Virus record (IMG/VR): IMGVR_UViG_3300000976_000008
Span: 335,223 to 399,222 of that record
Source of the DNA: a virus
Lineage: Duplodnaviria > Heunggongvirae > Uroviricota > Caudoviricetes
Reading direction: 5' to 3' (one strand)
Length of the DNA stretch: 64,000 nucleotides
Shown: one piece after another, positions 1-64,000 of the stretch
How positions within the stretch are numbered: the stretch's first letter is position 1
Layout of the letters: the number at the start of each line of letters is the position of its first letter
The notes under the pieces: model-generated
What the model saw: only the letters and a program-made list of their open reading frames with translations
Database searches by the model: none
Told to the model about the DNA's origin: nothing
Program-made: the position numbers and the translations under genes

Positions 1-365
1 GAAGAAGAAATTCTTACTTGAGGTGCAGGAACATTACCTGGGAATGCGATTGGCTCAGTCAAAGCCATAACAAATGATTCAGAATCGCTACCGCCAGCAT
101 TTGTGGCCGTAATTGTATAAGTCGTATTTGTTTGGGCAGTTGTTGGTGTGCCACTCAGCACACCAGTTGAAGCATTAAACGTAAGGCCCGCCGGAGCAGC
201 AGGAGCAATGGACCATGAAACAGCAACTCCGCCAGTATTTATTGGCGTAACCGTAAATGCTGCCCCAATAATGCCTTCATAATTCGCAAGAGCACCAAGA
301 ATTGGAGGGGCAACTGAAATCTGTTGTGCATGTGGCATCCTGCCTCTACTCATTCTGGTACGCAT
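1..365 (-). CDS. Partial virion/adhesin protein with putative Ig-like (He_PIG-type) domain; runs off the window start
   Basis: Not in the ORF track. Translated by hand from ATG at 365: MRTRMSRGRMPHAQQISVAPPIL...PAGLTFNASTGVLSGTPTTAQTNTTYTITATNAGGSDS, which fits the P.GL.f...TG.lSGTPT Ig-repeat pattern; the frame is open to the window edge. Confidence 0.75.
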   Translation of the reverse strand, partial: MRTRMSRGRMPHAQQISVAPPILGALANYEGIIGAAFTVTPINTGGVAVSWSIAPAAPAGLTFNASTGVLSGTPTTAQTNTTYTITATNAGGSDSESFVMALTEPIAFPGNVPAPQVRISS

Positions 366-428
366 TTCAGGTCTCTTTCGTCGGAATCTTAACCGTGTGT
401 CCCAAACTCAACTAAGCTCAACTAAGAA

Positions 429-3400
429 TTATACTTCTTTAATCACAGAAGCCATCCAAGCAGTGCTAGTAACACGAGAAACAGAAACCAAAGTGGTCTT
501 ACCAGCAGTAGTCTCAACATCGACAGAACCAGTAGCATCAACATCAGTCGAAGCAAGGAATGTGATGCCAGCAATATCAAGTGTTCGCCCACCAGTCCCA
601 TCTTGGACGAAAGCAATCAGAAAACCTGAAACTTCGTCCTCAGTACCAGCCGTACGATCGGTGTCATCAATTGTAACTGTCACGTTACCCGTGGCAGCAG
701 GAAGTTCAAGGCGGCGACCATCTTTCAACGCGAAAGTAACAGCAGCAGCATGAGCACCTTCAACTTGTGCTGGTGGGTCAGTCAAGTGCTCACTAGCCCA
801 AGTACCATCACCCTTGAACAATTTGTTATTGTCCGTTGCCGCAGGTGCTGGAACAGTACCTTGAGTACCGGCAGTTGTTCCATCAGCACCAGTCATCACA
901 GCACTGGCTGAAGTAAGCAGTTGAAGTGTTCCTTGAACATCTCCAGCAGCCAAACCTGAACCAGCGTGAGCATCAACCGTGACGAATGTTGCAGCAACCG
1001 TTCCAAACTCAATCGTGTCCGCCGCAGCATTCATTCGTGCTGGCTGACCAGCAGTACCGAGTGCTCCACCATCGCTCAATCCAGCAAACGCTGTGACAAG
1101 AGTAGGTTTATTCGCAATGAAGGAATCAGCAGTGTTAGTTGCTTCATTCCAATCTGCTTGGACATTGACTTCAGCCCCAGCAGCAATTCCAGCCAGCTTC
1201 GTTGAATCAGCAGTCGGATAGTCGTTCTTAGCCGTGTTAGCTACGATAGCTGCTGACTCAGCAGCAGTAATTGTAGTGGGCTTATTGAGAATGAAGGAGT
1301 CAGCAGTGTTAGTTGCTTCATTCCAATCTGCTTGGACGTTAACTTCAGCCCCAGTTGCGATACCGGCAAGTTTAGTTTGCTCGGCAGTCGTGTAAGATTC
1401 GCCAGATAGTGAGAATGTTAGTGTTCCAGCAGTGTCATCATAAACAACATTGATTCCACCACCAGCCACAGAAACAAGGCTGTCAACAATGTCTTCAACC
1501 TGCTCCTGATTCAAACCACCGCCACCACCAGAAGCAGCAAGATCAATAGTTCCGCCAGCATCATTATAAGTCACGGTTAAGTTGGTGTGAGTACCACCCT
1601 GAAGCATCGCAGCGACAGCATCTTGGAGTTCTTCAAGAGTTCGAATATCACCAGGAACAATTCCTGCCAGCTTCGTCTGTTCAGCAGTCGTGTAATCCTC
1701 AGTTGAAAGACCCTTACCAGCGACTGTGTCGACCTTATTACCAAGATCAGTAGAGAAAGTTTGGAGGACTGTTTGGAGATCTCCAGCAGTCAAACCAGAA
1801 GGAACATCGGCATCAACCGTAGTGAATGTTGCAGCAACCGTACCAAATTCAATTGTATCAGCTGCGGCATTCATTCGTGCTGGTTGGCCAGCAGTACCGA
1901 GTGCTCCGCCATCACTCAACCCAGCAAATGCTGTGACGAGAGTAGGTTTATTCGCAATGAAGGAATCAGCGGTGTTAGTCGCTTCGTTCCAATCTGCTTG
2001 AATGTTAACTTCAGCTCCAGCAGCAATTCCAGCCAGCTTCGTTGAGTCAGCAGTTGGATAATCATTCTTCGCTGTATTCGCTACGATAGCTGCTGACTCG
2101 GCAGCAGTAATTGTAGTCGGTTTATTCGCAATGAAAGAATCAACAGTGTTATTCGCTTCGTTCCAATCTGCTTGGACGTTAACTTCAGCCCCAGCAGCAA
2201 TCCCAGCCAATTTAGCTGAATCTGCTATAGGATAATCATTCTTCGCTGTATTCGCTACAATAGCTGCTGACTCGGCAGCAGTAATTGTAGTCGGTTTGTT
2301 AACGATGAAAGAATCAGCGGTGTTAGTCGCTTCGTTCCAATCTGCTTGGACGTTGACTTCAGCCCCAGCAGCAATCCCAGCCAGTTTAGTTTGCTCGGCA
2401 GTCGTATAAGATTCGCCGGACAGAGCGATTGTGAGAGTTCCACCGGCGTCATCGTATGTGGCAGTGATTCCGCTACCGGCAACGTTCAATGCACCAACGA
2501 TATCTTCAACTTGTTCTTGATCAAGTCCACCACTTCCAGTAGAAGCGAGATCAATAGTTCCAGTTGCGTCATTATAAGTGACTGTTACATTGGTGTGAGT
2601 TCCGGCTTGAAGCATTGCTGCGACAGCGTCTTGGAATTCTTCAAGAGTTCGAATATCAGTCGGGACAATACCAGCGAGTTTCGTTTGTTCCGCAGTTGTA
2701 TAATCCTCAGTTGAAAGGCCCTTACCAGCAACCGTGTCAACTTTACCATCTAGAGCAGTTTGTTGTGCGGTGCTTACCGGCTTATCAGCATCTGAAGTAT
2801 TATTGGCGTTGCCTAAACCAACTTGTGTCGCTGTGACGCCATGTGGATTAGTGGTATCATTCGAATGAGTTGATAATGTTTGTAATGAAGTTTGAAGGTC
2901 GCCAGCAGCGAGACCAGAAGCAACGTCAGCAAGAACTGTTGTAAATGCTGCTTCAATGATTCCAAATTCAATTGCATTACCAGCGGCATTCATTCTCGCT
3001 GGTTGGCCAGCAGTTCCGAGGGCAGTGCCGTCACTCAAATCAGAGAATGATGTTACCAACGTCGGTTTATTGGCAATATATGCGTCAGATGTTATATTCG
3101 CTTCAGTCCAGTCAGCTTGGACGTTGACTTCAGCCCCAGCAGCAATACCAGTCAGTTTGGCAGCATCTGCAGTTGGGTAGCTATTCTTCGCCGTGTTAGC
3201 AACAATAGCACTTTGATCAGTTGCTGTGAAGGAAATACCAGAGAGAGAGAACGTAAGTGTTCCCGCTAAGTCGTCATATGTGACATTAATGCCGCCACCA
3301 GCAACACTAACGAGTGCCCCGACGACATCTTCCGTTTCTTCTTGTGTCAAGCCACCACCAATAGAAGTGGCAGTAAGATCGATTGAATTAGTAGCGTCAT

Positions 3401-4505
3401 TATAAACGACTGTCATGTCAGTGTGAGTTCCAGCTTGGAACAATGCACCAACAACGTCTTGGATTTCTTCAATTGTTCGTTGAGTTTTCCAATCAGTGTT
3501 ACCAAGTTCTGTGTCGATTAGAGCAACGATTTCAGTTGAAGTCTGATCAGCTGTAGCACCGAGTTCAATTGCGGCGAGCTTAGCAGCATCAGCAGCAGGA
3601 TATGCAGCTTTAGCAGTGTTTGTCGCAACACTTGTACTCACAGTAGAGAGCACAGTTTGAAGATTTCCAGCAGGAAGATTTGCTGGTGCATCGGCCATCA
3701 CTTGGATATAAGTTGCATCAACTGAACCGAATTCTACTGTATCTGCAGCAGCATTCATTCGAGCTGGTTGGCCTGCCACTCCAAGAGCACCAGTATCATC
3801 AAGATCAGCGAAGGTTGATGAAACAAATGCCCAAGTACCGTCACCCTTGAAGAATTTGTCTTCGTCACCAGCCGCAGGTGCTGTTACAGCACCTTGAGTT
3901 CCAGGAATTGTTGCGGTAGCTCCTGTCATCACAGGAGCTGCAGAATTAAGGGTAGTTTGGAAGTTTTGGATTGTTGTTTGAAGATCACCAGCAGGAAGGC
4001 CAGATCCAGCATCAGCAGCAACTTGGATAAATCCTGCTGGAAGATCTGAAAGTTCTCCAGGATTACCAGAAGCATCGTATCCAACTACTGAACCGGGAGC
4101 ACCAGTTTCAAGTTTGGTGAGTCCAACACCATTATCTTGAAGATCAAGAGGAGTATTACCTCCATCCCCAGCAAAAACACTTGCTACAGTGTTAAGAGGT
4201 GGCAGAGGTGGAAGATGAACTATCTTCTCATCATTGAGAATTAGCAAATTTGCACCGATCACGTATGTCGAACCAATGCAATCAGTGCCTGGTGAGACTG
4301 CAGTGACCAGTCTAGCAAATCGATTATCAAAATTGTTCGCAGGAATTGCTGTGTTTGCAGAACTTCCGCTATTACCACGGAAGACATTCGTCCGTCGTTC
4401 TTGAGTTAGTTCATAGACGAGATCGCCATATTTGAGTTCGAGTTCATCTGCGGTAAGCCCAGACCGTTGATCTCGACCAATAGCATTACGAATATGATCA
4501 TTCAT
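429..4505 (-). CDS. Long tail fibre / fibre-shaft protein with internal repeats (1358 aa)
   Basis: A/T/G/D-rich. GKGLSTEDYTTAEQTKLAGI x2, GIAAGAEVNVQADWNEA-type x6 and GQPARMNAA x4 repeats; C-terminal beta domain with QDGTGGRTL. These motifs are typical of phage fibres. Confidence 0.8.
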   Translation of the reverse strand: MNDHIRNAIGRDQRSGLTADELELKYGDLVYELTQERRTNVFRGNSGSSANTAIPANNFDNRFARLVTAVSPGTDCIGSTYVIGANLLILNDEKIVHLPPLPPLNTVASVFAGDGGNTPLDLQDNGVGLTKLETGAPGSVVGYDASGNPGELSDLPAGFIQVAADAGSGLPAGDLQTTIQNFQTTLNSAAPVMTGATATIPGTQGAVTAPAAGDEDKFFKGDGTWAFVSSTFADLDDTGALGVAGQPARMNAAADTVEFGSVDATYIQVMADAPANLPAGNLQTVLSTVSTSVATNTAKAAYPAADAAKLAAIELGATADQTSTEIVALIDTELGNTDWKTQRTIEEIQDVVGALFQAGTHTDMTVVYNDATNSIDLTATSIGGGLTQEETEDVVGALVSVAGGGINVTYDDLAGTLTFSLSGISFTATDQSAIVANTAKNSYPTADAAKLTGIAAGAEVNVQADWTEANITSDAYIANKPTLVTSFSDLSDGTALGTAGQPARMNAAGNAIEFGIIEAAFTTVLADVASGLAAGDLQTSLQTLSTHSNDTTNPHGVTATQVGLGNANNTSDADKPVSTAQQTALDGKVDTVAGKGLSTEDYTTAEQTKLAGIVPTDIRTLEEFQDAVAAMLQAGTHTNVTVTYNDATGTIDLASTGSGGLDQEQVEDIVGALNVAGSGITATYDDAGGTLTIALSGESYTTAEQTKLAGIAAGAEVNVQADWNEATNTADSFIVNKPTTITAAESAAIVANTAKNDYPIADSAKLAGIAAGAEVNVQADWNEANNTVDSFIANKPTTITAAESAAIVANTAKNDYPTADSTKLAGIAAGAEVNIQADWNEATNTADSFIANKPTLVTAFAGLSDGGALGTAGQPARMNAAADTIEFGTVAATFTTVDADVPSGLTAGDLQTVLQTFSTDLGNKVDTVAGKGLSTEDYTTAEQTKLAGIVPGDIRTLEELQDAVAAMLQGGTHTNLTVTYNDAGGTIDLAASGGGGGLNQEQVEDIVDSLVSVAGGGINVVYDDTAGTLTFSLSGESYTTAEQTKLAGIATGAEVNVQADWNEATNTADSFILNKPTTITAAESAAIVANTAKNDYPTADSTKLAGIAAGAEVNVQADWNEATNTADSFIANKPTLVTAFAGLSDGGALGTAGQPARMNAAADTIEFGTVAATFVTVDAHAGSGLAAGDVQGTLQLLTSASAVMTGADGTTAGTQGTVPAPAATDNNKLFKGDGTWASEHLTDPPAQVEGAHAAAVTFALKDGRRLELPAATGNVTVTIDDTDRTAGTEDEVSGFLIAFVQDGTGGRTLDIAGITFLASTDVDATGSVDVETTAGKTTLVSVSRVTSTAWMASVIKEV
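820..3930 (-). repeat. Intragenic coding repeats (about 60-aa and ~300-aa units) of the tail fibre
   Basis: Near-identical nucleotide blocks such as ttccaatctgcttggacgttaacttcagcccc at ~1147, 1321, 1987, 2161, 2335 and 3107; differences are mostly synonymous. Confidence 0.9.
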
Positions 4506-4556
4506 TAGACTTAATTCTCAACAAATACCTAGGAATAGGATTTAATCATCATAATC

Positions 4557-4590
4557 TATGTTTGATAAAACAAGATTGCAAACAAATGTA
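4557..4590. promoter_or_regulatory. Back-to-back CAAANNTA motifs (candidate late promoters) for divergent fibre and NUDIX genes
   Basis: CAAACATA on minus (4557-4564) and CAAATGTA on plus (4583-4590), each ~50 nt upstream of its start codon. Confidence 0.6.
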
Positions 4591-4637
4591 AACTATCTGG
4601 TATGTAAAATAAATGCATTCTAATAGTCAGATCTGTT

Positions 4638-5069
4638 ATGGTAAGTTTTGAAAAGCGGTTAGCTGAAATCCTTTTAGAAGAGGTCGAACCAGAATTTGAA
4701 TCCGCCGTTGGAATAGTCCAAATGCGTAACAGATGGCTATTGGGTCTTTCCAAATCACATGGCGACAGAAAGAATAAATGGTGTCACCCTGGGGGTGGCA
4801 TCGATAGAGGTGAGTCACCAAAGAAAGCAGCGGTTAGAGAAGTCTTCGAAGAGACTGGTATTCGCTGTAAAGCAGTAGGTGAACCATTTAGAGACATCAA
4901 GCACAAAGGCGTAGCATTTGTGCATTGTAAAGTAACCAGTCACAGCCAAAAACTTAATCCCAATGAGGAATTTGCTGCAGTCGGTTTCTTCACATTGGCA
5001 GAACTTCGAGTTCTAAAGCCTCTATACAAGAATGTTAAGAAATTAATCGATCAAGCCAAGAAATGCTAG
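4638..5069 (+). CDS. NUDIX hydrolase
   Basis: Nudix box GGGIDRGESPKKAAVREVFEETGI (GX5EX7REUXEEXGU). Confidence 0.95.
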   Translation: MVSFEKRLAEILLEEVEPEFESAVGIVQMRNRWLLGLSKSHGDRKNKWCHPGGGIDRGESPKKAAVREVFEETGIRCKAVGEPFRDIKHKGVAFVHCKVTSHSQKLNPNEEFAAVGFFTLAELRVLKPLYKNVKKLIDQAKKC

Positions 5070-5323
5070 GTAGGGTTTTTACCATTTTCCGATGGTTCCG
5101 ATGGTGGAGCCAGCAATTCTTTAATCATATCATCGATATAACCGCTACCCTTACTGATAATTTCTAAAACAGCTTCAGGATTCTCAATAGTTGGATCAGC
5201 CTCGATATCTTCAGCGTATCGCTTAGTAAGATACCCCAGAATAGTGAACTTAATGACAGGTATGAATACTGGATTGGACTTTAGAACAGCCAATACCGCT
5301 TGTTGTTGCTCAGGTGTTACCAT
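5066..5323 (-). CDS. Hypothetical protein
   Basis: 85-aa ORF whose start overlaps the stop of the upstream gene. Confidence 0.65.
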   Translation of the reverse strand: MVTPEQQQAVLAVLKSNPVFIPVIKFTILGYLTKRYAEDIEADPTIENPEAVLEIISKGSGYIDDMIKELLAPPSEPSENGKNPT

Positions 5324-6498
5324 TATGGTTTCCTCGACATAATCGCTACTGGTTGCACTTTAGAAGTTATTTCGTGATCTTTCACGCTCATAACATAATT
5401 CGCATCCATCGATTCTGGGAACAATGATTGTTCAACTTCCCAACCATCAATAATCGAAGGTGTTTGGTATTGTACATCGACATTGGCAACTTTAGAGATA
5501 TAGATCAATTGAGTTGTCCAGTCAGCCCAAGCAATGTATCCTGGTGAGAATTCGAAGACACCACGCATACCATTTGCTGATGCTCCATAATTCGTGGTGT
5601 CAATGTCGAAAACCATCTCATGATTCGTTGGATTGATGCCAACTATTCGCTTCGCAGAGTTGGATGCTGCCACAATAGTTCCATCTACCATCTGGCAAAG
5701 TCCGTAAGATGAAGCAATTGTAGAAACTCCAATTGGGTGAGTAAAGACTTCTTCTGTCAACCAAGTTGTCATGTTGACTTTAAGAATCTTTCCTCGACCG
5801 TATTCACTGATCCATAAAATATTAGTATCATCTTTATCAATGAAAATTCTCATCGGCCTATAGACGATATTATTTCCAACTCCACTTGTACCAGTCAGGA
5901 ATTCCATCCTGGTAGCAACCAGTGTAGCAATTGGTGTGCTAACATCCCATTCAGAAATGCTACCATGATTTGTAGAGTTTGATCCAAAACCGTTGTAGCT
6001 AGAAACAACAATATTACCGTTTGTCAACCTAATAGCGGAGTGAGGGTTTCTCAAACGACCATCTGCGATATTTCCAGATCCGTTAGGAATACCAATTGTT
6101 GAGATTAATGTTCCTGCGTCGCGATCGTAGATCTTTACACAATGGTGAGCATAAGAAACGGCTAAGAGAAGCTTAGAGCCATCAGTTGTTAACGACATAT
6201 CCTGAAGGTAAGCAGTTCCTTCACCACTACTTGGTGCTTGATACGCAATGTTAGGCGTGAATTCAACTTCTAAAGAACTATTAAGCCTTTGCATTTGAGC
6301 ATAATAGCTGGAAATCCAAAGCTTTCCATCTTCGTCGTACTGTCCACCTGTAACATAATGAAACAAATTTCCATGGATCGACCGACCAATTCTTGGTCCA
6401 ATGAGAGCAACAGTGGCTTCATGACTATTATCAACTGGAGAAATGACTTCCCAGTCTTTAAGTGTGTTCGATTCAACTATCTGAGACAAATTAAACAT
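5323..6498 (-). CDS. NHL-repeat / beta-propeller protein
   Basis: Blade-like repeats: LRNPHSAIRLTNGNIVVSSY, YRPMRIFID..LWISEYGRGKI, SYGLCQMVDGTIVAA. Confidence 0.75.
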   Translation of the reverse strand: MFNLSQIVESNTLKDWEVISPVDNSHEATVALIGPRIGRSIHGNLFHYVTGGQYDEDGKLWISSYYAQMQRLNSSLEVEFTPNIAYQAPSSGEGTAYLQDMSLTTDGSKLLLAVSYAHHCVKIYDRDAGTLISTIGIPNGSGNIADGRLRNPHSAIRLTNGNIVVSSYNGFGSNSTNHGSISEWDVSTPIATLVATRMEFLTGTSGVGNNIVYRPMRIFIDKDDTNILWISEYGRGKILKVNMTTWLTEEVFTHPIGVSTIASSYGLCQMVDGTIVAASNSAKRIVGINPTNHEMVFDIDTTNYGASANGMRGVFEFSPGYIAWADWTTQLIYISKVANVDVQYQTPSIIDGWEVEQSLFPESMDANYVMSVKDHEITSKVQPVAIMSRKP

Positions 6499-6506
6499 AT
6501 TGTTCT

Positions 6507-7019
6507 CTAAATGTCGCTAGGACCAGGTGGGTTTGTTGTCGCAGAAGAAGGAAGGAAATCTACTAAATATTCGTTAGGAGAAGCACTTCCTGTTACTGTA
6601 AACTTTGACAAAGAAACATCTACAACAATAGGCCCAGTCTGTAATGTTCCAGCGATCATAAAATTATCATTAATATCACCAATGGTGATATGATTTATGC
6701 TTGCAGCTCCTAAATCTTCAAAAGACCATTTATATCCGATTCCGTATGTGAGCAATAGATCAAAAGATGAAACAGCACTATCAAGCTGAAAATCACCCGG
6801 CAATAAAGTCTGATTAGTATCAAGCAAGACTATACCAGGGTCACCAACGACCGGTGTCGCAAGATTGCTCTGGACATACGTCGGGTCAGATTCTTGGATC
6901 TTCGTTAGTAATGGATTAACATTGCCTTCAAGAAGATATTCAAAAATCAGTGGTAAATTCTCTAGGCAAAACGATTCAATATCCAGCCCAGCATTTTCAA
7001 CGGCGTTTTTTAGAAGCAT
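6507..7019 (-). CDS. Hypothetical (probable virion) protein
   Basis: 170-aa ORF in a tight minus-strand operon; beta-rich C-terminal half. Confidence 0.7.
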   Translation of the reverse strand: MLLKNAVENAGLDIESFCLENLPLIFEYLLEGNVNPLLTKIQESDPTYVQSNLATPVVGDPGIVLLDTNQTLLPGDFQLDSAVSSFDLLLTYGIGYKWSFEDLGAASINHITIGDINDNFMIAGTLQTGPIVVDVSLSKFTVTGSASPNEYLVDFLPSSATTNPPGPSDI

Positions 7020-7027
7020 TAGTCAAC

Positions 7028-7303
7028 TTACTCTTGTTTCGGGTCTTTTACGTTTCCTTGAATTGGAGCATTGATTTGGCCACCTTGTGAATCGATAACA
7101 ATCCCCGCTCTTTGAGCAGATATCACTAGAGCATTGACATTGTTTTCCATTACGCCAAGGGCACCATCCATTTTGGCAACATCGGTCATCATATCTGATA
7201 ATTTTTCAGCCATCAGTTTCATTTGATTTCGTAATTCAGTAACTTGTGCTTTCAGTGATTCGACATCGCCATGCATATTCCATAATCTATCATCTGCACT
7301 CAC
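7028..7303 (-). CDS. Small coiled-coil protein
   Basis: Heptad pattern VESLKAQVTELRNQMKLMAEKLSDMMTDVAKMDGAL; GGGAG RBS upstream of the GTG start. Confidence 0.7.
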   Translation of the reverse strand: MSADDRLWNMHGDVESLKAQVTELRNQMKLMAEKLSDMMTDVAKMDGALGVMENNVNALVISAQRAGIVIDSQGGQINAPIQGNVKDPKQE

Positions 7304-7324
7304 GCTTTCACTCCCTTGATAATC

Positions 7325-8248
7325 TTAATCGTTTTGAATAAGAGGACGTGCACTACCAATGATAAATCGCTCGTCACCTGAAATTACTTTCTGCAACCGC
7401 AGACTACAATCTTCATTTCGATAGTTGATATCAAGCCATATATTGTCTTCATGTGAATTTACAAAATCAACTATAGCTGTGTTTAATTCTGGAAGAAATT
7501 CTTTAATTGGTCGACCTACAATCGACAGTTCCATTTGACCAAAAGCGTCCGCAGCAGCTAATGACACATACCTAACAAGCAGTTCATGATCTAAGACCAC
7601 CATGATGTCGGGCATTCTGCGGAGAATTTCTTTCAAATGTGCTAATTCTTCTCCACCGTGGATCACCATTGATTCTACGGCGACAATTGACTTCTTATCA
7701 TATGAAACAATGAGACAGATGATAGTCGCTAAACTGAAAAACGCTACAATTCCTTCAGTCACTCTGTACCACCAGTGAGAAACACCAAGTTGAACTTCTT
7801 CGACATCGATTTCAACCATTAAAGCGTGTCTCTCACCTTTCCATTCAACAGGACCATAAGCACTGATTACTTGATACCCACGATAATCATCAATAATTCT
7901 TATGTCACTATTACCAGCTATTGCATTATTATAAGCAACAGTTTGTATTCTTAATTCATCTTTAACAGCGTTTTCCCAAAATCTTGGGTTCACTACAAAT
8001 GTGCCATCTTTCCGAGCCGAATAGATATCTAAAGATGTAAAAATGGTTTGTTCTCGAATAGGCAAAGCATCAGGTCCACCATCAGCATATGCCTCAGCAG
8101 CGGCGAGAAAAATTATCTCACAAAAATTTCCAGCATTGTCTAATGCCGCATTCTCACGATCTATAGATGCCAAATGATCAACGATCAATACAGCAATCAC
8201 ACATAGTATTGGGCAGAGTATTGCTCCAATCGCTGCTAATCTTTTCAT
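7325..8248 (-). CDS. Membrane sensor-like protein: TM - Cache-like domain - TM - PAS domain, no output domain
   Basis: TM1 aa 4-23; DDYRGYQVISAYGPVEWKGERHALMVEIDVEE resembles the C-terminal dCache motif of chemoreceptors and kinases; TM2 ~aa 165-182; PAS-like ILRRMPDIMVVLDHELLVRYVSLAAADAFG...IVGRPIKEFLP. Confidence 0.8.
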   Translation of the reverse strand: MKRLAAIGAILCPILCVIAVLIVDHLASIDRENAALDNAGNFCEIIFLAAAEAYADGGPDALPIREQTIFTSLDIYSARKDGTFVVNPRFWENAVKDELRIQTVAYNNAIAGNSDIRIIDDYRGYQVISAYGPVEWKGERHALMVEIDVEEVQLGVSHWWYRVTEGIVAFFSLATIICLIVSYDKKSIVAVESMVIHGGEELAHLKEILRRMPDIMVVLDHELLVRYVSLAAADAFGQMELSIVGRPIKEFLPELNTAIVDFVNSHEDNIWLDINYRNEDCSLRLQKVISGDERFIIGSARPLIQND

Positions 8249-8351
8249 ATGTCTAGAATTATCTTAATCACAAAATTAATTGGTGCAGGTCAAGCATCTG
8301 ATGTAGCGGCGGGTGGATCTGCTCAAGGTGACGGAAACTTGCTTAATATTT

Positions 8352-11300
8352 CTATGATGTTTTTACTAAATGAACCCAATCTAAAGTGCCACCAGTACCA
8401 ATCCCGTAAATAATGTCGGCTTTGTTGGAACTAATTTGTGCAGCATAATTTTTACCTGCTACAAGCGGAACTTTATGAGCAATACCCATCAAACCTTGTG
8501 ATTCATTCGCGTCGACATTATCTCGATGCAACACCGCATTCCAAAAACCAACTTGGGGGTTAGCCCGAGTGATTGTGACGTTATCTGTTTTGTTATGCAC
8601 TCGCCATTGTGTGACGTTGTCCGTTTCGGCGGAAAGATGCACAACACGAGGATACAGATAAATCGAATACTCACCATCTTCAGGGACAGTGAAGTCCATC
8701 GACGTCGGTGCACCCCAGTTAGTGGCGGTAATAGTAACCTCACCGCTGGTTGCCATAAGGGCTGTTTCGGTGATCGTAGGTGATGTATACGAGACACCCA
8801 CTGCACCGCTAGCCAATTTGTAAATATGACCACGAGTACCAGCTGGGACAGGTTGACTTTGAGAGCCAGACCCAAACGCCACTCCTTCGCCATCGATAAC
8901 TAGCTCCATGCCATTACCAGCATTGAGCGTAGCAGCAGCCGTCGCATGGAATGGATAACCAAAATTGATCGGAGCTTCAGCTAAGATAGTATCAAGGTCC
9001 TGTGCACCACCCGGAAGGATCAACATATTCTCAATGTTTGTCGGCACTGTGAAGACAGTCTTCATAGCCAATTGACGAAGCTCGAAGAACGAGTAAACCA
9101 CATCAATTGCCGCATTAGTCTCAAGAGGTTCACGATAGCCCCAAGCTTCGGTACCACCTCCTTCAATGCGATAACCTGCGTGAACTCTATCACCTGCGGA
9201 TAAAACTAGAACATCTGTAACAAACTTGTCCTGATCCGCAGAACTCGCATCAAACGCAAGATCATGAATGTTGAAAACTTTGTGGATAACTCCATTAACA
9301 AAGATTGCTGCCAGTGGGCGATCGTCGGTTTCGACAGTAGAATCCAAAGCAGACGGTACCGCGATCTTTGCTTCGTACTTACCGTCGTTGGGCACAACCA
9401 TCGACGAGGTAGCATTCGTAGCAGTTGGGTTTTGTGACGCAGCATTGTTATCCACAAAGCCAGCGACCGTAGCAACCATCCCGCCGTCCATAATTGTCAC
9501 TTCGTTGAACGGATAGACACCGACACCACCTGTTGAAGTGGCCATTGTAATGTCTTCAATGTCCGCAGCGATCCCTTGGTTATTGTTCAGCTCCATACGA
9601 CCATGAGCAAGGTCAATTACAGGAACATCGTCAGGAGTGACAAATTCCTTAGTCGGAAGTTGTTCAATAAGCAAAGAACTTTGAAAAGTTGCACTTGAAG
9701 CTTGATTTTCACTTTGATCTGAACCAATACCCACTTCAATTGGGGAGGTCACATCGAAGATAGCTTCAATTGATCCATGGCTATTTGACCCTCCGATTTG
9801 TGCCGTGAATGGCCCCAACTTCACCCCATTCGTAAAGTCGTAAGCCGTCAACCCCACACTACCGCCCGTAGCAGCAAGTGCCATGTAAGCAGATGCTTTA
9901 TACCGACCGGGAGGAAGCAAGACAGTGTTGTTAGCGAATGTCCAAGGGTTGTTCGTAGACTGTGCGTGCAGTGCATCAAACTCAGTTTGGAACGCACCAT
10001 TTACCGACGACGTAGCATTCGGCCCGATCGTGTCCTTAATCTGCATGTAATGCAACGCTGATGCGGTAAGCGGTGAATCTGAGATCGAAGATTCTGTAAG
10101 CAACCATGCTTCGATAAGTCCTTCCACGTCGCTACAGACTCTTGCTGTAAGAATGCTGCCTGCTTGAAGCCTCTGGTTGTTGTTTGAAGCTACTGATCGA
10201 ATATCAAAATCAAACGCTGTGTTGGCTGGAATGGTCACTTTGGCGGGCGTTTGAATTGTGCCTTGACCGAACACGCCTGACGTACCAGAAACCGTACCAA
10301 CAGGATCACCGTTGAGAACATCGCGGAAATGGTACAACCGGTCAATGGTATTACCAGTTCCTGCTGTTTTGAAGTCCGCAACCAGTTCTACCGAGTGGTT
10401 TGGTGTTGTTCCCGAGATTCGCCCTGTTGTATTGTCATAGGCGAATCCAAAATCGTAGATCTGGGCTTGTAACTGGTTTTCGATGTCGAACAGACTATTA
10501 CCAGAACCTTGCCCACCTACGTTGTCGGCAAAAGCAGTCACGGTGAACACGTCAACACATGGGGTTTCCGGTTCAGTCAGACCAAAGATGAAATTAAACT
10601 GCTCTTGAGATATTGTGATTGCCGACCCCGTATTGGTCATGTCGTTCCAAGTATGGGCAGGAAAATCGGCGACTGGCGTGGTTGTCGGAAGAAATTGGCC
10701 AACGCCAATTGTAGCATAAGTGAGTACTCCATTTGTGTTTGTCACTTCAATCTGCACACCCAGAATGAAGTTATTTTGCACGTCTCGTTGATAGCCGACA
10801 CCCATCAAGTAAAGCGTTTTGGTTTTGCCGTTTTCAAACTGAACTGATTCGAGTGCAGTTGCACTATCAGCAGTGTCGGTCAATTTGAAGAACGGATCAT
10901 TAATTTGCAGGGCGTTGGCCGTCCAATTAAAGACTTGTAAGGTCGAAGGATTGACGCCAGTTTGTTGAGTGATTAGGAACCGGTCGGTATCTTGCAGTTC
11001 CAACGGAACATAGTTCAGGTCGATCTCTCGTACCGTTAACGTGCCCGTAGCACCGTTGTTTGAACTCAGTGAACCTGTCAGCCCATAATCTGCGTAGATT
11101 TGTCGTAATGTAGCTGTGAAACCATTCAGCAGCTTGATAATTGTTGTTACTTGGTTGCCAACCCGAACATTTGAGACAACCTCAACACGTGCTGCGTTAC
11201 CAGTCACGGCGGTACCTAATGACGGTTCAAGAATAACATCCGCCACGCCTCCATTAACCACATATCGCATCGCAGAAGTATGAACTGCAGAAGGATCAAT

Positions 11301-14300
11301 ATCCCAAATCAATTTCCATTGATTACCCGCTTCAACAGGAGCGTCAATATCCGTTTCCAGATATGACCAGTCACCTGCGGGGCCGTCGAGCGTTACGAAC
11401 GGCCCGTGGGCGTCTATACCTTTAACAATACCGAGTGAACCTTGATGTGTAAACTCGTCAATCTGTAAATGGATATCTGCTGTTTCTAAAGGTACTATTC
11501 TACGCACTTCAACAGACAGTAAGTCAAACTTGTCCGTTGTTGCACCATCAATTCCGATAAGAAAGCTAGTGAAGTTTGCATTTGCCGGTACTCGCCATTC
11601 AACAGTAGCGACATCGTCATCAACACTTTGCGATAGAATGACCGGCAAAGGTGCACTCCCAGCTCTCGAAGCTGTGGCAGTGCCCGTATCTATGTCTAAA
11701 TTAATATCGGACACATTGGACGGCCACGCAGTGCGGAAAGTGATCGTGCCTGTGTCTGCAGGATCAATCACCCACTTCGCTTTGTAGATTTTATCTTCTG
11801 CAACTGCTATGTCTGATAAGTCAGTAGTCCGCCTTTGCGGGAATGAACCGGTGCCATCATATGTGATGCGAGTGATCGGAATTCCCTGTCTGTCTTCCTC
11901 CAAGGTTTCAACTGTAGTGTTGTTATTGGTGTCATCCCAAGTAGAGATAGCTTGCGTCAAAAACGTCGAAGGTTCTACTGACTGATTTAGTGCGGCAACC
12001 GATCTAATCCTTGCTATCGGATTTACAACGGTCGATCCCCCACCAGCACCAAGACGAACATGCACAGCCCCGGCATCAATATGGGCTTGAGTGATTTCGA
12101 AAATATGCGACTTGCTCAAGGCTGTGGGCGAGATACGGTCGGCAACGACCTGTACTGGGAGGATATCAACACCACCCACTGTCGTACCAATTGAGATAAA
12201 TCCGCTTGGCGTAGTGCTACCCGTCACGTCGTCAGCCGACAAATCCGCTACATAAAAACCCGGCACATCAAAAGTGATTGTGTAATCGTACGGAGTAGCG
12301 TTTGGCACACTTATTTGTGGATCGGCAGTCTCATCAAGTAGCGATATAGCCCAATTTGTGGTGGCAGACTCTACTTGGTGAAGCGGAATAATATCAACTT
12401 CGCCGTTAGATCCAGAAATTTTCCACAATCGACCTCTTTCCAAGGCCACTTGAGTTCCACCAGTTCCAGCAATATCAAACGCTTCTGTTCCATCAACATT
12501 CCACATTTGCTTATTGTTGTAAAATGCTACTGTAATTCGAGCATCATCAACTGTTGGATAAACAAAAAATGTTCTATCGCCGAGAGTTGATCCAACAAAT
12601 GTAATTGCATTGGCTGGTGTTGCATTACCATGAACCAAAATTTTACCAGCATCAGCCACAGTTGCAGAATAACCACCGGCTGGAATAATATCTTGGCCAT
12701 TTGAAGGGAAAGTGTCTAAGAAAGTAATATCCAAGCTTTCTTCTTCTTGAATCTTTCTAAAATCAGCATCAACATAAGCACCAGATGTTCCAGTGCCCAA
12801 ATAACGATATAGAACCCAACCAGAATCGACAGTCGAATCAGCAGTTCCATCGGCGACAAAAATTTTATCGCCCAATGTCAAATCAGTTAAAAGATTTCTA
12901 TCGGCATTATTCGCAACATCATGTTCTGCTGTTCCAAGGCTGTTGATTTTTTCATTTAAAAGTCTACCTTGATTGGCAGACAATGCAGATGCAGTATCAG
13001 TACTTGTAAGAGAGTCAATAACTCCCACACCCAATGGAACTAACGTATCATCGTTGTCTACTTGATACGTGGTGTTCCCAATGCGAACAGCACAAACACC
13101 AGTTTGAAGTTCCAACATATAAGGATCAAGCAACAATCCTGTTGGTTCTAAAATAAATGCATAAAGACCAACTTGATAAGTTGTGCCACTAGAACTTCCA
13201 GCACCAGCTGTGGTGTTCCAGAAGTACATGTTCGCGTTTGCATTATTATTCAACGCTGGTTCAGCAGCAGTAAAATCAATTTCCCCACCGTCAACTTTTA
13301 CAATCGATGGATTGTCGTAGTATGGAACATTGCTATTACCAAACCAACCATCTGATGCTCGACGTTGACGCGGCATACCCACGTCACCATTGATCGAATG
13401 TTTAGAGTTACCTTCGTATGCTTGCAATATGCCATCAGAACTAACTTGAAGACCTGTTTGTTCAACTTGCGTAGTTCCATCAATAGCGTAACCATAAGCA
13501 GTTACATCGAATTGATCATCACCATAAATGAATTCATATGTATCTGAGCCTACACTATTTTGTTTAATAAATCGATGCTCATCGAAGCTTCCTGTAGCAA
13601 ACGTGTGAGTACGTGGGCCATCTGATTGTAGATCAGCTGACATGATGTTAGGTGGTACAGCACTGGCGTTACTTTCTTTGGTTACTCGCCATCCGTTTGT
13701 AGGAGCATCATCAATGAAAGCATTGCCCGTAAATGGTGCAGCTCCACCACCACCAGCCCATGTGAGAATATCAAGTATTGCTGTAGTCTGAGTAGTTTGA
13801 TTACGAACATAGATAGGATCAACATTAACCGGTGTTCCACCACCGCCAATTTCATCACCCCAAGTACCGAAGTTCGTTCCGTCTGTGCTCCATTCAAGGG
13901 CACCAAAAGCGTTAGTGAATCCAACACCACCGCCTGCCCTGACTAACTCCAAATCACCAGCCGCAATTACCCACGCTGCTGTTTCATCACCAACAATAGT
14001 TAAAACTGGAACAACTACTTGAGCAATTGCAGTTAATTGATCTCCCGCTTGGCATTGAGAAATATCAAGATCACCAACAATCGGATCAGATGATGTTATA
14101 ACACCACCGTTAGTTGGATCAACAACGTTAAGATACACAACCTTGTCTTGAGTATATGTTCCAAGATCATAATTCGCAACCGCAACAGATGCATCAAGAT
14201 CAATCGTGGACGATGTAACAGTATTCGTTGTGTAAGCGATTGCAATACTTCCGCCTACATGCGAGACATAACCTTGCACGCCTCCCGGTATTGCGTACGG

Positions 14301-17051
14301 CGATAAATTACCACCAGTAGCATCACCATTGATGATAGCACCAAAACCACCGGCTACAGCAGTCGTTAATGACGCACCAGCTTGATCTACTTGGAAATGG
14401 TAAGCAACATTCTCAGGGAAATTTGTAAGCAGAGCATCTAAGTCAACAGTGCCAGCAAAGAACGTACGATTTGCTGATGAAGCACCCAGCGGTTTACCAT
14501 TGAGTTTCCAATCTCCTCGCAAGCAACCACCGACGCCGATATCGTTCTCGATCGATGAGCCGGTTGCACCAACGACGCCGATTTCAAGCTCTGACGGACG
14601 AAAGCCCTGTGCTGTGTCAGCAACAGGTGTTTGCCATCGCAAATGCGTAAATGCAGTTTCAGTATCGAGGCACGGTGTGATAGTCTCCAACGGTGGCGTC
14701 GTCGCATCACCTGTCTGCGTGACCGGGATCGTACCAGTAATGTCTACGAAATTCGTGCCGTCCGTCGAACCAAGGATGCGGAACGCAGCAGAAGCATTCG
14801 TACGTGCTTCCGACAACTTCGAGTACATGCGGAATTCTTTGAGCCTCACCGGAGCTGGGAGGTTGTACGTGAAGAATCCATTGGTGTTTGCGACAAAGTA
14901 ACTGTTCGACCCGAAACTACTCCGGTCGCCATCAACCATCGCACCAGCACCTCCAGGCAGGAAACTGTTCCCACCCGCAATCGTCGACCGGTTACCAACT
15001 GAAATTGCGTTTGTATAGTCCTCGTCACCATCAATGGTCGGAACCGCATCGTCGTTAAGTACGAAGCTAGTCGCTGACCCAGTGTCATAGACATGAAGCG
15101 GAATAATATCGACTTCGCCATTGCTACCAGCAATTTTCCACAAGCGTCCAGCTTCAAGAGTAACTTGAGTACCACCAGTGCCAGCTATATCTAATGTCGC
15201 TGTGCCATCAACAGCCCACATTCTTTTGTGATCATAAAAGGCAACTGTAATTCTAGCATCATCAACTGTTGGATAAACAAAGAATGCCCTATCGCCGAGA
15301 TTAGATCCTACAAAAGTGATCGCATTAGTTGATGTAGCATTTCCATGGACTAAGATTTTACCCGCATCAGCAGCTGTTACAGAATAACCACCAGCTGGTA
15401 TTATCTCTTGACGGTTCGAAGGATAAGAATCCAATGCAGCCGCAAACTCTGCTTCACCTTGAGCGTTCAGGAGAGTAAGCACATCTCCAGCATTTGCATT
15501 GCCTAATTTGACACCTCTGGACTTCAAGAAAATCTGAGCTTCACCAAGAGAACTTGGTTCGCCAGAATTGTCAATAGTGAAACCAACTTTACCTGAAGCT
15601 GAACTAGTGTCACCAGTTAATGATGCTTCATTGCCATCAATACGCATCTCTCCAGCAACACCGTTTGGATTACCATTGTTGGCTGAGGCAACAACACTAC
15701 CCAAACCAACATTCAAGTCACCTTCAGCACCTGGGATGAATGAACTGGTGACGTTAATATCAACATTTCCACCAGTAACATTGATGTCTAACGGACCAAC
15801 ATCATTCCACGTCTGACCGAATCCAGCGAAGTCTTGAGTGTGGTTCGCATCAGCTGTTGTATCGGCTGTTGTGATACCACTAGGAGGAACAGGAGCATTT
15901 TCTTTTGCATACCATGATCCATCAAAATATGTGAAGTCCGTCTTTTGGTTTGGTTCAATAGTGACATCAGCACCAGCAAGTCCGGTGACGTCGTACGCAG
16001 CGGCACCAGTGTTCACAATAGAAATTATCTCTTGAGATCCAGCATAGTCAGCAGAGATATCATAATTTGAGTTGAAATGTTCGACGATTTCAACTTCTGG
16101 ATCGATTACGACTGCACCAACTTCACCATTAACTGATAATACTAAATCAGTATTATCATACTTGATGAAATCAGAACCATCATCGTTGCTACTAGTAACG
16201 CCATTGGTAACGACTAGTTTATCATTAGTGTGAACAGTGATTGGGTTCGTAGTACCAATAGCTGTTCCGTCGGGGTGTGCATTAACAATTAACCATGACT
16301 TACCAGTAGCTTCTCCTGTCGGGAGTGTGAAAGTAGCCGCTCCACCAACATCGAGATTCAATGGTACTTGAATACCTGTTGGCACTGAGCTTATTGTTGA
16401 ATCAACGTAAGCCTTAACAGATTGTTGAGTAGGGATTCTTTGATCAGAATCCGATGCCATATTATCTTCATCAATCACACTAGCGGAACTGATGACTTTA
16501 TTGGCTGTGCTCGATGTGATATCTGCTGGTTGGGCGACCGGAGTTTGGTGCAATCCATCCGATCCAGCAATTGTTGCATTATTAGGGTCGGAACTTGGTG
16601 CTTGTGCTGCGTGCTTGTGATCTGTGTGAGCTGCCACCCCTGAAGAACCACCAGCACCAATTGCATCATCAGAAGCTGTCGTGGCCGCACCAAAACTAGT
16701 CGGTGCTGGAAGAGGAGCTTCTGAGAGGGCGTTGCCAGTCGCATCATATATTACGGCATATCCAGGTGTGCCTGGGACTGGTGCTCCAGTTCCTGTGGAT
16801 GGACCACCGCTGCCAGTGCCAGTACCACCAATATCAACTAGACTTGGATCACTAAAGCGTGGGTCCAATCTAACTACTGAAGAATTTACATTAGCTCTAG
16901 AGTTAAAGAATACTTTAAGAGCATCATGTTGCTCAGCAGTCATATCACTGATGATTTCAAGCTTATCATCAATCAACAATTCAACAACTGAATTATCATC
17001 AAAGGTTACTGTTGCACCAGCACCTTTTTGAATGTATCCGGTTACTTCCAT
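8352..17051 (-). CDS. Giant modular tail fibre / receptor-binding protein (~2899 aa) with discoidin (F5/8-like) and other beta-sandwich modules
   Basis: Start moved to ATG 17051 (MEVTGY). Fibre motifs DSDQRIPTQQSVKAYVDS, VLSVNGEVGAV, IDSLTSTDTASALSANQGRLLNEKI; discoidin-like YNLPAPVRLKEFRMY...FRILGSTDGTNF; duplicated ~115-aa module. Confidence 0.85.
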   Translation of the reverse strand: MEVTGYIQKGAGATVTFDDNSVVELLIDDKLEIISDMTAEQHDALKVFFNSRANVNSSVVRLDPRFSDPSLVDIGGTGTGSGGPSTGTGAPVPGTPGYAVIYDATGNALSEAPLPAPTSFGAATTASDDAIGAGGSSGVAAHTDHKHAAQAPSSDPNNATIAGSDGLHQTPVAQPADITSSTANKVISSASVIDEDNMASDSDQRIPTQQSVKAYVDSTISSVPTGIQVPLNLDVGGAATFTLPTGEATGKSWLIVNAHPDGTAIGTTNPITVHTNDKLVVTNGVTSSNDDGSDFIKYDNTDLVLSVNGEVGAVVIDPEVEIVEHFNSNYDISADYAGSQEIISIVNTGAAAYDVTGLAGADVTIEPNQKTDFTYFDGSWYAKENAPVPPSGITTADTTADANHTQDFAGFGQTWNDVGPLDINVTGGNVDINVTSSFIPGAEGDLNVGLGSVVASANNGNPNGVAGEMRIDGNEASLTGDTSSASGKVGFTIDNSGEPSSLGEAQIFLKSRGVKLGNANAGDVLTLLNAQGEAEFAAALDSYPSNRQEIIPAGGYSVTAADAGKILVHGNATSTNAITFVGSNLGDRAFFVYPTVDDARITVAFYDHKRMWAVDGTATLDIAGTGGTQVTLEAGRLWKIAGSNGEVDIIPLHVYDTGSATSFVLNDDAVPTIDGDEDYTNAISVGNRSTIAGGNSFLPGGAGAMVDGDRSSFGSNSYFVANTNGFFTYNLPAPVRLKEFRMYSKLSEARTNASAAFRILGSTDGTNFVDITGTIPVTQTGDATTPPLETITPCLDTETAFTHLRWQTPVADTAQGFRPSELEIGVVGATGSSIENDIGVGGCLRGDWKLNGKPLGASSANRTFFAGTVDLDALLTNFPENVAYHFQVDQAGASLTTAVAGGFGAIINGDATGGNLSPYAIPGGVQGYVSHVGGSIAIAYTTNTVTSSTIDLDASVAVANYDLGTYTQDKVVYLNVVDPTNGGVITSSDPIVGDLDISQCQAGDQLTAIAQVVVPVLTIVGDETAAWVIAAGDLELVRAGGGVGFTNAFGALEWSTDGTNFGTWGDEIGGGGTPVNVDPIYVRNQTTQTTAILDILTWAGGGGAAPFTGNAFIDDAPTNGWRVTKESNASAVPPNIMSADLQSDGPRTHTFATGSFDEHRFIKQNSVGSDTYEFIYGDDQFDVTAYGYAIDGTTQVEQTGLQVSSDGILQAYEGNSKHSINGDVGMPRQRRASDGWFGNSNVPYYDNPSIVKVDGGEIDFTAAEPALNNNANANMYFWNTTAGAGSSSGTTYQVGLYAFILEPTGLLLDPYMLELQTGVCAVRIGNTTYQVDNDDTLVPLGVGVIDSLTSTDTASALSANQGRLLNEKINSLGTAEHDVANNADRNLLTDLTLGDKIFVADGTADSTVDSGWVLYRYLGTGTSGAYVDADFRKIQEEESLDITFLDTFPSNGQDIIPAGGYSATVADAGKILVHGNATPANAITFVGSTLGDRTFFVYPTVDDARITVAFYNNKQMWNVDGTEAFDIAGTGGTQVALERGRLWKISGSNGEVDIIPLHQVESATTNWAISLLDETADPQISVPNATPYDYTITFDVPGFYVADLSADDVTGSTTPSGFISIGTTVGGVDILPVQVVADRISPTALSKSHIFEITQAHIDAGAVHVRLGAGGGSTVVNPIARIRSVAALNQSVEPSTFLTQAISTWDDTNNNTTVETLEEDRQGIPITRITYDGTGSFPQRRTTDLSDIAVAEDKIYKAKWVIDPADTGTITFRTAWPSNVSDINLDIDTGTATASRAGSAPLPVILSQSVDDDVATVEWRVPANANFTSFLIGIDGATTDKFDLLSVEVRRIVPLETADIHLQIDEFTHQGSLGIVKGIDAHGPFVTLDGPAGDWSYLETDIDAPVEAGNQWKLIWDIDPSAVHTSAMRYVVNGGVADVILEPSLGTAVTGNAARVEVVSNVRVGNQVTTIIKLLNGFTATLRQIYADYGLTGSLSSNNGATGTLTVREIDLNYVPLELQDTDRFLITQQTGVNPSTLQVFNWTANALQINDPFFKLTDTADSATALESVQFENGKTKTLYLMGVGYQRDVQNNFILGVQIEVTNTNGVLTYATIGVGQFLPTTTPVADFPAHTWNDMTNTGSAITISQEQFNFIFGLTEPETPCVDVFTVTAFADNVGGQGSGNSLFDIENQLQAQIYDFGFAYDNTTGRISGTTPNHSVELVADFKTAGTGNTIDRLYHFRDVLNGDPVGTVSGTSGVFGQGTIQTPAKVTIPANTAFDFDIRSVASNNNQRLQAGSILTARVCSDVEGLIEAWLLTESSISDSPLTASALHYMQIKDTIGPNATSSVNGAFQTEFDALHAQSTNNPWTFANNTVLLPPGRYKASAYMALAATGGSVGLTAYDFTNGVKLGPFTAQIGGSNSHGSIEAIFDVTSPIEVGIGSDQSENQASSATFQSSLLIEQLPTKEFVTPDDVPVIDLAHGRMELNNNQGIAADIEDITMATSTGGVGVYPFNEVTIMDGGMVATVAGFVDNNAASQNPTATNATSSMVVPNDGKYEAKIAVPSALDSTVETDDRPLAAIFVNGVIHKVFNIHDLAFDASSADQDKFVTDVLVLSAGDRVHAGYRIEGGGTEAWGYREPLETNAAIDVVYSFFELRQLAMKTVFTVPTNIENMLILPGGAQDLDTILAEAPINFGYPFHATAAATLNAGNGMELVIDGEGVAFGSGSQSQPVPAGTRGHIYKLASGAVGVSYTSPTITETALMATSGEVTITATNWGAPTSMDFTVPEDGEYSIYLYPRVVHLSAETDNVTQWRVHNKTDNVTITRANPQVGFWNAVLHRDNVDANESQGLMGIAHKVPLVAGKNYAAQISSNKADIIYGIGTGGTLDWVHLVKTS
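12375..15432 (-). repeat. Two copies of a ~115-aa module (approx. 15090-15432 and 12375-12718) inside the giant fibre gene
   Basis: PSNRQEIIPAGGYS...GEVDIIPLH versus PSNGQDIIPAGGYS...GEVDIIPLH. Confidence 0.9.
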
Positions 17052-17076
17052 TTTTATACCGCCCAAAGAATTTACG

Positions 17077-17115
17077 CAAAGATAGCACAAATTAATTTTG
17101 AAGAAAATTTGTGCT
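17077..17115. promoter_or_regulatory. Divergent promoter region with two CAAANNTA motifs and a 10-bp inverted repeat
   Basis: CAAAGATA on plus (17077-17084); CAAAATTA on minus (17093-17100); AGCACAAATT (17084-17093) and AATTTGTGCT (17106-17115) form the inverted repeat. Confidence 0.6.
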
Positions 17116-17134
17116 CATCATAGAGGCAATCAAC

Positions 17135-17740
17135 ATGGCAAAAACCATCACCGACACTACTATGAGGGGCAGTGGGATGACCTTTGCCTTTGATGATGGG
17201 TCCGTCTCTGAAGTTATCTTCCAATGGGATAATGATAAGAAGCAATTTGTAATATTAGGAGCAAGAGACGATGAAGAATTAAATTGTATCAAGGCATTTC
17301 TAAGAGAAGAGAATATCAACCTTCATGTTATAGAAGGAATTGATCTTGAGAATAATAGCACTGGTGGAACAGGGTCTGGAAATATAGGAGATCTGAACAA
17401 TCTCACTACGACTGACAAAACTAGTGCTGTCAATGCCATAAATGAGGTTAATGGGAATATTGGCAATCTAGCCAATTTAACGACTACAGATAAGTCGAAT
17501 CTTGTCAATGCTCTCAATGAAGTGAAAGCAATTGCCGAAGCAGCCACTTCCAATTTTCAGTTTACACAATCAACACCAATATCACCTTGGAATGTTAACC
17601 ATAATCTAGGTTATAGACCAACTGTCGCTATTTATAATCCTGGCGGTAAAGAAGTGATGGCAGAAGTTTTGCACATTTCAGCTAATCAAACAATGATTTA
17701 TTTTGATCTTCCTTTTTCTGGTTTCGCAACATTCACTTGA
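17135..17740 (+). CDS. Short fibre / virion protein
   Basis: ATG at 17135 with GAGG RBS; two IG.L.NLTTTDK..V.A.NEV coiled repeats; C-terminal WNVNHNLGYRPTV module common in phage fibres. Confidence 0.8.
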   Translation: MAKTITDTTMRGSGMTFAFDDGSVSEVIFQWDNDKKQFVILGARDDEELNCIKAFLREENINLHVIEGIDLENNSTGGTGSGNIGDLNNLTTTDKTSAVNAINEVNGNIGNLANLTTTDKSNLVNALNEVKAIAEAATSNFQFTQSTPISPWNVNHNLGYRPTVAIYNPGGKEVMAEVLHISANQTMIYFDLPFSGFATFT

Positions 17741-17762
17741 TGAAACCGAAGAGTTAAGAATT

Positions 17763-17770
17763 CAAAAATA
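17763..17770 (+). promoter_or_regulatory. CAAANNTA motif (CAAAAATA), candidate late promoter
   Basis: Intergenic, 60 nt upstream of 17831. Confidence 0.55.
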
Positions 17771-17830
17771 TTAATCAAACTTTAATTTAAGCCAGTCTTT
17801 ATTCATTAACCTACAAAGGGAACCTCGGAT

Positions 17831-18619
17831 ATGTTAGATGTCCAAAGAACGCTTGATTTTGGCAACTCGCGGAGGATTGTGAATCTTCCCGATGGTATCG
17901 ATGGCCAGCATCCGGCAACAGTGGCTCAGCTTAACGCTGCTGTTGAAGGAATTGGTTGGAAGGATTCAGTTGTTGCAGCAACCGTTTCCAATATCGACAT
18001 CAGCACACCTGGTGCCACAATCGACGGAATCACAATGGCTTCTGGTGACAGAGTCCTAGTGAAAGATCAAACGACGACGAGTGAAAACGGAATCTACATC
18101 TGGAATGGTGCTGCGGCAGCCATGACCAGAGCTGATGATGGAAGCACATCGGACGAACTCGAAGCAGCAATTATTTCTGTCGAAGAAGGAACCAATGGTG
18201 GTTCTAACTTCCGTCAGACGCAAGTGAACTTTGTACTGGACACTGATCCAGTAATCTTCACAACATTCGCTGCAGCAGTTCCACCAGCAACAGAAACAAC
18301 TGCCGGTATCGCAGAAATCGCGACACAGGTCGAAACTGACGCTGGAACAGATGACGTAACAATCGTTACTCCTCTGAAACTCGCAGAATCACCTTGGGCC
18401 AAACGACAAGTTACCCAAGCGATTGGCGACGGTTCAGCTACTTCTTACGCTGTGACCCACAACTTGGATACTCGCGATGTTTCAGTCGTGTGTTATCGAA
18501 ACAGTGGTAATTTCGATGACGTACTAGTTGAAGTTCAAAGAACTAGCGTCAACGTAGTAACTATTTTGTTCGATGATCCACCAGCATCAAATGCATTCCA
18601 AGTAGTTGTGCGAGCATAA
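17831..18619 (+). CDS. Tail fibre / head-decoration-like structural protein
   Basis: WKDSVVAAT..NI......IDG......GDRVLVKDQT...ENGIY motif, ATETTAGIAEIATQVETDAGTDD..IVTPLKL repeat and THNL.TRDV C-terminal module. Confidence 0.8.
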   Translation: MLDVQRTLDFGNSRRIVNLPDGIDGQHPATVAQLNAAVEGIGWKDSVVAATVSNIDISTPGATIDGITMASGDRVLVKDQTTTSENGIYIWNGAAAAMTRADDGSTSDELEAAIISVEEGTNGGSNFRQTQVNFVLDTDPVIFTTFAAAVPPATETTAGIAEIATQVETDAGTDDVTIVTPLKLAESPWAKRQVTQAIGDGSATSYAVTHNLDTRDVSVVCYRNSGNFDDVLVEVQRTSVNVVTILFDDPPASNAFQVVVRA

Positions 18620-19191
18620 TGGTAATTGAGAGCCACAGGCAGATAGTCCGTGCCAAGGATGGCAATAAGGCATTCAATGACCTCGTTTATCCTGTATCTG
18701 GCCAATGGGCCTTGCAGAATAACGAGGTCAATGGATGGGGCCTGTTGGGTCCGTACGACAATACCAATAGTCAAGACTTAGGTAATTATACCAATTACCT
18801 AAGTCTTAACCCCCAACAACTAGGAGGGTTTAGATTTCCCTTTGATGTCGATTTTATTGAACTCGACATCATATACCGAATCAACAACAATAATACCCAA
18901 GATTGGAAATGGTTAATCTACACTCAAGAGAAAACCATTGCCTCAACAACTCGCAGCACAGAATTAATATACGATGGGCCTCTAGGAATTATTGCGACAC
19001 CAACACAATACCAACAAACAACAATCACTGCAGCTGACCTCACGTTAGCTTATCTCCCAGCGGGTCAATTCTTCTGCTTAGCAGCCGGAACACCGTCACA
19101 AGTCGCCAATAGAAATATTCAAATCTATGGCGGAAGCATAGTATTTAGGAAAAACGAGGAAGGTCCACCACCTCCCGTCTTCCCGATTTAG
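18619..19191 (+). CDS. Hypothetical (probable structural) protein
   Basis: 190-aa ORF with TAATG overlap to the previous gene; beta-rich. Confidence 0.7.
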   Translation: MVIESHRQIVRAKDGNKAFNDLVYPVSGQWALQNNEVNGWGLLGPYDNTNSQDLGNYTNYLSLNPQQLGGFRFPFDVDFIELDIIYRINNNNTQDWKWLIYTQEKTIASTTRSTELIYDGPLGIIATPTQYQQTTITAADLTLAYLPAGQFFCLAAGTPSQVANRNIQIYGGSIVFRKNEEGPPPPVFPI

Positions 19192-19199
19192 GATTCATC

Positions 19200-20009
19200 A
19201 TGGCCAAATCAATCTCACTAGCTGAAAAACTAAATAACGTTCTCAAAGCAGATCCAGTTGTTGAAGAAATAGAATCACTCCTTGAGACAACAGAATCTTT
19301 AGGAATGTTCAACAGCAGTCATGATTTGAAGTCATACGTTACTGAAGGTGCACTACTCAACATCGGTAAAATTAGTGCTCAAGCATTATCACTACCTCAT
19401 GGAGAGTACATGGTAATGGCTACAGATGCTGGTCATACAATGCTTCTCCCAATTGGTTCCTCAGAACCTTCTACGGAAGTGTTCGAATCACTCGAAAACG
19501 AATTCGAAGTCCTCACTCCAAGCCTAATCCAAGGTTGGCAGAACATCGAAAAAGTGCTTGCTGAAAGAGCAATGCAACCACAATCAGATGTTGAAGGAGA
19601 AGAAAACGGAGGAGAGGAATCTGACGGAGATCAGCCAGGCACCTTCCAAACAAGAATCCAAGCTGGAAGCGTTGACAGAAGCCCGATGCACCGATCAATG
19701 GAGCAACAAGGGCATACAGTTACTTCACTCGCCCAAGCTACGGGAGTGCAGCCGCCAGCCATTTCAAGACTCCTTCGAACACCAAAAGATCGTCAAGGCG
19801 ATCCAGGTGGTAGGAATCCAAGCATCGGACTCGCTAGTAGAGTTGCCAATGCACTTCGAATGGATGTAGAATCATTATTCCCCGACATTTTCGCTGCACC
19901 TAAGAGTCAAGTCGGTGCAAAAGAAGTTAAGGGAAATAGAGGAAGTGGTACTGGAACCACTGGTCGAAAAGGTAAAGCCACTGATAAGTGGACTCAAGGT
20001 GCAAATTGA
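19200..20009 (+). CDS. XRE/Cro-family helix-turn-helix protein with acidic N-terminal region
   Basis: MEQQGHTVTSLAQATGVQPPAISRLLR...GRNPSIGLASRVANALRMDVESLF is the HTH_3 pattern, with a short insertion. Confidence 0.85.
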   Translation: MAKSISLAEKLNNVLKADPVVEEIESLLETTESLGMFNSSHDLKSYVTEGALLNIGKISAQALSLPHGEYMVMATDAGHTMLLPIGSSEPSTEVFESLENEFEVLTPSLIQGWQNIEKVLAERAMQPQSDVEGEENGGEESDGDQPGTFQTRIQAGSVDRSPMHRSMEQQGHTVTSLAQATGVQPPAISRLLRTPKDRQGDPGGRNPSIGLASRVANALRMDVESLFPDIFAAPKSQVGAKEVKGNRGSGTGTTGRKGKATDKWTQGAN

Positions 20010-20407
20010 GAATTATAGTTGAAGACATCGCTCAGTTTCTTACTGAAGATCCTGATATCTTCTTGGAGATGGACGCTCCAATTGATTCACCCATCGATGG
20101 CCCACCTAAAATGCCGGAGCCTGCCGATGCATTATCTAACGCAGATATAGAGAAATCTGCGGATGAGATGGCTGGATCTACGAAACCAACGGATACTAGG
20201 GGCATTGCTGACGATCTAGAGACTTCCCAAGAACTCGAAGATACTCTTCGCCAGCAACAACGAGATGAATTGGCTCCTCAGTTGGATCAAGCGGATGAGT
20301 TGTCTCAAGGACTTGGTGATTCTTTAGCACAAGTGCAGCAACAAACCAATCCACTCAATACCCAACTGAACGCTCTACAGAGCCTCTTACGTGGTTTGGG
20401 GACTTAG
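20006..20407 (+). CDS. Acidic coiled-coil hypothetical protein (probable head-internal protein)
   Basis: Likely TTG start at 20006 overlapping the TGA of the previous gene; IVED/LTED/FLE motifs at the N-terminus. Confidence 0.65.
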   Translation: MRIIVEDIAQFLTEDPDIFLEMDAPIDSPIDGPPKMPEPADALSNADIEKSADEMAGSTKPTDTRGIADDLETSQELEDTLRQQQRDELAPQLDQADELSQGLGDSLAQVQQQTNPLNTQLNALQSLLRGLGT

Positions 20408-20635
20408 TCTAATTCTATAGACTTGATGCTTGTCAATAAATAATTGTAGTCCGTCACACGTATCGCCGACGTTCATAATTATTTCTCTACCACAACCGAA
20501 TACTTCTGTCATTTGAATAACAGTCGGTTGCCCATACCTCTTGACGAAATTCCTTATATCTCGTTCAAGTTCTGACCATCTCCCAGCTTCTTGAAGCTGC
20601 TTCTTCAGTTCATCGTCGATCATAGCATCATCCAA
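20387..20635 (-). CDS. Hypothetical protein
   Basis: 82-aa ORF overlapping the end of the sigma gene. Confidence 0.6.
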   Translation of the reverse strand: MDDAMIDDELKKQLQEAGRWSELERDIRNFVKRYGQPTVIQMTEVFGCGREIIMNVGDTCDGLQLFIDKHQVYRIRLSPQTT

Positions 20636-21500
20636 TCGGTTCTTTGAGTACCTTCTCGAAGCCGACTAAGGTTTCGAGAATATTGGTGGAAGTCGCCCCA
20701 CCTTTTCCGGACAAATTCCTTTTTGCTTTCTTCTTCGCTTCAAATTCAATTTGGCGTATCCGTTCCCTGGATACGCCGAAATCATTTCCTATTTGTTCTA
20801 ATGTTTCTCCATCAAATCGACGTTGCAAAATTTCCGATGATCTCTCATTGAGACCAAACCAAGCAATTCTCTTCATCTCGTCAAAAAGTAAATTCGCACC
20901 ATGATCTTGGTGATATCCCTTTTCAGGAATCCATACTTTATTATTCCTACCTGTCATAAATAATGACTTAGAAGTACACTTGATCGCGTGCAATGTCGAG
21001 ATTGGGATATCTAAATCTTCAGCCCATTCCTTCTCAGTAGGGGGCCTACTATATTCATGGGAGATCTTAGCATACGATCGCCGTGCTTTCTCTTGAAGAA
21101 GAGAAATCGAAACAGATCCGAATTCGTTATCTGTTTCGAGGCAATACCTACGCATTCTTCTCTTAATGGCAACATAAGAATATGTCGAAAACTTATAGCC
21201 ATAAGAGGAATCGTAATAAGCGATAGCAGACATTAGTCCAAGGAATCCTTCTTGGAGGCAGTCTTCAGAATCATTTCGTCGCTTGCAGAAATTATACCTT
21301 GTCCAGATATGGACAACTAACCCTACATGTCTTTTGACGAGTTCATTCCTGATCCTATACCAATCATTGGTTGGGGTCTTGTCTTCGGTTTCATCCGCAG
21401 GTTCTTCTAGGGACATGAACTCAAAAAGCTCAATATCATCCCATCCAAGATACCGGGGGGATGGTCGAAGAAAATCAAAATTGCTCAGTATAGAATCCAT
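20628..21500 (-). CDS. RNA polymerase sigma-70 family sigma factor
   Basis: Region 2 NELVKRHVGLVVHI...EDCLQEGFLGLMSAIAYYDSSYGYKFSTY; region 3 RPPTEKEWAEDLDI; region 4 LNERSSEILQRRF.GETLEQIGNDFGVSRERIRQIE. Confidence 0.95.
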   Translation of the reverse strand: MDSILSNFDFLRPSPRYLGWDDIELFEFMSLEEPADETEDKTPTNDWYRIRNELVKRHVGLVVHIWTRYNFCKRRNDSEDCLQEGFLGLMSAIAYYDSSYGYKFSTYSYVAIKRRMRRYCLETDNEFGSVSISLLQEKARRSYAKISHEYSRPPTEKEWAEDLDIPISTLHAIKCTSKSLFMTGRNNKVWIPEKGYHQDHGANLLFDEMKRIAWFGLNERSSEILQRRFDGETLEQIGNDFGVSRERIRQIEFEAKKKAKRNLSGKGGATSTNILETLVGFEKVLKEPIG

Positions 21501-21518
21501 TCACGTCTTTCTACATTT

Positions 21519-21767
21519 CTAAGTCCATCTTAGAGAACGCAGAACCTTGCTCAATAGATCATCGGGATCATCGCAATCAATTTTCACCATCTTATCAGAC
21601 CTTCTGAAACAGATCTGGACATGTCGATTATGATCAGAGATTTTTCCAACAATAGTTGCGGAGGCAATTGCTCTGCATCTAATGCCGGAATATACTTTCC
21701 CGTCGACTTCAATAATTAGAAATCTACGGAAACCCCTGCGAACGACCTTGGCAGAACTTGCAATCAT
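21519..21767 (-). CDS. Hypothetical protein
   Basis: 82-aa ORF with AAGGA RBS. Confidence 0.6.
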   Translation of the reverse strand: MIASSAKVVRRGFRRFLIIEVDGKVYSGIRCRAIASATIVGKISDHNRHVQICFRRSDKMVKIDCDDPDDLLSKVLRSLRWT

Positions 21768-21943
21768 TTTTGTTCCTTTTCACCACCAAATACTTTATTT
21801 TTAGTTTGTTGGTTGGTGATTAACCATACAAGGTCTTTGAGTGGCTTACCCTCCCCTATTCCTAAAAGTATGGTACCCGTCGCCCATGCATTGAATTCGC
21901 GAAAATCCATGTCGATTGCGAGTTTGGTAGTAGGATCGCTCAT
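21764..21943 (-). CDS. Small hypothetical protein (59 aa, below the ORF-track cut-off)
   Basis: MSDPTTKLAIDMDFREFNAWATGTILLGIGEGKPLKDLVWLITNQQTKNKVFGGEKEQK; AGGAGA RBS; ATGA overlap with the next gene. Confidence 0.65.
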   Translation of the reverse strand: MSDPTTKLAIDMDFREFNAWATGTILLGIGEGKPLKDLVWLITNQQTKNKVFGGEKEQK

Positions 21944-21994
21944 ACATATCTCCTAGATTCTTCTTTGGCTTCCCTCGGCCTTGAAGATGGAGAC

Positions 21995-22588
21995 TTAAGG
22001 GTTGCCGGGCAATTTGGCAAGAAGCTCTTCAAGGTCATTCTTGACGCCTTTGAGGTCAAATTCCCCCAATGGGCTAGTGACGATCTCAGGTGCCGGGCCA
22101 TCATGATTGAAAGTACGAAGGGCACCATAAATATCCTCAATTACCTGGTGGGCATGCATTCGACCACCAGCGAGACGCATGAATTGGATAGTAATTCCAA
22201 ACATCGCCATAGGATGCAGATCAGCCATAGGACCATGCACACGACCCTGCTCTTGAGCCTGCTTGATTGTTGCTTCGATGTTGTAAACGGCTTGACCAGT
22301 GCCATCCAACTTATCGAGAACATCGCGGATATCATTACGATCGTCAGTCACTCCATCTTTGGGGAATCCGGGTGGTTTTCCCACAGGTGGATTTGGTGGC
22401 TGATTTGCTGGTGGATTTCCAGCAAATACAATATCCAACCCCTTATTCTTGATGCGTGTCACTTGAGCATTCAAGATTCCATCACTCAAACCGAGTTCTT
22501 GCTTGATAGAATCTCTGGATTTACCAGAGGTAGCAAGATCCCAGATTGATCGTTGAGCCGGGCTTAAAGATGATGCTATAGAATTCAT
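21995..22588 (-). CDS. HTH (LuxR-like N-terminus) DNA-binding protein
   Basis: LSPAQRSIWDLATSGKSRDSIKQELGLSDGILNAQVTRIKNK followed by a Pro-rich linker. Confidence 0.65.
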   Translation of the reverse strand: MNSIASSLSPAQRSIWDLATSGKSRDSIKQELGLSDGILNAQVTRIKNKGLDIVFAGNPPANQPPNPPVGKPPGFPKDGVTDDRNDIRDVLDKLDGTGQAVYNIEATIKQAQEQGRVHGPMADLHPMAMFGITIQFMRLAGGRMHAHQVIEDIYGALRTFNHDGPAPEIVTSPLGEFDLKGVKNDLEELLAKLPGNP

Positions 22589-22630
22589 TGGTTCACCGTG
22601 TTTGTTAGATCGATTATTAGGATCGATTGA

Positions 22631-23794
22631 TTATTTTGAGTCTGTTTCAGCCTTCACTTCTTCAACTGCTTCCTTAATGAAGTGGCCTTTGAAGCTATCG
22701 AATTCGTCACAAGATCCTTCGAGATCATATTCGCCGTTGAGCATGCTCCCGACCCAAGCTTGCAATTTGCGAGCATTGTAAGTGGTCAAGTTGTGTGTTG
22801 ACATTTCGGTTGCGAAATTCATCATGTCATAGACACGACATTGAACCGGCAACGCAGTCTGTCGCTTGTCACTGAGGACATTTGGATCACGCTGGTAAAG
22901 TTCGAATGGATTTCCGGTCATTCCCTCATATTGCTTCATGAGGATTTGGCCAGCGGAAGCATTTCCCCCACCGAGTTTCTGGTTAAGCTTCTTATCACCT
23001 TGGACACCAAGAAGCAATTTGTAAAGTTGTTGTTGTTCCCGGAGACTCGCCCAAGATTTTGCACCAGATTCGAATCGTTCACGAAGAACAGCATACCCCT
23101 CATCGTTGTTGAACGAATCAAGAGTACGGCCAAGGGTGAAATCGATATTGTCACCGCCAGCACCAAGAGCCAAGGTAGTTCTGAAACTTCTGGCGTAACC
23201 AACCATACCGTTAGAACAGATCTGACGAAGCAAAGAGAGGTAGACATTTGGTTGGCCGAAGCCATCGATCGGCGTATGCATCTCGAATTGGTTCTGGAAC
23301 GTATCTCCGGCCAACTCGAATTTCGATTTCCCAATTCGCGGTTGGTGCGTCGAAGTCACAACTCCATCGGCATATTTAATGCCCTCTTGGACATTGAATT
23401 TGTGCAGAAGTTCCATCAGATCGTCGTAAACAACCACTGGTTTGTTCAAACCAGTTGCAGCAAGCAGTTTCTTATCACCTGTTGATTTTCGCTCGATGCA
23501 AATTCGCACCATACCAGTAGGATCGACTTCCGCAACCCGTTGGAAAACTTCTTCGTACTCGAAGAATTTGAAGAAAGCTTTGTTGAGACCAAATCTGGAA
23601 TAAAGAGATGTCCAGAATCGTCCCGTTGGCTTGATCGATTCGCCGTCGATCACAATTCCACGCACTTTGCCGCCGTGGACGATGTAATCGGAACCTTGAG
23701 CAACTCCGCGAGCTTCTTTCGCATCCACTGAGACCAGGTCGAGTTCGATCTTCCCAATGGGGACATTCTTGTATTCAAAAGTTGTATCAGACAT
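22631..23794 (-). CDS. DUF932/DUF945-like phage protein
   Basis: LLRQICSNGMV motif (R.vC.NG) and size typical of this family. Confidence 0.65.
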   Translation of the reverse strand: MSDTTFEYKNVPIGKIELDLVSVDAKEARGVAQGSDYIVHGGKVRGIVIDGESIKPTGRFWTSLYSRFGLNKAFFKFFEYEEVFQRVAEVDPTGMVRICIERKSTGDKKLLAATGLNKPVVVYDDLMELLHKFNVQEGIKYADGVVTSTHQPRIGKSKFELAGDTFQNQFEMHTPIDGFGQPNVYLSLLRQICSNGMVGYARSFRTTLALGAGGDNIDFTLGRTLDSFNNDEGYAVLRERFESGAKSWASLREQQQLYKLLLGVQGDKKLNQKLGGGNASAGQILMKQYEGMTGNPFELYQRDPNVLSDKRQTALPVQCRVYDMMNFATEMSTHNLTTYNARKLQAWVGSMLNGEYDLEGSCDEFDSFKGHFIKEAVEEVKAETDSK

Positions 23795-23936
23795 CTGTTC
23801 ACTTTCTCTGGGAGGTTGTTCTTGATTATATGTTGCAAGCTTGAAATGTTCGTTAAATCAAGCCTATATCCCCGGTATTATCTACCATCCCGGATACTTC
23901 TAATGACTATCAAATACATCAAGTCAACCATTGAGA

Positions 23937-24314
23937 TTACACTTTTACAGCTTTGCCAGTCGTAGAGTCGAGGATATATCTAGATTCATCCTTGATTGAG
24001 AAGAATTTTGGCCGCAGATCATACTTATCAAGCCATCCAGACATAAGCATTTGTACAGCATTGTCTAACTCGTCTCTTTGTTTCCTGGTAGAATTATCCC
24101 AAGAATCAGCGTGGTCTCCACAATATTCATCTTGAGTGGAGACTAATTCTAGCCAATCATCGATATCCCAATAAGCTTCTGGTTGAGTAGGTGGCACACA
24201 TTCACCAACCCAGAAAGAGGAATAACCCTCTTCTTCACCTTTGGAAATGGCCTCATCTATAGTATGGAATGAGCCAAAGTATTTAGTAGCGTCTTCAGAA
24301 ATGGCAAATGGCAT
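23937..24314 (-). CDS. Hypothetical phage protein
   Basis: 125-aa acidic ORF, GAGG RBS. Confidence 0.7.
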   Translation of the reverse strand: MPFAISEDATKYFGSFHTIDEAISKGEEEGYSSFWVGECVPPTQPEAYWDIDDWLELVSTQDEYCGDHADSWDNSTRKQRDELDNAVQMLMSGWLDKYDLRPKFFSIKDESRYILDSTTGKAVKV

Positions 24315-24366
24315 TGATTTCCCTCGTTTTGCTCTATTAATACGTCAAGCAAAACGAATGTTAATC

Positions 24367-26025
24367 TTAACCCTGCCAAGTAGATCCATTGAAGAACATC
24401 AAACGAGTTCCATTGAACCAGAAATCACCAAATTGAGGATTTCTACCCATTAAAGCTCTCATCCGAGGTAGGATCTCATCATCATAAAATGTTGAAGAAT
24501 TCCCGACACTGGTCGAGTCAACCACAAGTTTAATCATCTTATGACCCAAAGCACCAGAGTATCCAAATCGATCAATCGAAGCATTTGGAGAAATCCCAAT
24601 AACTGCTTCCAAATCGATCTGATTACCCAGACCTTGGTCAGCTTCAGTAACATATCTATTATTGAAACCTGGATTAATTGGCGTGTCTAGCCTAGATGTG
24701 CTACCCAGCAAAGCGTGAGATTGACCAACAGTAGGAGTATACTTAGGAACTCTACTCAAACCAAAAGAACTAATCCGTGTCGAAGAAATACTGAAAGGAG
24801 TATCAGCAGGATCTTCAGCGATCGTATCAAATTCAGCAAAGAAATCTGCCACAGCACTAGTATTCTTATCCCATAGGGTCGATAAAACAACGTGGCCGCG
24901 ACCAAAATGTTGTTCGAAATCAGAAGCGTCACTACCAGTTTGGAGCAACAAATTCTCAGTTGGGACAATATCAACAATTTCTCCAGATGTGTAACTCAAA
25001 AGGAGATCTAAAGTAGCAAATTCAACAGGAACAGTGGATGGGGCACCCCCTGAACTTGAATCAGTAATATTGTAAGTCGCAAAATGCAACCTCAATTGAG
25101 TCGAACTGGTACCAATTCTTTCGACTCTTGAAACAAATACTGGGTAGTACAAGCCGCTCGAATCACCCGTAGGTTGATCACCAGCAGGAGCAGTCATATT
25201 GAATTCTCTGAACAATGCCGGAGGAATCACAATATTGTCAGAAGAAGTTCTATTTGCATCAGCACAGAATGGGTAGTTGACAGATGTCAACCAAGATTGA
25301 ATATCACTATCCAATTGAGGAATAGCAACCCATGAACTATCAGTCAGAAGACCAGTACCATGAGAGAAAACAACCGAAGCATAATCATCAGTAACTGCTG
25401 GACCACCCGCTACTGTGTCCGCAATTTCGTAAAGTGCTGGATTATCGTAAAATCCATCACTATTTGCATCTGATAGATCACTAGGCGGCTCTACAACGTC
25501 TAGAAAATCTCGAACACTATCCAAAGTCGTGTCAAGAGTTCGAAATGTGATGAAGCCAGAAACTGTTTCCGATTCACCAGAAGAAATTACTGTTGATTCT
25601 TCAGGCGAAGTAGCTACAACCAATCTTGAAGGTTGATAGGTTAAATCACTATCAATTTCGTAATCGGCGGTAAAGATTGCGACTTCCGTGGTAGAATTTT
25701 CAATGTTCGCCGTGAAAGTAAGTCGAAGCCAGCCATCATAACCAGCAGTTGGATCATTAAAGCCAGCAATTCTACGAATTTTGGCAAGTCTAAGATTTTC
25801 CCATCTTTTCGGGAGAGCTGCCTGCATATCCCAAATCCATTTGAGAGGCACATCGGCTACTCCAGTCCCAGAGGTAACTTGTGGCTGAATAAGATATGGA
25901 TACATTGCAGCATGGCCAAGGCTCAATTGCACCCCATCGAGTGCTTTGGCCAATACTAATTGCCGTACTACTATGTCTGCCATTGGGCGGTTCAGTGTTT
26001 CAAAGAACACTGGGTCCGTCATCAC
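24367..26025 (-). CDS. Virion structural protein (552 aa; possibly 585 aa from an ATC start at 26124)
   Basis: Long S/T/D-rich, beta-rich ORF; frame open 33 codons further upstream to an ATC preceded by GGAGG; CAAAATTA motif at 26164-26171 (minus). Confidence 0.75.
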   Translation of the reverse strand: MMTDPVFFETLNRPMADIVVRQLVLAKALDGVQLSLGHAAMYPYLIQPQVTSGTGVADVPLKWIWDMQAALPKRWENLRLAKIRRIAGFNDPTAGYDGWLRLTFTANIENSTTEVAIFTADYEIDSDLTYQPSRLVVATSPEESTVISSGESETVSGFITFRTLDTTLDSVRDFLDVVEPPSDLSDANSDGFYDNPALYEIADTVAGGPAVTDDYASVVFSHGTGLLTDSSWVAIPQLDSDIQSWLTSVNYPFCADANRTSSDNIVIPPALFREFNMTAPAGDQPTGDSSGLYYPVFVSRVERIGTSSTQLRLHFATYNITDSSSGGAPSTVPVEFATLDLLLSYTSGEIVDIVPTENLLLQTGSDASDFEQHFGRGHVVLSTLWDKNTSAVADFFAEFDTIAEDPADTPFSISSTRISSFGLSRVPKYTPTVGQSHALLGSTSRLDTPINPGFNNRYVTEADQGLGNQIDLEAVIGISPNASIDRFGYSGALGHKMIKLVVDSTSVGNSSTFYDDEILPRMRALMGRNPQFGDFWFNGTRLMFFNGSTWQG

Positions 26026-26218
26026 AAGCCATCTGATATTGAGAGTTGTATCTCCTCCTACAAAACTGGAGAATATACTCCCAGGTGCTTTAGAAGGAAT
26101 GCTTGATGGTGATATAGTAGGGATGAGTCAATCCTCCGAAGCTTACAATCTATTCTACATGTTTAATTTTGCTTATATACCATTTTCCCAATTGGTGGGT
26201 AACTGATGCGGAAAGTAT

Positions 26219-26608
26219 TTGACAGAAATGGCCATCAATGCTAGAAAGCAGGAATTTGTATTTTCACATGATCCTGAATCATATGAAATATTTCTGAAGA
26301 AGCATTTCACACGGTATAAACCAACTTACTACTCAGTAGTATCTAAGGAAACAGTCGATACTGAAGATGGGGAGATGTACAGGCTAGAGATAGTCAAAAC
26401 TATTGAAGACCCCAGCTATGAGATAATTGCTGAATGCAGAATCAATAACCAGATGGTATATCTCTGGAATGATCATTGTTGGACATTGGCAACAGCAAAT
26501 GGAAAGCTTTTGATATCTAAAACGGTATCGATACCACATGTAGGTTCCAAAAAACCACTATCCGCGAAAATCGTCATTTATAGAGTAGGAATCGATAAAG
26601 TCGAATGA
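26219..26608 (+). CDS. Hypothetical protein
   Basis: 129-aa ORF, ATGA overlap with clpS. Confidence 0.65.
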   Translation: MTEMAINARKQEFVFSHDPESYEIFLKKHFTRYKPTYYSVVSKETVDTEDGEMYRLEIVKTIEDPSYEIIAECRINNQMVYLWNDHCWTLATANGKLLISKTVSIPHVGSKKPLSAKIVIYRVGIDKVE

Positions 26609-26934
26609 GCACAATAACTCTCGAACCACCTGAAGCAGTAACAGAGAAGCCCAAGAATAAAACTCAAAAGCCTTGGGCCGTCATTATTTCCGACGATGAC
26701 GAGCATACATATCAGTACGTCATAGAAGTGCTGAGGAAGGTATTTGGTTACGACGAAACCAAAAGCTTCAAGTATGCAGAAGAGATCGACACCAAAGGAA
26801 GAGCTATCGTCTGGTCCGGCACACGAGAAGTGGCAGAGCTAAAGAGGGACCAGGTTAAAGGTGGAGGAAAAGACTTCTACGCTGGCAAGCCAGTAGAATA
26901 CCCACTGGCTTGCCACATCGAAGAGATGCCTTAG
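26605..26934 (+). CDS. clpS: ATP-dependent Clp protease adaptor ClpS
   Basis: PWAVIISDDDEHTYQYVIEVLRKVFG...AEEIDTKGRAIV...EVAELK matches the ClpS core. Confidence 0.9.
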   Translation: MSTITLEPPEAVTEKPKNKTQKPWAVIISDDDEHTYQYVIEVLRKVFGYDETKSFKYAEEIDTKGRAIVWSGTREVAELKRDQVKGGGKDFYAGKPVEYPLACHIEEMP

Positions 26935-27896
26935 AGCAGATCGAAGTCCTGAATTCCCTTGCCGTTCAATGTCACTTGGCTCAAGTTGGTGATATCGTTA
27001 ATCACTACCTGGTGACCACCTGGCTTCACTGGCGGAAGTGGCTTAGGGTCTACTGGTGGTGGTGTCGGGTTAGCTTTCGGCGGACCGTAGAGTCGTTGGA
27101 TTCTGGTCACATCGTCCGTATAAACCGGTTTCGGAACGCCTGGTGAGTAGAACGGAGCCATCAAGGCTCGGTTCTGTCTCGAATGGTCAAGACCAAGAAG
27201 GTGACCAAATTCGTGACACGCAACGTTCAAGAACAACGTTCCACGATTTCGTGAGTCAGCAACCCAAGTCTCATCGAGGTCAAACCTCGTTAACAACTGG
27301 CCTCTAAAGTTCGGATTTGGTGGCAAGAATGCCCAAGCCAAAGTTCCCGAAGGTCCATCAAAGTTGTCTGCTCTACCTTGACCAGTAGAGATTATGAAAT
27401 TCGCACTACTCTTGCTAGTGGTTCTTCTAATATCTAAACCACAATGCACTTCCCATTGCTGGAATGCAAGATCGATCAGATCATCCATATCTGATTTAGG
27501 GATTGCACTTCTAACGTACTTTTCAACATAGTACGTAAGATTCATTATCCCCCATTTGTTAGCATTACTCGCCTTCTCAGGAGTAGATGCCAACATAAAG
27601 TCTGGGCCACCCTTAGAGTTAGGTTTCTCTTTTGTGACCAACATGAAGTCGGGACAGCCGCATCGTGGCGTCAGCATCGCTCTTCTTGTTCGACCATCCA
27701 ACTTACCGTTAGCTGTTAATCCAAAACTCTTTTGGAATTTCTTAGTATGAGTCTCGATATCTTTCTTAGAAAGAACCTTCTTCTTGTTAGGTTCGTAGTA
27801 GTAATGTAGATAATTCAGTGCGAACTTTGCGTCAGCATGAACAAGACCCATCGAATCAGCGATTGATCGTACTAATTTTGGTGTGATACCAGCCAT
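26931..27896 (-). CDS. Matrixin (peptidase M10) zinc metalloprotease with PG-binding-like prodomain
   Basis: Prodomain FQKSFGLTANGKLD..T, cysteine switch PRCGCPD, FDGPSGTLAWAF, zinc motif HEFGHLLGLDH, Met-turn ALMAPFY, Pro-rich linker. Confidence 0.95.
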   Translation of the reverse strand: MAGITPKLVRSIADSMGLVHADAKFALNYLHYYYEPNKKKVLSKKDIETHTKKFQKSFGLTANGKLDGRTRRAMLTPRCGCPDFMLVTKEKPNSKGGPDFMLASTPEKASNANKWGIMNLTYYVEKYVRSAIPKSDMDDLIDLAFQQWEVHCGLDIRRTTSKSSANFIISTGQGRADNFDGPSGTLAWAFLPPNPNFRGQLLTRFDLDETWVADSRNRGTLFLNVACHEFGHLLGLDHSRQNRALMAPFYSPGVPKPVYTDDVTRIQRLYGPPKANPTPPPVDPKPLPPVKPGGHQVVINDITNLSQVTLNGKGIQDFDLL

Positions 27897-27924
27897 TTTT
27901 GGATTCTCCTTTAAGATCTACTTC

Positions 27925-28224
27925 ATGTTTGACGACACATTACCTGTTCTAAATTGTGATAATTGTGGTGTATGTTGCAGCGAAATAGGTGTGCCTCCAT
28001 TCGTACGCCATGAAATATTCGATCTACCAGAAGAATTAAGAAATGAAGTATTCGCTTACGAGGAGAGCGAACCAAATAGAGAAAATAGCAAGAAACCATG
28101 CTATTGGTGGGATTCCACCACTAAGAAATGTACTCAATATGAAAACAGACCACAAACCTGCCAAGATTTCGAGCCAGGATGTGTCTCATGCCTATCTTAT
28201 AGAGATTACCACAATATAGATTAG
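27925..28224 (+). CDS. YkgJ-family CxxCxxCC cysteine-cluster protein
   Basis: CDNCGVCC ... PCYW.....KCTQYENRPQTCQDF; ATG at 27925. Confidence 0.85.
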   Translation: MFDDTLPVLNCDNCGVCCSEIGVPPFVRHEIFDLPEELRNEVFAYEESEPNRENSKKPCYWWDSTTKKCTQYENRPQTCQDFEPGCVSCLSYRDYHNID

Positions 28225-28793
28225 CGATGATGTGGGTGGGAATTATGTCCATTCCCAAGATTTACAAATCCATTTGGTTCGACTGTCAAAGAATAGTCGA
28301 TCATACCATTATAAGTTCTCTGTTGCTGGATATTCATAATTCTTTGATATCCAGCATCTTTAATTTGAGCAGGAGCACCCGAATACTGAGGCATATTCTG
28401 TTTGAAAGAGAATCTTTTGAACAAATCAGCTTTCGATGGTGATGGAGGAATAGGAATCGCTGATGTGACTAGTTGCCATTGCTGTTGAAATGCTGCGTTA
28501 TTCGCAAGTTGTATAGCTTGTTGGTCTCTACGAGCTTGCAGAGCAGCTTGCGTACTCTGAGGAGTCAACCTGAGACTTCTAAACTTCACTTCAGTCTTCT
28601 TATTGAAGTATACAATCGGTTCTGTTTGTTGAATGTATACTGGAGGCTGTGGTATAGCGTTGTGGACCATCACAGATGGTTGATGGACGACATTCTGAAT
28701 CACTCGTCTAGGCTGAGAATTAACAAAGCTTCTATACTTGTCAGATGCGTATAGCGAAGAAGAGCAGGCAAGCAGAACAATTAGGTATCTCAT
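28221..28793 (-). CDS. Hypothetical secreted protein
   Basis: Signal-peptide-like N-terminus MRYLIVLLACSSSLYA; Q-rich. Confidence 0.65.
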   Translation of the reverse strand: MRYLIVLLACSSSLYASDKYRSFVNSQPRRVIQNVVHQPSVMVHNAIPQPPVYIQQTEPIVYFNKKTEVKFRSLRLTPQSTQAALQARRDQQAIQLANNAAFQQQWQLVTSAIPIPPSPSKADLFKRFSFKQNMPQYSGAPAQIKDAGYQRIMNIQQQRTYNGMIDYSLTVEPNGFVNLGNGHNSHPHHR

Positions 28794-28808
28794 AATTTCA
28801 CAATCTGA

Positions 28809-29852
28809 TTAATTAAAGATGATACGCCATCTGCAAACAATTTCGAAATCCTCTGATTTCTTCACAGGAGATTTTAGAATTCTATGACTGAAAATCCTAA
28901 ACCCGTCTCTGAGGACACCAATATCACCAGTCAATGGGTTATTATCGATATCAACAGGAGTTCGATCCAAAGTAATATCTCGACCACCTAAAGCTTTATT
29001 GATGACGAGATAATAAGGATTTAGCTGGTTTATGATATTATCAGCTTCAACCGTAGATCCTGGTGCAACAATCTTGATCTGATCACCTTCCTTGATATGA
29101 TCAATATCTGTTTCAGAAGGATCTAATGAAATTGTCGCGGTACCTGAAGAATTCGCAAGGAATGAAGTAACCCCAGAGCCAGTTAAGAAGATATCTCTCG
29201 GATCACATTCACAAGCACCAACTGAATTGACTTCTCTAGCTGCAACCAAGGCAACCTCAGTTATTGTGAAGAAGTCACTTGCCGTGACACCTAGACCATT
29301 ATACTCTTCTTTACGCAGAGTCGTCTCAAGCACTAGAACATTATTAAGTGCTCGAACATCATGAGATAATAGAGGAGTACCAGCAGGTTGGTATGACGGC
29401 TCAAAAAAGACTCTTTCGATTCTTTTCAAAGGTCTCGATGGTTCAGAAATAGGAATAGGATTAATTAATCCACCATCATATTCTGCACCAGCACCTAGCG
29501 TAATTGGTATGAAGCCACCAACAACAGTATCTTCAGTATAGAACCTGGCGTCAGCAGTGTTTAGAGGCGTACCTTCATCATCGAAAGAAGCACCGAACAT
29601 AATGTACTTCGGAGAAAATTCTTCGATATCGATATTATGTGTAACCCAATCGCCAACACCACTACCAGCATTTGGGTCCCATAATTTAGAGTGCATCATC
29701 CTATGGGATAGAATCTCTTTAGCTTCAATCTTGATGATATTAGGTTGAACTATACGGTTCAACGTCCTACCGTGGCGATCTCGAACGATAAATTCTATTT
29801 CACCTTGGTATTCCTTATAATTTTTCATATCAGAAACGCTGAACTCACTCAT
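28809..29852 (-). CDS. Baseplate / tail-collar-like structural protein
   Basis: ITEVALVA...IFSHRILKSPVKKSEDFEIVCRWRIIF resembles the C-terminus of myophage baseplate and fibre-attachment proteins. Confidence 0.65.
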   Translation of the reverse strand: MSEFSVSDMKNYKEYQGEIEFIVRDRHGRTLNRIVQPNIIKIEAKEILSHRMMHSKLWDPNAGSGVGDWVTHNIDIEEFSPKYIMFGASFDDEGTPLNTADARFYTEDTVVGGFIPITLGAGAEYDGGLINPIPISEPSRPLKRIERVFFEPSYQPAGTPLLSHDVRALNNVLVLETTLRKEEYNGLGVTASDFFTITEVALVAAREVNSVGACECDPRDIFLTGSGVTSFLANSSGTATISLDPSETDIDHIKEGDQIKIVAPGSTVEADNIINQLNPYYLVINKALGGRDITLDRTPVDIDNNPLTGDIGVLRDGFRIFSHRILKSPVKKSEDFEIVCRWRIIFN

Positions 29853-30184
29853 CTGACTTCACTTTCTATTAGATGGACCTCATAGCCATCTTTCCGTTTC
29901 TGTATATCATCTACAATAAATGATCCACATGACATCGGTAGACTGATGGAATTTGTATCCAGAGATTTGACTAGAATTACTCGTATCCCATCTTCATCAG
30001 GTTCGATATCTTTAGCGTCGTCGATCTGTTTGCGAAGCATGTCGAATGTTGCAAATTGAATAGAACTAGGCTCTACCGGCATTGGTGCTGGTGGAGCCAC
30101 TTGCTCTTTTACAGCTACTGGGATGGACTTGGTTTCTAATCCACTAGCCTTAAGAGCACTATTCAATCGATCTTGCAATCTCAT
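29849..30184 (-). CDS. Hypothetical protein
   Basis: 111-aa ORF in an operon with overlapping start/stop codons. Confidence 0.7.
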   Translation of the reverse strand: MRLQDRLNSALKASGLETKSIPVAVKEQVAPPAPMPVEPSSIQFATFDMLRKQIDDAKDIEPDEDGIRVILVKSLDTNSISLPMSCGSFIVDDIQKRKDGYEVHLIESEVR

Positions 30185-30633
30185 TATTCGCCGCTTTCTT
30201 GACCCTCAGTTTTCTTAGATAGAGATTCCTGCTCTTCCAAGTCTTTCCAAGAATCTAAGAGATCACCAAGAACAATTTTTCCATCATTCACTGACATATT
30301 GTAAACGCCAATTGTGTACCGTTCAGGCACAAGTGGTTCTTCATCATCTTCGGATACGAAAACGTCAGGATGATTAACACTAAGGAATTGAAGGAATGCC
30401 TTGGAATCATTTAGAACATCGTTGAACATTTCAGGGGCAGAATCCAACACTGCCTGCATCTGTTCTTTTGTTAATGCTCTATCACCATGTGTGAGAGGGG
30501 ATTGCCAGAATCTGTCGAAACTGGCTTTCCATAACGTGACCATAGCGGTTCTACTCTGATCAACGTCTTTGATGCGAGCATTCGCTGCAGCAACTTGATC
30601 AAAACCACTTTCAACTTGTGTGTATTTACCCAT
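30184..30633 (-). CDS. Hypothetical protein (possible fibre assembly chaperone)
   Basis: 149-aa ORF just downstream of a fibre gene; function inferred from position only. Confidence 0.65.
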   Translation of the reverse strand: MGKYTQVESGFDQVAAANARIKDVDQSRTAMVTLWKASFDRFWQSPLTHGDRALTKEQMQAVLDSAPEMFNDVLNDSKAFLQFLSVNHPDVFVSEDDEEPLVPERYTIGVYNMSVNDGKIVLGDLLDSWKDLEEQESLSKKTEGQESGE

Positions 30634-30814
30634 CGCCTTTTGCCTGTTTCTCTTTCATCGCTTTCAAGAGTTTGGTCCTGAGAGGCCAGAATTGAGCTGC
30701 TGCTGCCATAGAATCTTGACTCTTCTTAACAGCGACATCAGCAGCAGATAAAATTAGTTCAATTTCGACACCTGAGAGTGGAATTTCAAAAACATCAGCA
30801 GTTGGTTCAACCAT
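30626..30814 (-). CDS. Small hypothetical protein
   Basis: 62-aa helical ORF, GAGG RBS. Confidence 0.65.
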   Translation of the reverse strand: MVEPTADVFEIPLSGVEIELILSAADVAVKKSQDSMAAAAQFWPLRTKLLKAMKEKQAKGDG

Positions 30815-30847
30815 ATCACGCCTCTAACTCAATAATAAACGTGATAT

Positions 30848-33715
30848 CTACGCAAAAGTGATAGAAGACAACGTCCCACCATCATTAACCCACAGTTTAA
30901 TAGTTCCAGATGTTGTATTCTTCCAGATAGTTCCGAAGCCGTCGTCAATTTGGGCAGGTACAGGATCTGCAGCATCTGAGTACATTTGCAATTCTAAGGT
31001 TGAAGCAGAAGATAGCTTAGTCTTATAAGCACCTAAGTCAGCATCCCAATCGTGAAGTTCAAGAGCACCACCAGTAGAGTGCTGAATCTTGTACCCATTG
31101 ACGTTCGACCAAATCCTAGCATTCTCATATAAAGAGTAAGAATTAGCTGACGATGTGCGAAGACGGAAAATGTTCGTAACACCAGTTCCCATCACATCTG
31201 GTTCTAATGTGAATGTAGTACCAGCATGTGATAAGAGCAATCTCTCATAATTTGTCTCATCAGTATACGCTGAATAGAGAGAGAAATCAGGAGTTACAGT
31301 TCCTTGTAATCGTAATGGGCCTTGCATCCGAACTCTGTCATTTGCAGCATCAACAAACAAAGCATGTGTCAGATTATTAGTTTCAACTCTGAAGCTAGCA
31401 CCACTAAAACCGCTATCATTAATAACGCATTGAGTATTCCAAGCTAACCTGTGGTGAATTGTACCGTTTCTAGTGAAGAACCATTGATTGAAAGTCTGTT
31501 CAAGACGAGCTTTCACAGTAACAAATTCTGGATCATCAGTAGTATTCAAACTCTGATCAAACGGATTAGTACCATCAAGTAGATTGTGATCTGTTCCAGC
31601 ATCATCCGTAAAGTAAAGAATATTGGGACTATCACTCTTAAGCCAGAGATATCCCATACCAGCAGCAGGAACTGATGAATGATCAGCAGATTCTGCGAAA
31701 ATCAAATCCTTAGTTAAATTAAGGCTACCAGCAGAATCAACATTTAACAAAATGTTCCTATTTGTAGGGTCATCATAAACTCTAAATAGATCAGCAGTTT
31801 GCCCCACAGCTCCAATTGCACCAAGAGGACAACGAGTAACAGAACTATTTGAGAAAGCAGATTCAGTACCGTATAAAATTTTCAATTGGGTCGCAGATAC
31901 TGGGCCAACTCCAAAGTATCTGTCTTTATCGGTGCTAAACCAATCAGCATCCAAAGGATGTGAATAAGAGAAACCACCATCCGCTTTCAATTGAAGTTGG
32001 TAATTTGAGGAACCAGCTTTAATAGTTAGATCTCTTTCAACACCAGTTCCTACAGATTCACCAACAATCATATGATCATCGCCGGTCTGAGTGAAAAATC
32101 TCAACCTCTCATAATTCGTTGCATCAGTATAAAAATTATACACAGCAAAAGATTGAGGATTTGAACCATCTCTAGATGCCATAGAACCTGCAGCATCTCG
32201 ATAAAGCTTAATATCAGGTGTGCCAGTAGCAGAAGCAGTTGATGACCAACCCATCCAACTAGTAGCACGCTGGGCTAGTCCGCCAAGACCCAAGCTCAAG
32301 TATTCATAGTCATCCCAATTACCAATACCAATTCCAGCATGGGCCGTTATACCATACCCATTTCCACGGAACATAGCATGTTGTCCAGTGGTAGAACTAA
32401 GAAATCTCACTTCGCCAGGCACTGATCCTTCAGCACCAACATGTGCAGCGTCAAACACAACCTCATCTGTCTTATTAAGATCTTGGTCAAAAACAGGTGA
32501 AAAAGCACCTCTAGACCCGTCAGCTAAAGCATACTGTGTGTGATCATCATCCAATAGACCTGTCAGAGCACCATGATCTGTAACGCCGCCAGCAGATCTC
32601 TGCTCCCATTGTGGTGTTCCATCATCTACAAAGAGATAATCGGAATCAGTGCTATCATCATAAGTCACCCAGCCCTCTGAAGGAGTGACACCAACCCATG
32701 ATGCACCGTCATATTCAACTATCTGATTATTTGATGCACTGTCCCAAGCAGCGTTTACGGGAATTTCAGTGCCCAAAATGTATCTGTCACCATCCACCTC
32801 TGTTGGAGGAATAGCAGATGCATCAACAACAGCTAAAACAGCAGCTCTTCTACTAATACCACTTTCTATAGCACCAATTCGAGAATTAATCGCAAGGACA
32901 TCTAGATCAAGAACGTCAATTCGAGAATTGATCGCAGTTAGATCGATGTCGGCAAACTCTAGATCTTCTCCATTAGCAGAGAATTTAAAGAATTTATCAG
33001 CTCTTGAAGCAGCATTATCTGTCGGAATATCAACTAAATCAGAGCCAACCATCAATTTGTCAGCTATTGAATTTCCTAGAGAAGGTGTATTATCAAAATC
33101 ACCCGAACCGCCTCTTCTGATCAAAACCGTATAAGAATCTGCGGTATTGAAAGTGGTATTAGATAAAATGATAGCTGTCGGAGCATCAGCAGAATTCAGA
33201 GAGACATCATCAGGGTCTAACAAAGATCCATTCTTGTAGACGAAGACTTTCGAATCTGAATGGACTAGGCCCCGAGATTCTGTAGGTATTGGTATCGATG
33301 TCTCGTTATCAGTGGTGAACAAACCACTGAAACAAATCTCAGGAGATATAGAAGCTAATGTTTCAGTTACTTCATCATACCAGTCAGAAAGAGAAAATAT
33401 TTCTCCCTCTGACGATTCTTGAAGAGCAATTGTGTCTGCAAGACCAATGAAACCAGAATTAACCCTAATCTTAGATTGAAAAGAATTAAGATCGAACCAA
33501 GGAGTTCCAACTCTATATTGGGTGGGTTCGCAAAAACTGGCTTGTTGTGATAACAATCCTGTCAGGTACAACCGCATATGGTCGTATCTGGCCTGACTAC
33601 CAGGCATTGCAAAATCATCATGATCTTGACTAGCGATTCCCACATCATTAGCAAAGTCGATCCTTGCAGATGGGAATCGGATTCTATTATCTGGCAATAT
33701 AGATGCTGTGCTCAT
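30848..33715 (-). CDS. Tail fibre protein (955 aa) with DUF2793-like segment
   Basis: PP....GDRYI......AW....NQI..Y.G..W....P.EGW pattern; DHGALTGLLDDDHTQY; duplicated FDQ.LN.TD and YTD.TNYERL motifs. Confidence 0.8.
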   Translation of the reverse strand: MSTASILPDNRIRFPSARIDFANDVGIASQDHDDFAMPGSQARYDHMRLYLTGLLSQQASFCEPTQYRVGTPWFDLNSFQSKIRVNSGFIGLADTIALQESSEGEIFSLSDWYDEVTETLASISPEICFSGLFTTDNETSIPIPTESRGLVHSDSKVFVYKNGSLLDPDDVSLNSADAPTAIILSNTTFNTADSYTVLIRRGGSGDFDNTPSLGNSIADKLMVGSDLVDIPTDNAASRADKFFKFSANGEDLEFADIDLTAINSRIDVLDLDVLAINSRIGAIESGISRRAAVLAVVDASAIPPTEVDGDRYILGTEIPVNAAWDSASNNQIVEYDGASWVGVTPSEGWVTYDDSTDSDYLFVDDGTPQWEQRSAGGVTDHGALTGLLDDDHTQYALADGSRGAFSPVFDQDLNKTDEVVFDAAHVGAEGSVPGEVRFLSSTTGQHAMFRGNGYGITAHAGIGIGNWDDYEYLSLGLGGLAQRATSWMGWSSTASATGTPDIKLYRDAAGSMASRDGSNPQSFAVYNFYTDATNYERLRFFTQTGDDHMIVGESVGTGVERDLTIKAGSSNYQLQLKADGGFSYSHPLDADWFSTDKDRYFGVGPVSATQLKILYGTESAFSNSSVTRCPLGAIGAVGQTADLFRVYDDPTNRNILLNVDSAGSLNLTKDLIFAESADHSSVPAAGMGYLWLKSDSPNILYFTDDAGTDHNLLDGTNPFDQSLNTTDDPEFVTVKARLEQTFNQWFFTRNGTIHHRLAWNTQCVINDSGFSGASFRVETNNLTHALFVDAANDRVRMQGPLRLQGTVTPDFSLYSAYTDETNYERLLLSHAGTTFTLEPDVMGTGVTNIFRLRTSSANSYSLYENARIWSNVNGYKIQHSTGGALELHDWDADLGAYKTKLSSASTLELQMYSDAADPVPAQIDDGFGTIWKNTTSGTIKLWVNDGGTLSSITFA

Positions 33716-33741
33716 AACTGCTCCTAGATCTGTTCAAACTA

Positions 33742-34875
33742 TTATACTAAGCCAGATCTGGTTCTCCGACCTGCTGAGAGAGTTTTGGGAGACGCAGCGG
33801 CAGCAGCAGCTTGTTCTGGAGGTGCTGGAGGAGGTGCAACTGGTGCAGCGGCAGGAGCAGCAGGTGTCGGTGTTGGAACAGCCCCAGGAACTTGTGGGCC
33901 ATTCATCTGCTTAGCAACTTCACTCTCCTGATTCTCAGGAGAGATTGCCTGAGCAATATCTCTAATCGCACCTTCTTGTTCCTTCATCTCCGCCTGTTTT
34001 TGCCGCAGTGAACCTGGTGCTTCGCCCTTCGCGAAGTCTAGCATGTTCGTGAGCTGATCTTCAAAATCGCGTGGATTAGCGAGAGTTTCAGCCGTAACAC
34101 GAGCAATCGGTTGCGGAGCACCTGTTGTGGCGTTATCAATATACAAAATAATAGCAAGACCATCATCAGATTTCTTCCACTGAATTCCTTGCTGCTTCAA
34201 CTGTTCTTGAAGGGGACCAATACCCATTTGTTGTCCAAGAACTTGCAAGGCTCTAGCAAACTGATTGAAAAGATCACCTGGCTGAGAATTGTCTGGAGTA
34301 GCCATACCACTCAATGTTTCAGACAAGACTCGATCGAATGAGTTTTCTTGTTCTTCGGTGGGCAATTCGAATGCTAGCTTTATCCTGCTTTCAAATCGCA
34401 AAGGGAGGCGTTTTTTGACCTCTCTCGTGACTTTCTCGGCCACTACTTTTTTAGATTTTGGTTTCTTCTCAGATTCAACTATTTCTTTAGCCAATTCTGT
34501 GAAGCTTGGACGACTCTTTGGTAAGGCGAGAGGAACCTGAGAAAATGCATCGTTGATGCGGTCTTTGAATGGCATCTTAATTTCTTCCTCTCCAGCTTCA
34601 GCTAGAATTTGTTTGATCTCTGACTCGGTTATTGCTTTTAGTGAAACTGCTAGAATATTGCCGCCACGAACTTTTCTCATCTCAAGGTGAATATTTCCAG
34701 CACTTGTCATTGGTCTCAGATGTTCAACGAGACCATTTAGTGCAGACCTATTCTTCTTAAAGAGCATAAATCCTTGGATATCTGATTCATCACATACAAG
34801 ATCATACTTGACGTTGTTCTGTTCACACCACGAATCTATCGCGAAACAGACTTCCCTGAGTTGAGGATTTATCAT
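33742..34875 (-). CDS. Hypothetical protein (probable head-internal), Pro/Ala-rich C-terminus
   Basis: 377-aa ORF with ITES, IVES and LSET motifs. Confidence 0.75.
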   Translation of the reverse strand: MINPQLREVCFAIDSWCEQNNVKYDLVCDESDIQGFMLFKKNRSALNGLVEHLRPMTSAGNIHLEMRKVRGGNILAVSLKAITESEIKQILAEAGEEEIKMPFKDRINDAFSQVPLALPKSRPSFTELAKEIVESEKKPKSKKVVAEKVTREVKKRLPLRFESRIKLAFELPTEEQENSFDRVLSETLSGMATPDNSQPGDLFNQFARALQVLGQQMGIGPLQEQLKQQGIQWKKSDDGLAIILYIDNATTGAPQPIARVTAETLANPRDFEDQLTNMLDFAKGEAPGSLRQKQAEMKEQEGAIRDIAQAISPENQESEVAKQMNGPQVPGAVPTPTPAAPAAAPVAPPPAPPEQAAAAAASPKTLSAGRRTRSGLV

Positions 34876-35432
34876 TGCGTCATCCTTCTAGCAGCTCTTG
34901 AAGGCAATCTAGGAGTGTTATCATATTTCCAGTTAGCCAAACCAACCAGATTTGATCGCTTTCCTTCAACCATGATAACACCAGTGCCACATAAATCCTC
35001 GCCGAGTGTTTTGAAATGATTGGTAAAATGCAAAACAATCGAACTTATGAAATCTTCTAAATTCGGGTTTAAAAGAGTATGTGTGGCATATTTATTATTA
35101 AACTGCCTCAAAAATCTCTCATGCGGTGAAGTAATTTTCCAAACGCCCTTATGAATGTCAGGCGATATTATAAATTTTTTGGTTTTGTAACCAACCTTAC
35201 AACCATCTCTACTTATACCAACATTCAGAGATGGTCGTTCTCTCCTAATTCCTAAAGCCAAATCGCCATTCATTCTTTGAGTGACTATTTTCAATTGGCT
35301 TTCTAGATTAGAAACTTCTTGTCTTGCGGCATTCAATTGTATACGAATAGCCCTGGCTTTCTCCACAGGACTCATCCCACGGGGGTCCGATTCCTCGAAG
35401 AGGACATCTAGACTAGTGTGGAACGTTGGCAT
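34872..35432 (-). CDS. Hypothetical protein
   Basis: 186-aa ORF, GGAG RBS, CAAACATA motif at 35458-35465 (minus). Confidence 0.75.
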   Translation of the reverse strand: MPTFHTSLDVLFEESDPRGMSPVEKARAIRIQLNAARQEVSNLESQLKIVTQRMNGDLALGIRRERPSLNVGISRDGCKVGYKTKKFIISPDIHKGVWKITSPHERFLRQFNNKYATHTLLNPNLEDFISSIVLHFTNHFKTLGEDLCGTGVIMVEGKRSNLVGLANWKYDNTPRLPSRAARRMTQ

Positions 35433-35523
35433 ATCTTCTCCGCATGAATACTCAATTTATGTTTGAGCTGTAGAGAATGTAGAAGCAGCTCAGTTATGAT
35501 TCTGTATTTACAACCTGTATGCA

Positions 35524-35554
35524 AACAGCCATGCCCATATTGAGCATGGCTGTT
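35524..35554 (-). terminator. Probable intrinsic terminator hairpin after the 35586-36214 unit
   Basis: AACAGCCATGCTCA-ATA-TGGGCATGGCTGTT, 14-bp stem on the minus strand; the U-tract is short. Confidence 0.55.
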
Positions 35555-35585
35555 GAGAGCATTCACCCCACAGTGCATCAAGGTA

Positions 35586-35960
35586 TTAAGCTTGACCAAA
35601 CGCTTGAGACATTCCCATGGCCATACCACCAGTTGGGAGATCCATTTGGTCAGGAATCATGTCTGCCATATTTGAGATAACATCACTATCGGTTACTTCA
35701 AGAACTTCTTGAACATCTTGAATTTTACCAATGAGATCTCTAGCTCTATCCGCTCCGCCAGCTCGTACAACTAATTCCTGAGCTAATGATAATAGCTCAG
35801 GGTCTGGTGGGCATTCACCCTCATCAACATACGCACCATCAGGAGGGCCTTCGTCCCCAGGCATCATGAGCATACCAGCATCAGCATGGATGCTTGGTTC
35901 AGATGCCATAGTGGATGCAGGCACATCCTCCATGATAGCAAGTATTCTAGCGATTGACAT
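35586..35960 (-). CDS. Acidic hypothetical protein
   Basis: 124 aa; N-terminal ILAIMED motif. Confidence 0.7.
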   Translation of the reverse strand: MSIARILAIMEDVPASTMASEPSIHADAGMLMMPGDEGPPDGAYVDEGECPPDPELLSLAQELVVRAGGADRARDLIGKIQDVQEVLEVTDSDVISNMADMIPDQMDLPTGGMAMGMSQAFGQA

Positions 35961-36214
35961 TAGGCTACTTTAACAATATAACCAAACTCTTCAGCAAGTC
36001 TCATGACTTGAAGAGTCTTCTTTGGAAGTTCAACTTGATCGTTAACATCTTCCATAATGGCCGAAGCAATTGCTGAAACTGATTCGACTTGAACACGAGA
36101 TTCAAGAGGGTCAGTATTATGAGAACCAACGATTCTCAGGCCGAAATCTTTGATGCTCTCAGCAAAGACGTTAACGTCGCCCTTAGCAAGAACACGCAAT
36201 GTAGAAAGTGTCAT
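35960..36214 (-). CDS. Hypothetical protein
   Basis: 84 aa; GAGGAG RBS; CAAAGATA motif at 36234-36241 (minus). Confidence 0.7.
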   Translation of the reverse strand: MTLSTLRVLAKGDVNVFAESIKDFGLRIVGSHNTDPLESRVQVESVSAIASAIMEDVNDQVELPKKTLQVMRLAEEFGYIVKVA

Positions 36215-36254
36215 AGTGGTCTCCTCATGATGGTATCTTTGACCACCTAATTAC

Positions 36255-37253
36255 TTACTTTGCCGATGCTTCCAAGCCAATCGCAATATCTATCCATGCT
36301 CTTTGGAACTGATCCATAGATTTGATAGTATTATTGCCATATGCCATTGAAAGATGGCTAGACAATTGTTTGAACCAATCTAACCATGCATCTCTGTTCG
36401 AGACCGCAGTATCGTTGGAAACTTTCGTGTTTTTCAAGATAGTGGGAACATCCATATACTCACCAGAATTAATCTTGGAAGCAATCAACCTAAACGAAGC
36501 AGCAAGTCTTACCGCATCTTCTTGAACTTGAGAAGACCCATAAGATGGTGACAGTTTCACCGCCTTAACCCACGAATAAGACTTTTGCTGCAATCCACTT
36601 AGGCTTACGTCGCCGCCACCGCCACCATCACCACCATTCCAATCAGTTCCGCCACCTCCGTTATCATTCCAATCGGTCCCACCGCCACCATTACCGCCGC
36701 CGTCTTTACCACCAACAACTTGAACAGCTTTAACTTGGGTCTTTGTTCTTTGTTCAATTCCTACTACTTTTCCTTCTTCATCTGGTTTTGTGAAGACATA
36801 GGATGCTGTTAGAACAACAACATAAGTAGTATTCTCAGATCCTGTGCCAAAGATCACTCGACTACTATCCGGCCAAATGATAATCTTCTTAGCAGGCAGC
36901 ACAGTCCAAGAGTATTGGACGGAGTACAAATTATCTGGTTTAGCACTAGGTTTAATCCACAATTGGATTATATCACCAACGTTGAATGGCTTATCAGCAC
37001 CCATTATTTCAGGTGTAGGAACTTCAAAACCATCATCAACAACAGCTAATGGTGGTGCTGGAGGAGTATCCTCTGCATCTGAAAGGACAAATTCAGATTC
37101 TTGGACTTCGCCAGTATATTCCTGAATCGAAGAATCAACAGCAGGAATCCTAGCTGTTTGTAAACTCTCCTTGTTAAATTGCTGAAATGCAACGCCCGCA
37201 ATAGTGAGTATTGCAATAACAAGCAATTTGTTCGATTTTAAAAAGTTTCGCAT
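36255..37253 (-). CDS. Membrane-anchored / exported protein with Ig-like domain, Gly-rich linker and helical C-terminal domain
   Basis: N-terminal hydrophobic helix LLVIAILTIAGVAF; GGGGTDWN repeat x2. Confidence 0.75.
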   Translation of the reverse strand: MRNFLKSNKLLVIAILTIAGVAFQQFNKESLQTARIPAVDSSIQEYTGEVQESEFVLSDAEDTPPAPPLAVVDDGFEVPTPEIMGADKPFNVGDIIQLWIKPSAKPDNLYSVQYSWTVLPAKKIIIWPDSSRVIFGTGSENTTYVVVLTASYVFTKPDEEGKVVGIEQRTKTQVKAVQVVGGKDGGGNGGGGTDWNDNGGGGTDWNGGDGGGGGDVSLSGLQQKSYSWVKAVKLSPSYGSSQVQEDAVRLAASFRLIASKINSGEYMDVPTILKNTKVSNDTAVSNRDAWLDWFKQLSSHLSMAYGNNTIKSMDQFQRAWIDIAIGLEASAK

Positions 37254-37323
37254 TGTATCTTATCCAGGATCGGTATCTATCGAATCAAACAAGGAGAGTT
37301 GTCAGCCTAATCTTAAGGTTGGC

Positions 37324-37707
37324 TTACAGATCGAATTGAAGATCTTTACTTTCGCCACCTTCTTCATCGTCTTTGCCCTTACCAAAGAGATTTCCAAGAC
37401 CTTTCTTCGCAAGGTTGAAAGCACCTTCAATAGCACCAGGCAAAATACTATTTCTCAGCAATGGGTCAGCAACCCAATCTGGACCTGGTAGATCCAAAGG
37501 AACAACGTGTTCATCGTAGAGACGAGCACCAGCATCCTTCATCAATCTCAAGTCTTCATCAGTAAGATCTTTCATCGCAACGAGCTGTACGGCATTACCC
37601 ACAGCCATGATGAAGACCCAAACTTCAGACATTGAGACCTTACCGTCATCAAATGCATCCAAAGAAGCAACGATCACCTCTTTGAATTTGTCATAGTATG
37701 GATTCAC
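37324..37707 (-). CDS. Hypothetical protein
   Basis: 127 aa, GGAGG RBS, CAAATCTA motif at 37747-37754 (minus); LYDEHVVPLDLPGPDWVADPLLR motif. Confidence 0.75.
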   Translation of the reverse strand: MNPYYDKFKEVIVASLDAFDDGKVSMSEVWVFIMAVGNAVQLVAMKDLTDEDLRLMKDAGARLYDEHVVPLDLPGPDWVADPLLRNSILPGAIEGAFNLAKKGLGNLFGKGKDDEEGGESKDLQFDL

Positions 37708-37792
37708 TTCGCACCTCCGGACAGATTGATCTAAGATTCATCATTTTAGATTTGCTGGAGATCGATAGCTTATCATTAAAGGTAGATATCGC

Positions 37793-38521
37793 ATGTCAGA
37801 AACAGAAAATGATATACCATTAGTCTCAGCTATAACATTAACCGGTAGGAATAATTTATCGGATTTGTTAAACTGTATCGAATGTTTTAAGGCACAAACA
37901 TATCCATATAAGGAATTAATTATAATCAACAATGCTAGAAATCAACTAGCAGCTAGTGAATTGAATATCAAGGCGGAGAAGGATATATTCCTAATAGATA
38001 CGCCAAATGAATTGACTACTGGTATGGCCAGAGCACATGGTATGGCAGCGGCAAACGGTCGAATAATAGCACAATTCGACGTTGATTATTGGCATGCACC
38101 AAATAGATTAGAAACCCAAATAGTAAATCTTGGGCGGCAAAGTGCACACATATCAGTATTATCAAGATGCTTAGGATACAGTTTCGTTTCAGGTAGAGCC
38201 AGATACCATGAAAACGAAAAGAGAGCAATCTTAGGAACAATGGTGCATATTAGACAGGCAGAAATAAATTATCAACCTGATCGAGATAAAAACGAAGAAT
38301 TAGGATTCCTCGAAGATCTTACCAAAAAAGGTTATCAACCAATATCAATTGATTCTCCCGAACTATGTTGTAAACTAAACCTCACATCAGAAGGTAGAAT
38401 CACAACACCAATAAATTCAGGGCTAAGTAAAGCTCACTTCAAAACGGTACAGGAAATGCTGACAAATCATCATTCTCCAAAGAATGCAGCACCAGAGATT
38501 CCAACAACTGCAGAGAATTAG
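37793..38521 (+). CDS. Glycosyltransferase family 2 protein
   Basis: PLVSAIT...CIECFKAQTYPYKELIIINN...ARAHG...ANGRIIAQFDVDYWHAPNRL, the GT-A pattern with DxD. Confidence 0.9.
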   Translation: MSETENDIPLVSAITLTGRNNLSDLLNCIECFKAQTYPYKELIIINNARNQLAASELNIKAEKDIFLIDTPNELTTGMARAHGMAAANGRIIAQFDVDYWHAPNRLETQIVNLGRQSAHISVLSRCLGYSFVSGRARYHENEKRAILGTMVHIRQAEINYQPDRDKNEELGFLEDLTKKGYQPISIDSPELCCKLNLTSEGRITTPINSGLSKAHFKTVQEMLTNHHSPKNAAPEIPTTAEN

Positions 38522-38828
38522 GATCAGAAAGATCAACACTAATCTGTTTTTCGCCGTAACTGAACGACATTTTAGTAGGACCCTCTTTATTTTCAAAAAG
38601 AATCGTCGGATATCCTTGATTCATCACCGACATGATAGATTGATTGATTAAATTACTTTTCTCTCTTTCAGTTAATTGCTCGAATTTGTCATCGGCTTTC
38701 TTTTGAGCCTCAACCAAGGCATCATATTGAATACCTTTCGCAATAATTAATCCAAAACCCAAAGGATAATAGCCAACATTTCTATCCCTAAGAAATGTTC
38801 CGAGATGTTCTAGAACAGCCTCATTCAT
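38439..38828 (-). CDS. Hypothetical protein
   Basis: Likely start MNEAVL at 38828; 3' end overlaps the GT2 gene by ~80 nt. Confidence 0.55.
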   Translation of the reverse strand: MNEAVLEHLGTFLRDRNVGYYPLGFGLIIAKGIQYDALVEAQKKADDKFEQLTEREKSNLINQSIMSVMNQGYPTILFENKEGPTKMSFSYGEKQISVDLSDPNSLQLLESLVLHSLENDDLSAFPVPF

Positions 38829-38840
38829 AGATATATTGTT

Positions 38841-38848
38841 CAAAAATA
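38841..38848 (+). promoter_or_regulatory. CAAANNTA motif (CAAAAATA), candidate late promoter of the 38875-43377 unit
   Basis: 26 nt upstream of ATG 38875, followed by a GAGGA RBS. Confidence 0.6.
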
Positions 38849-38874
38849 TGAATAGATAAACGAAAGAGGAACTC

Positions 38875-40794
38875 ATGCCTTCAATACTTGACAAGCTAAA
38901 CAAAAAATTATCTCCTCTAACAGAATCAGAGGATATGGGATCATGGAAAGATCCCCACTCAGGTGCATACGACCGGCAAAGAGCCGAAGATGCATTATAT
39001 CATACAATTGGCCCATTAACCGACTCACCTACATGGGATACCAAAGATTGGTCGAGTAAAAGCGAACCAGTCGATGGATTCAGACCTGGAGCACCAGCTC
39101 CACAATGGACTCCTGAAGAATTAGTGTTCGCCTTCGCTGGCGATCCAAGTTTGTTATTCAAAGCAAGTGGTAATCCAAAAAGCCCCGGCTACGGTGATAT
39201 GGGCGGTGCCCCTCTCTATCGTCTAGCTAGAAGAGTCGCAAACACATATGGTCGCGGCACAGATAAGTCATTCGTAGCAGATCTCTATAGCAATGGTTTC
39301 ATCCCACTAACTCAGATGATGCAACCTGGCTACGATGAAAAACGTGGACCATTCATTTCGTACATCATGAGAACAGTTCAAAGTGCTATGGAACACGGAA
39401 CTGGTGGTAGTACAACAGGTGATATGGCACAAGGCCACCAAAGTCAATTCTTCACAGATCCAGACGGTAACATGAGGAAAAGAAAGCCTGGAGATGCTGG
39501 AGAAGAAGGATGGACTGAACATTCTGCAATTGGAATCAAAGGTCTCCTCAAATTAACAGATCCACAGGCTGTAAGGCAGGCAGCACAAGTCGTCCAAGGA
39601 AAATATCAAACCGAAAAGCACCACGATAAGCACCCAGGTAATCCATTTGGCGGCTTCTCTCCTCAATATTTCGGTCTCGCTAACCAATATGCTGATGCTC
39701 TTGAAGCTGGAAATCCAGAAGCCGTCGAAGCATCTCAAAATCAACTTCGACAGCTTCTAACAGATGTTGAAGATATGAATGCAAGCATTGGCGGAGCTTC
39801 AACAGGTCTCGGTCAAGCAGTTTCTACACCAAACAGAGGAAAATGTGCACTCTGCAAAGGTCAAGGAGCCATCAAAGATCCACGAGATCCAGAAGGTGGT
39901 CTCATAAAATGTGAAAAATGTGGTGGAGATGGTGTCGATGGTGTCGGTGTTCAAAGCATGGATGTTCCAGCCGATGATGGAAAAACAATGGCCGGAAACG
40001 TCCTCGGGGGAGATGACGGTGAAGATGGCACAGTTGATCCAGAGTCAATCGAGTACATCTTAGACCTAGCAATCAACCACGACCTTAGCAAGATCCTCGC
40101 AACCAGCGAAAAGTATAACGAACTTGCTACAATGTCTGGTGCGAAAGTTGATAAGAAGACTGGAAGAGCCAAACTTGGTGGCCCGATGACCGCTAACGAA
40201 ATGAGATATCTCATTCGTTCGCTCGGACCACTTGGTAGCAACTATCCCGGCAGAGGACGAGCCAGAGCAAACACCAAGATTCCTAGAGATGGTAAGAAAT
40301 GGTGGCAACCTGGTGAAGACCCAGAAATTGAACCACTAGCAGAAGGTGGAATGTGGCACTCTCTTTGGAGCAGAAACAACTACCCAACAATGGGTCCAAC
40401 TGAAATAGCGGCTGAGATGACCAAAGAGGTCTTAGAATTCGAAAAAGTTGGAGTTGCTTCAGCAAGAGCAGCAAAAGTAGCTCAAAGCGGAACAGCCGTC
40501 TCAAAAGTGGCTATCTCGAACACTACAAAAGCTGGTCGAATTAAACTCATGATTATCGCAGATATTCATAGAGACCAGATTGGTGTAAGGGCAGAAGGGA
40601 AAAAATCATACCAAATTCCTCTGATGGAAGACTTGGACCCGATCGATTGTCATATGATTGCCACAGTCTGCGAATCGATGATTAGAAGAATTGACAGATC
40701 ATTGCACAGCAACAAAATAGTTGCGTCATGGAAGCCAAGGACTGGCGGAAATGTAACTAAGCTAATGACAGTGAATTCTTTGGAAATCAAATGA
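38875..40794 (+). CDS. Highly divergent sigma-70-like factor with large insertions and a DnaJ-type Zn finger (639 aa)
   Basis: Region-2-like LYRLARRVANTYGRG...ADLYSNGFIPL......GYDEKRGPFISYIMRTVQSAM; CALCKGQG/CEKCGGDG; 3.2-like SMDVPADDGKTMA; 4.1-like MTANEMRYLIRSLG; 4.2-like MGPTEIAAEM...VSKVAISNTTKAGRIKL, all in canonical order. Confidence 0.65.
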   Translation: MPSILDKLNKKLSPLTESEDMGSWKDPHSGAYDRQRAEDALYHTIGPLTDSPTWDTKDWSSKSEPVDGFRPGAPAPQWTPEELVFAFAGDPSLLFKASGNPKSPGYGDMGGAPLYRLARRVANTYGRGTDKSFVADLYSNGFIPLTQMMQPGYDEKRGPFISYIMRTVQSAMEHGTGGSTTGDMAQGHQSQFFTDPDGNMRKRKPGDAGEEGWTEHSAIGIKGLLKLTDPQAVRQAAQVVQGKYQTEKHHDKHPGNPFGGFSPQYFGLANQYADALEAGNPEAVEASQNQLRQLLTDVEDMNASIGGASTGLGQAVSTPNRGKCALCKGQGAIKDPRDPEGGLIKCEKCGGDGVDGVGVQSMDVPADDGKTMAGNVLGGDDGEDGTVDPESIEYILDLAINHDLSKILATSEKYNELATMSGAKVDKKTGRAKLGGPMTANEMRYLIRSLGPLGSNYPGRGRARANTKIPRDGKKWWQPGEDPEIEPLAEGGMWHSLWSRNNYPTMGPTEIAAEMTKEVLEFEKVGVASARAAKVAQSGTAVSKVAISNTTKAGRIKLMIIADIHRDQIGVRAEGKKSYQIPLMEDLDPIDCHMIATVCESMIRRIDRSLHSNKIVASWKPRTGGNVTKLMTVNSLEIK

Positions 40795-41708
40795 AATTAG
40801 CTGATGCTACAAATCTCTCGCTCTATGAAGCAAGCATCGCCTGCGATTCTATTGTAATACTCGAAGATGGCGAAGGCCCAAGATGGAAATTCGCATACGA
40901 CAACTGGCATCACGATCCTAATCCAGATATCCTTCTATTAGGCTCTTGGCGACATCCGAGTACCCAGAACAATCTCGTAGGCGGAATCAATCTACATTAT
41001 CTCAATGATAAGCAGCGAGATAGTTTAGCTAGAATACTACCGAAGATCATGGGAGGTGGGAATCTCAAAGATCGATATTGGATCGGTAGAGAAGCACTCC
41101 CAGATGTCTTCAATAACTTCTACAGAACATATAACGCCAATTTCATACGTGGTGTCAGAAAAGACGTTATGTTCCCGAAATTTGGATTCATGAAGACTGC
41201 CCAAAACTGGATTAAGAAAAAGTTAGGAGGCATCTTAAAAAGCAAAGAACAAAGAGCTAAAGAAGCTGAACCTAAATATCCAGAAGATCTTGGTAGGATG
41301 CAAGATAAACTAGACCAAGTAGTTCTTCAGTTGCAGGCAAAAGACGCAACCGATGCCGAGCCAGAAATTGAAGATACACCAGAAATGCAAGCCGCGAGAT
41401 CCGCATTCCAAGATTATCAACGTGAAAAAACAATGGCTGGAATCCAACAAAAGGAAAACCAACCATTACAAGCTGCACAACAGGATATTAAACAACAAGA
41501 TGTTGTAGACCAATTACAACAGCAACAACAACAGCAAAACGAAGTCGATTTAGCCGCTGAAAGAAGGCAAAATCAAGAAGAATTGTTAAATCCTAACAAC
41601 GAAATAGATCTGAGCAGCGACGAAATTGACCTTTCAGAGGCAATAAGATACTACTCGCCAACTCTTGGTAGATATGTCATCGAAGAAGACAATACAGTCT
41701 TAAGCTAA
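40791..41708 (+). CDS. T4 gp2-like DNA end protector protein with Q-rich C-terminal extension
   Basis: FAY...HDPNPDILLL......GGINLHYL...R......YRTY pattern of gp2-family proteins. Confidence 0.7.
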   Translation: MKLADATNLSLYEASIACDSIVILEDGEGPRWKFAYDNWHHDPNPDILLLGSWRHPSTQNNLVGGINLHYLNDKQRDSLARILPKIMGGGNLKDRYWIGREALPDVFNNFYRTYNANFIRGVRKDVMFPKFGFMKTAQNWIKKKLGGILKSKEQRAKEAEPKYPEDLGRMQDKLDQVVLQLQAKDATDAEPEIEDTPEMQAARSAFQDYQREKTMAGIQQKENQPLQAAQQDIKQQDVVDQLQQQQQQQNEVDLAAERRQNQEELLNPNNEIDLSSDEIDLSEAIRYYSPTLGRYVIEEDNTVLS

Positions 41709-41718
41709 TTGCTCCTAA

Positions 41719-43377
41719 ATGAGCGAGTATCATAGAGAAATAGAAGAATATAGGATCAAATTCGCAGCAGTCGATAGAAAAGATCCTAAATCTCTGCGAA
41801 GATTCTTTGACAGATACCCACATCTGCGAACAACAGATATGGCTCTAATTGTCGAAAGAGACACAAACTATGTCCGAAGTCTGAGAATACTCGCAGGACT
41901 TGGAAAGCCACCAGTAAAGCATAGGCCGACCAATCCCAATAGAAAAATCATAAACATAAAAGTCCCCGAAAATTGGGATAATGAAAAATGGTTAAGGAGA
42001 GCAGCCGCTCTCTATTCAACTTTAGCCATATCAAAGGCCATAGGAGTAAGCAGAAGGACTATTCTGCGGCGATTCGAAAAATACGGAATCAAAGCCCAGA
42101 GTTATGAAGAGTCCATGAGACCAAACAACCCATGCTGCAACAAAGCTTGGGTCCACAAGCATTACGTAGAAGACAGATTATCTCAAACTGAATGTGCCAG
42201 ACTAGCCGGAATCACCAGAGCAGGATTTACAAAATGGCTAGTAAGATTCAAAATAGCTGTTAGAACTCCAAAAGAAACGTACGCAAAAAGAAAAACTGTA
42301 ACAATATGGCCCAGAGAGTTACTGCACAAATTAAACGATCAACCAATAGTTAGAAAATGCTACGTCAGAGATGACCATATACATGTAAGATTCATGAATT
42401 ACTTTTGGGAAACTTACTACCTCAATAAACCAGCCACAAATAAAGCAAACGCTAGAATTCCAAGATCATACGGAATCACCAGAAAAGAAGCAAAACTGGA
42501 AAGTGTCCCACCAGTAATACAACAATATGAATCTGATTTCGATAGATCTTACCCAGCCCACATAGTAATCCCAAGAGATAAATGGGATGCAGCGAGTTTC
42601 ATAGAACAAAGACTAGCAGTACATGAATTCGCCAGACAAATGACTCAAAGAGGTTGGATAGACCCAAATTATCCTCAGCACATCATAGATGCTGAATGGG
42701 ACAAGCTCAAAAACATCAATTCAGCAAGATATCTCAGAAAGAGTACATTTACCGCATTTCCGTGTATAGGAACTCAAGCACCACCAGGAAGAAGATTAGT
42801 TGAAAATTACTTCGATTTCAATGAATTATGGGATGTGATCAGAAGTCCAAGATGGACTATGAACACTCTAAATAGTCTAACCAGCAAGAAGCTTCAAATT
42901 GACACACACAATTTCTACCGAACAATGATGGCAGAAATACGAAAACCAATGCCCAGAATGGTGGATCCAGGTCTCTATATAGTATTATTCAAGAGGTTAG
43001 GAATAACTGGTAAAATATTAGATCTAACTCCTAACCATGGAAGCAGAGCAGTCGCAAGTGCCATCAATGGCATCACATATTGCACTCTGCCAAATGAAAA
43101 GGTACAAAAAGCGATCAACAAAGGATTATGCGAGCAAACAGGTCTAAATTACGAAGAGTACGATGATGGTAAAGTAGACCTCGTCATGATAGATAATGAC
43201 CTCAGAGAATGCGATATTGAATTAGCAATGGAATATGCTTCGAAAGCCAAACGAATCATGGCCTTCGTACCCCGAAACAAAAAGTCAATAATCGCATCGA
43301 AGTACAAACCAAGCTCGATTATCCAAATCAAAGCCCGATTCTTCAGAAAAACTCCAGATTTCCTCTTCATCTGGTGA
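41719..43377 (+). CDS. Multi-HTH DNA-binding protein fused to a degenerate DNA methyltransferase-like domain
   Basis: HTH modules (STLAISKAIGVSRRTILRRFEKYGI; SQTECARLAGITRAGFTKWLVRFKI); C-terminal KILDLTPNHGSRAVAS and VDLVMIDND sit where motif I and motif IV would be. Confidence 0.6.
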   Translation: MSEYHREIEEYRIKFAAVDRKDPKSLRRFFDRYPHLRTTDMALIVERDTNYVRSLRILAGLGKPPVKHRPTNPNRKIINIKVPENWDNEKWLRRAAALYSTLAISKAIGVSRRTILRRFEKYGIKAQSYEESMRPNNPCCNKAWVHKHYVEDRLSQTECARLAGITRAGFTKWLVRFKIAVRTPKETYAKRKTVTIWPRELLHKLNDQPIVRKCYVRDDHIHVRFMNYFWETYYLNKPATNKANARIPRSYGITRKEAKLESVPPVIQQYESDFDRSYPAHIVIPRDKWDAASFIEQRLAVHEFARQMTQRGWIDPNYPQHIIDAEWDKLKNINSARYLRKSTFTAFPCIGTQAPPGRRLVENYFDFNELWDVIRSPRWTMNTLNSLTSKKLQIDTHNFYRTMMAEIRKPMPRMVDPGLYIVLFKRLGITGKILDLTPNHGSRAVASAINGITYCTLPNEKVQKAINKGLCEQTGLNYEEYDDGKVDLVMIDNDLRECDIELAMEYASKAKRIMAFVPRNKKSIIASKYKPSSIIQIKARFFRKTPDFLFIW

Positions 43378-43433
43378 CAGAATAAAATATAAGGCGTTGA
43401 GAGTAGAAATCACCTATACGAATATAGTCGCAC

Positions 43434-43441
43434 CAAAAATA
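43434..43441 (+). promoter_or_regulatory. CAAANNTA motif (CAAAAATA), candidate late promoter
   Basis: 35 nt upstream of ATG 43477. Confidence 0.55.
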
Positions 43442-43476
43442 CCGTAAATATTGCGACCATCTGGAGCAGCAGTAAA

Positions 43477-45930
43477 ATGGCATTAGACCAAATCCCTCCC
43501 CACTCATCACTCACTGATGGGCAATTTGTGCAGGTATCTGGCCCTGACGGAATCACAACAGGGTACCATTATGACCAGCAACAAAGGGCTTTGTACTTCA
43601 AAGAGTCGCAAGTCTTATTCCCAAGTTTCCACGGTCAAAGCCACATAGCTGAAGACCCAATTCCGAACGCCACTTGCGACACTCCAGGTTTATTGTCAGA
43701 TGACGATAAATGCAAACTGGACGCAATGCTTCAAACAAGACTAGGAGTCCTCGGGTTCCAAGGAGCAGGATTCCCAGATGATGGCGGTTGGATGCAAGGA
43801 GATATTATCCTTGCAGCCGGTACAGAATTCATCAGTCTAGAAAGAATCGGAAACGTAATCCGATTCACTGTGGATAGCCCAATTCCTCTGAATTGTGCAT
43901 GTGAAGAATGCCAACAAATATTCTGGGTCCAAGACGAAACAGACACAGCAGCTATCAGACCACCAACATGCGGTGGTAAATTACCAGGAGTTAATTCTTA
44001 CGGAGAGATGAAGATTTATCTCTTCCCAGAATCGACTATTGCAGATCCTAGCAATACTGCGGCAACACTGAATAATAAGGGTACACATCCAGCCTTTATC
44101 TTCAAACGATTTGACGATACAATCGTGCCTGGTGCTGCAGAACACGAAATGGTTTTGGTTCGCGATCCGAATAATACTCTACAGACACAAGTGGGATGGG
44201 CATTCACACCTGGTGCTGCTGGTGTTGCTGAGATGGTTTGGTTCATGGGTAAAGATGACGAAGGCGGACAGCTTCGTTTCGATCTTGAACCAGAAAGTAC
44301 CCCAGGATTGCTTGGATCACTCTTGTTCAATGGTCACTTGTTGACTAAGAAAATGGGTGTAGTAGTTGATTACACATCAACTATTCTAAGCACTAACCAA
44401 TATACAGTCAGAGAATGGAATGTCGATTCAGCAACAGCTATCGGTGATCCTTTCACTGCAACAAACGCCTGGATGTATCAAAATCCAGAAAATCCAAGAT
44501 CAGGTACTAATCCACAAACTCTCGTTTCTGATTCAACGGTTGATCTCCTTCCAATAGGTAGTCTCGTAAACCTATGGGCATTCAAGGTCGGTGAAGTCTC
44601 AGGTGAATCAATCCTGAGATACTATTTCAGAGAGAAGCCTAGATTCAATCCTAACCATGCTTGGACTTGGCTTGGTAAGACGCAATTCGGAGATGTTGTC
44701 ACAGCCCGTGCAGAACTAATGCCTAGTGCTGGAGATGACGATAAATCATCTGCTGAATTGGTTTCAGCCGCAAGAGGATTTGAAACCAGTATGTGGGGTC
44801 TGACAGGATTAGATGACCCTCTTCTAAGCTTCGATATGGCGGTTGCATCTGGCACTGAAAATTCTGAAGTTAACATTCAACACAGAGCAGCCATTGATAC
44901 CAATCTTCCAGGATTGACGGTAGTGGCTAGTGACATAGTCCCAGATGACTTTAGCGAACGTCCAGTCTTACTTTGGAACAGACATAATGTTTGCAATGCT
45001 ATCGTGAGGGCAGATGTTGGTCGACCAACCAGTTCAGAATTTGTCCCATACGACATAATTCTAAGAGGCGAGATTGATCAACACACAACAAAGTACATGC
45101 AAGTTGTTGGTAAGGGAGAATTTAACGGCTTGAATTATGTTCAAGTCACTGGCGTCCACTTCCATGATCTTCCTCAATTTGGAGCAGTTAGAGTTCTGGC
45201 TCCTTCAAATAACCACAATAGCGTCTTCAATTACAGTAGAAAGCTAGTTTTCCCAACTTCCACTGGAACTAATCCAACCAGCCCAAGTGCTATCGACTTG
45301 GATACAGTCGTCCTTGCTGGCGGAGATGCTTACCCTGGTGATATTGGTGACATAGTTGAGCTTCTTCACCAAGAATATTCGTCTCCAGTGGTTCGCGTCG
45401 AATTCTCAACAGCGGCTACTGGATTGGTCGAAGTGCAATTCAAGGTAGGCACACTTGATATGAGCCTTCCTTATGAAGAGGATGTTCTGGCTGATGACGC
45501 AGATGATTATGTTCGTGGTTTAGCACCTGGCTACTCTGTAAGTGCAATCTACTCACAATCAGGAACATTTACCGGAATTGGCACTCAACCAAGTGCATCT
45601 CCAGACGGCTTTATTTGCTATGATGGAGGAGCTGTTGTTGGTGCAACTGAGCCTGAATTCTGGAATCGCTTAGAGGTAATGATTAGGGATAATCAAGTTT
45701 GGATTTGGTGGAATGAGTTGTTGATACCACCAAATTCTACTTTGAGTGCTAATCTTGCCACACCGGTTGAAGTAGAGACTCCTTACTTCTCAATCGCAAC
45801 CGACGCGACACGTGACAGTGGTAAAATGGGGATGAGACTCTGGCCTGGTGCTAAGGTTCGAAGATTCGATGTTCGAACTCAATTGACTCTCTTCAACGAG
45901 TTCACATACGGTCAACTTGAAGTAGTATAA
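43477..45930 (+). CDS. Virion structural protein (817 aa)
   Basis: N-terminal P...DGQ and IPNAT.DTPGLLS.DDK.KLD fibre-type motifs shared with the 56383 and 59793 ORFs; beta-rich. Confidence 0.75.
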   Translation: MALDQIPPHSSLTDGQFVQVSGPDGITTGYHYDQQQRALYFKESQVLFPSFHGQSHIAEDPIPNATCDTPGLLSDDDKCKLDAMLQTRLGVLGFQGAGFPDDGGWMQGDIILAAGTEFISLERIGNVIRFTVDSPIPLNCACEECQQIFWVQDETDTAAIRPPTCGGKLPGVNSYGEMKIYLFPESTIADPSNTAATLNNKGTHPAFIFKRFDDTIVPGAAEHEMVLVRDPNNTLQTQVGWAFTPGAAGVAEMVWFMGKDDEGGQLRFDLEPESTPGLLGSLLFNGHLLTKKMGVVVDYTSTILSTNQYTVREWNVDSATAIGDPFTATNAWMYQNPENPRSGTNPQTLVSDSTVDLLPIGSLVNLWAFKVGEVSGESILRYYFREKPRFNPNHAWTWLGKTQFGDVVTARAELMPSAGDDDKSSAELVSAARGFETSMWGLTGLDDPLLSFDMAVASGTENSEVNIQHRAAIDTNLPGLTVVASDIVPDDFSERPVLLWNRHNVCNAIVRADVGRPTSSEFVPYDIILRGEIDQHTTKYMQVVGKGEFNGLNYVQVTGVHFHDLPQFGAVRVLAPSNNHNSVFNYSRKLVFPTSTGTNPTSPSAIDLDTVVLAGGDAYPGDIGDIVELLHQEYSSPVVRVEFSTAATGLVEVQFKVGTLDMSLPYEEDVLADDADDYVRGLAPGYSVSAIYSQSGTFTGIGTQPSASPDGFICYDGGAVVGATEPEFWNRLEVMIRDNQVWIWWNELLIPPNSTLSANLATPVEVETPYFSIATDATRDSGKMGMRLWPGAKVRRFDVRTQLTLFNEFTYGQLEVV

Positions 45931-46262
45931 TGAAACCGCCGACGTTTGCACCAACTTACGTTGCATTATATCCCATACTTTCTGAGATAGCTCAATCATT
46001 TGGGTACGCTCTAGCTATCCATGGCAGTGTTTCTAGAGATTTCGATTTGGTCGCAATACCTTGGATCGAAGATGCTGGAGATCCTGAACAATTAATTCGA
46101 GACATAGCCGCAGCTATGTCTTATACGATGGACACCACAATAACGATAGATAGGTTGTTCAAAGCACCATATACTGAGGAGAAACCCCATGGTAGGAGAT
46201 CATGGGCAATCCCTCTTGAAGGTGGTGCTGTTTTAGATATTTCTATAATGCCTAGAATATGA
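45930..46262 (+). CDS. Small nucleotidyltransferase-fold-like phage protein
   Basis: GYALAIHGSVSRDFDLVAIPW (hGS...DxD) plus a downstream LDI. Confidence 0.55.
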   Translation: MKPPTFAPTYVALYPILSEIAQSFGYALAIHGSVSRDFDLVAIPWIEDAGDPEQLIRDIAAAMSYTMDTTITIDRLFKAPYTEEKPHGRRSWAIPLEGGAVLDISIMPRI

Positions 46263-46663
46263 TATTAGCTTCATTTGTATTTGAAAATAACGACGACATC
46301 AAGAGTGGAAAATTCATTCTCCACCAAGAATCAAAAGATGATGTCCACGTCAAAATCGATAGAAAGCTCAGAAGAGAGCCTCTATTAGGAATGAAGCAAC
46401 CCACGCCTCCTGGGGCAATGCTCGGATGGGAAGCAAGCCTTTCAGTAATGTATAAAGGCCAAATTGCTGATGGATATCCCTTCGAGCTTCACGAAAAATT
46501 TGGAGAAGCTCAAAAAGGGCTAACAGACGCAAATGGCGTCGCATCTCTTGATATCGAATTTCCCGAAATCAGGAGATCTGAATTCACTTTACACATTAAC
46601 GAAAAAGAAGTGATTGCAACAGATGGATGTGATAAAGAAAGCAATCAAACAGATAATCTTTGA
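46259..46663 (+). CDS. Hypothetical protein
   Basis: 134 aa, ATGA overlap. Confidence 0.65.
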   Translation: MILASFVFENNDDIKSGKFILHQESKDDVHVKIDRKLRREPLLGMKQPTPPGAMLGWEASLSVMYKGQIADGYPFELHEKFGEAQKGLTDANGVASLDIEFPEIRRSEFTLHINEKEVIATDGCDKESNQTDNL

Positions 46664-47015
46664 AAGATTGAAAAAGAAGTATCGCTGCTTCCTGAATCCA
46701 GACTACAAAGATTGCACCTATCTGGATTATTCAAACTCAATTGGAATCGAGCTAGGCGGAAACCATGGTTACTTGATGATCATGTTCCGTACTGAAGAAA
46801 GCAAAAGCGACGATTACGGGATCAGAATAATCTGGTCCGAAGGCAAAAGCACGATGGGTTATGAGACGCTTCTGCTAGTTCCGGAGTATGACATCGCAGA
46901 ACCAAATCTCGAAACTCTTCTCACAATGATAGAAGGCACTCTTGTAGAGTTCTACAAGAGACGATTACACTGGACAGCTTATCTCCATCTCCACCCATCT
47001 CCAACTAAAACTTAG
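46614..47015 (+). CDS. Hypothetical protein
   Basis: ~130-aa ORF in an operon; exact start uncertain. Confidence 0.6.
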   Translation: MQQMDVIKKAIKQIIFERLKKKYRCFLNPDYKDCTYLDYSNSIGIELGGNHGYLMIMFRTEESKSDDYGIRIIWSEGKSTMGYETLLLVPEYDIAEPNLETLLTMIEGTLVEFYKRRLHWTAYLHLHPSPTKT

Positions 47016-47481
47016 TAGAGATAACTGTCGCGAGATTGGATAATAATTGGGCTTTACCTTCCAATGGTTGCCCATCGGATGCTTTGATAACATCCCTCAG
47101 GAGGCTGTCGAAAAGGCCGTCCGGATTCGCTTTCCCTCGCTGCGTAGCTCCAGCATCTAGCCAGCCAGAAGGGGCTTGGAAACCCCAAAGAGAAGCTTTC
47201 GCAGCATCTCCCGCAAGCAATTCGGCAGCAGCTTCTTTCACTCTAATCTGTACGGCATTTCTAAGAGTGTTGAAAGCAGCACCAATGCCACTATCTCCAA
47301 TAGGCTGCTTCACGGAGTGTTTTTGACCACTCCCCTGCAACAATCCCATTGGTTCTAAGATATTTCTGAGTTTCGACAGAGTCGTTACTACAAGATTCTT
47401 AGATGCCTGATTTCGGGCTACATCATCAGCGTGTCCCATACCGAGACCACGCCTACCCTCTGCTATCATTCGAAGTTTCAT
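47005..47481 (-). CDS. Hypothetical protein (probable head-internal)
   Basis: Start MKLRMIAEG at 47481; CAAATATA motif at 47486-47493 immediately upstream. Confidence 0.7.
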   Translation of the reverse strand: MKLRMIAEGRRGLGMGHADDVARNQASKNLVVTTLSKLRNILEPMGLLQGSGQKHSVKQPIGDSGIGAAFNTLRNAVQIRVKEAAAELLAGDAAKASLWGFQAPSGWLDAGATQRGKANPDGLFDSLLRDVIKASDGQPLEGKAQLLSNLATVISTKF

Positions 47482-47552
47482 GAGGTATATTTGTCTCAAA
47501 AAACCTATGGTTGATGAAAATATAAAATTTTCAATTCTAAGTTGGAATCAAC

Positions 47553-48338
47553 ATGTCATATGTCTTGAAATTGTCATCATTAACGTCCTATACAAATGGT
47601 AATATCAAATCATGGTTAGCTATTGATGATTTGAAAGGAGACCCTTGTTTTGAAGATGCAAATGCATATAATGATAGTATTCCAGATTTCTCTGAATTAT
47701 TTACAGATATAAATTCTGGTATCAATATTCCCAACATTGCAGGATCTGGATTAGAAGTTAAAAGAGCTATTCCGGAGATTTCTTGTATCTATACAGTAGA
47801 TGAGAAGAGCTTTGAATTTTCTGCCTTAAGAGATAACGACAATTTCTTGATTTTAACAGGAAATGGGTCTTGGGAACATTTCGCACAATATTACGCTTCT
47901 GACGCAATTTCTTTTATCAACAAAATTTGGGCAGGTGCATCAACAGTCCCTGAAACTTTCAACATTTCAGGAATCATTCCAGGAGATTCAACAGATGTCT
48001 TCGATTGGAACACAAGTTCAACTAACGATATCGTTAGGTCTGCATTCAAAATAACAGAAGATTCTGCAATTTCTGTTCCATCAGCAGAAATAGAATTTAT
48101 TAACGGAGTCCCAAAAATAATATATGTCATAGGACCATTAGGTTTAGGGACAAATACTGGCGGTGCAGAAGTTGAAGTACTCAATACTGATGGAGTATTA
48201 TCTTATACTCTATTGAGCCAGAAATTTATTAATTCAGTCAACTATTTAGATCTATCTTGGAATGATTTAACTTCATCCAATACTAATGTTGGTTCTTTCA
48301 CCCAAGCGATGGGCGATTTTATTTTTATGCTTCCTTAG
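47553..48338 (+). CDS. Hypothetical protein (AT-rich gene)
   Basis: 261-aa ORF, S/N/I-rich. Confidence 0.7.
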   Translation: MSYVLKLSSLTSYTNGNIKSWLAIDDLKGDPCFEDANAYNDSIPDFSELFTDINSGINIPNIAGSGLEVKRAIPEISCIYTVDEKSFEFSALRDNDNFLILTGNGSWEHFAQYYASDAISFINKIWAGASTVPETFNISGIIPGDSTDVFDWNTSSTNDIVRSAFKITEDSAISVPSAEIEFINGVPKIIYVIGPLGLGTNTGGAEVEVLNTDGVLSYTLLSQKFINSVNYLDLSWNDLTSSNTNVGSFTQAMGDFIFMLP

Positions 48339-48783
48339 ATAATTTCCGTTTCATCAAACGGATTCTTCTCCTATTTCTCTTGGCTTTCTTCCTCACATGC
48401 GATAATAGATAGCCACCGATAGGTTGTTCCAGACACGTCAATCTATCAATCTTCCAAGTCTGGAAAGACATATCTGCAGGAGTATCAGCAAAGAATATGG
48501 GGTAGATCTTATGATCTCGAAAGAAACTACCCAGCGATAAACCGCCAAGATGGTGGGCCAATACTAATCTATCATTAGCCGCTACACATCCCATCAAGAC
48601 AGCACGATGATAGGAATCAGTATCAACGATCCAAGTCTTTCGTTCATAAATGCCAAGCACTCTGATAGAGTAATCGACAATAAACTTATCCTTGAACCTT
48701 GAAGCCCAAACTACTACAAATCTATCTTGTAGTGATTTTTGTTTAAGTTTAGGCTTAGGGACATCGGCGGGAATCGAACCCAT
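48325..48783 (-). CDS. Hypothetical protein with basic C-terminus
   Basis: 152-aa ORF. Confidence 0.6.
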   Translation of the reverse strand: MGSIPADVPKPKLKQKSLQDRFVVVWASRFKDKFIVDYSIRVLGIYERKTWIVDTDSYHRAVLMGCVAANDRLVLAHHLGGLSLGSFFRDHKIYPIFFADTPADMSFQTWKIDRLTCLEQPIGGYLLSHVRKKAKRNRRRIRLMKRKLSKEA

Positions 48784-48951
48784 ATCTCGCTTCCAAAACG
48801 CTCATCTAGAATTGCGACATTTTCGGCTTTTGATAGATTACACTTTACACTTCTCTTGCAGCTTGCATGGCCACAATCGTAGGAGGGAGTTTGCTATCTT
48901 CGATCTTGGTTAAAACCAAGCTGTGTGCCAACACAGTTCCAACATCCATAA

Positions 48952-49245
48952 TTACTTGTTCAGACTTTGGAGTTCTGTCCAAGTGTACTTTTTGTACTTC
49001 TCGAAAGCTTTTGCGACTTTGTGATTATACTTATGCAGTATGTCACCTGGTTCTGGGCTTTCTCTTCTCATCATTGAAGGGGTCTTTTGGAACACTTCAA
49101 GATTCCAACTTGAATCTGGACCAACTACTACTAGTTCCAATAGTATCATTGGTTTTGGATTGGGTTGTTCGTTATACTCTCCAATTAATGTAACTGAACA
49201 ATTCTCAGGACATTCAATTGGTACGTCTTCTGAAACCCAAATCAT
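48952..49245 (-). CDS. Hypothetical protein
   Basis: 97-aa ORF, ATGA overlap. Confidence 0.65.
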   Translation of the reverse strand: MIWVSEDVPIECPENCSVTLIGEYNEQPNPKPMILLELVVVGPDSSWNLEVFQKTPSMMRRESPEPGDILHKYNHKVAKAFEKYKKYTWTELQSLNK

Positions 49246-49568
49246 TTCTTCTTTGACCTATTGTTCTGAGTTCTCAAAATGATATTATGAGATTCTACCA
49301 TGTGGGACGTGACTTCTTCAAATTTGTCAGTCGCATCGAACATTGCGTCTAACAATTGCCCAGAACCTTCGATTGGAACTATCTTAGGTAAGATTGTTCC
49401 GCCTCGTGTTGTATTTACGCAATCTCTGGCGATCTGATCGGCCTCATTTACTGTTTCACCCATTCCGCCATAAAATACACCGGCAAGTGAAATTCCAGTA
49501 TTTTTATCAGTAACTATTTTAGCGTAAGCAACAACATACTTCTTCGCAGTCATGAGATTTTCCTTCAA
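49242..49568 (-). CDS. Hypothetical protein
   Basis: 108-aa ORF in a minus-strand operon. Confidence 0.7.
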   Translation of the reverse strand: MKENLMTAKKYVVAYAKIVTDKNTGISLAGVFYGGMGETVNEADQIARDCVNTTRGGTILPKIVPIEGSGQLLDAMFDATDKFEEVTSHMVESHNIILRTQNNRSKKK

Positions 49569-49608
49569 GTAATCAGCGTTAATCCTTTACATCACTCTAC
49601 TAAAAATC

Positions 49609-50712
49609 TCATTTTCCGGATGATCCGAAGCCAGCCAGTCCTCTCTGATCATAACCAGGACTAAATTCATCAATCACAGAAATATCACAGTGTGTAATTT
49701 TGTTGACAATCATTTGAGCAATTCTATCTCCTACATCAATTTTGTATTCTTTATCAGAAGTATTCATCAGAACGACTACTAAAGGTCCTGTATAAGTGGC
49801 GTCAATGATTCCTCTGAAAGGAAGAATCCCTTTCATCCACAGACTAGACCTACCATCGATAGTGTAATAAAATCCCGGAGGCGTGGAAACTGCGATACCA
49901 GTATCAATTGTTTTAATTTCACCAGGAGGGATCACAACATTGATAACACTGCTGAGATCATATCCGGCATCAGTAGATCGTGATCTAGTAGGGACAACAG
50001 CATCATTATTCAATAGTTTACATTCCAATCTAACAGGATGTTCCAGTATATCACATCCCATCTGCAAAAGAAAATCTTTGAATTCATCTTCTTTAGATGT
50101 ATTTTTAGCCCAATTCATGGCCTTAGTGGACCAAACAACATTATTTTGGAGATATCCCGCAGTTGGGTCTCTTCTCTCCAATGAAGCAGAATATATTGAG
50201 TTCATCCCAAACGTCATAGGTAATTTAGAGTAGAAGCACAAACCTTCTTGTTCTTCCCATTGAGATTCTAAAAATTCATGATCCAAATCGAAAGGAATAC
50301 CATGTTTTTTAGATTCACTCTTTTTCCTGGCACATTGCCATTTAATCCATCCTTCTAATGTTTTCCTTTTCTCTGCAAGTTTGGTTCTTCTCTTAGAAGA
50401 ACTTGGAGTTCTGTTAGAGCAAGTTTTGCAGTATGATGACAAATTGTCGACACGTGCAGCATTAGAAGAAAAAAGGTCATATGCCAAATAATGATCGCAC
50501 CCACTACACCATTTAACTTTTAAACCATCTCGGATGCTATGTGTAGAGCATGAATGTTTCTGATGTCTCAGTCTCCATTCTCTATTAAATTGTTCACCAC
50601 ATTTATCACATTCTGCGATCACCTTCTTATGTGAGCCAGAAGATAAGGTGCTACAATCGATGTTGTATAATTCAAATGTTTTGTCAAACAAGATGTTAAT
50701 AGATCCACGCAA
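49609..50712 (-). CDS. dut: dUTPase fused C-terminally to a Zn-finger / HNH-like endonuclease domain
   Basis: dUTPase motifs AGYDL, GRSSL, GIIDATYTG, GDRIAQM and RGLAGFGSSG; N-terminal CxxC pairs and CFYS...SLERRDPTAGYLQNNVVW....NWAK (His-Me-finger-like). Confidence 0.9.
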   Translation of the reverse strand: MRGSINILFDKTFELYNIDCSTLSSGSHKKVIAECDKCGEQFNREWRLRHQKHSCSTHSIRDGLKVKWCSGCDHYLAYDLFSSNAARVDNLSSYCKTCSNRTPSSSKRRTKLAEKRKTLEGWIKWQCARKKSESKKHGIPFDLDHEFLESQWEEQEGLCFYSKLPMTFGMNSIYSASLERRDPTAGYLQNNVVWSTKAMNWAKNTSKEDEFKDFLLQMGCDILEHPVRLECKLLNNDAVVPTRSRSTDAGYDLSSVINVVIPPGEIKTIDTGIAVSTPPGFYYTIDGRSSLWMKGILPFRGIIDATYTGPLVVVLMNTSDKEYKIDVGDRIAQMIVNKITHCDISVIDEFSPGYDQRGLAGFGSSGK

Positions 50713-50726
50713 GAAAGCGGCTCCTA

Positions 50727-51044
50727 ATGTGGAATTTTAAAGCTTACGATATCAACAAACAAATGATCGAAGGAAAGATGGAAGCAGAAACATTCCATGA
50801 GTTAGCTTTAAAACTTCGGCAGCAAGGTCTACAAGTAGTAGATGCCACTAGAAGTTTAAGAGGTACCCCAAAGAAAGGTCACTTAGAATCTAATCCTGCA
50901 GAAAGAGAATTAGCAGAAGAACGATTAGAACAAATGCGGAGAAGAATGAATCCGCCTATAAGTGAACAGCCTCCCAAGATCCCGCGAACCTCCTTAATAC
51001 GTTGGGCATTAGCTCTTTTAAAATCGGCATTACGACGAAAGTAG
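50727..51044 (+). CDS. Small protein resembling the N-terminal domain of PilC/GspF (T2SS F family)
   Basis: WNFKAYDINKQMIEGKMEAETFHELALKLRQQGLQVV fits F.Y.A.D..G....G.IEA.s...A...Lr..GL.p. Confidence 0.65.
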   Translation: MWNFKAYDINKQMIEGKMEAETFHELALKLRQQGLQVVDATRSLRGTPKKGHLESNPAERELAEERLEQMRRRMNPPISEQPPKIPRTSLIRWALALLKSALRRK

Positions 51045-51764
51045 CGGTGCCTTTTTCTCAACGACCTTCTCAAAATCTTGGACAATCTCTTCAACAACCC
51101 TATCTAATGGTTGTGAGGCATCAACATAAATGACATTGTCGATGGGAACTGACCTACTGACAGAAATAGTCCGTTCATGTGGTCCAGTAATCAGATTGTC
51201 ATATGTATCAATGATTTTAGAGAAGAACTCATCAGACTGTTTGTCATAATGGTCCTCTCCTAGTTTCCTATCTTTCATTATTCGCTTCTTGGCTATTGAC
51301 CAAGGACACGATAGGATATATAAACGATCTGCCTTCGGTGGCTCATAAAGGGCAAAGAGCTTATTGACATCAGTCAAGCTCATCCCATCGGCACCAGCAT
51401 ACGCTATGGCACTTATGAAGGATGATCTATCAGCAAAGACAAATTCATTTCTAGCCAGTGCTGGTTCTAGAATATTCTTTCCAAAACTGATCGTATCAGC
51501 CATATACAGCAATTGTCTCGATAATGGATCAATTACTATGTCTTCATCTATCTTCTGAGGAGTCTTGACTAATTTCCTAAGATGAGCACCAAGAGGAGTG
51601 CTCCCAGGGTGATGTGTTAAGTGCAATTTACTATCAAATCGCTTTACTAAATGATCAACTGATTCTGCGACAGCTTTTGTGATCGTCGATTTTCCAACTC
51701 CATCTGAGCCTTCAAAAATTGCGTAAACTCCACCCATCATTTCCTCGGATTCTTCGGTATACAC
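51030..51764 (-). CDS. tmk: Thymidylate kinase
   Basis: P-loop IFEGSDGVGKST, HPGSTPLG..LR, ADRSSFISAIAY, VDASQPLDRV. Confidence 0.93.
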   Translation of the reverse strand: MYTEESEEMMGGVYAIFEGSDGVGKSTITKAVAESVDHLVKRFDSKLHLTHHPGSTPLGAHLRKLVKTPQKIDEDIVIDPLSRQLLYMADTISFGKNILEPALARNEFVFADRSSFISAIAYAGADGMSLTDVNKLFALYEPPKADRLYILSCPWSIAKKRIMKDRKLGEDHYDKQSDEFFSKIIDTYDNLITGPHERTISVSRSVPIDNVIYVDASQPLDRVVEEIVQDFEKVVEKKAPLLSS

Positions 51765-52210
51765 TTAAGGTGATGGTTTTCCCACTCTGTTTCGAGAAAA
51801 CAATCTTGACCTTTTGCTTTTTCTAAGTTGTTTCTAAGTTTTCTTGAAGCACCAGCAGATTTCCAGACCGCACTCTCATATTCTACAAAACTCCCCTTTT
51901 TTGGTCTGACACCTTCTCTGAATAGTGCTTGGGCTTCAAGTGGAGTACATGAGTTTTCATCAGCAATTATTTCATATGTTACCTTTCTCAAATCTCCAGC
52001 AAGCTTCCATAAGTCACGTTCCAATACCTTGGCTTTTTCTACTGCATCCCCGCTGGTGACGAAATAATCAGCAGGATTAATAAATTCCACATCTTTCAGA
52101 CCAAAATCCTTAGGATCTGCGAAATTTACATGATCATCAAGAACTAATTCAAAAACAGATGGTTTGTCATCATCTTCGAATTTATCGCCAATTTTCGCGT
52201 ACTTAGGCAT
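51737..52210 (-). CDS. Hypothetical protein
   Basis: 157-aa ORF; CAAATTTA motif at 52252-52259 (minus). Confidence 0.7.
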   Translation of the reverse strand: MPKYAKIGDKFEDDDKPSVFELVLDDHVNFADPKDFGLKDVEFINPADYFVTSGDAVEKAKVLERDLWKLAGDLRKVTYEIIADENSCTPLEAQALFREGVRPKKGSFVEYESAVWKSAGASRKLRNNLEKAKGQDCFLETEWENHHLKCIPKNPRK

Positions 52211-52282
52211 TGCATCACCAGTATAGTATAAGATTCCACTCTACATACTGGTAAATTTGTGGTAATGATTACAATCTTTCTT

Positions 52283-52594
52283 TCACTTTGACAATGCAGA
52301 TACTTCATCTAAATAAGCGGTAACATCACTCCAAGATCCACTAGTAGGCAAGACAGTGATTCCATCAGCACTCACACAGATTTCAAAGGATTTAGCCATC
52401 CTATCGATTCTAAGCTGTCCTTTTGCAGTGCCAGTCCCAAAGTCGATATAAATAGCATGATCGAGGTTTTGGACTTCTCCGACCACGTACTGGTATTCTT
52501 CAATCTTAGAGCAGATATGTTCTATTGCCACATCGCTTACACGGAATTGTATATTGAATAATTCCGCAGATATGATATTAGGCAGTGCAGCCAT
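52283..52594 (-). CDS. Hypothetical protein
   Basis: 103-aa ORF. Confidence 0.65.
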   Translation of the reverse strand: MAALPNIISAELFNIQFRVSDVAIEHICSKIEEYQYVVGEVQNLDHAIYIDFGTGTAKGQLRIDRMAKSFEICVSADGITVLPTSGSWSDVTAYLDEVSALSK

Positions 52595-52710
52595 CTTGCT
52601 GTTTCTTTTAGTTCGAAAAAGCTCGGTCTAAAGAACAGACTTCGTGTCGCCCAGAGAAAGAAAGACCAAGGAAGATATATCGGAGAAGCTTGGAGATGTG
52701 CTTCAGGGTT

Positions 52711-52929
52711 TCAAATACAAGAAGTGATCTTAAACCCAGTAGTTTCAAGGTCGTGCACTAATTGCACTACATGATAATTATTAGATTCTATCTCAACCTT
52801 GAAAGCATCATGTTTTCTGCATGCACTAATAATTTGTGCACTATTCATAAGTTCCATCTCGGGATGGTTATAAAGCTTAATCTTTATAGTCCCATCAGCC
52901 AGAGATAAATTAGCGATTGGATATCTCAT
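52711..52929 (-). CDS. Hypothetical protein
   Basis: 72-aa ORF. Confidence 0.55.
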   Translation of the reverse strand: MRYPIANLSLADGTIKIKLYNHPEMELMNSAQIISACRKHDAFKVEIESNNYHVVQLVHDLETTGFKITSCI

Positions 52930-52938
52930 ATGTATACA

Positions 52939-52972
52939 ATAGAGGCCGCTCTGTTTCCAAAACGGCCTCTAT
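52939..52972 (-). terminator. Intrinsic terminator hairpin ending the 61262->53005 operon
   Basis: ATAGAGGCCGTTTTG-GAAA-CAGAGCGGCCTCTAT: 15-bp stem with a GNRA loop, ~30 nt after the stop at 53005. Confidence 0.7.
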
Positions 52973-53004
52973 CGGTCCGTGGCCAGTGCGTGTCGTGCGT
53001 GCCG

Positions 53005-54054
53005 CTAAGCAGTCACTGGCGTTCGTCGTGCTTCCGTCATCGTAGGCTTGACTGATTTAGCCATCGAAGCCCATTTTCTTGATTCAGTCATGACCTTCAC
53101 AGCTCGACCCCAACTATGAGATCCAACCTTGCAGGTGTAACCTTCAGCAACCAAGTTATCAGCGTAACTTTCAGCAATATTCGAGAACCTGAACAATGCC
53201 ATGTCACCACTCACAAGTGGTCCACGTGATTTCACAGGAACCATTGGAATGTCATACTTGCGAAGACATTGATCATTCTTGCCGAAATAACTCTCAAGAA
53301 CAACTTGGTCAGCAGGATAGACCTGAAGCAATTCCTCAGCATCAGCCAGAGCTTCAGCAAGAGCAATTCTCGGACTTGTTCGATTCAATTTACCATTATT
53401 CTCTTGAACGAGAATTGTAAATTGAATGTCATACTTACCGTTCAGACCAGTTGAACCTTCAGTGATGCTACTCTTCACCAGTCGGGAAAGTTTAGCAACG
53501 TTTTCCTTCACAGTTTGAGAATTCCCAGTTCCAGTCATCCCCTTCTCAGTACCCTTCATAATAGGTGTCTCTTCTGGAGACTTCTGAGTTTTGTGGGATC
53601 GAGGCCAAGCTTCACCTTCGTCAGTAGTGTCGCTTTCACTCTCTGGAAGAAAAGAAGATTTGTTATTCGCACTCCCGCCACCACCGATAGCTGAGCCATC
53701 AGCACTATCCATCGCTTCGTTTTCAACCAGAGGTTGGAAACCAGGGAATCCTTCCATGAGACTGATCAAACTTTTCCTAACCTTAGTAGGGCAAGTTCTA
53801 GGATCAAGACCACCTGTGTAGTAATCCCATGAATGATTCAGAGCTTCAGCTACTGAGTTCTTACCAGCACGCTTATTGTTGCCGATAATGCTTCTTGCTG
53901 ATTTCATAAATTCAACAAGTGCAGATTGGTTCTTTGGGCTGTAAACAGATTCGAATGACATCGCAGCCGATGGCTGTTTAGGCTGTGGCTTACGTCTCAT
54001 AGGTTTCTTCGGACCAGCACCCATCGGACCAGCACCCATCGGACCAGCACCCAT
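53005..54054 (-). CDS. C-terminal part of a large head-internal / core-like protein (probably frameshifted from 53997-55856)
   Basis: Begins with MGAGP repeats that continue the M/G/D-rich tract of the upstream ORF; many x-x-E motifs. Confidence 0.65.
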   Translation of the reverse strand: MGAGPMGAGPMGAGPKKPMRRKPQPKQPSAAMSFESVYSPKNQSALVEFMKSARSIIGNNKRAGKNSVAEALNHSWDYYTGGLDPRTCPTKVRKSLISLMEGFPGFQPLVENEAMDSADGSAIGGGGSANNKSSFLPESESDTTDEGEAWPRSHKTQKSPEETPIMKGTEKGMTGTGNSQTVKENVAKLSRLVKSSITEGSTGLNGKYDIQFTILVQENNGKLNRTSPRIALAEALADAEELLQVYPADQVVLESYFGKNDQCLRKYDIPMVPVKSRGPLVSGDMALFRFSNIAESYADNLVAEGYTCKVGSHSWGRAVKVMTESRKWASMAKSVKPTMTEARRTPVTA

Positions 54055-55856
54055 CGGATATCATCGCCCATGTCCATTAGGTCGCCTTCCATGCCACCCA
54101 TGCCCATATCATCCATTTCTCCCATGCCGCTGCCGACACCGAGGTCCATTGGATCTTCCATACCCATATCAGGTAATCCGCCAGCACCCAGAGCACCTTT
54201 ACTCTTACGAGGGTCTCTAACGTTCATATGCTTCCCAGCCAATTCGTTAATTGGCTGGAAAAAAGGGCGGCGAGAATTTCCCTCCTCTACCGTATCCTTT
54301 TCCCAAGGCTTTCCAGAACCGCCAGAGTCCGAGTCTGAATCGTCACAGTCTGAATCGCAATCTGAATCGTCGCTTGAATCAGAACCAGATTCCCAAGGCT
54401 TACCAGAACCGCCATCAGAGTCTGAATCTGAATCATCTGAATCCGAACCATCAGAGTCATCGCTTCCGAAAGGAGCTGCAGCACCCGGAAATGGCTTACC
54501 ATCTTCATTAATGGCATTAGGGACCCAGTATGGTCCATGAGCATCTGTGCCTTCATAGAACATGAATTGCTTATTGACCTTCATAAGGTCAAGCATGAGT
54601 TGCTGGTCTACCTGGACATCAGAACCATTGGCTCTAGCCAGCATCTGGAAATCTTCCATGCAAACAGCTTCTCGACCAGATGCTGCGTATGCATCAAACA
54701 GATCCTGAAGGTTAATCTCACCTTCCATCAATGTCGAGAACAGATCTGGAGTCCAACTTTCTTGAACTTCACCATATTGTGGACCACTTGTGCCAGTAAT
54801 AGTGCCAGAACTTGGCATCCCAGGTCCACCAGCCTTGAAGTGTTCTTCATCAGCACCTGAACCATCCTTCAAAGTACCACCATCACTCCAACGTTCGCCT
54901 TCGAATGGTTCTGCAACACCTGAGCCATCATTCTTAGGCTCATCTGGCCAGTTGTGGCTTACTGCAGTTTGGTGACCATCTGAAGCTTCAGCATGAGTCG
55001 ATTCGTGGTGACCCTGAGGGCTTCCATCGACACCATTATTATCAACACTTGACATCGCAAGGTTGTTACTGAATTTACGAGGCCATTCTTTGCCCGATTC
55101 AGAAGTTTCGGTATCGAATTTACCAACCTTATCCTTAGTTGGCTTTCTTTCGGCGACACCATCGCCCTTCGGACTAGGCATTTGGTAGTCACCAGGGGAG
55201 TAGTCTCCGCCACCGGCAAATTTTGGCTCCCACTCATTTAGGACTTTAGATGCTTTTGTCATTAGGCTCTCCGAAGTTTCAATGTCTTCGTTATCTTCAT
55301 CGTCAGATTTTAAGACGTCGTAGGGGCCAATTGCTATTGCAGCAGTCCCTGTAAATGATTCATCATAGGTAGCACTATGGGTAATACCATCACTACGTCT
55401 ACCTGCAATATATTTGTTTCGAGGCCCTATACCTCTAGTTGTCCTCGTTCCAATTCTTGATTTTACTCTGGAACGTTCTGGGCCATCTGCTTGTTGTTCG
55501 GTTGAAGAAGTAAGATTATTTGGAGATTCTCCAGCAGTTACTGTTTCTTCCGCGTCACTCCTAGTTAGTAACTGGCCATTATCCGCCATCCCTTGTGGAG
55601 TAATGTTATTTACGTTTCTCTGGTATCCTTGCTGCTCTGGTGACATCGCAGGTGCTGGACCACCAAATGCAATACTCTCATTTGCCAAAGCGATCAAATT
55701 ATCCGCTAATTCATTTAGCGTCTCTTCGTCGGATTTACCTTTTTTCTTCACAACTAATTCCCTATGTCCTCCAGGATTTAGTCTATAATGAGCATCATGG
55801 CGATCGATTTCTCCCTCGCCCGCCTCAACCTCTGGCATTTCAGGTAAGTCACTCAT
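53997..55856 (-). CDS. N-terminal part of a large, acidic, low-complexity head-internal / core-like protein
   Basis: D/S/G-rich tracts (SDSDDSDSD, GKPWE x2); ends in out-of-frame RWVLV repeats. Confidence 0.75.
   Translation of the reverse strand: MSDLPEMPEVEAGEGEIDRHDAHYRLNPGGHRELVVKKKGKSDEETLNELADNLIALANESIAFGGPAPAMSPEQQGYQRNVNNITPQGMADNGQLLTRSDAEETVTAGESPNNLTSSTEQQADGPERSRVKSRIGTRTTRGIGPRNKYIAGRRSDGITHSATYDESFTGTAAIAIGPYDVLKSDDEDNEDIETSESLMTKASKVLNEWEPKFAGGGDYSPGDYQMPSPKGDGVAERKPTKDKVGKFDTETSESGKEWPRKFSNNLAMSSVDNNGVDGSPQGHHESTHAEASDGHQTAVSHNWPDEPKNDGSGVAEPFEGERWSDGGTLKDGSGADEEHFKAGGPGMPSSGTITGTSGPQYGEVQESWTPDLFSTLMEGEINLQDLFDAYAASGREAVCMEDFQMLARANGSDVQVDQQLMLDLMKVNKQFMFYEGTDAHGPYWVPNAINEDGKPFPGAAAPFGSDDSDGSDSDDSDSDSDGGSGKPWESGSDSSDDSDCDSDCDDSDSDSGGSGKPWEKDTVEEGNSRRPFFQPINELAGKHMNVRDPRKSKGALGAGGLPDMGMEDPMDLGVGSGMGEMDDMGMGGMEGDLMDMGDDIRWVLVRWVLVRWVLVRRNL
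54009..54057. repeat. Tandem 15-nt repeat (ggaccagcacccatc x3)
   Basis: Seen directly; encodes PMGAG x3. Confidence 0.9.
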
Positions 55857-56383
55857 AGATTATTTTTGTTGCGATATGCCGCAATTTGCCAATTCTTAAG
55901 CGGTATCGAATCTTTCAGATAAGAATCAGACTTAGTTAAGTACTCTACATATGCCTTGTCACCTAAGAATAATTTATCGTGAGCTATTTTATCCAATAGG
56001 AATTCATTAACTCTTTTCCTCAATTCTCTAGCTTCACCAGAGAAAATTATTCTCCTAGGATACGTTACTATATCAGGAGTATACGAACTGAAAACATCAT
56101 CAGAATTCAAGGATTCATGTCTATTTTGAGTATTGGTCCGAAAATTATTAACAATCATTTGGGGGTAATTCTTACCCAAAAAATCATATAATTTCTCAGC
56201 TCCTCCGAGACTGGAGACCTTATCCAAAACATCAAGCATTATGCGATTATTTGAACTGCAACCTTTTGATTTTCTCATATCCTGAATGAACTCAGAATAC
56301 AATTTCTCATCAAAATGATAGAGCCAAGACTGCCACGAAGGAGAGGTAGCAAGATTGCAGAATTTTTCAGTCCGAATTTTCAT
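55853..56383 (-). CDS. Hypothetical protein
   Basis: 176-aa ORF with overlapping start/stop codons in an operon. Confidence 0.7.
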   Translation of the reverse strand: MKIRTEKFCNLATSPSWQSWLYHFDEKLYSEFIQDMRKSKGCSSNNRIMLDVLDKVSSLGGAEKLYDFLGKNYPQMIVNNFRTNTQNRHESLNSDDVFSSYTPDIVTYPRRIIFSGEARELRKRVNEFLLDKIAHDKLFLGDKAYVEYLTKSDSYLKDSIPLKNWQIAAYRNKNNL

Positions 56384-59300
56384 TAAGCTAATGGGAAAAG
56401 GACTGTTGCTATTTGATACGATAAGTGTCTAACACCATCTGGATTACCTTTTGGACTTGTAAACTCAGAATTAACTAATTTTTGAGAAACCAAACTATTC
56501 AAATTAGCATCATATTTAAATGAGACAGAATCAACTTCTGGAATCGGAGCAAAATTCACACCATCAAAAGTAGGCCAAGCAAATGATGGATGACCATGGC
56601 TGTCACTAAACTTAGCGATACAAGGTGTTCCCAAACTTTCACCGCCGCCACAAGATGTATCACTACCTATCGATCTCTTAATTACTATGTAATCTTGACC
56701 TCCAATATCCATCACAAAGCCACAGCAATTTCCAGACAACCAACCTTGTTCATACCAACGTAGATGGTTGGTGCTCATAGAACAAGCCGAATCATCAACA
56801 GCATTAATCGCTCGTTGAGGTTGGGTTGATGTGCGTTTTTTCTTTCTTGTAGAAATTCTCTCTATTTTATCTGATTTCTTAAGTATGTCAATCTGGACTT
56901 CACCAGATGATCTCTGCAACGGCATTGTCGGGAAATAGAAAGAAACCACACCACCCTCATGTGAGAATGGCAATGTCAATCCTTCATAAGCATTTCTACC
57001 ATCTTCCAGAGAGTAAAATTCGCCTTTATCCAAGAACGTTGCACTCTTTTTTTGACCATTATCCGTAAATTGAACTCTAACATTAGCCCTATATGAACCA
57101 TTTATAGATGCGGTAGTGCCGGTGATAATAGCGACAAATTCACCAGCAGGCAAATTCAAAGAAGCACCATTAACAGCAGATCCAGCATTGATCAAAGGAT
57201 CAACAGCTAATTGAGCTTGATACGACGGATCGTACTTCGAAAACTCAGAAGTAGATTGAGCAGTAGCTTTTGCAGCAGAAGCTGAAAAAATGAAAGGGGT
57301 GCCGCACATACCAAGAGCTTCAATAATAGCATCAGATGCAGCAAAAGGACTAACATCTAAAGCTCTATTAGTGGAAGCTGTCACAAATTTTCCACCTGTT
57401 GTCTCAGCATATTCTTTCAAACTATCAGCAGCTTCAGGAATGAAGGTGTTGTCTAAAGTTGGAACATGGATAGAACTAATTATGATATTATTGTCTTTTG
57501 CTTTATTAGCAACAGCAGTTACCTCTTCCGGTGTTCCTTTTATTTTGTTATTATCAAGTTGATCAGTATATTCCGGAACCTCATCTGTGATCACAATGAT
57601 CACTTTTCTATGATTCTCAAATGGATCATTACCAAACACAGGTAAGAGTCGTTCAATTGCAGTATCTACAGCTACTGTATGTCTAGGGAAGAATGGTATA
57701 TCAACTCGGGATCTTTCATCAGGAAGATTTTTAATATCTTCTAGGTGTTCCCCAGCCCTATAGAAATGGATTCTCTTAACGATTTCAGGAGCAGAGAATC
57801 GGCCAAAACCATAGATCCCAATCGAATATTCAGTTGGACTGATGCTAAGAATATGGTTATAGTACATGTTCACTTGATTGACAAGCAATTCGAGGAAAGG
57901 ATTCATCGACTCAGTATTGTCGACAACCAATTGCAATGCTAATGGGTTACAATTGATTGTTTCTTCTTCTCCTCCGCCGCCGCCGCCACCGCCGCCACCA
58001 TCACCACAAACATCTAAAGCTTCTGAAATAGCTGTTTCGGCATTTTCACTTTCAGATCTGACATAAATCCCGCCTGTTTCATTAGTGTAATGCCGAAGAC
58101 TGACTTCTGCTGCATCAACGAAATTGTTAGCAAAAGGAGTTTGAATTGCACTAATCGTTATACCATTTGCCGCAGCGGATTGTGCAACTCTCAAAGCTTC
58201 TTCATCACCAGCACCTGGCACTTGGTCAGTTACCACGATGATGATGTTGGCTCTATCAGTTCTCCAAGCTCCTGCAACACCATTAATAGTGTCTTCAGTA
58301 GCTTCCACATGTGCTTCTGGATTATCTCCACCACCACTAGCACTCAATTTCGCTGATTCTTGAATAAATTGTAAACGATTCGAAGTAGACATACCAAGTC
58401 GTAAAGTAACGTCATCCTTAAACGTTACCAATCCTAGCCTGTAATCACCACCGCTGAATCTAACAATTTCATCGACATAAGCATTTACTTGGTCAACCAT
58501 GACTCTAAGAAATCTACCCATACTCCCTGTATCGTCAATAACAAAGACAACATCCATGCCTCTGCTGCAATCGACTGGCGGCTCAGTAGGCGGTTCAGTA
58601 GGCGGTTCAGTGGGTGGCTCGAAAGTTCCTCCACCACATTCTGGATCTTCTTCAAAACCAGGAGTATAGCATGTAGAGTCCTTTAGAACAGTTGTGCTCG
58701 GAATACTTGAAGCTTCACCGCTTTCAGGACCATTGATAGTGATCTGAGCATCAGGAAGAGCAGCTGCAGCAACAGATTCCATATGTTGTCGTAATTGCGT
58801 GCTCTTAGACCTAGACAAGCAGCATTCTAAAGCACAGCACAAAGCAGCTTTTTGTTCGTCAAACAGATCAGACATAGTCTGAATCCAAAAAGCGACTATA
58901 TCCTCATATCCCTTTTTGAGTCTGCTTACCTCATTGAGGTACTTGCTATGCACAGCAGCAATCAAAGGCTCTATGTCTAAATAGTAAATCTCCTGAGGAG
59001 CACCAGCAATATTAGCAGCAGCAAGAATCCAATAGCTGTTTTGCTGCCTAACAATAAATTGATCCGCTACAGCATCTGGAGAACCAACAGATTGGCGATC
59101 GAACTCAATCGCATATTTTGAATCATCATTCGGAGCAGATGGGCTAGGTATTACCCGTGCTTCAACCAATGCTTTATTCAAATCAGGGCGTGATTCAACT
59201 TGGATAGGCTCATTCTCAAGTGTCAACAAGCACTCAGGGGCATCTCCTTGTTCGCCTTGCTCGCCAGCAGGACCAGCAAGTATATCATCAACACCAGGTT

Positions 59301-59796
59301 CACCATCAATACCCTTATCACCTGCAACCCCAGTGCTCCCGCGATAATCTAATTGACCTCTTCTTTGAAGCTCTGCGACTAATTTGGGCACATCTAGATT
59401 AAAATCATACCCATAAGTATGTTGATGAATCTGGAAAGGATGTTCTTCTGAAATATGTTGACCGAATTCATCAACATTCTGAATAGAAACATCGCCATCT
59501 ACATTCACAAAGCTATCGGCACCAAATAAACCAATAGCACCAGCAGTAAAAGGAGCCACACAATCATTACCAACAATTGTCGACTGTGGTGGCGGAATAA
59601 CCAATCTATTGAGCTTCTTTAAATCAGATGAACGCATAGCCCCATCTGATCTATTATCAACTAAAGGCAAAACAAGATTGCCTGATGCTAATTTAACCCA
59701 AGATTTCAAACTCCCGTCATATTCAAACAACAAGCCTCTTCTAAGCTCAAAAATCTCACCATCTGCAGGGTTGGCTGGAAAAAGAGTTTCATTCAT
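56383..59796 (-). CDS. Virion protein with collagen-like repeat and two von Willebrand A domains (1137 aa)
   Basis: Gly-X-Y tract GVAGDKGIDGEPG..GPAGEQGEQGD; VWA1 DVVFVIDDTGSM...IIIVVTDQ; VWA2 LVVDNTESM...VIIVITDE; PPTE x3 and poly-G linkers. Confidence 0.88.
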   Translation of the reverse strand: MNETLFPANPADGEIFELRRGLLFEYDGSLKSWVKLASGNLVLPLVDNRSDGAMRSSDLKKLNRLVIPPPQSTIVGNDCVAPFTAGAIGLFGADSFVNVDGDVSIQNVDEFGQHISEEHPFQIHQHTYGYDFNLDVPKLVAELQRRGQLDYRGSTGVAGDKGIDGEPGVDDILAGPAGEQGEQGDAPECLLTLENEPIQVESRPDLNKALVEARVIPSPSAPNDDSKYAIEFDRQSVGSPDAVADQFIVRQQNSYWILAAANIAGAPQEIYYLDIEPLIAAVHSKYLNEVSRLKKGYEDIVAFWIQTMSDLFDEQKAALCCALECCLSRSKSTQLRQHMESVAAAALPDAQITINGPESGEASSIPSTTVLKDSTCYTPGFEEDPECGGGTFEPPTEPPTEPPTEPPVDCSRGMDVVFVIDDTGSMGRFLRVMVDQVNAYVDEIVRFSGGDYRLGLVTFKDDVTLRLGMSTSNRLQFIQESAKLSASGGGDNPEAHVEATEDTINGVAGAWRTDRANIIIVVTDQVPGAGDEEALRVAQSAAANGITISAIQTPFANNFVDAAEVSLRHYTNETGGIYVRSESENAETAISEALDVCGDGGGGGGGGGGEEETINCNPLALQLVVDNTESMNPFLELLVNQVNMYYNHILSISPTEYSIGIYGFGRFSAPEIVKRIHFYRAGEHLEDIKNLPDERSRVDIPFFPRHTVAVDTAIERLLPVFGNDPFENHRKVIIVITDEVPEYTDQLDNNKIKGTPEEVTAVANKAKDNNIIISSIHVPTLDNTFIPEAADSLKEYAETTGGKFVTASTNRALDVSPFAASDAIIEALGMCGTPFIFSASAAKATAQSTSEFSKYDPSYQAQLAVDPLINAGSAVNGASLNLPAGEFVAIITGTTASINGSYRANVRVQFTDNGQKKSATFLDKGEFYSLEDGRNAYEGLTLPFSHEGGVVSFYFPTMPLQRSSGEVQIDILKKSDKIERISTRKKKRTSTQPQRAINAVDDSACSMSTNHLRWYEQGWLSGNCCGFVMDIGGQDYIVIKRSIGSDTSCGGGESLGTPCIAKFSDSHGHPSFAWPTFDGVNFAPIPEVDSVSFKYDANLNSLVSQKLVNSEFTSPKGNPDGVRHLSYQIATVLFPLA

Positions 59797-61262
59797 TTCT
59801 TAACTTTCCACCGCCTATTGCCGACTTGCAAAGCATTTGCCTTGACGACTGTAAATTCTGGTGGATTACCACTACTGCCGCCGCCACCATCCGTAGTAGC
59901 ACCACCAGAAGTTTCCTCACTTCCCCCACCACCTCCCGGTGGAGGCACTGTGGGAGGCACTGTGGGAGGCACTGTCGGTGGCGTAGGTGGAGGAAAGACC
60001 GGACTACTTGGAGGCGGAGTCGGTGGAGGAGTAGGCGGTGGCACTGGTGGAGGAGGTGGCGGAACTGGTGGAGGTGCTGGAGGTGGAACAGGAGGTTCAG
60101 TACCTCCACCGCCGCCACATTCGTTAAATGTAATGCAATATTCAACAGCAGGCATATTAAATTCACATTGAGCTAATTGATCTGCCAAACTAGAAAGAAT
60201 AGATCTAGCATTGCCATCAATTTGCTCAATATACTCTTTTACCTGTTTCCCCCAATCAGCATCAATCTTCACTAATCTAGACTGAAATGCTTGAGCAATA
60301 TCTCCGATGAATTCATTTAGATCCATCGTCCCATTGAAACCAACTGGTTCATTATCTCTATCATTGGAGCCTTTTGGAAGTCTCAACAATTGCATATTAA
60401 CAGGTGTAGTATCACCTGGTGGTTGAGATAAAGTAAAATCGGCTAGTCTAGAAATATCGCAACCTGTTGCTGGATCTCCGCCATATACAACAGAACGTGT
60501 CAAAGAAGTAGTAATTATCTTTTCAGCTGGTTCATCTTCGGGAACTTTGATCTTAGCTTTAGTCACTACAAGTTTGCAGCCGTGCCCATTGTCATCTGTT
60601 AATTCCAGATCAACAATTGCTTCATCCGTAAATCCAGGAATATCTCTGTAGACAACTTCAGTTAATTCGCATAATTCCTCTATGCTATCTCCCTTATCAC
60701 CATCAACTCCTTTTGGACCATCTCCGAAACCATGATCACCTTGGTCACCTTGGTCACCATCATCTCCTTTTTTACCCTTAGGCCCCTTGATATCAACTAT
60801 CAAAGTGTCAAGGAATTTATTACTCAGTTTGAATGATAAGCCAGGAGATGATCCACTTGGGGATGCACATTCCAATTCTGGAGGATTCGCACATTCTAAT
60901 TTGGCACCATCGGGATCAACACAAGAGATATCAAGACTGTCACTCTTGAGTTGAATATCTCCTTGAATAACTCCATCAGGATTTGTTGGATTCTGAAGTA
61001 ATAATTTGGCATCAACTACTAAGCCAAAACCCCCGCCATTGGATGGGACTCTATCAATCATCCTCTTATGTGCCGAGGACATAAATCCTTTGATATTCGT
61101 GTCGGCTAAAGGAACTGTGTCTGCGGTACCAGCACGTTCCCAAACATCCAATTTTGAATTATAGCACCAACGTACAAATTCACTATCAACAAACACCTGC
61201 CCATCTGTAGGCGTTTGAGGTAGAAATGAAACTTTATCACTTGAAAGTATCGTCGATTCCAT
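59793..61262 (-). CDS. Virion protein with collagen-like repeat and proline-rich tail (paralogue of the 56383 ORF N-terminus)
   Basis: GPKGKKGDDGDQGDQGD..GPKGVDGDKGD; ~55-aa poly-Pro tract; shared N-terminal P..P.DG module. Confidence 0.82.
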   Translation of the reverse strand: MESTILSSDKVSFLPQTPTDGQVFVDSEFVRWCYNSKLDVWERAGTADTVPLADTNIKGFMSSAHKRMIDRVPSNGGGFGLVVDAKLLLQNPTNPDGVIQGDIQLKSDSLDISCVDPDGAKLECANPPELECASPSGSSPGLSFKLSNKFLDTLIVDIKGPKGKKGDDGDQGDQGDHGFGDGPKGVDGDKGDSIEELCELTEVVYRDIPGFTDEAIVDLELTDDNGHGCKLVVTKAKIKVPEDEPAEKIITTSLTRSVVYGGDPATGCDISRLADFTLSQPPGDTTPVNMQLLRLPKGSNDRDNEPVGFNGTMDLNEFIGDIAQAFQSRLVKIDADWGKQVKEYIEQIDGNARSILSSLADQLAQCEFNMPAVEYCITFNECGGGGGTEPPVPPPAPPPVPPPPPPVPPPTPPPTPPPSSPVFPPPTPPTVPPTVPPTVPPPGGGGGSEETSGGATTDGGGGSSGNPPEFTVVKANALQVGNRRWKVKK

Positions 61263-61301
61263 CGATATTATCTATTCGGACTAATAAACCGATACTATTT
61301 A

Positions 61302-61320
61302 TAGATTTGTCGCAAACCTA
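61302..61320. promoter_or_regulatory. Back-to-back CAAANNTA motifs for divergent genes 61262(-) and 61356(+)
   Basis: CAAATCTA on minus (61302-61309) and CAAACCTA on plus (61313-61320). Confidence 0.6.
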
Positions 61321-61355
61321 ACGTACATTCCTACCAACTATAATGAAGTTCTACC

Positions 61356-62837
61356 ATGTTGAAATCACTAAAAATCAAAGAGTCACATGAAGGATCTTTG
61401 TTGAAAAAGCAGAATGTGATTGGTACGGCAATTGGTGAAAAATGGAAAAATGGTGCAACCACCGGAAAAGAGGCTGTACTAGTTTTTGTAGAAGAGAAAA
61501 TGGCTAAAGAGAAAGTAGCCAAAAAATTCTCATCTTCAGATCTCGTCCCAAGTGACATCGAAGGAATTCCAACCGATGTGATCGAAGTTGGAGTAATAAA
61601 AAAGCACAACACCTCAAAAGTGAGACCAATTAGACCCGGTTTCAGCATCAGCCACAGAAAAATCACTGCTGGGACACTAGGAGGATTCTTCATCGATAAA
61701 GATGGAGATCCAGTATTACTCAGTAACAATCATGTCATAGCCAATGAAAATTCAGCAAGAGCTGGTGATATTATCTACCAACCAGGAACAATGGATGCAA
61801 GAGGCAGTCTAATGTTCAAAGGATGGTCAGAGCCAATAGAAAAATTGCCATATATTGCTATGTTGAAAAAATTCGTCAGAATCAAGAGGAATGGTAATAA
61901 TCAAGACTCCGCAATCGCCAAACTACATCCAAGTATTGTCAGATTAGTAAATGACACATACCCCACGATAAACCAAAAATTATCTGGATTCGGCATTGCA
62001 AGAATTGGAACACAAGTCCAAAAAGAAGGAAGAACCACTGGCCATACTACCGGTAGAGTGATTGGTACGAATGCAACATTCACAGTTGGCTATGATTTTG
62101 GACCAGCACAATTTAGAAATTGTGTAGTAACAACAGCAATCAGTAAAGGAGGAGATTCCGGTAGTATAATATTCGATATGAATATGAAGGCTGTAGGATT
62201 ATTATTCGCCGGTTCGCCAACAGTAACAATTGCGAATCCAATGAACGTAGTACAAAGCCATTATGGTCTTAGACCATGGTCTCCAGATTCAATAAGAGTC
62301 CCAGATCCAATAGCAATGTTTGGACTTAGCTGGGAGAAAATGAAATCAGCATCTTCTAAATTAGAAAAGGTAGATGATATAATTACTATGGAGTCCGGAG
62401 CCAATCAATACTGTTATTACGAATCCGCGTTGCAAAAACCAATAAAATCAGTATCATGCACTATTAATACTGGTTCAGATGTAGGGGCAACTTGGGGACC
62501 AGGATTAGTAGTTGGATGGCCCAATGGAATGCTGAAAGTCAACTTAAGGAAAGAGACTTTTGGTGGATATTATAACAGCAATTATAATATCAGTGTTGGT
62601 GAAACGAAACCAAACACAAATTATCCAGTCAGAATTCGGAGATCACGCACCACATGGGTTGGCGAAGTGATGGATTCCAACAAGTGGTACACAGTAATAG
62701 AGGTACCGCTGAGCACTTTTCCAAATAATCCAATTGTCGTTAGAGTTGGGAAAACAGCTCTACTCGGCGGTAACATCGATCACAATCCAATAGGTGATGT
62801 GGGAAGATGCACTATAAGCGATTTCAAGATTTCCTAA
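61356..62837 (+). CDS. Trypsin-like serine protease (Nal1-like S1) with C-terminal beta-sandwich domain
   Basis: N-terminal prodomain (VFVEEK...DLVP..IEGIPTDVIEVG), AGTLG, LSNNHV (His), DSAIA (Asp), GRTTG.T.G, GGDSGS (Ser), VGLLFAG. Confidence 0.9.
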   Translation: MLKSLKIKESHEGSLLKKQNVIGTAIGEKWKNGATTGKEAVLVFVEEKMAKEKVAKKFSSSDLVPSDIEGIPTDVIEVGVIKKHNTSKVRPIRPGFSISHRKITAGTLGGFFIDKDGDPVLLSNNHVIANENSARAGDIIYQPGTMDARGSLMFKGWSEPIEKLPYIAMLKKFVRIKRNGNNQDSAIAKLHPSIVRLVNDTYPTINQKLSGFGIARIGTQVQKEGRTTGHTTGRVIGTNATFTVGYDFGPAQFRNCVVTTAISKGGDSGSIIFDMNMKAVGLLFAGSPTVTIANPMNVVQSHYGLRPWSPDSIRVPDPIAMFGLSWEKMKSASSKLEKVDDIITMESGANQYCYYESALQKPIKSVSCTINTGSDVGATWGPGLVVGWPNGMLKVNLRKETFGGYYNSNYNISVGETKPNTNYPVRIRRSRTTWVGEVMDSNKWYTVIEVPLSTFPNNPIVVRVGKTALLGGNIDHNPIGDVGRCTISDFKIS

Positions 62838-63025
62838 TCAGAATTCTTGAGATTCTTAAGTTGATGGCCAATAGCAAGAATAGCAGTATTTTTCGTATCG
62901 GTTTCGAGAATTAACTCACCGATTTGAATTGCTAACAATTTGTCGACACGCAACAATAACCGCGTATCTAGTTCAAAGGCAGGCGGATCTTTCCGTGTGT
63001 CCTTCTTATCTTGAGGATTGTCCAT
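62834..63025 (-). CDS. Small hypothetical protein
   Basis: 63-aa ORF, AGGG RBS. Confidence 0.6.
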   Translation of the reverse strand: MDNPQDKKDTRKDPPAFELDTRLLLRVDKLLAIQIGELILETDTKNTAILAIGHQLKNLKNSD

Positions 63026-63131
63026 TGTTTCCCTACAAATCTATTTATTAAAACGATGGTCTAGTTTACACCATCATTGGTTTAAAAAAGATTTGCTGGT
63101 AAATCCCGCAGATACCCCGTTTTAACTAATT

Positions 63132-64000
63132 TTACGTTACGGGTTCAGGAATCCAAGACTCATCGATCCATTTATGAGTAACAAATTCCAATGGTTCTTG
63201 CCCAGGTCTACTCCTCAACTGAAGTATATGTGAGTTTTCCTCACCTATCACATCGAGCAAGTCATTTAAGTGAGGAGTAGGACCATGAGTCATACCATAT
63301 CCAGTATCACTCTCTATTCCTATTGCGTAAACAGTATCTGGTCTGTTTTCTCCTTCTGTTCGCGGCTCTCCATCTCTAGCCCAAGAAGCGAGATATGTCT
63401 TATTGATTGCATAGGCATATCCGGTGTTGCCAGCTCTCAATTCTGGTGGGACATGAACAGATTCATTATTACGAACATCATCCATTGCTGCATCAATAGC
63501 ATAGTATGCCGCTTTATTCCTTTCACTCATAGCCATCTCAACAGTTGCTTGAGCCATTGGGATACGACATTCTGGCATCCCTGTTCTCTCAGTAGCAAAA
63601 CAAGCAGCCATTGCTGTAGTCATCGCATATGGATTACCTGAGCAGTCCTCAAAGGCAGTAATCAACATACGCCTACAAATATATGCAGGATCTTCACCAG
63701 AGAGAATCCATTTCGCTAACCAATATATCGCACCATCAACATCTGAATTCTGTATCGCTTCTTGGTAGCAATGAGCTAAATCAAAGTGATCATTTCCTTT
63801 AGAATCGAATACTATATGCTTATCAGGAATAGCAACCTCTATATGCTCCCTAGATATAGTATCATCATCTATCAGAACTTTTATGCAAGTCTCCAGAACA
63901 GTAATTGCTTTTCGAGCGTCACCACTACAACGAGTTGCAAGCAATAGAGCAGCATCTTTACTTATAGTCAGATTTCTCCCATTCGCTTTATAATGAGATT
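63132..64000 (-). CDS. rarA: Replication-associated recombination protein A (RarA/MgsA AAA+ ATPase), C-terminal part; 5' end lies outside the window
   Basis: SGDARKA...LE, FDSKGNDHFDL.......IQNSDVDGAIYWLA..I.SGEDP.YI.RR....A.ED, GMPECRIP, VPPELR. Confidence 0.92.
   Translation of the reverse strand, partial: SHYKANGRNLTISKDAALLLATRCSGDARKAITVLETCIKVLIDDDTISREHIEVAIPDKHIVFDSKGNDHFDLAHCYQEAIQNSDVDGAIYWLAKWILSGEDPAYICRRMLITAFEDCSGNPYAMTTAMAACFATERTGMPECRIPMAQATVEMAMSERNKAAYYAIDAAMDDVRNNESVHVPPELRAGNTGYAYAINKTYLASWARDGEPRTEGENRPDTVYAIGIESDTGYGMTHGPTPHLNDLLDVIGEENSHILQLRSRPGQEPLEFVTHKWIDESWIPEPVT

What the first reader, a model, noticed from the sequence alone, without database searches (positions are those of the whole stretch)
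38841..43377. Candidate virion-packaged sigma factor: cryptic 639-aa sigma-70 with Zn finger, in a late operon with the DNA end protector
Seen in sequence: ORF 38875-40794 has sigma-70-like segments in canonical order. Region 2 (~39214-39390): LYRLARRVANTYGRG..ADLYSNGFIPLTQ...GYDEKRGPFISYIMRTVQSAM, against the canonical LV.IA.rY..rG....DL.qeG..gL......fD..rG.F.tYa...Irqai. Region 3.2 linker: SMDVPADDGKTMA. Region 4.1: MTANEMRYLIRSLG. A split 4.2 HTH: MGPTEIAAEM + ~26 aa + VSKVAISNTTKAGRIKL. These are separated by large insertions, including a DnaJ-like CxxCxGxG/CxxCxGxG finger. The gene follows the CAAANNTA motif shared by virion genes, carries LTE-S/LME-D motifs at both termini, and overlaps (ATGA) a gp2-like DNA end protector. 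Established: T4 gp2 is packaged with the DNA, and T4 prohead protease gp21 cleaves after hydrophobic-x-E. Inference: this sigma is made late, packaged, trimmed and injected to redirect host RNAP core to phage early promoters. That would be an alternative to the virion RNAPs of phiKZ/N4, and I do not know it as a described system.
Basis: partly seen in the sequence, partly recalled or inferred. Interest (0 to 1): 0.88.

Follow-up and report, generated by a model that had tools for sequence, protein, structure and literature searches.

The report
Giant divergent sigma factor, gp2-linked
A 408-kb T4-related phage encodes an oversized, very divergent sigma factor that always sits just upstream of a DNA-end-protector-like gene and carries a conserved N-terminal tag ending in the head-protease cut motif, so it may be loaded into the virus particle and injected, though this is not shown.

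Summary
Observation confirmed. ORF 38875-40794 (639 aa) has no direct Pfam or PHROG sigma hit, yet it belongs to the sigma-70 family.

- **Sequence:** Distant members of the same family pass Pfam's own cut-offs for Sigma70_r2 and Sigma70_r4, in the same register.
- **Structure:** high-confidence AlphaFold models of the two halves retrieve sigma domain 2 and sigma domain 4 chains.
- **Distribution:** the family has 82 representatives at 50% identity. All seen are uncultured, and contigs reach 438 kb.
- **Zinc finger:** it is a private insertion of this phage, not a family trait.
- **Next gene:** it shares the core of T4 gp2 (weak but consistent support) and directly follows the sigma gene in 6 of 6 loci examined.
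- **T4 context:** the genome has a T4-type capsid protein and gp21-type protease, but no detectable gp55 or gp33.
- **Promoter motif:** a CAAANNTA-type motif is enriched upstream of genes, including head genes and this gene.
- **Leader:** an N-terminal leader ending in hydrophobic-x-Glu is kept in 116 of 119 members.

Packaging and injection remain inference (about 0.35). The scan reached the same reading earlier on another genome (e1-5350418).

The parts
38841..38848 (+). Promoter-like motif CAAAAATA, 34 nt upstream of the ATG
   Evidence: The [CT]AAA[ATG]ATA class occurs 24 times in sense upstream windows against 4.8 expected and 4 antisense. A CAAANNTA- or TAAATATA-type motif lies 27-41 nt upstream of the homologues in L006, L007 and L008.
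38864..38869 (+). Ribosome-binding site AAGAGG
   Evidence: Read from the sequence.
38875..40794 (+). Giant divergent sigma-70-family protein (639 aa, P0001)
38875..38925 (+). N-terminal leader, residues 1-17: an amphipathic helix ending in L-T-E, followed by a low-confidence hinge (residues 17-19)
   Evidence: A hydrophobic-x-Glu within residues 9-24 occurs in 116 of 119 family members, against 152 of 569 genome ORFs. Members at about 20% identity keep it. pLDDT is below 50 at residues 17-19.
39214..39390 (+). Sigma region 2.1-2.3 equivalent (residues 114-172)
   Evidence: hhalign. VIA-align matches to sigma domain 2 chains. Pfam Sigma70_r2 on distant members in the same register. Atlas features.
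39844..39933 (+). CxxCxGxG ... CxxCGGxG zinc-finger-like insertion (residues 324-353), private to this phage
   Evidence: Pfam DnaJ_CXXCXGXG E=0.16, below its cut-off. Absent from the aligned homologues. 4 of 120 members have two or more CxxC, at other sites. pLDDT is below 50 here.
39955..40002 (+). Region 3.2-like acidic linker (residues 361-376)
   Evidence: Paired with the sigma 3.2 segment in the collinear hhalign alignment. The serine at residue 361 is invariant in the family.
40186..40227 (+). Region 4.1 equivalent (residues 438-451)
   Evidence: hhalign. Profile alignment to the matching helix of P0297. Helix 56-71 of the C-terminal model.
40390..40548 (+). Split region 4.2 helix-turn-helix (residues 506-515 and 542-558, about 26 aa inserted between them)
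   Evidence: The family profile over residues 542-558 aligns to P0297 491-527, which is that protein's Pfam Sigma70_r4 hit (24.2 bits, cut-off 24.1). Sigma domain 4 chains are retrieved by fold.
40618..40632 (+). Conserved P-L-M-E-D after a flexible linker: a candidate C-terminal protease site
   Evidence: The family consensus keeps hydrophobic-x-Glu here. pLDDT is below 50 at residues 571-579. Cleavage itself is inference.
40791..41708 (+). gp2-like protein (305 aa, P0002); start overlaps the sigma stop (ATGA)
   Evidence: BLASTP to T4 gp2 gives E=5e-6, 39% identity over 54 aa. phrog_429 'DNA end protector' is the only hit, E=0.0027, and also hits the L006 homologue. hhalign P=4e-4. It follows the sigma gene in 6 of 6 loci.
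41719..43377 (+). Tandem helix-turn-helix protein (552 aa, P0003), third gene of the conserved block
   Evidence: Pfam UPF0175 and HTH hits at residues 91-182. A PHROG DNA-binding part at residues 81-187. Homologues of 547-555 aa sit in the same position in L006-L008. Function not resolved.
43434..43441 (+). Second CAAAAATA motif, 43 nt upstream of the next gene
43477..45930 (+). 817-aa protein (P0004), fourth gene of the conserved block
   Evidence: Homologue of 827 aa in L007; in L006 and L008 the ORFs in this position are 1636 and 1665 aa with intein/Hint Pfam hits. No Pfam, PHROG, PDB or T4 match.

Best explanation
ORF 38875-40794 encodes a very divergent, insertion-expanded member of the sigma-70 family. 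It is a core gene of an uncultured clade of T4-related megaphages.

**Anatomy.** It keeps a sigma domain 2 (regions 2.1-2.3), a 3.2-like acidic linker and a sigma domain 4 whose helix-turn-helix is split by insertions. Added to these are:
- a 17-residue N-terminal leader
- a Trp/Pro-rich N-terminal module of about 90 residues
- a helical bundle after region 2
- in this phage only, a zinc-finger-like insert

**Shown.** Homology and fold, family breadth, invariant linkage to the gp2-like gene, the shared upstream motif, and the presence of a gp21-type protease.

**Inferred.**
- The phage has no RNA polymerase of its own that I could detect, so the protein most likely binds host core RNA polymerase (domain 2 on the beta' clamp helices, domain 4 on the beta flap) and directs it to phage promoters.
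- It is made together with the gp2-like protein, from a promoter type that also precedes head genes.
- I cannot resolve whether it then acts inside the producing cell or is loaded into the head and delivered with the DNA. I put packaging at about 0.35.
For: **Sequence**
- hhalign against a sigma alignment: residues 114-183 pair with regions 2.1-2.3, P=0.0024.
- The sub-alignment of residues 100-200 scores 32.9. The reversed template scores 19.0; 40 shuffled templates give 15.7 +/- 2.6, max 22.2.
- The 168-sequence family alignment gives one collinear alignment through regions 2, 3.2, 4.1 and 4.2 (score 44.3, P=1.5e-4, probability 52%).

**Transitive homology**
- An exhaustive profile search with the N-terminal alignment found 82 representatives.
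- P0286 (family E=3.6e-18) passes Pfam Sigma70_r2: 32.8 bits against a cut-off of 24.
- P0297 (family E=3.1e-9) passes Sigma70_r4: 24.2 bits against 24.1.
- P0302 and P0292 give weaker r2 hits, and P0283 a weak r4_2 hit.
- The registers agree with P0001.

**Fold**
- Whole-protein model: pLDDT 83.9. C-terminal domain model: pLDDT 93.3, pTM 0.90.
- VIA-align against 48,161 chains puts seven sigma domain 2 chains in the top 50. Examples: SigB 8x6g_H Z 7.2 over 84 aa; RpoS 5h6x_B Z 6.8 with 89 of 96 residues; sigma70 1sig_A Z 6.5, rmsd 1.8, 20% identity; T4 late complex 7d7d_F Z 6.2.
- For the C-terminal model it puts four sigma domain 4 chains in the top 50, all at low rmsd: 4xln_F Z 4.8, rmsd 2.2, 74 aa; 3vep_D with 65 of 68 residues.

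**Language-model features**
- For residues 95-315, 25 of the 30 nearest named Atlas clusters carry Sigma70_r2 (score 0.90).

**Context**
- T4-type capsid protein (E=3e-80) and gp21-type protease (E=1.4e-19) are present.
- No Pfam beta or beta' RNA polymerase domains.
- Group 2 jumbo phages are described as lacking an RNA polymerase and using phage sigma factors (PMC7824862).
Against: - P0001 itself gets no Pfam or PHROG sigma hit, even at E<=1.
- The fold Z-scores are middling for helical proteins (4.3-7.5), and generic helix bundles outrank the sigma chains.
- hhalign probabilities are 12-52%, not decisive alone, and the C-terminal half alone gives no hhalign signal (P=0.48).
- The Trp dyad of region 2.3 is not kept.
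- Binding to RNA polymerase, promoter specificity and timing are all untested.
- The genome also has a conventional 290-aa sigma, and a 98%-complete relative has two. The giant protein is therefore not needed merely to supply a sigma.
Confidence: 0.72

Rival explanations
1. Virion-packaged sigma. The protein is made late, targeted to the prohead by its N-terminal leader, and trimmed by the gp21-type protease after L-T-E (residue 17) and perhaps L-M-E (residue 585). It is then ejected with the DNA, next to the gp2-like end protector, to capture host core RNA polymerase at once.
For: - The leader ending in hydrophobic-x-Glu is present in 116 of 119 members, against 27% of genome ORFs. Members at about 20% identity keep it even though they do not match the Trp/Pro-rich N-terminal part of the profile.
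- The cut position coincides with a low-confidence hinge.
- The last eight leader residues fit the pattern [KR]-L-x-x-[IL]-x-E-S. That same pattern forms the N-terminus of seven otherwise unrelated small ORFs in this genome, much as a shared capsid-targeting tag would.
- The gp21-type protease is present.
- The capsid protein aligns an I-L-E-D site to the T4 gp24 cut site.
- T4 gp21 cuts after L/I-x-E. T4 Alt, an ejected RNA-polymerase modifier, is trimmed at both ends (PMC9026906).
- The gp2-like gene is adjacent in 6 of 6 loci.
- The upstream motif is shared with head-module genes and conserved in position in three relatives.
- Conventional sigmas also exist in this phage and in a relative, leaving room for a special role.
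Against: - There are no virion proteomics and no cultured relative: tblastn against 50,697 phage records found nothing.
- Hydrophobic-x-Glu is a short motif, and a conserved N-terminal helix could serve another purpose.
- The leader profile finds no significant paralogue in the genome (best E=0.41).
- The promoter class has no timing data, and the same motif also precedes the operon of the conventional sigma.
- No packaged sigma factor is known from any phage (my knowledge; none turned up in the paper searches).
Confidence: 0.35
2. Ordinary intracellular phage sigma, never packaged. It drives the class of promoters marked by the [CT]AAANNTA motif, functionally replacing the missing gp55/gp33 pair, and it auto-amplifies from its own promoter. 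The leader has another role, for example docking or autoinhibition.
For: - No gp55 or gp33 is detectable (phrog_234, phrog_12791, phrog_254 and the T4 gp55 protein).
- It is the only sigma conserved across the clade. The conventional sigma P0125 has no homologue above 36% identity.
- The motif is conserved upstream of the gene in relatives and upstream of head genes, so its reader should be conserved too.
- The protein has its own domain 4, so it would not need a gp33-like partner.
Against: - A sigma gene lying behind the promoter class it recognises needs a primer source.
- This model does not explain the invariant gp2 linkage, or why the leader is conserved more deeply than the rest of the N-terminal module.
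Confidence: 0.37
3. Sigma-derived protein that no longer initiates transcription. For example, it could be an internal head or DNA-end-associated protein that works in a complex with the gp2-like protein and reuses the DNA-binding folds.
For: - The tight pairing with the gp2-like core includes a locus where the partner is only the 124-aa core.
- The melting aromatic residues of region 2.3 are not kept.
- Large insertions split domain 4.
Against: - Regions 2.1-2.2 (the core-binding part), the 3.2-like linker and the 4.2 recognition helix are the best conserved sigma-like parts. That is what retained RNA-polymerase binding would predict.
Confidence: 0.13
4. Chance resemblance: not a sigma relative at all.
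For: - No direct Pfam or PHROG hit.
- Foldseek finds nothing in the PDB or BFVD.
Against: Four largely independent lines agree on the same residues: profile-profile alignment with shuffle controls, Pfam hits above cut-off on family members, fold matches for both domains, and language-model features.
Confidence: 0.06

Closest known systems
Sigma-70 family factors, including the RpoD-like sigmas of T4-like 'group 2' jumbo phages (PMC7824862)
   Same: Domain 2 (regions 2.1-2.3), a 3.2-like linker and a domain 4 helix-turn-helix, in canonical order. The phage lacks its own RNA polymerase, so host core is the presumed partner.
   Different: - Two to three times longer.
- No direct Pfam hit.
- Domain 4 is split by insertions of about 55 and 26 residues.
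- Extra Trp/Pro-rich N-terminal module and extra helical bundle.
- Conserved N-terminal leader.
- Invariant adjacency to a gp2-like gene.
T4 gp55 (late sigma) with gp33 and gp45
   Same: A T4-related phage, a TATAAATA-like A/T-rich upstream motif, and a divergent domain 2. The T4 late complex chain 7d7d_F is among the fold matches (Z 6.2).
   Different: - No sequence relation to gp55.
- It has its own domain 4.
- No gp33 is found.
- gp55 is 185 aa, is not linked to gene 2, and carries no leader.
T4 Alt and the internal proteins (capsid-targeting sequence, gp21 processing, ejection with the DNA)
   Same: An N-terminal tag ending in L/I-x-Glu, a possible second site near the C-terminus as in Alt, a gp21-type protease in the genome, and a target that would be host RNA polymerase.
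   Different: Alt is an ADP-ribosyltransferase, not a sigma. Packaging of the present protein is not shown.
Virion RNA polymerases of N4 and phiKZ/AR9, and the sigma-like nvRNAP subunits gp68 and gp226
   Same: Transcription machinery delivered with, or specified by, a large phage so as not to depend on host promoter recognition.
   Different: Those phages bring their own catalytic subunits. Here no beta or beta' homologue is detected, and only a specificity factor would be delivered.
T4 gp2 DNA end protector (for the neighbouring ORF 40791-41708)
   Same: A shared core of about 55-80 residues (BLASTP E=5e-6; phrog_429 is the only hit).
   Different: - Lacks the N-terminal helix-turn-helix domain of gp2 (phrog_32288).
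- Has a long Gln/Glu-rich tail.
- In one relative it is reduced to the 124-aa core.

Membership tests
Sigma-70 family | Region 2 / sigma domain 2 (Pfam PF04542) | tested here: met
   - Not met directly: no Pfam hit on P0001.
- Met by profile-profile alignment with shuffle controls.
- Met by family members that pass the Pfam cut-off in the same register (P0286, 32.8 bits).
- Met by fold: seven sigma domain 2 chains in the top 50.
- Supported by Atlas features.
Sigma-70 family | Region 4 helix-turn-helix / sigma domain 4 (Pfam PF04545 or PF08281) | tested here: met
   - No direct hit on P0001.
- Family member P0297 passes PF04545 (24.2 bits, cut-off 24.1). That stretch aligns to residues 542-558 of P0001.
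- Four sigma domain 4 chains are retrieved at rmsd 2.2-2.7 over 65-74 residues.
- This is weaker than the region 2 evidence.
Sigma-70 family | Region 3.2 linker between domains 2 and 4 | tested here: inconclusive
   Paired only within the collinear hhalign alignment. The segment is modelled at low confidence.
Sigma-70 family | Binds core RNA polymerase and confers promoter-specific initiation | not testable with these tools
   Needs pull-down and in vitro transcription with the host enzyme. The host is unknown.
T4 gp55-type late sigma | Sequence membership (phrog_234 / phrog_12791) | tested here: not met
   Neither profile nor the T4 gp55 protein matches anywhere in the genome. hhalign of the family against gp55 gives P=0.19.
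T4-type packaged head proteins (capsid-targeting tag, gp21 processing) | N-terminal tag ending in L/I-x-Glu, with a gp21-type protease in the genome | tested here: met
   - L-T-E at residues 15-17.
- 116 of 119 family members keep such a site.
- Peptidase_S77 is present, E=1.4e-19.
- The motif is short, so this condition is necessary, not sufficient.
T4-type packaged head proteins (capsid-targeting tag, gp21 processing) | Presence of the processed protein in virions and ejection into the host | not testable with these tools
   No cultured relative was found. Needs virion mass spectrometry.
T4 gp2 DNA end protector (ORF 40791-41708) | End-protector core (phrog_429) | tested here: inconclusive
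   Consistent across three tests, but each is weak:
- phrog_429 is the only hit, at E=0.0027 (18.5 bits). The L006 homologue hits it at E=0.0026.
- BLASTP E=5e-6 over 54 aa.
- hhalign P=4e-4.
T4 gp2 DNA end protector (ORF 40791-41708) | N-terminal helix-turn-helix DNA-binding domain (phrog_32288) | tested here: not met
   Absent from P0002. The next gene has helix-turn-helix repeats, but they show no similarity to gp2.
DnaJ central zinc-finger domain (PF00684) | Four CxxCxGxG repeats, Pfam cut-off 32.7 bits | tested here: not met
   Two repeats only, 12.7 bits, E=0.16. The insert is private to this protein.
Sigma-like subunit of a phage multisubunit RNA polymerase (phiKZ gp68 / AR9 gp226) | Phage-encoded beta and beta' subunits in the same genome | tested here: not met
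   No PF00562 or PF00623 match in the 408-kb genome. Very divergent subunits could escape these models.

The most novel reading that the evidence does not exclude
The giant sigma is a virion cargo. It is made with the head genes, targeted to the prohead by its conserved leader, and trimmed after Glu by the gp21-type protease. It is then ejected with the genome, beside or bound to the gp2-like end protector, so that host core RNA polymerase is captured on the entering DNA before any phage gene is expressed. This would be the first packaged sigma factor, and a third route to host-independent early transcription beside the virion RNA polymerases of N4 and phiKZ.
Probability: 0.35. Interest if true: 0.9.

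Novelty: new variant of a known kind. Interest (0 to 1): 0.7.

Why it matters
- **Hidden family.** Standard annotation misses sigma factors of about 600 aa. Every homologue that carries a source name is called hypothetical.
- **Transcription in this clade.** The family is a core gene of a widespread clade of uncultured T4-related megaphages that have no detectable gp55 or gp33. It is therefore a prime candidate for how these phages redirect host transcription.
- **A testable question.** The conserved leader and the invariant pairing with a DNA-end-protector-like gene turn "is a sigma factor delivered inside the virion?" into a concrete experiment.
- **If packaging holds.** It would add a new strategy of host take-over, and a natural protein-delivery tag for large phages.

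Tried and rejected
**Searches that found nothing**
- Direct Pfam and PHROG scans of P0001: no sigma hit.
- megablast and tblastn against 50,697 phage records: nothing for the region, P0001 or P0002.
- Family profile against PDB sequences: only spurious cytochrome b562 rows at E>=0.07.
- Foldseek against PDB and BFVD with both models: nothing at E<=0.001.
- Atlas shape search of the C-terminal model: TM<=0.32, uninformative.
- Atlas whole-protein feature search: only a 0.86 lead.
- hhalign of the family against single sequences (the phage's own sigma, T4 gp55): no signal.
- hhalign of the C-terminal half alone against sigma: P=0.48.

**Complex prediction**
- N-terminal domain with E. coli beta' residues 240-335: scores 0.76, 0.83 and 0.75, but one control scored 0.58. 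The tool gave no verdict, so it is not used as evidence either way.

**Ideas rejected**
- Subunit of a phage multisubunit RNA polymerase: no beta or beta' domains.
- The weak Sigma70_r2 hit at C1:108931: it lies in a frame that overlaps an 808-aa ORF on the other strand.
- P0003 as the missing helix-turn-helix half of gp2: no similarity.

**Left unresolved**
- P0003 and P0004: no PDB match for either, and no T4 match for P0004.
- The leader profile found no significant paralogue in the genome.

**Failed call**
- Searching the records behind L006-L008 was not possible. Two IMG/VR relatives were used instead.

Full report
**Setting**

The window is bases 335223-399222 of a 408,349-bp virus record rated complete.
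- The genome carries a T4-type major capsid protein (Pfam Gp23, E=3e-80) and a gp21-type prohead protease (Peptidase_S77, E=1.4e-19).
- It has no detectable beta or beta' RNA polymerase domains.
- This places it with the 'group 2' jumbo phages, which are described as lacking an RNA polymerase and using phage sigma factors (PMC7824862).

**The observation**

ORF 38875-40794 (+) gives a 639-aa protein, P0001. Direct Pfam and PHROG scans find no sigma domain, only a sub-threshold DnaJ zinc-finger hit at E=0.16.

**The family**

- A word-indexed search found 131 homologues at 36-58% identity, 540-956 aa. All that carry a source name are called hypothetical, and their contigs reach 438 kb.
- No cultured phage record matches.
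- An exhaustive profile search with the N-terminal half found 82 representatives at 50% identity. These include distant members that share only the part from region 2 onward.
- In the alignment the zinc-finger stretch is an insertion private to P0001. Only 4 of 120 members have two or more CxxC, and at different sites.

**Is it a sigma factor? Four lines agree.**

1. *Profile-profile alignment.* Against a 30-sequence sigma alignment, residues 114-183 pair with regions 2.1-2.3 (P=0.0024).
   - The sub-alignment of residues 100-200 scores 32.9. The reversed template scores 19.0, and 40 block-shuffled templates give 15.7 +/- 2.6 with a maximum of 22.2.
- With 168 family sequences, hhalign returns one collinear alignment from residue 24 to 566 (score 44.3, P=1.5e-4).
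2. *Transitive homology.*
   - P0286 matches the family profile at E=3.6e-18 and passes Pfam Sigma70_r2 (32.8 bits, cut-off 24).
   - P0297 matches the family at E=3.1e-9 and passes Sigma70_r4 (24.2 bits, cut-off 24.1).
   - Three more members give weaker hits.
   - The P0297 stretch hit by Sigma70_r4 aligns to residues 542-558 of P0001, and its 4.1-like helix aligns to residues 438-451.
3. *Fold.*
   - The whole-protein model has pLDDT 83.9. Disorder is confined to the zinc-finger insert, a short C-terminal linker and the tail. The C-terminal domain alone reaches pLDDT 93.3 and pTM 0.90.
   - Foldseek finds nothing.
   - An exhaustive VIA-align search puts seven sigma domain 2 chains in the top 50 for the whole model, each spanning residues about 30-314. 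Generic helix bundles match only residues 178-303.
   - For the C-terminal model it puts four sigma domain 4 chains in the top 50, at rmsd 2.2-2.7 and covering nearly the whole of domain 4.
   - The Z-scores are middling (4.3-7.5), so this line would not stand alone.
4. *Language-model features.* For residues 95-315, 25 of the 30 nearest named Atlas clusters carry Sigma70_r2.

I put sigma-family homology at about 0.9. I put the fuller statement, that it still acts as a specificity factor for host core RNA polymerase, at about 0.72.

**The neighbours**

- ORF 40791-41708 overlaps the sigma stop.
- Its N-terminal part matches T4 gp2 residues 139-187: BLASTP E=5e-6, 39% identity.
- phrog_429 'DNA end protector' is the only PHROG hit, for it and for one relative. 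hhalign gives P=4e-4.
- It lacks the helix-turn-helix domain of gp2.
- The order sigma-like, gp2-like, 550-aa helix-turn-helix protein, 820-aa protein is kept in three relatives; in two of them the ORF in the fourth position is about 1650 aa with intein/Hint hits.
- The gp2-like gene directly follows the sigma gene even in the two most distant loci examined: hhalign E=1.4e-31, and E=1.1e-20 for a 124-aa core-only form. That makes 6 of 6 loci.

**Promoter-like motif**

- CAAANNTA is not enriched in the window overall.
- Genome-wide it is enriched on the sense strand 8-75 nt upstream of genes: 41 found, 8.8 expected, 17 antisense. CAAAAATA alone: 7 found, 0.9 expected, 0 antisense.
- It precedes genes of the head module (C1 3.5-60 kb), the sigma gene, the 817-aa gene, and also the small ORF in front of the conventional sigma.
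- A motif of this type lies 27-41 nt upstream of the sigma homologue in three relatives whose intergenic DNA otherwise differs.
- It resembles the T4 late promoter, but there are no timing data.

**Leader and protease sites**

- The first 15-17 residues form a conserved amphipathic helix ending in hydrophobic-x-Glu in 116 of 119 members, against 27% of genome ORFs.
- Distant members keep it, even though they do not match the Trp/Pro-rich part of the family profile.
- In the model the site abuts a low-confidence hinge.
- Its last eight residues fit a pattern that also forms the N-terminus of seven otherwise unrelated small ORFs in the genome. From residue frequencies I estimate that far fewer than one such ORF would occur by chance.
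- The capsid protein aligns an I-L-E-D site to the T4 gp24 cut site.
- T4 gp21 cuts after L/I-x-Glu. T4 Alt, an ejected modifier of host RNA polymerase, is trimmed at both ends (PMC9026906).
- All of this is consistent with packaging. None of it shows packaging.

**Other sigma factors**

- The window holds a conventional 290-aa sigma at 20628-21500 (-) (r2 E=1.8e-15, r4 E=8.9e-14). It has no homologue above 36% identity.
- A 98%-complete relative has two conventional sigmas besides its giant one.
- gp55 and gp33 are not detectable in this genome.
- The giant protein is thus the one conserved sigma of the clade, but not the only sigma of each phage.

**Verdict**

The mechanism splits into two about equally likely readings: an intracellular sigma for the motif-bearing promoters, or a packaged and injected sigma. 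A smaller share goes to a sigma-derived protein with another job. The scan reached the same reading on a homologue in another genome (e1-5350418).

Noticed in passing
window 20628-21500 (-), and the 82-aa ORF at 21519-21767 (-): A conventional sigma-70-type factor of 290 aa (Sigma70_r2 E=1.8e-15, r4 E=8.9e-14) with no homologue above 36% identity. The small ORF in front of it carries the same TAAAAATA-type upstream motif.
   Followed up: partly
genome C1: 667-1026 (-), 72530-72952 (+), 107558-107920 (+), 285251-285571 (-), 288403-288717 (+), 405021-405545 (-), 407452-407811 (-); all outside the window: Seven small ORFs (104-174 aa), otherwise unrelated, all begin with the pattern M-[KR]-L-x-x-[ILV]-x-E-S. 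This looks like a shared cleavable capsid-targeting tag, as in the T4 internal proteins. From residue frequencies I estimate far fewer than one by chance.
   Followed up: partly
L006 15633-20543 and L008 14481-19478 (ORFs at the position of window ORF 43477-45930): In two relatives the ORF in the position of the 817-aa protein is about 1650 aa and hits intein/Hint and LAGLIDADG families. The window's copy has none.
   Followed up: no
window 38439-38829 (-), within listed ORF 38439-38903: A protein-like reading frame of about 130 aa runs divergently from the sigma gene. It would leave only about 45 nt between the two starts and overlap the 3' end of the glycosyltransferase gene 37793-38521. Relatives also have minus-strand genes just upstream of the sigma gene.
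   Followed up: no
genome-wide; upstream regions: A second enriched upstream element, ATTAACGG (9 upstream regions against 0.4 expected), comes with a CGCAACA-containing element. It probably marks a different promoter class from the A/T-rich motif.
   Followed up: no
C-termini of many homologues (for example P0065 residues 595-631): Many family members end in a conserved Lys-rich module that hits Pfam DUF6582 (E=2.4e-6). P0001 has only a short divergent tail in its place.
   Followed up: no
window 61356-62837 (+): A 493-aa trypsin-like protease (phrog_20754 E=1.6e-57; NAL1_N and Trypsin_2 Pfam hits). It is distinct from the gp21-type prohead protease.
   Followed up: no
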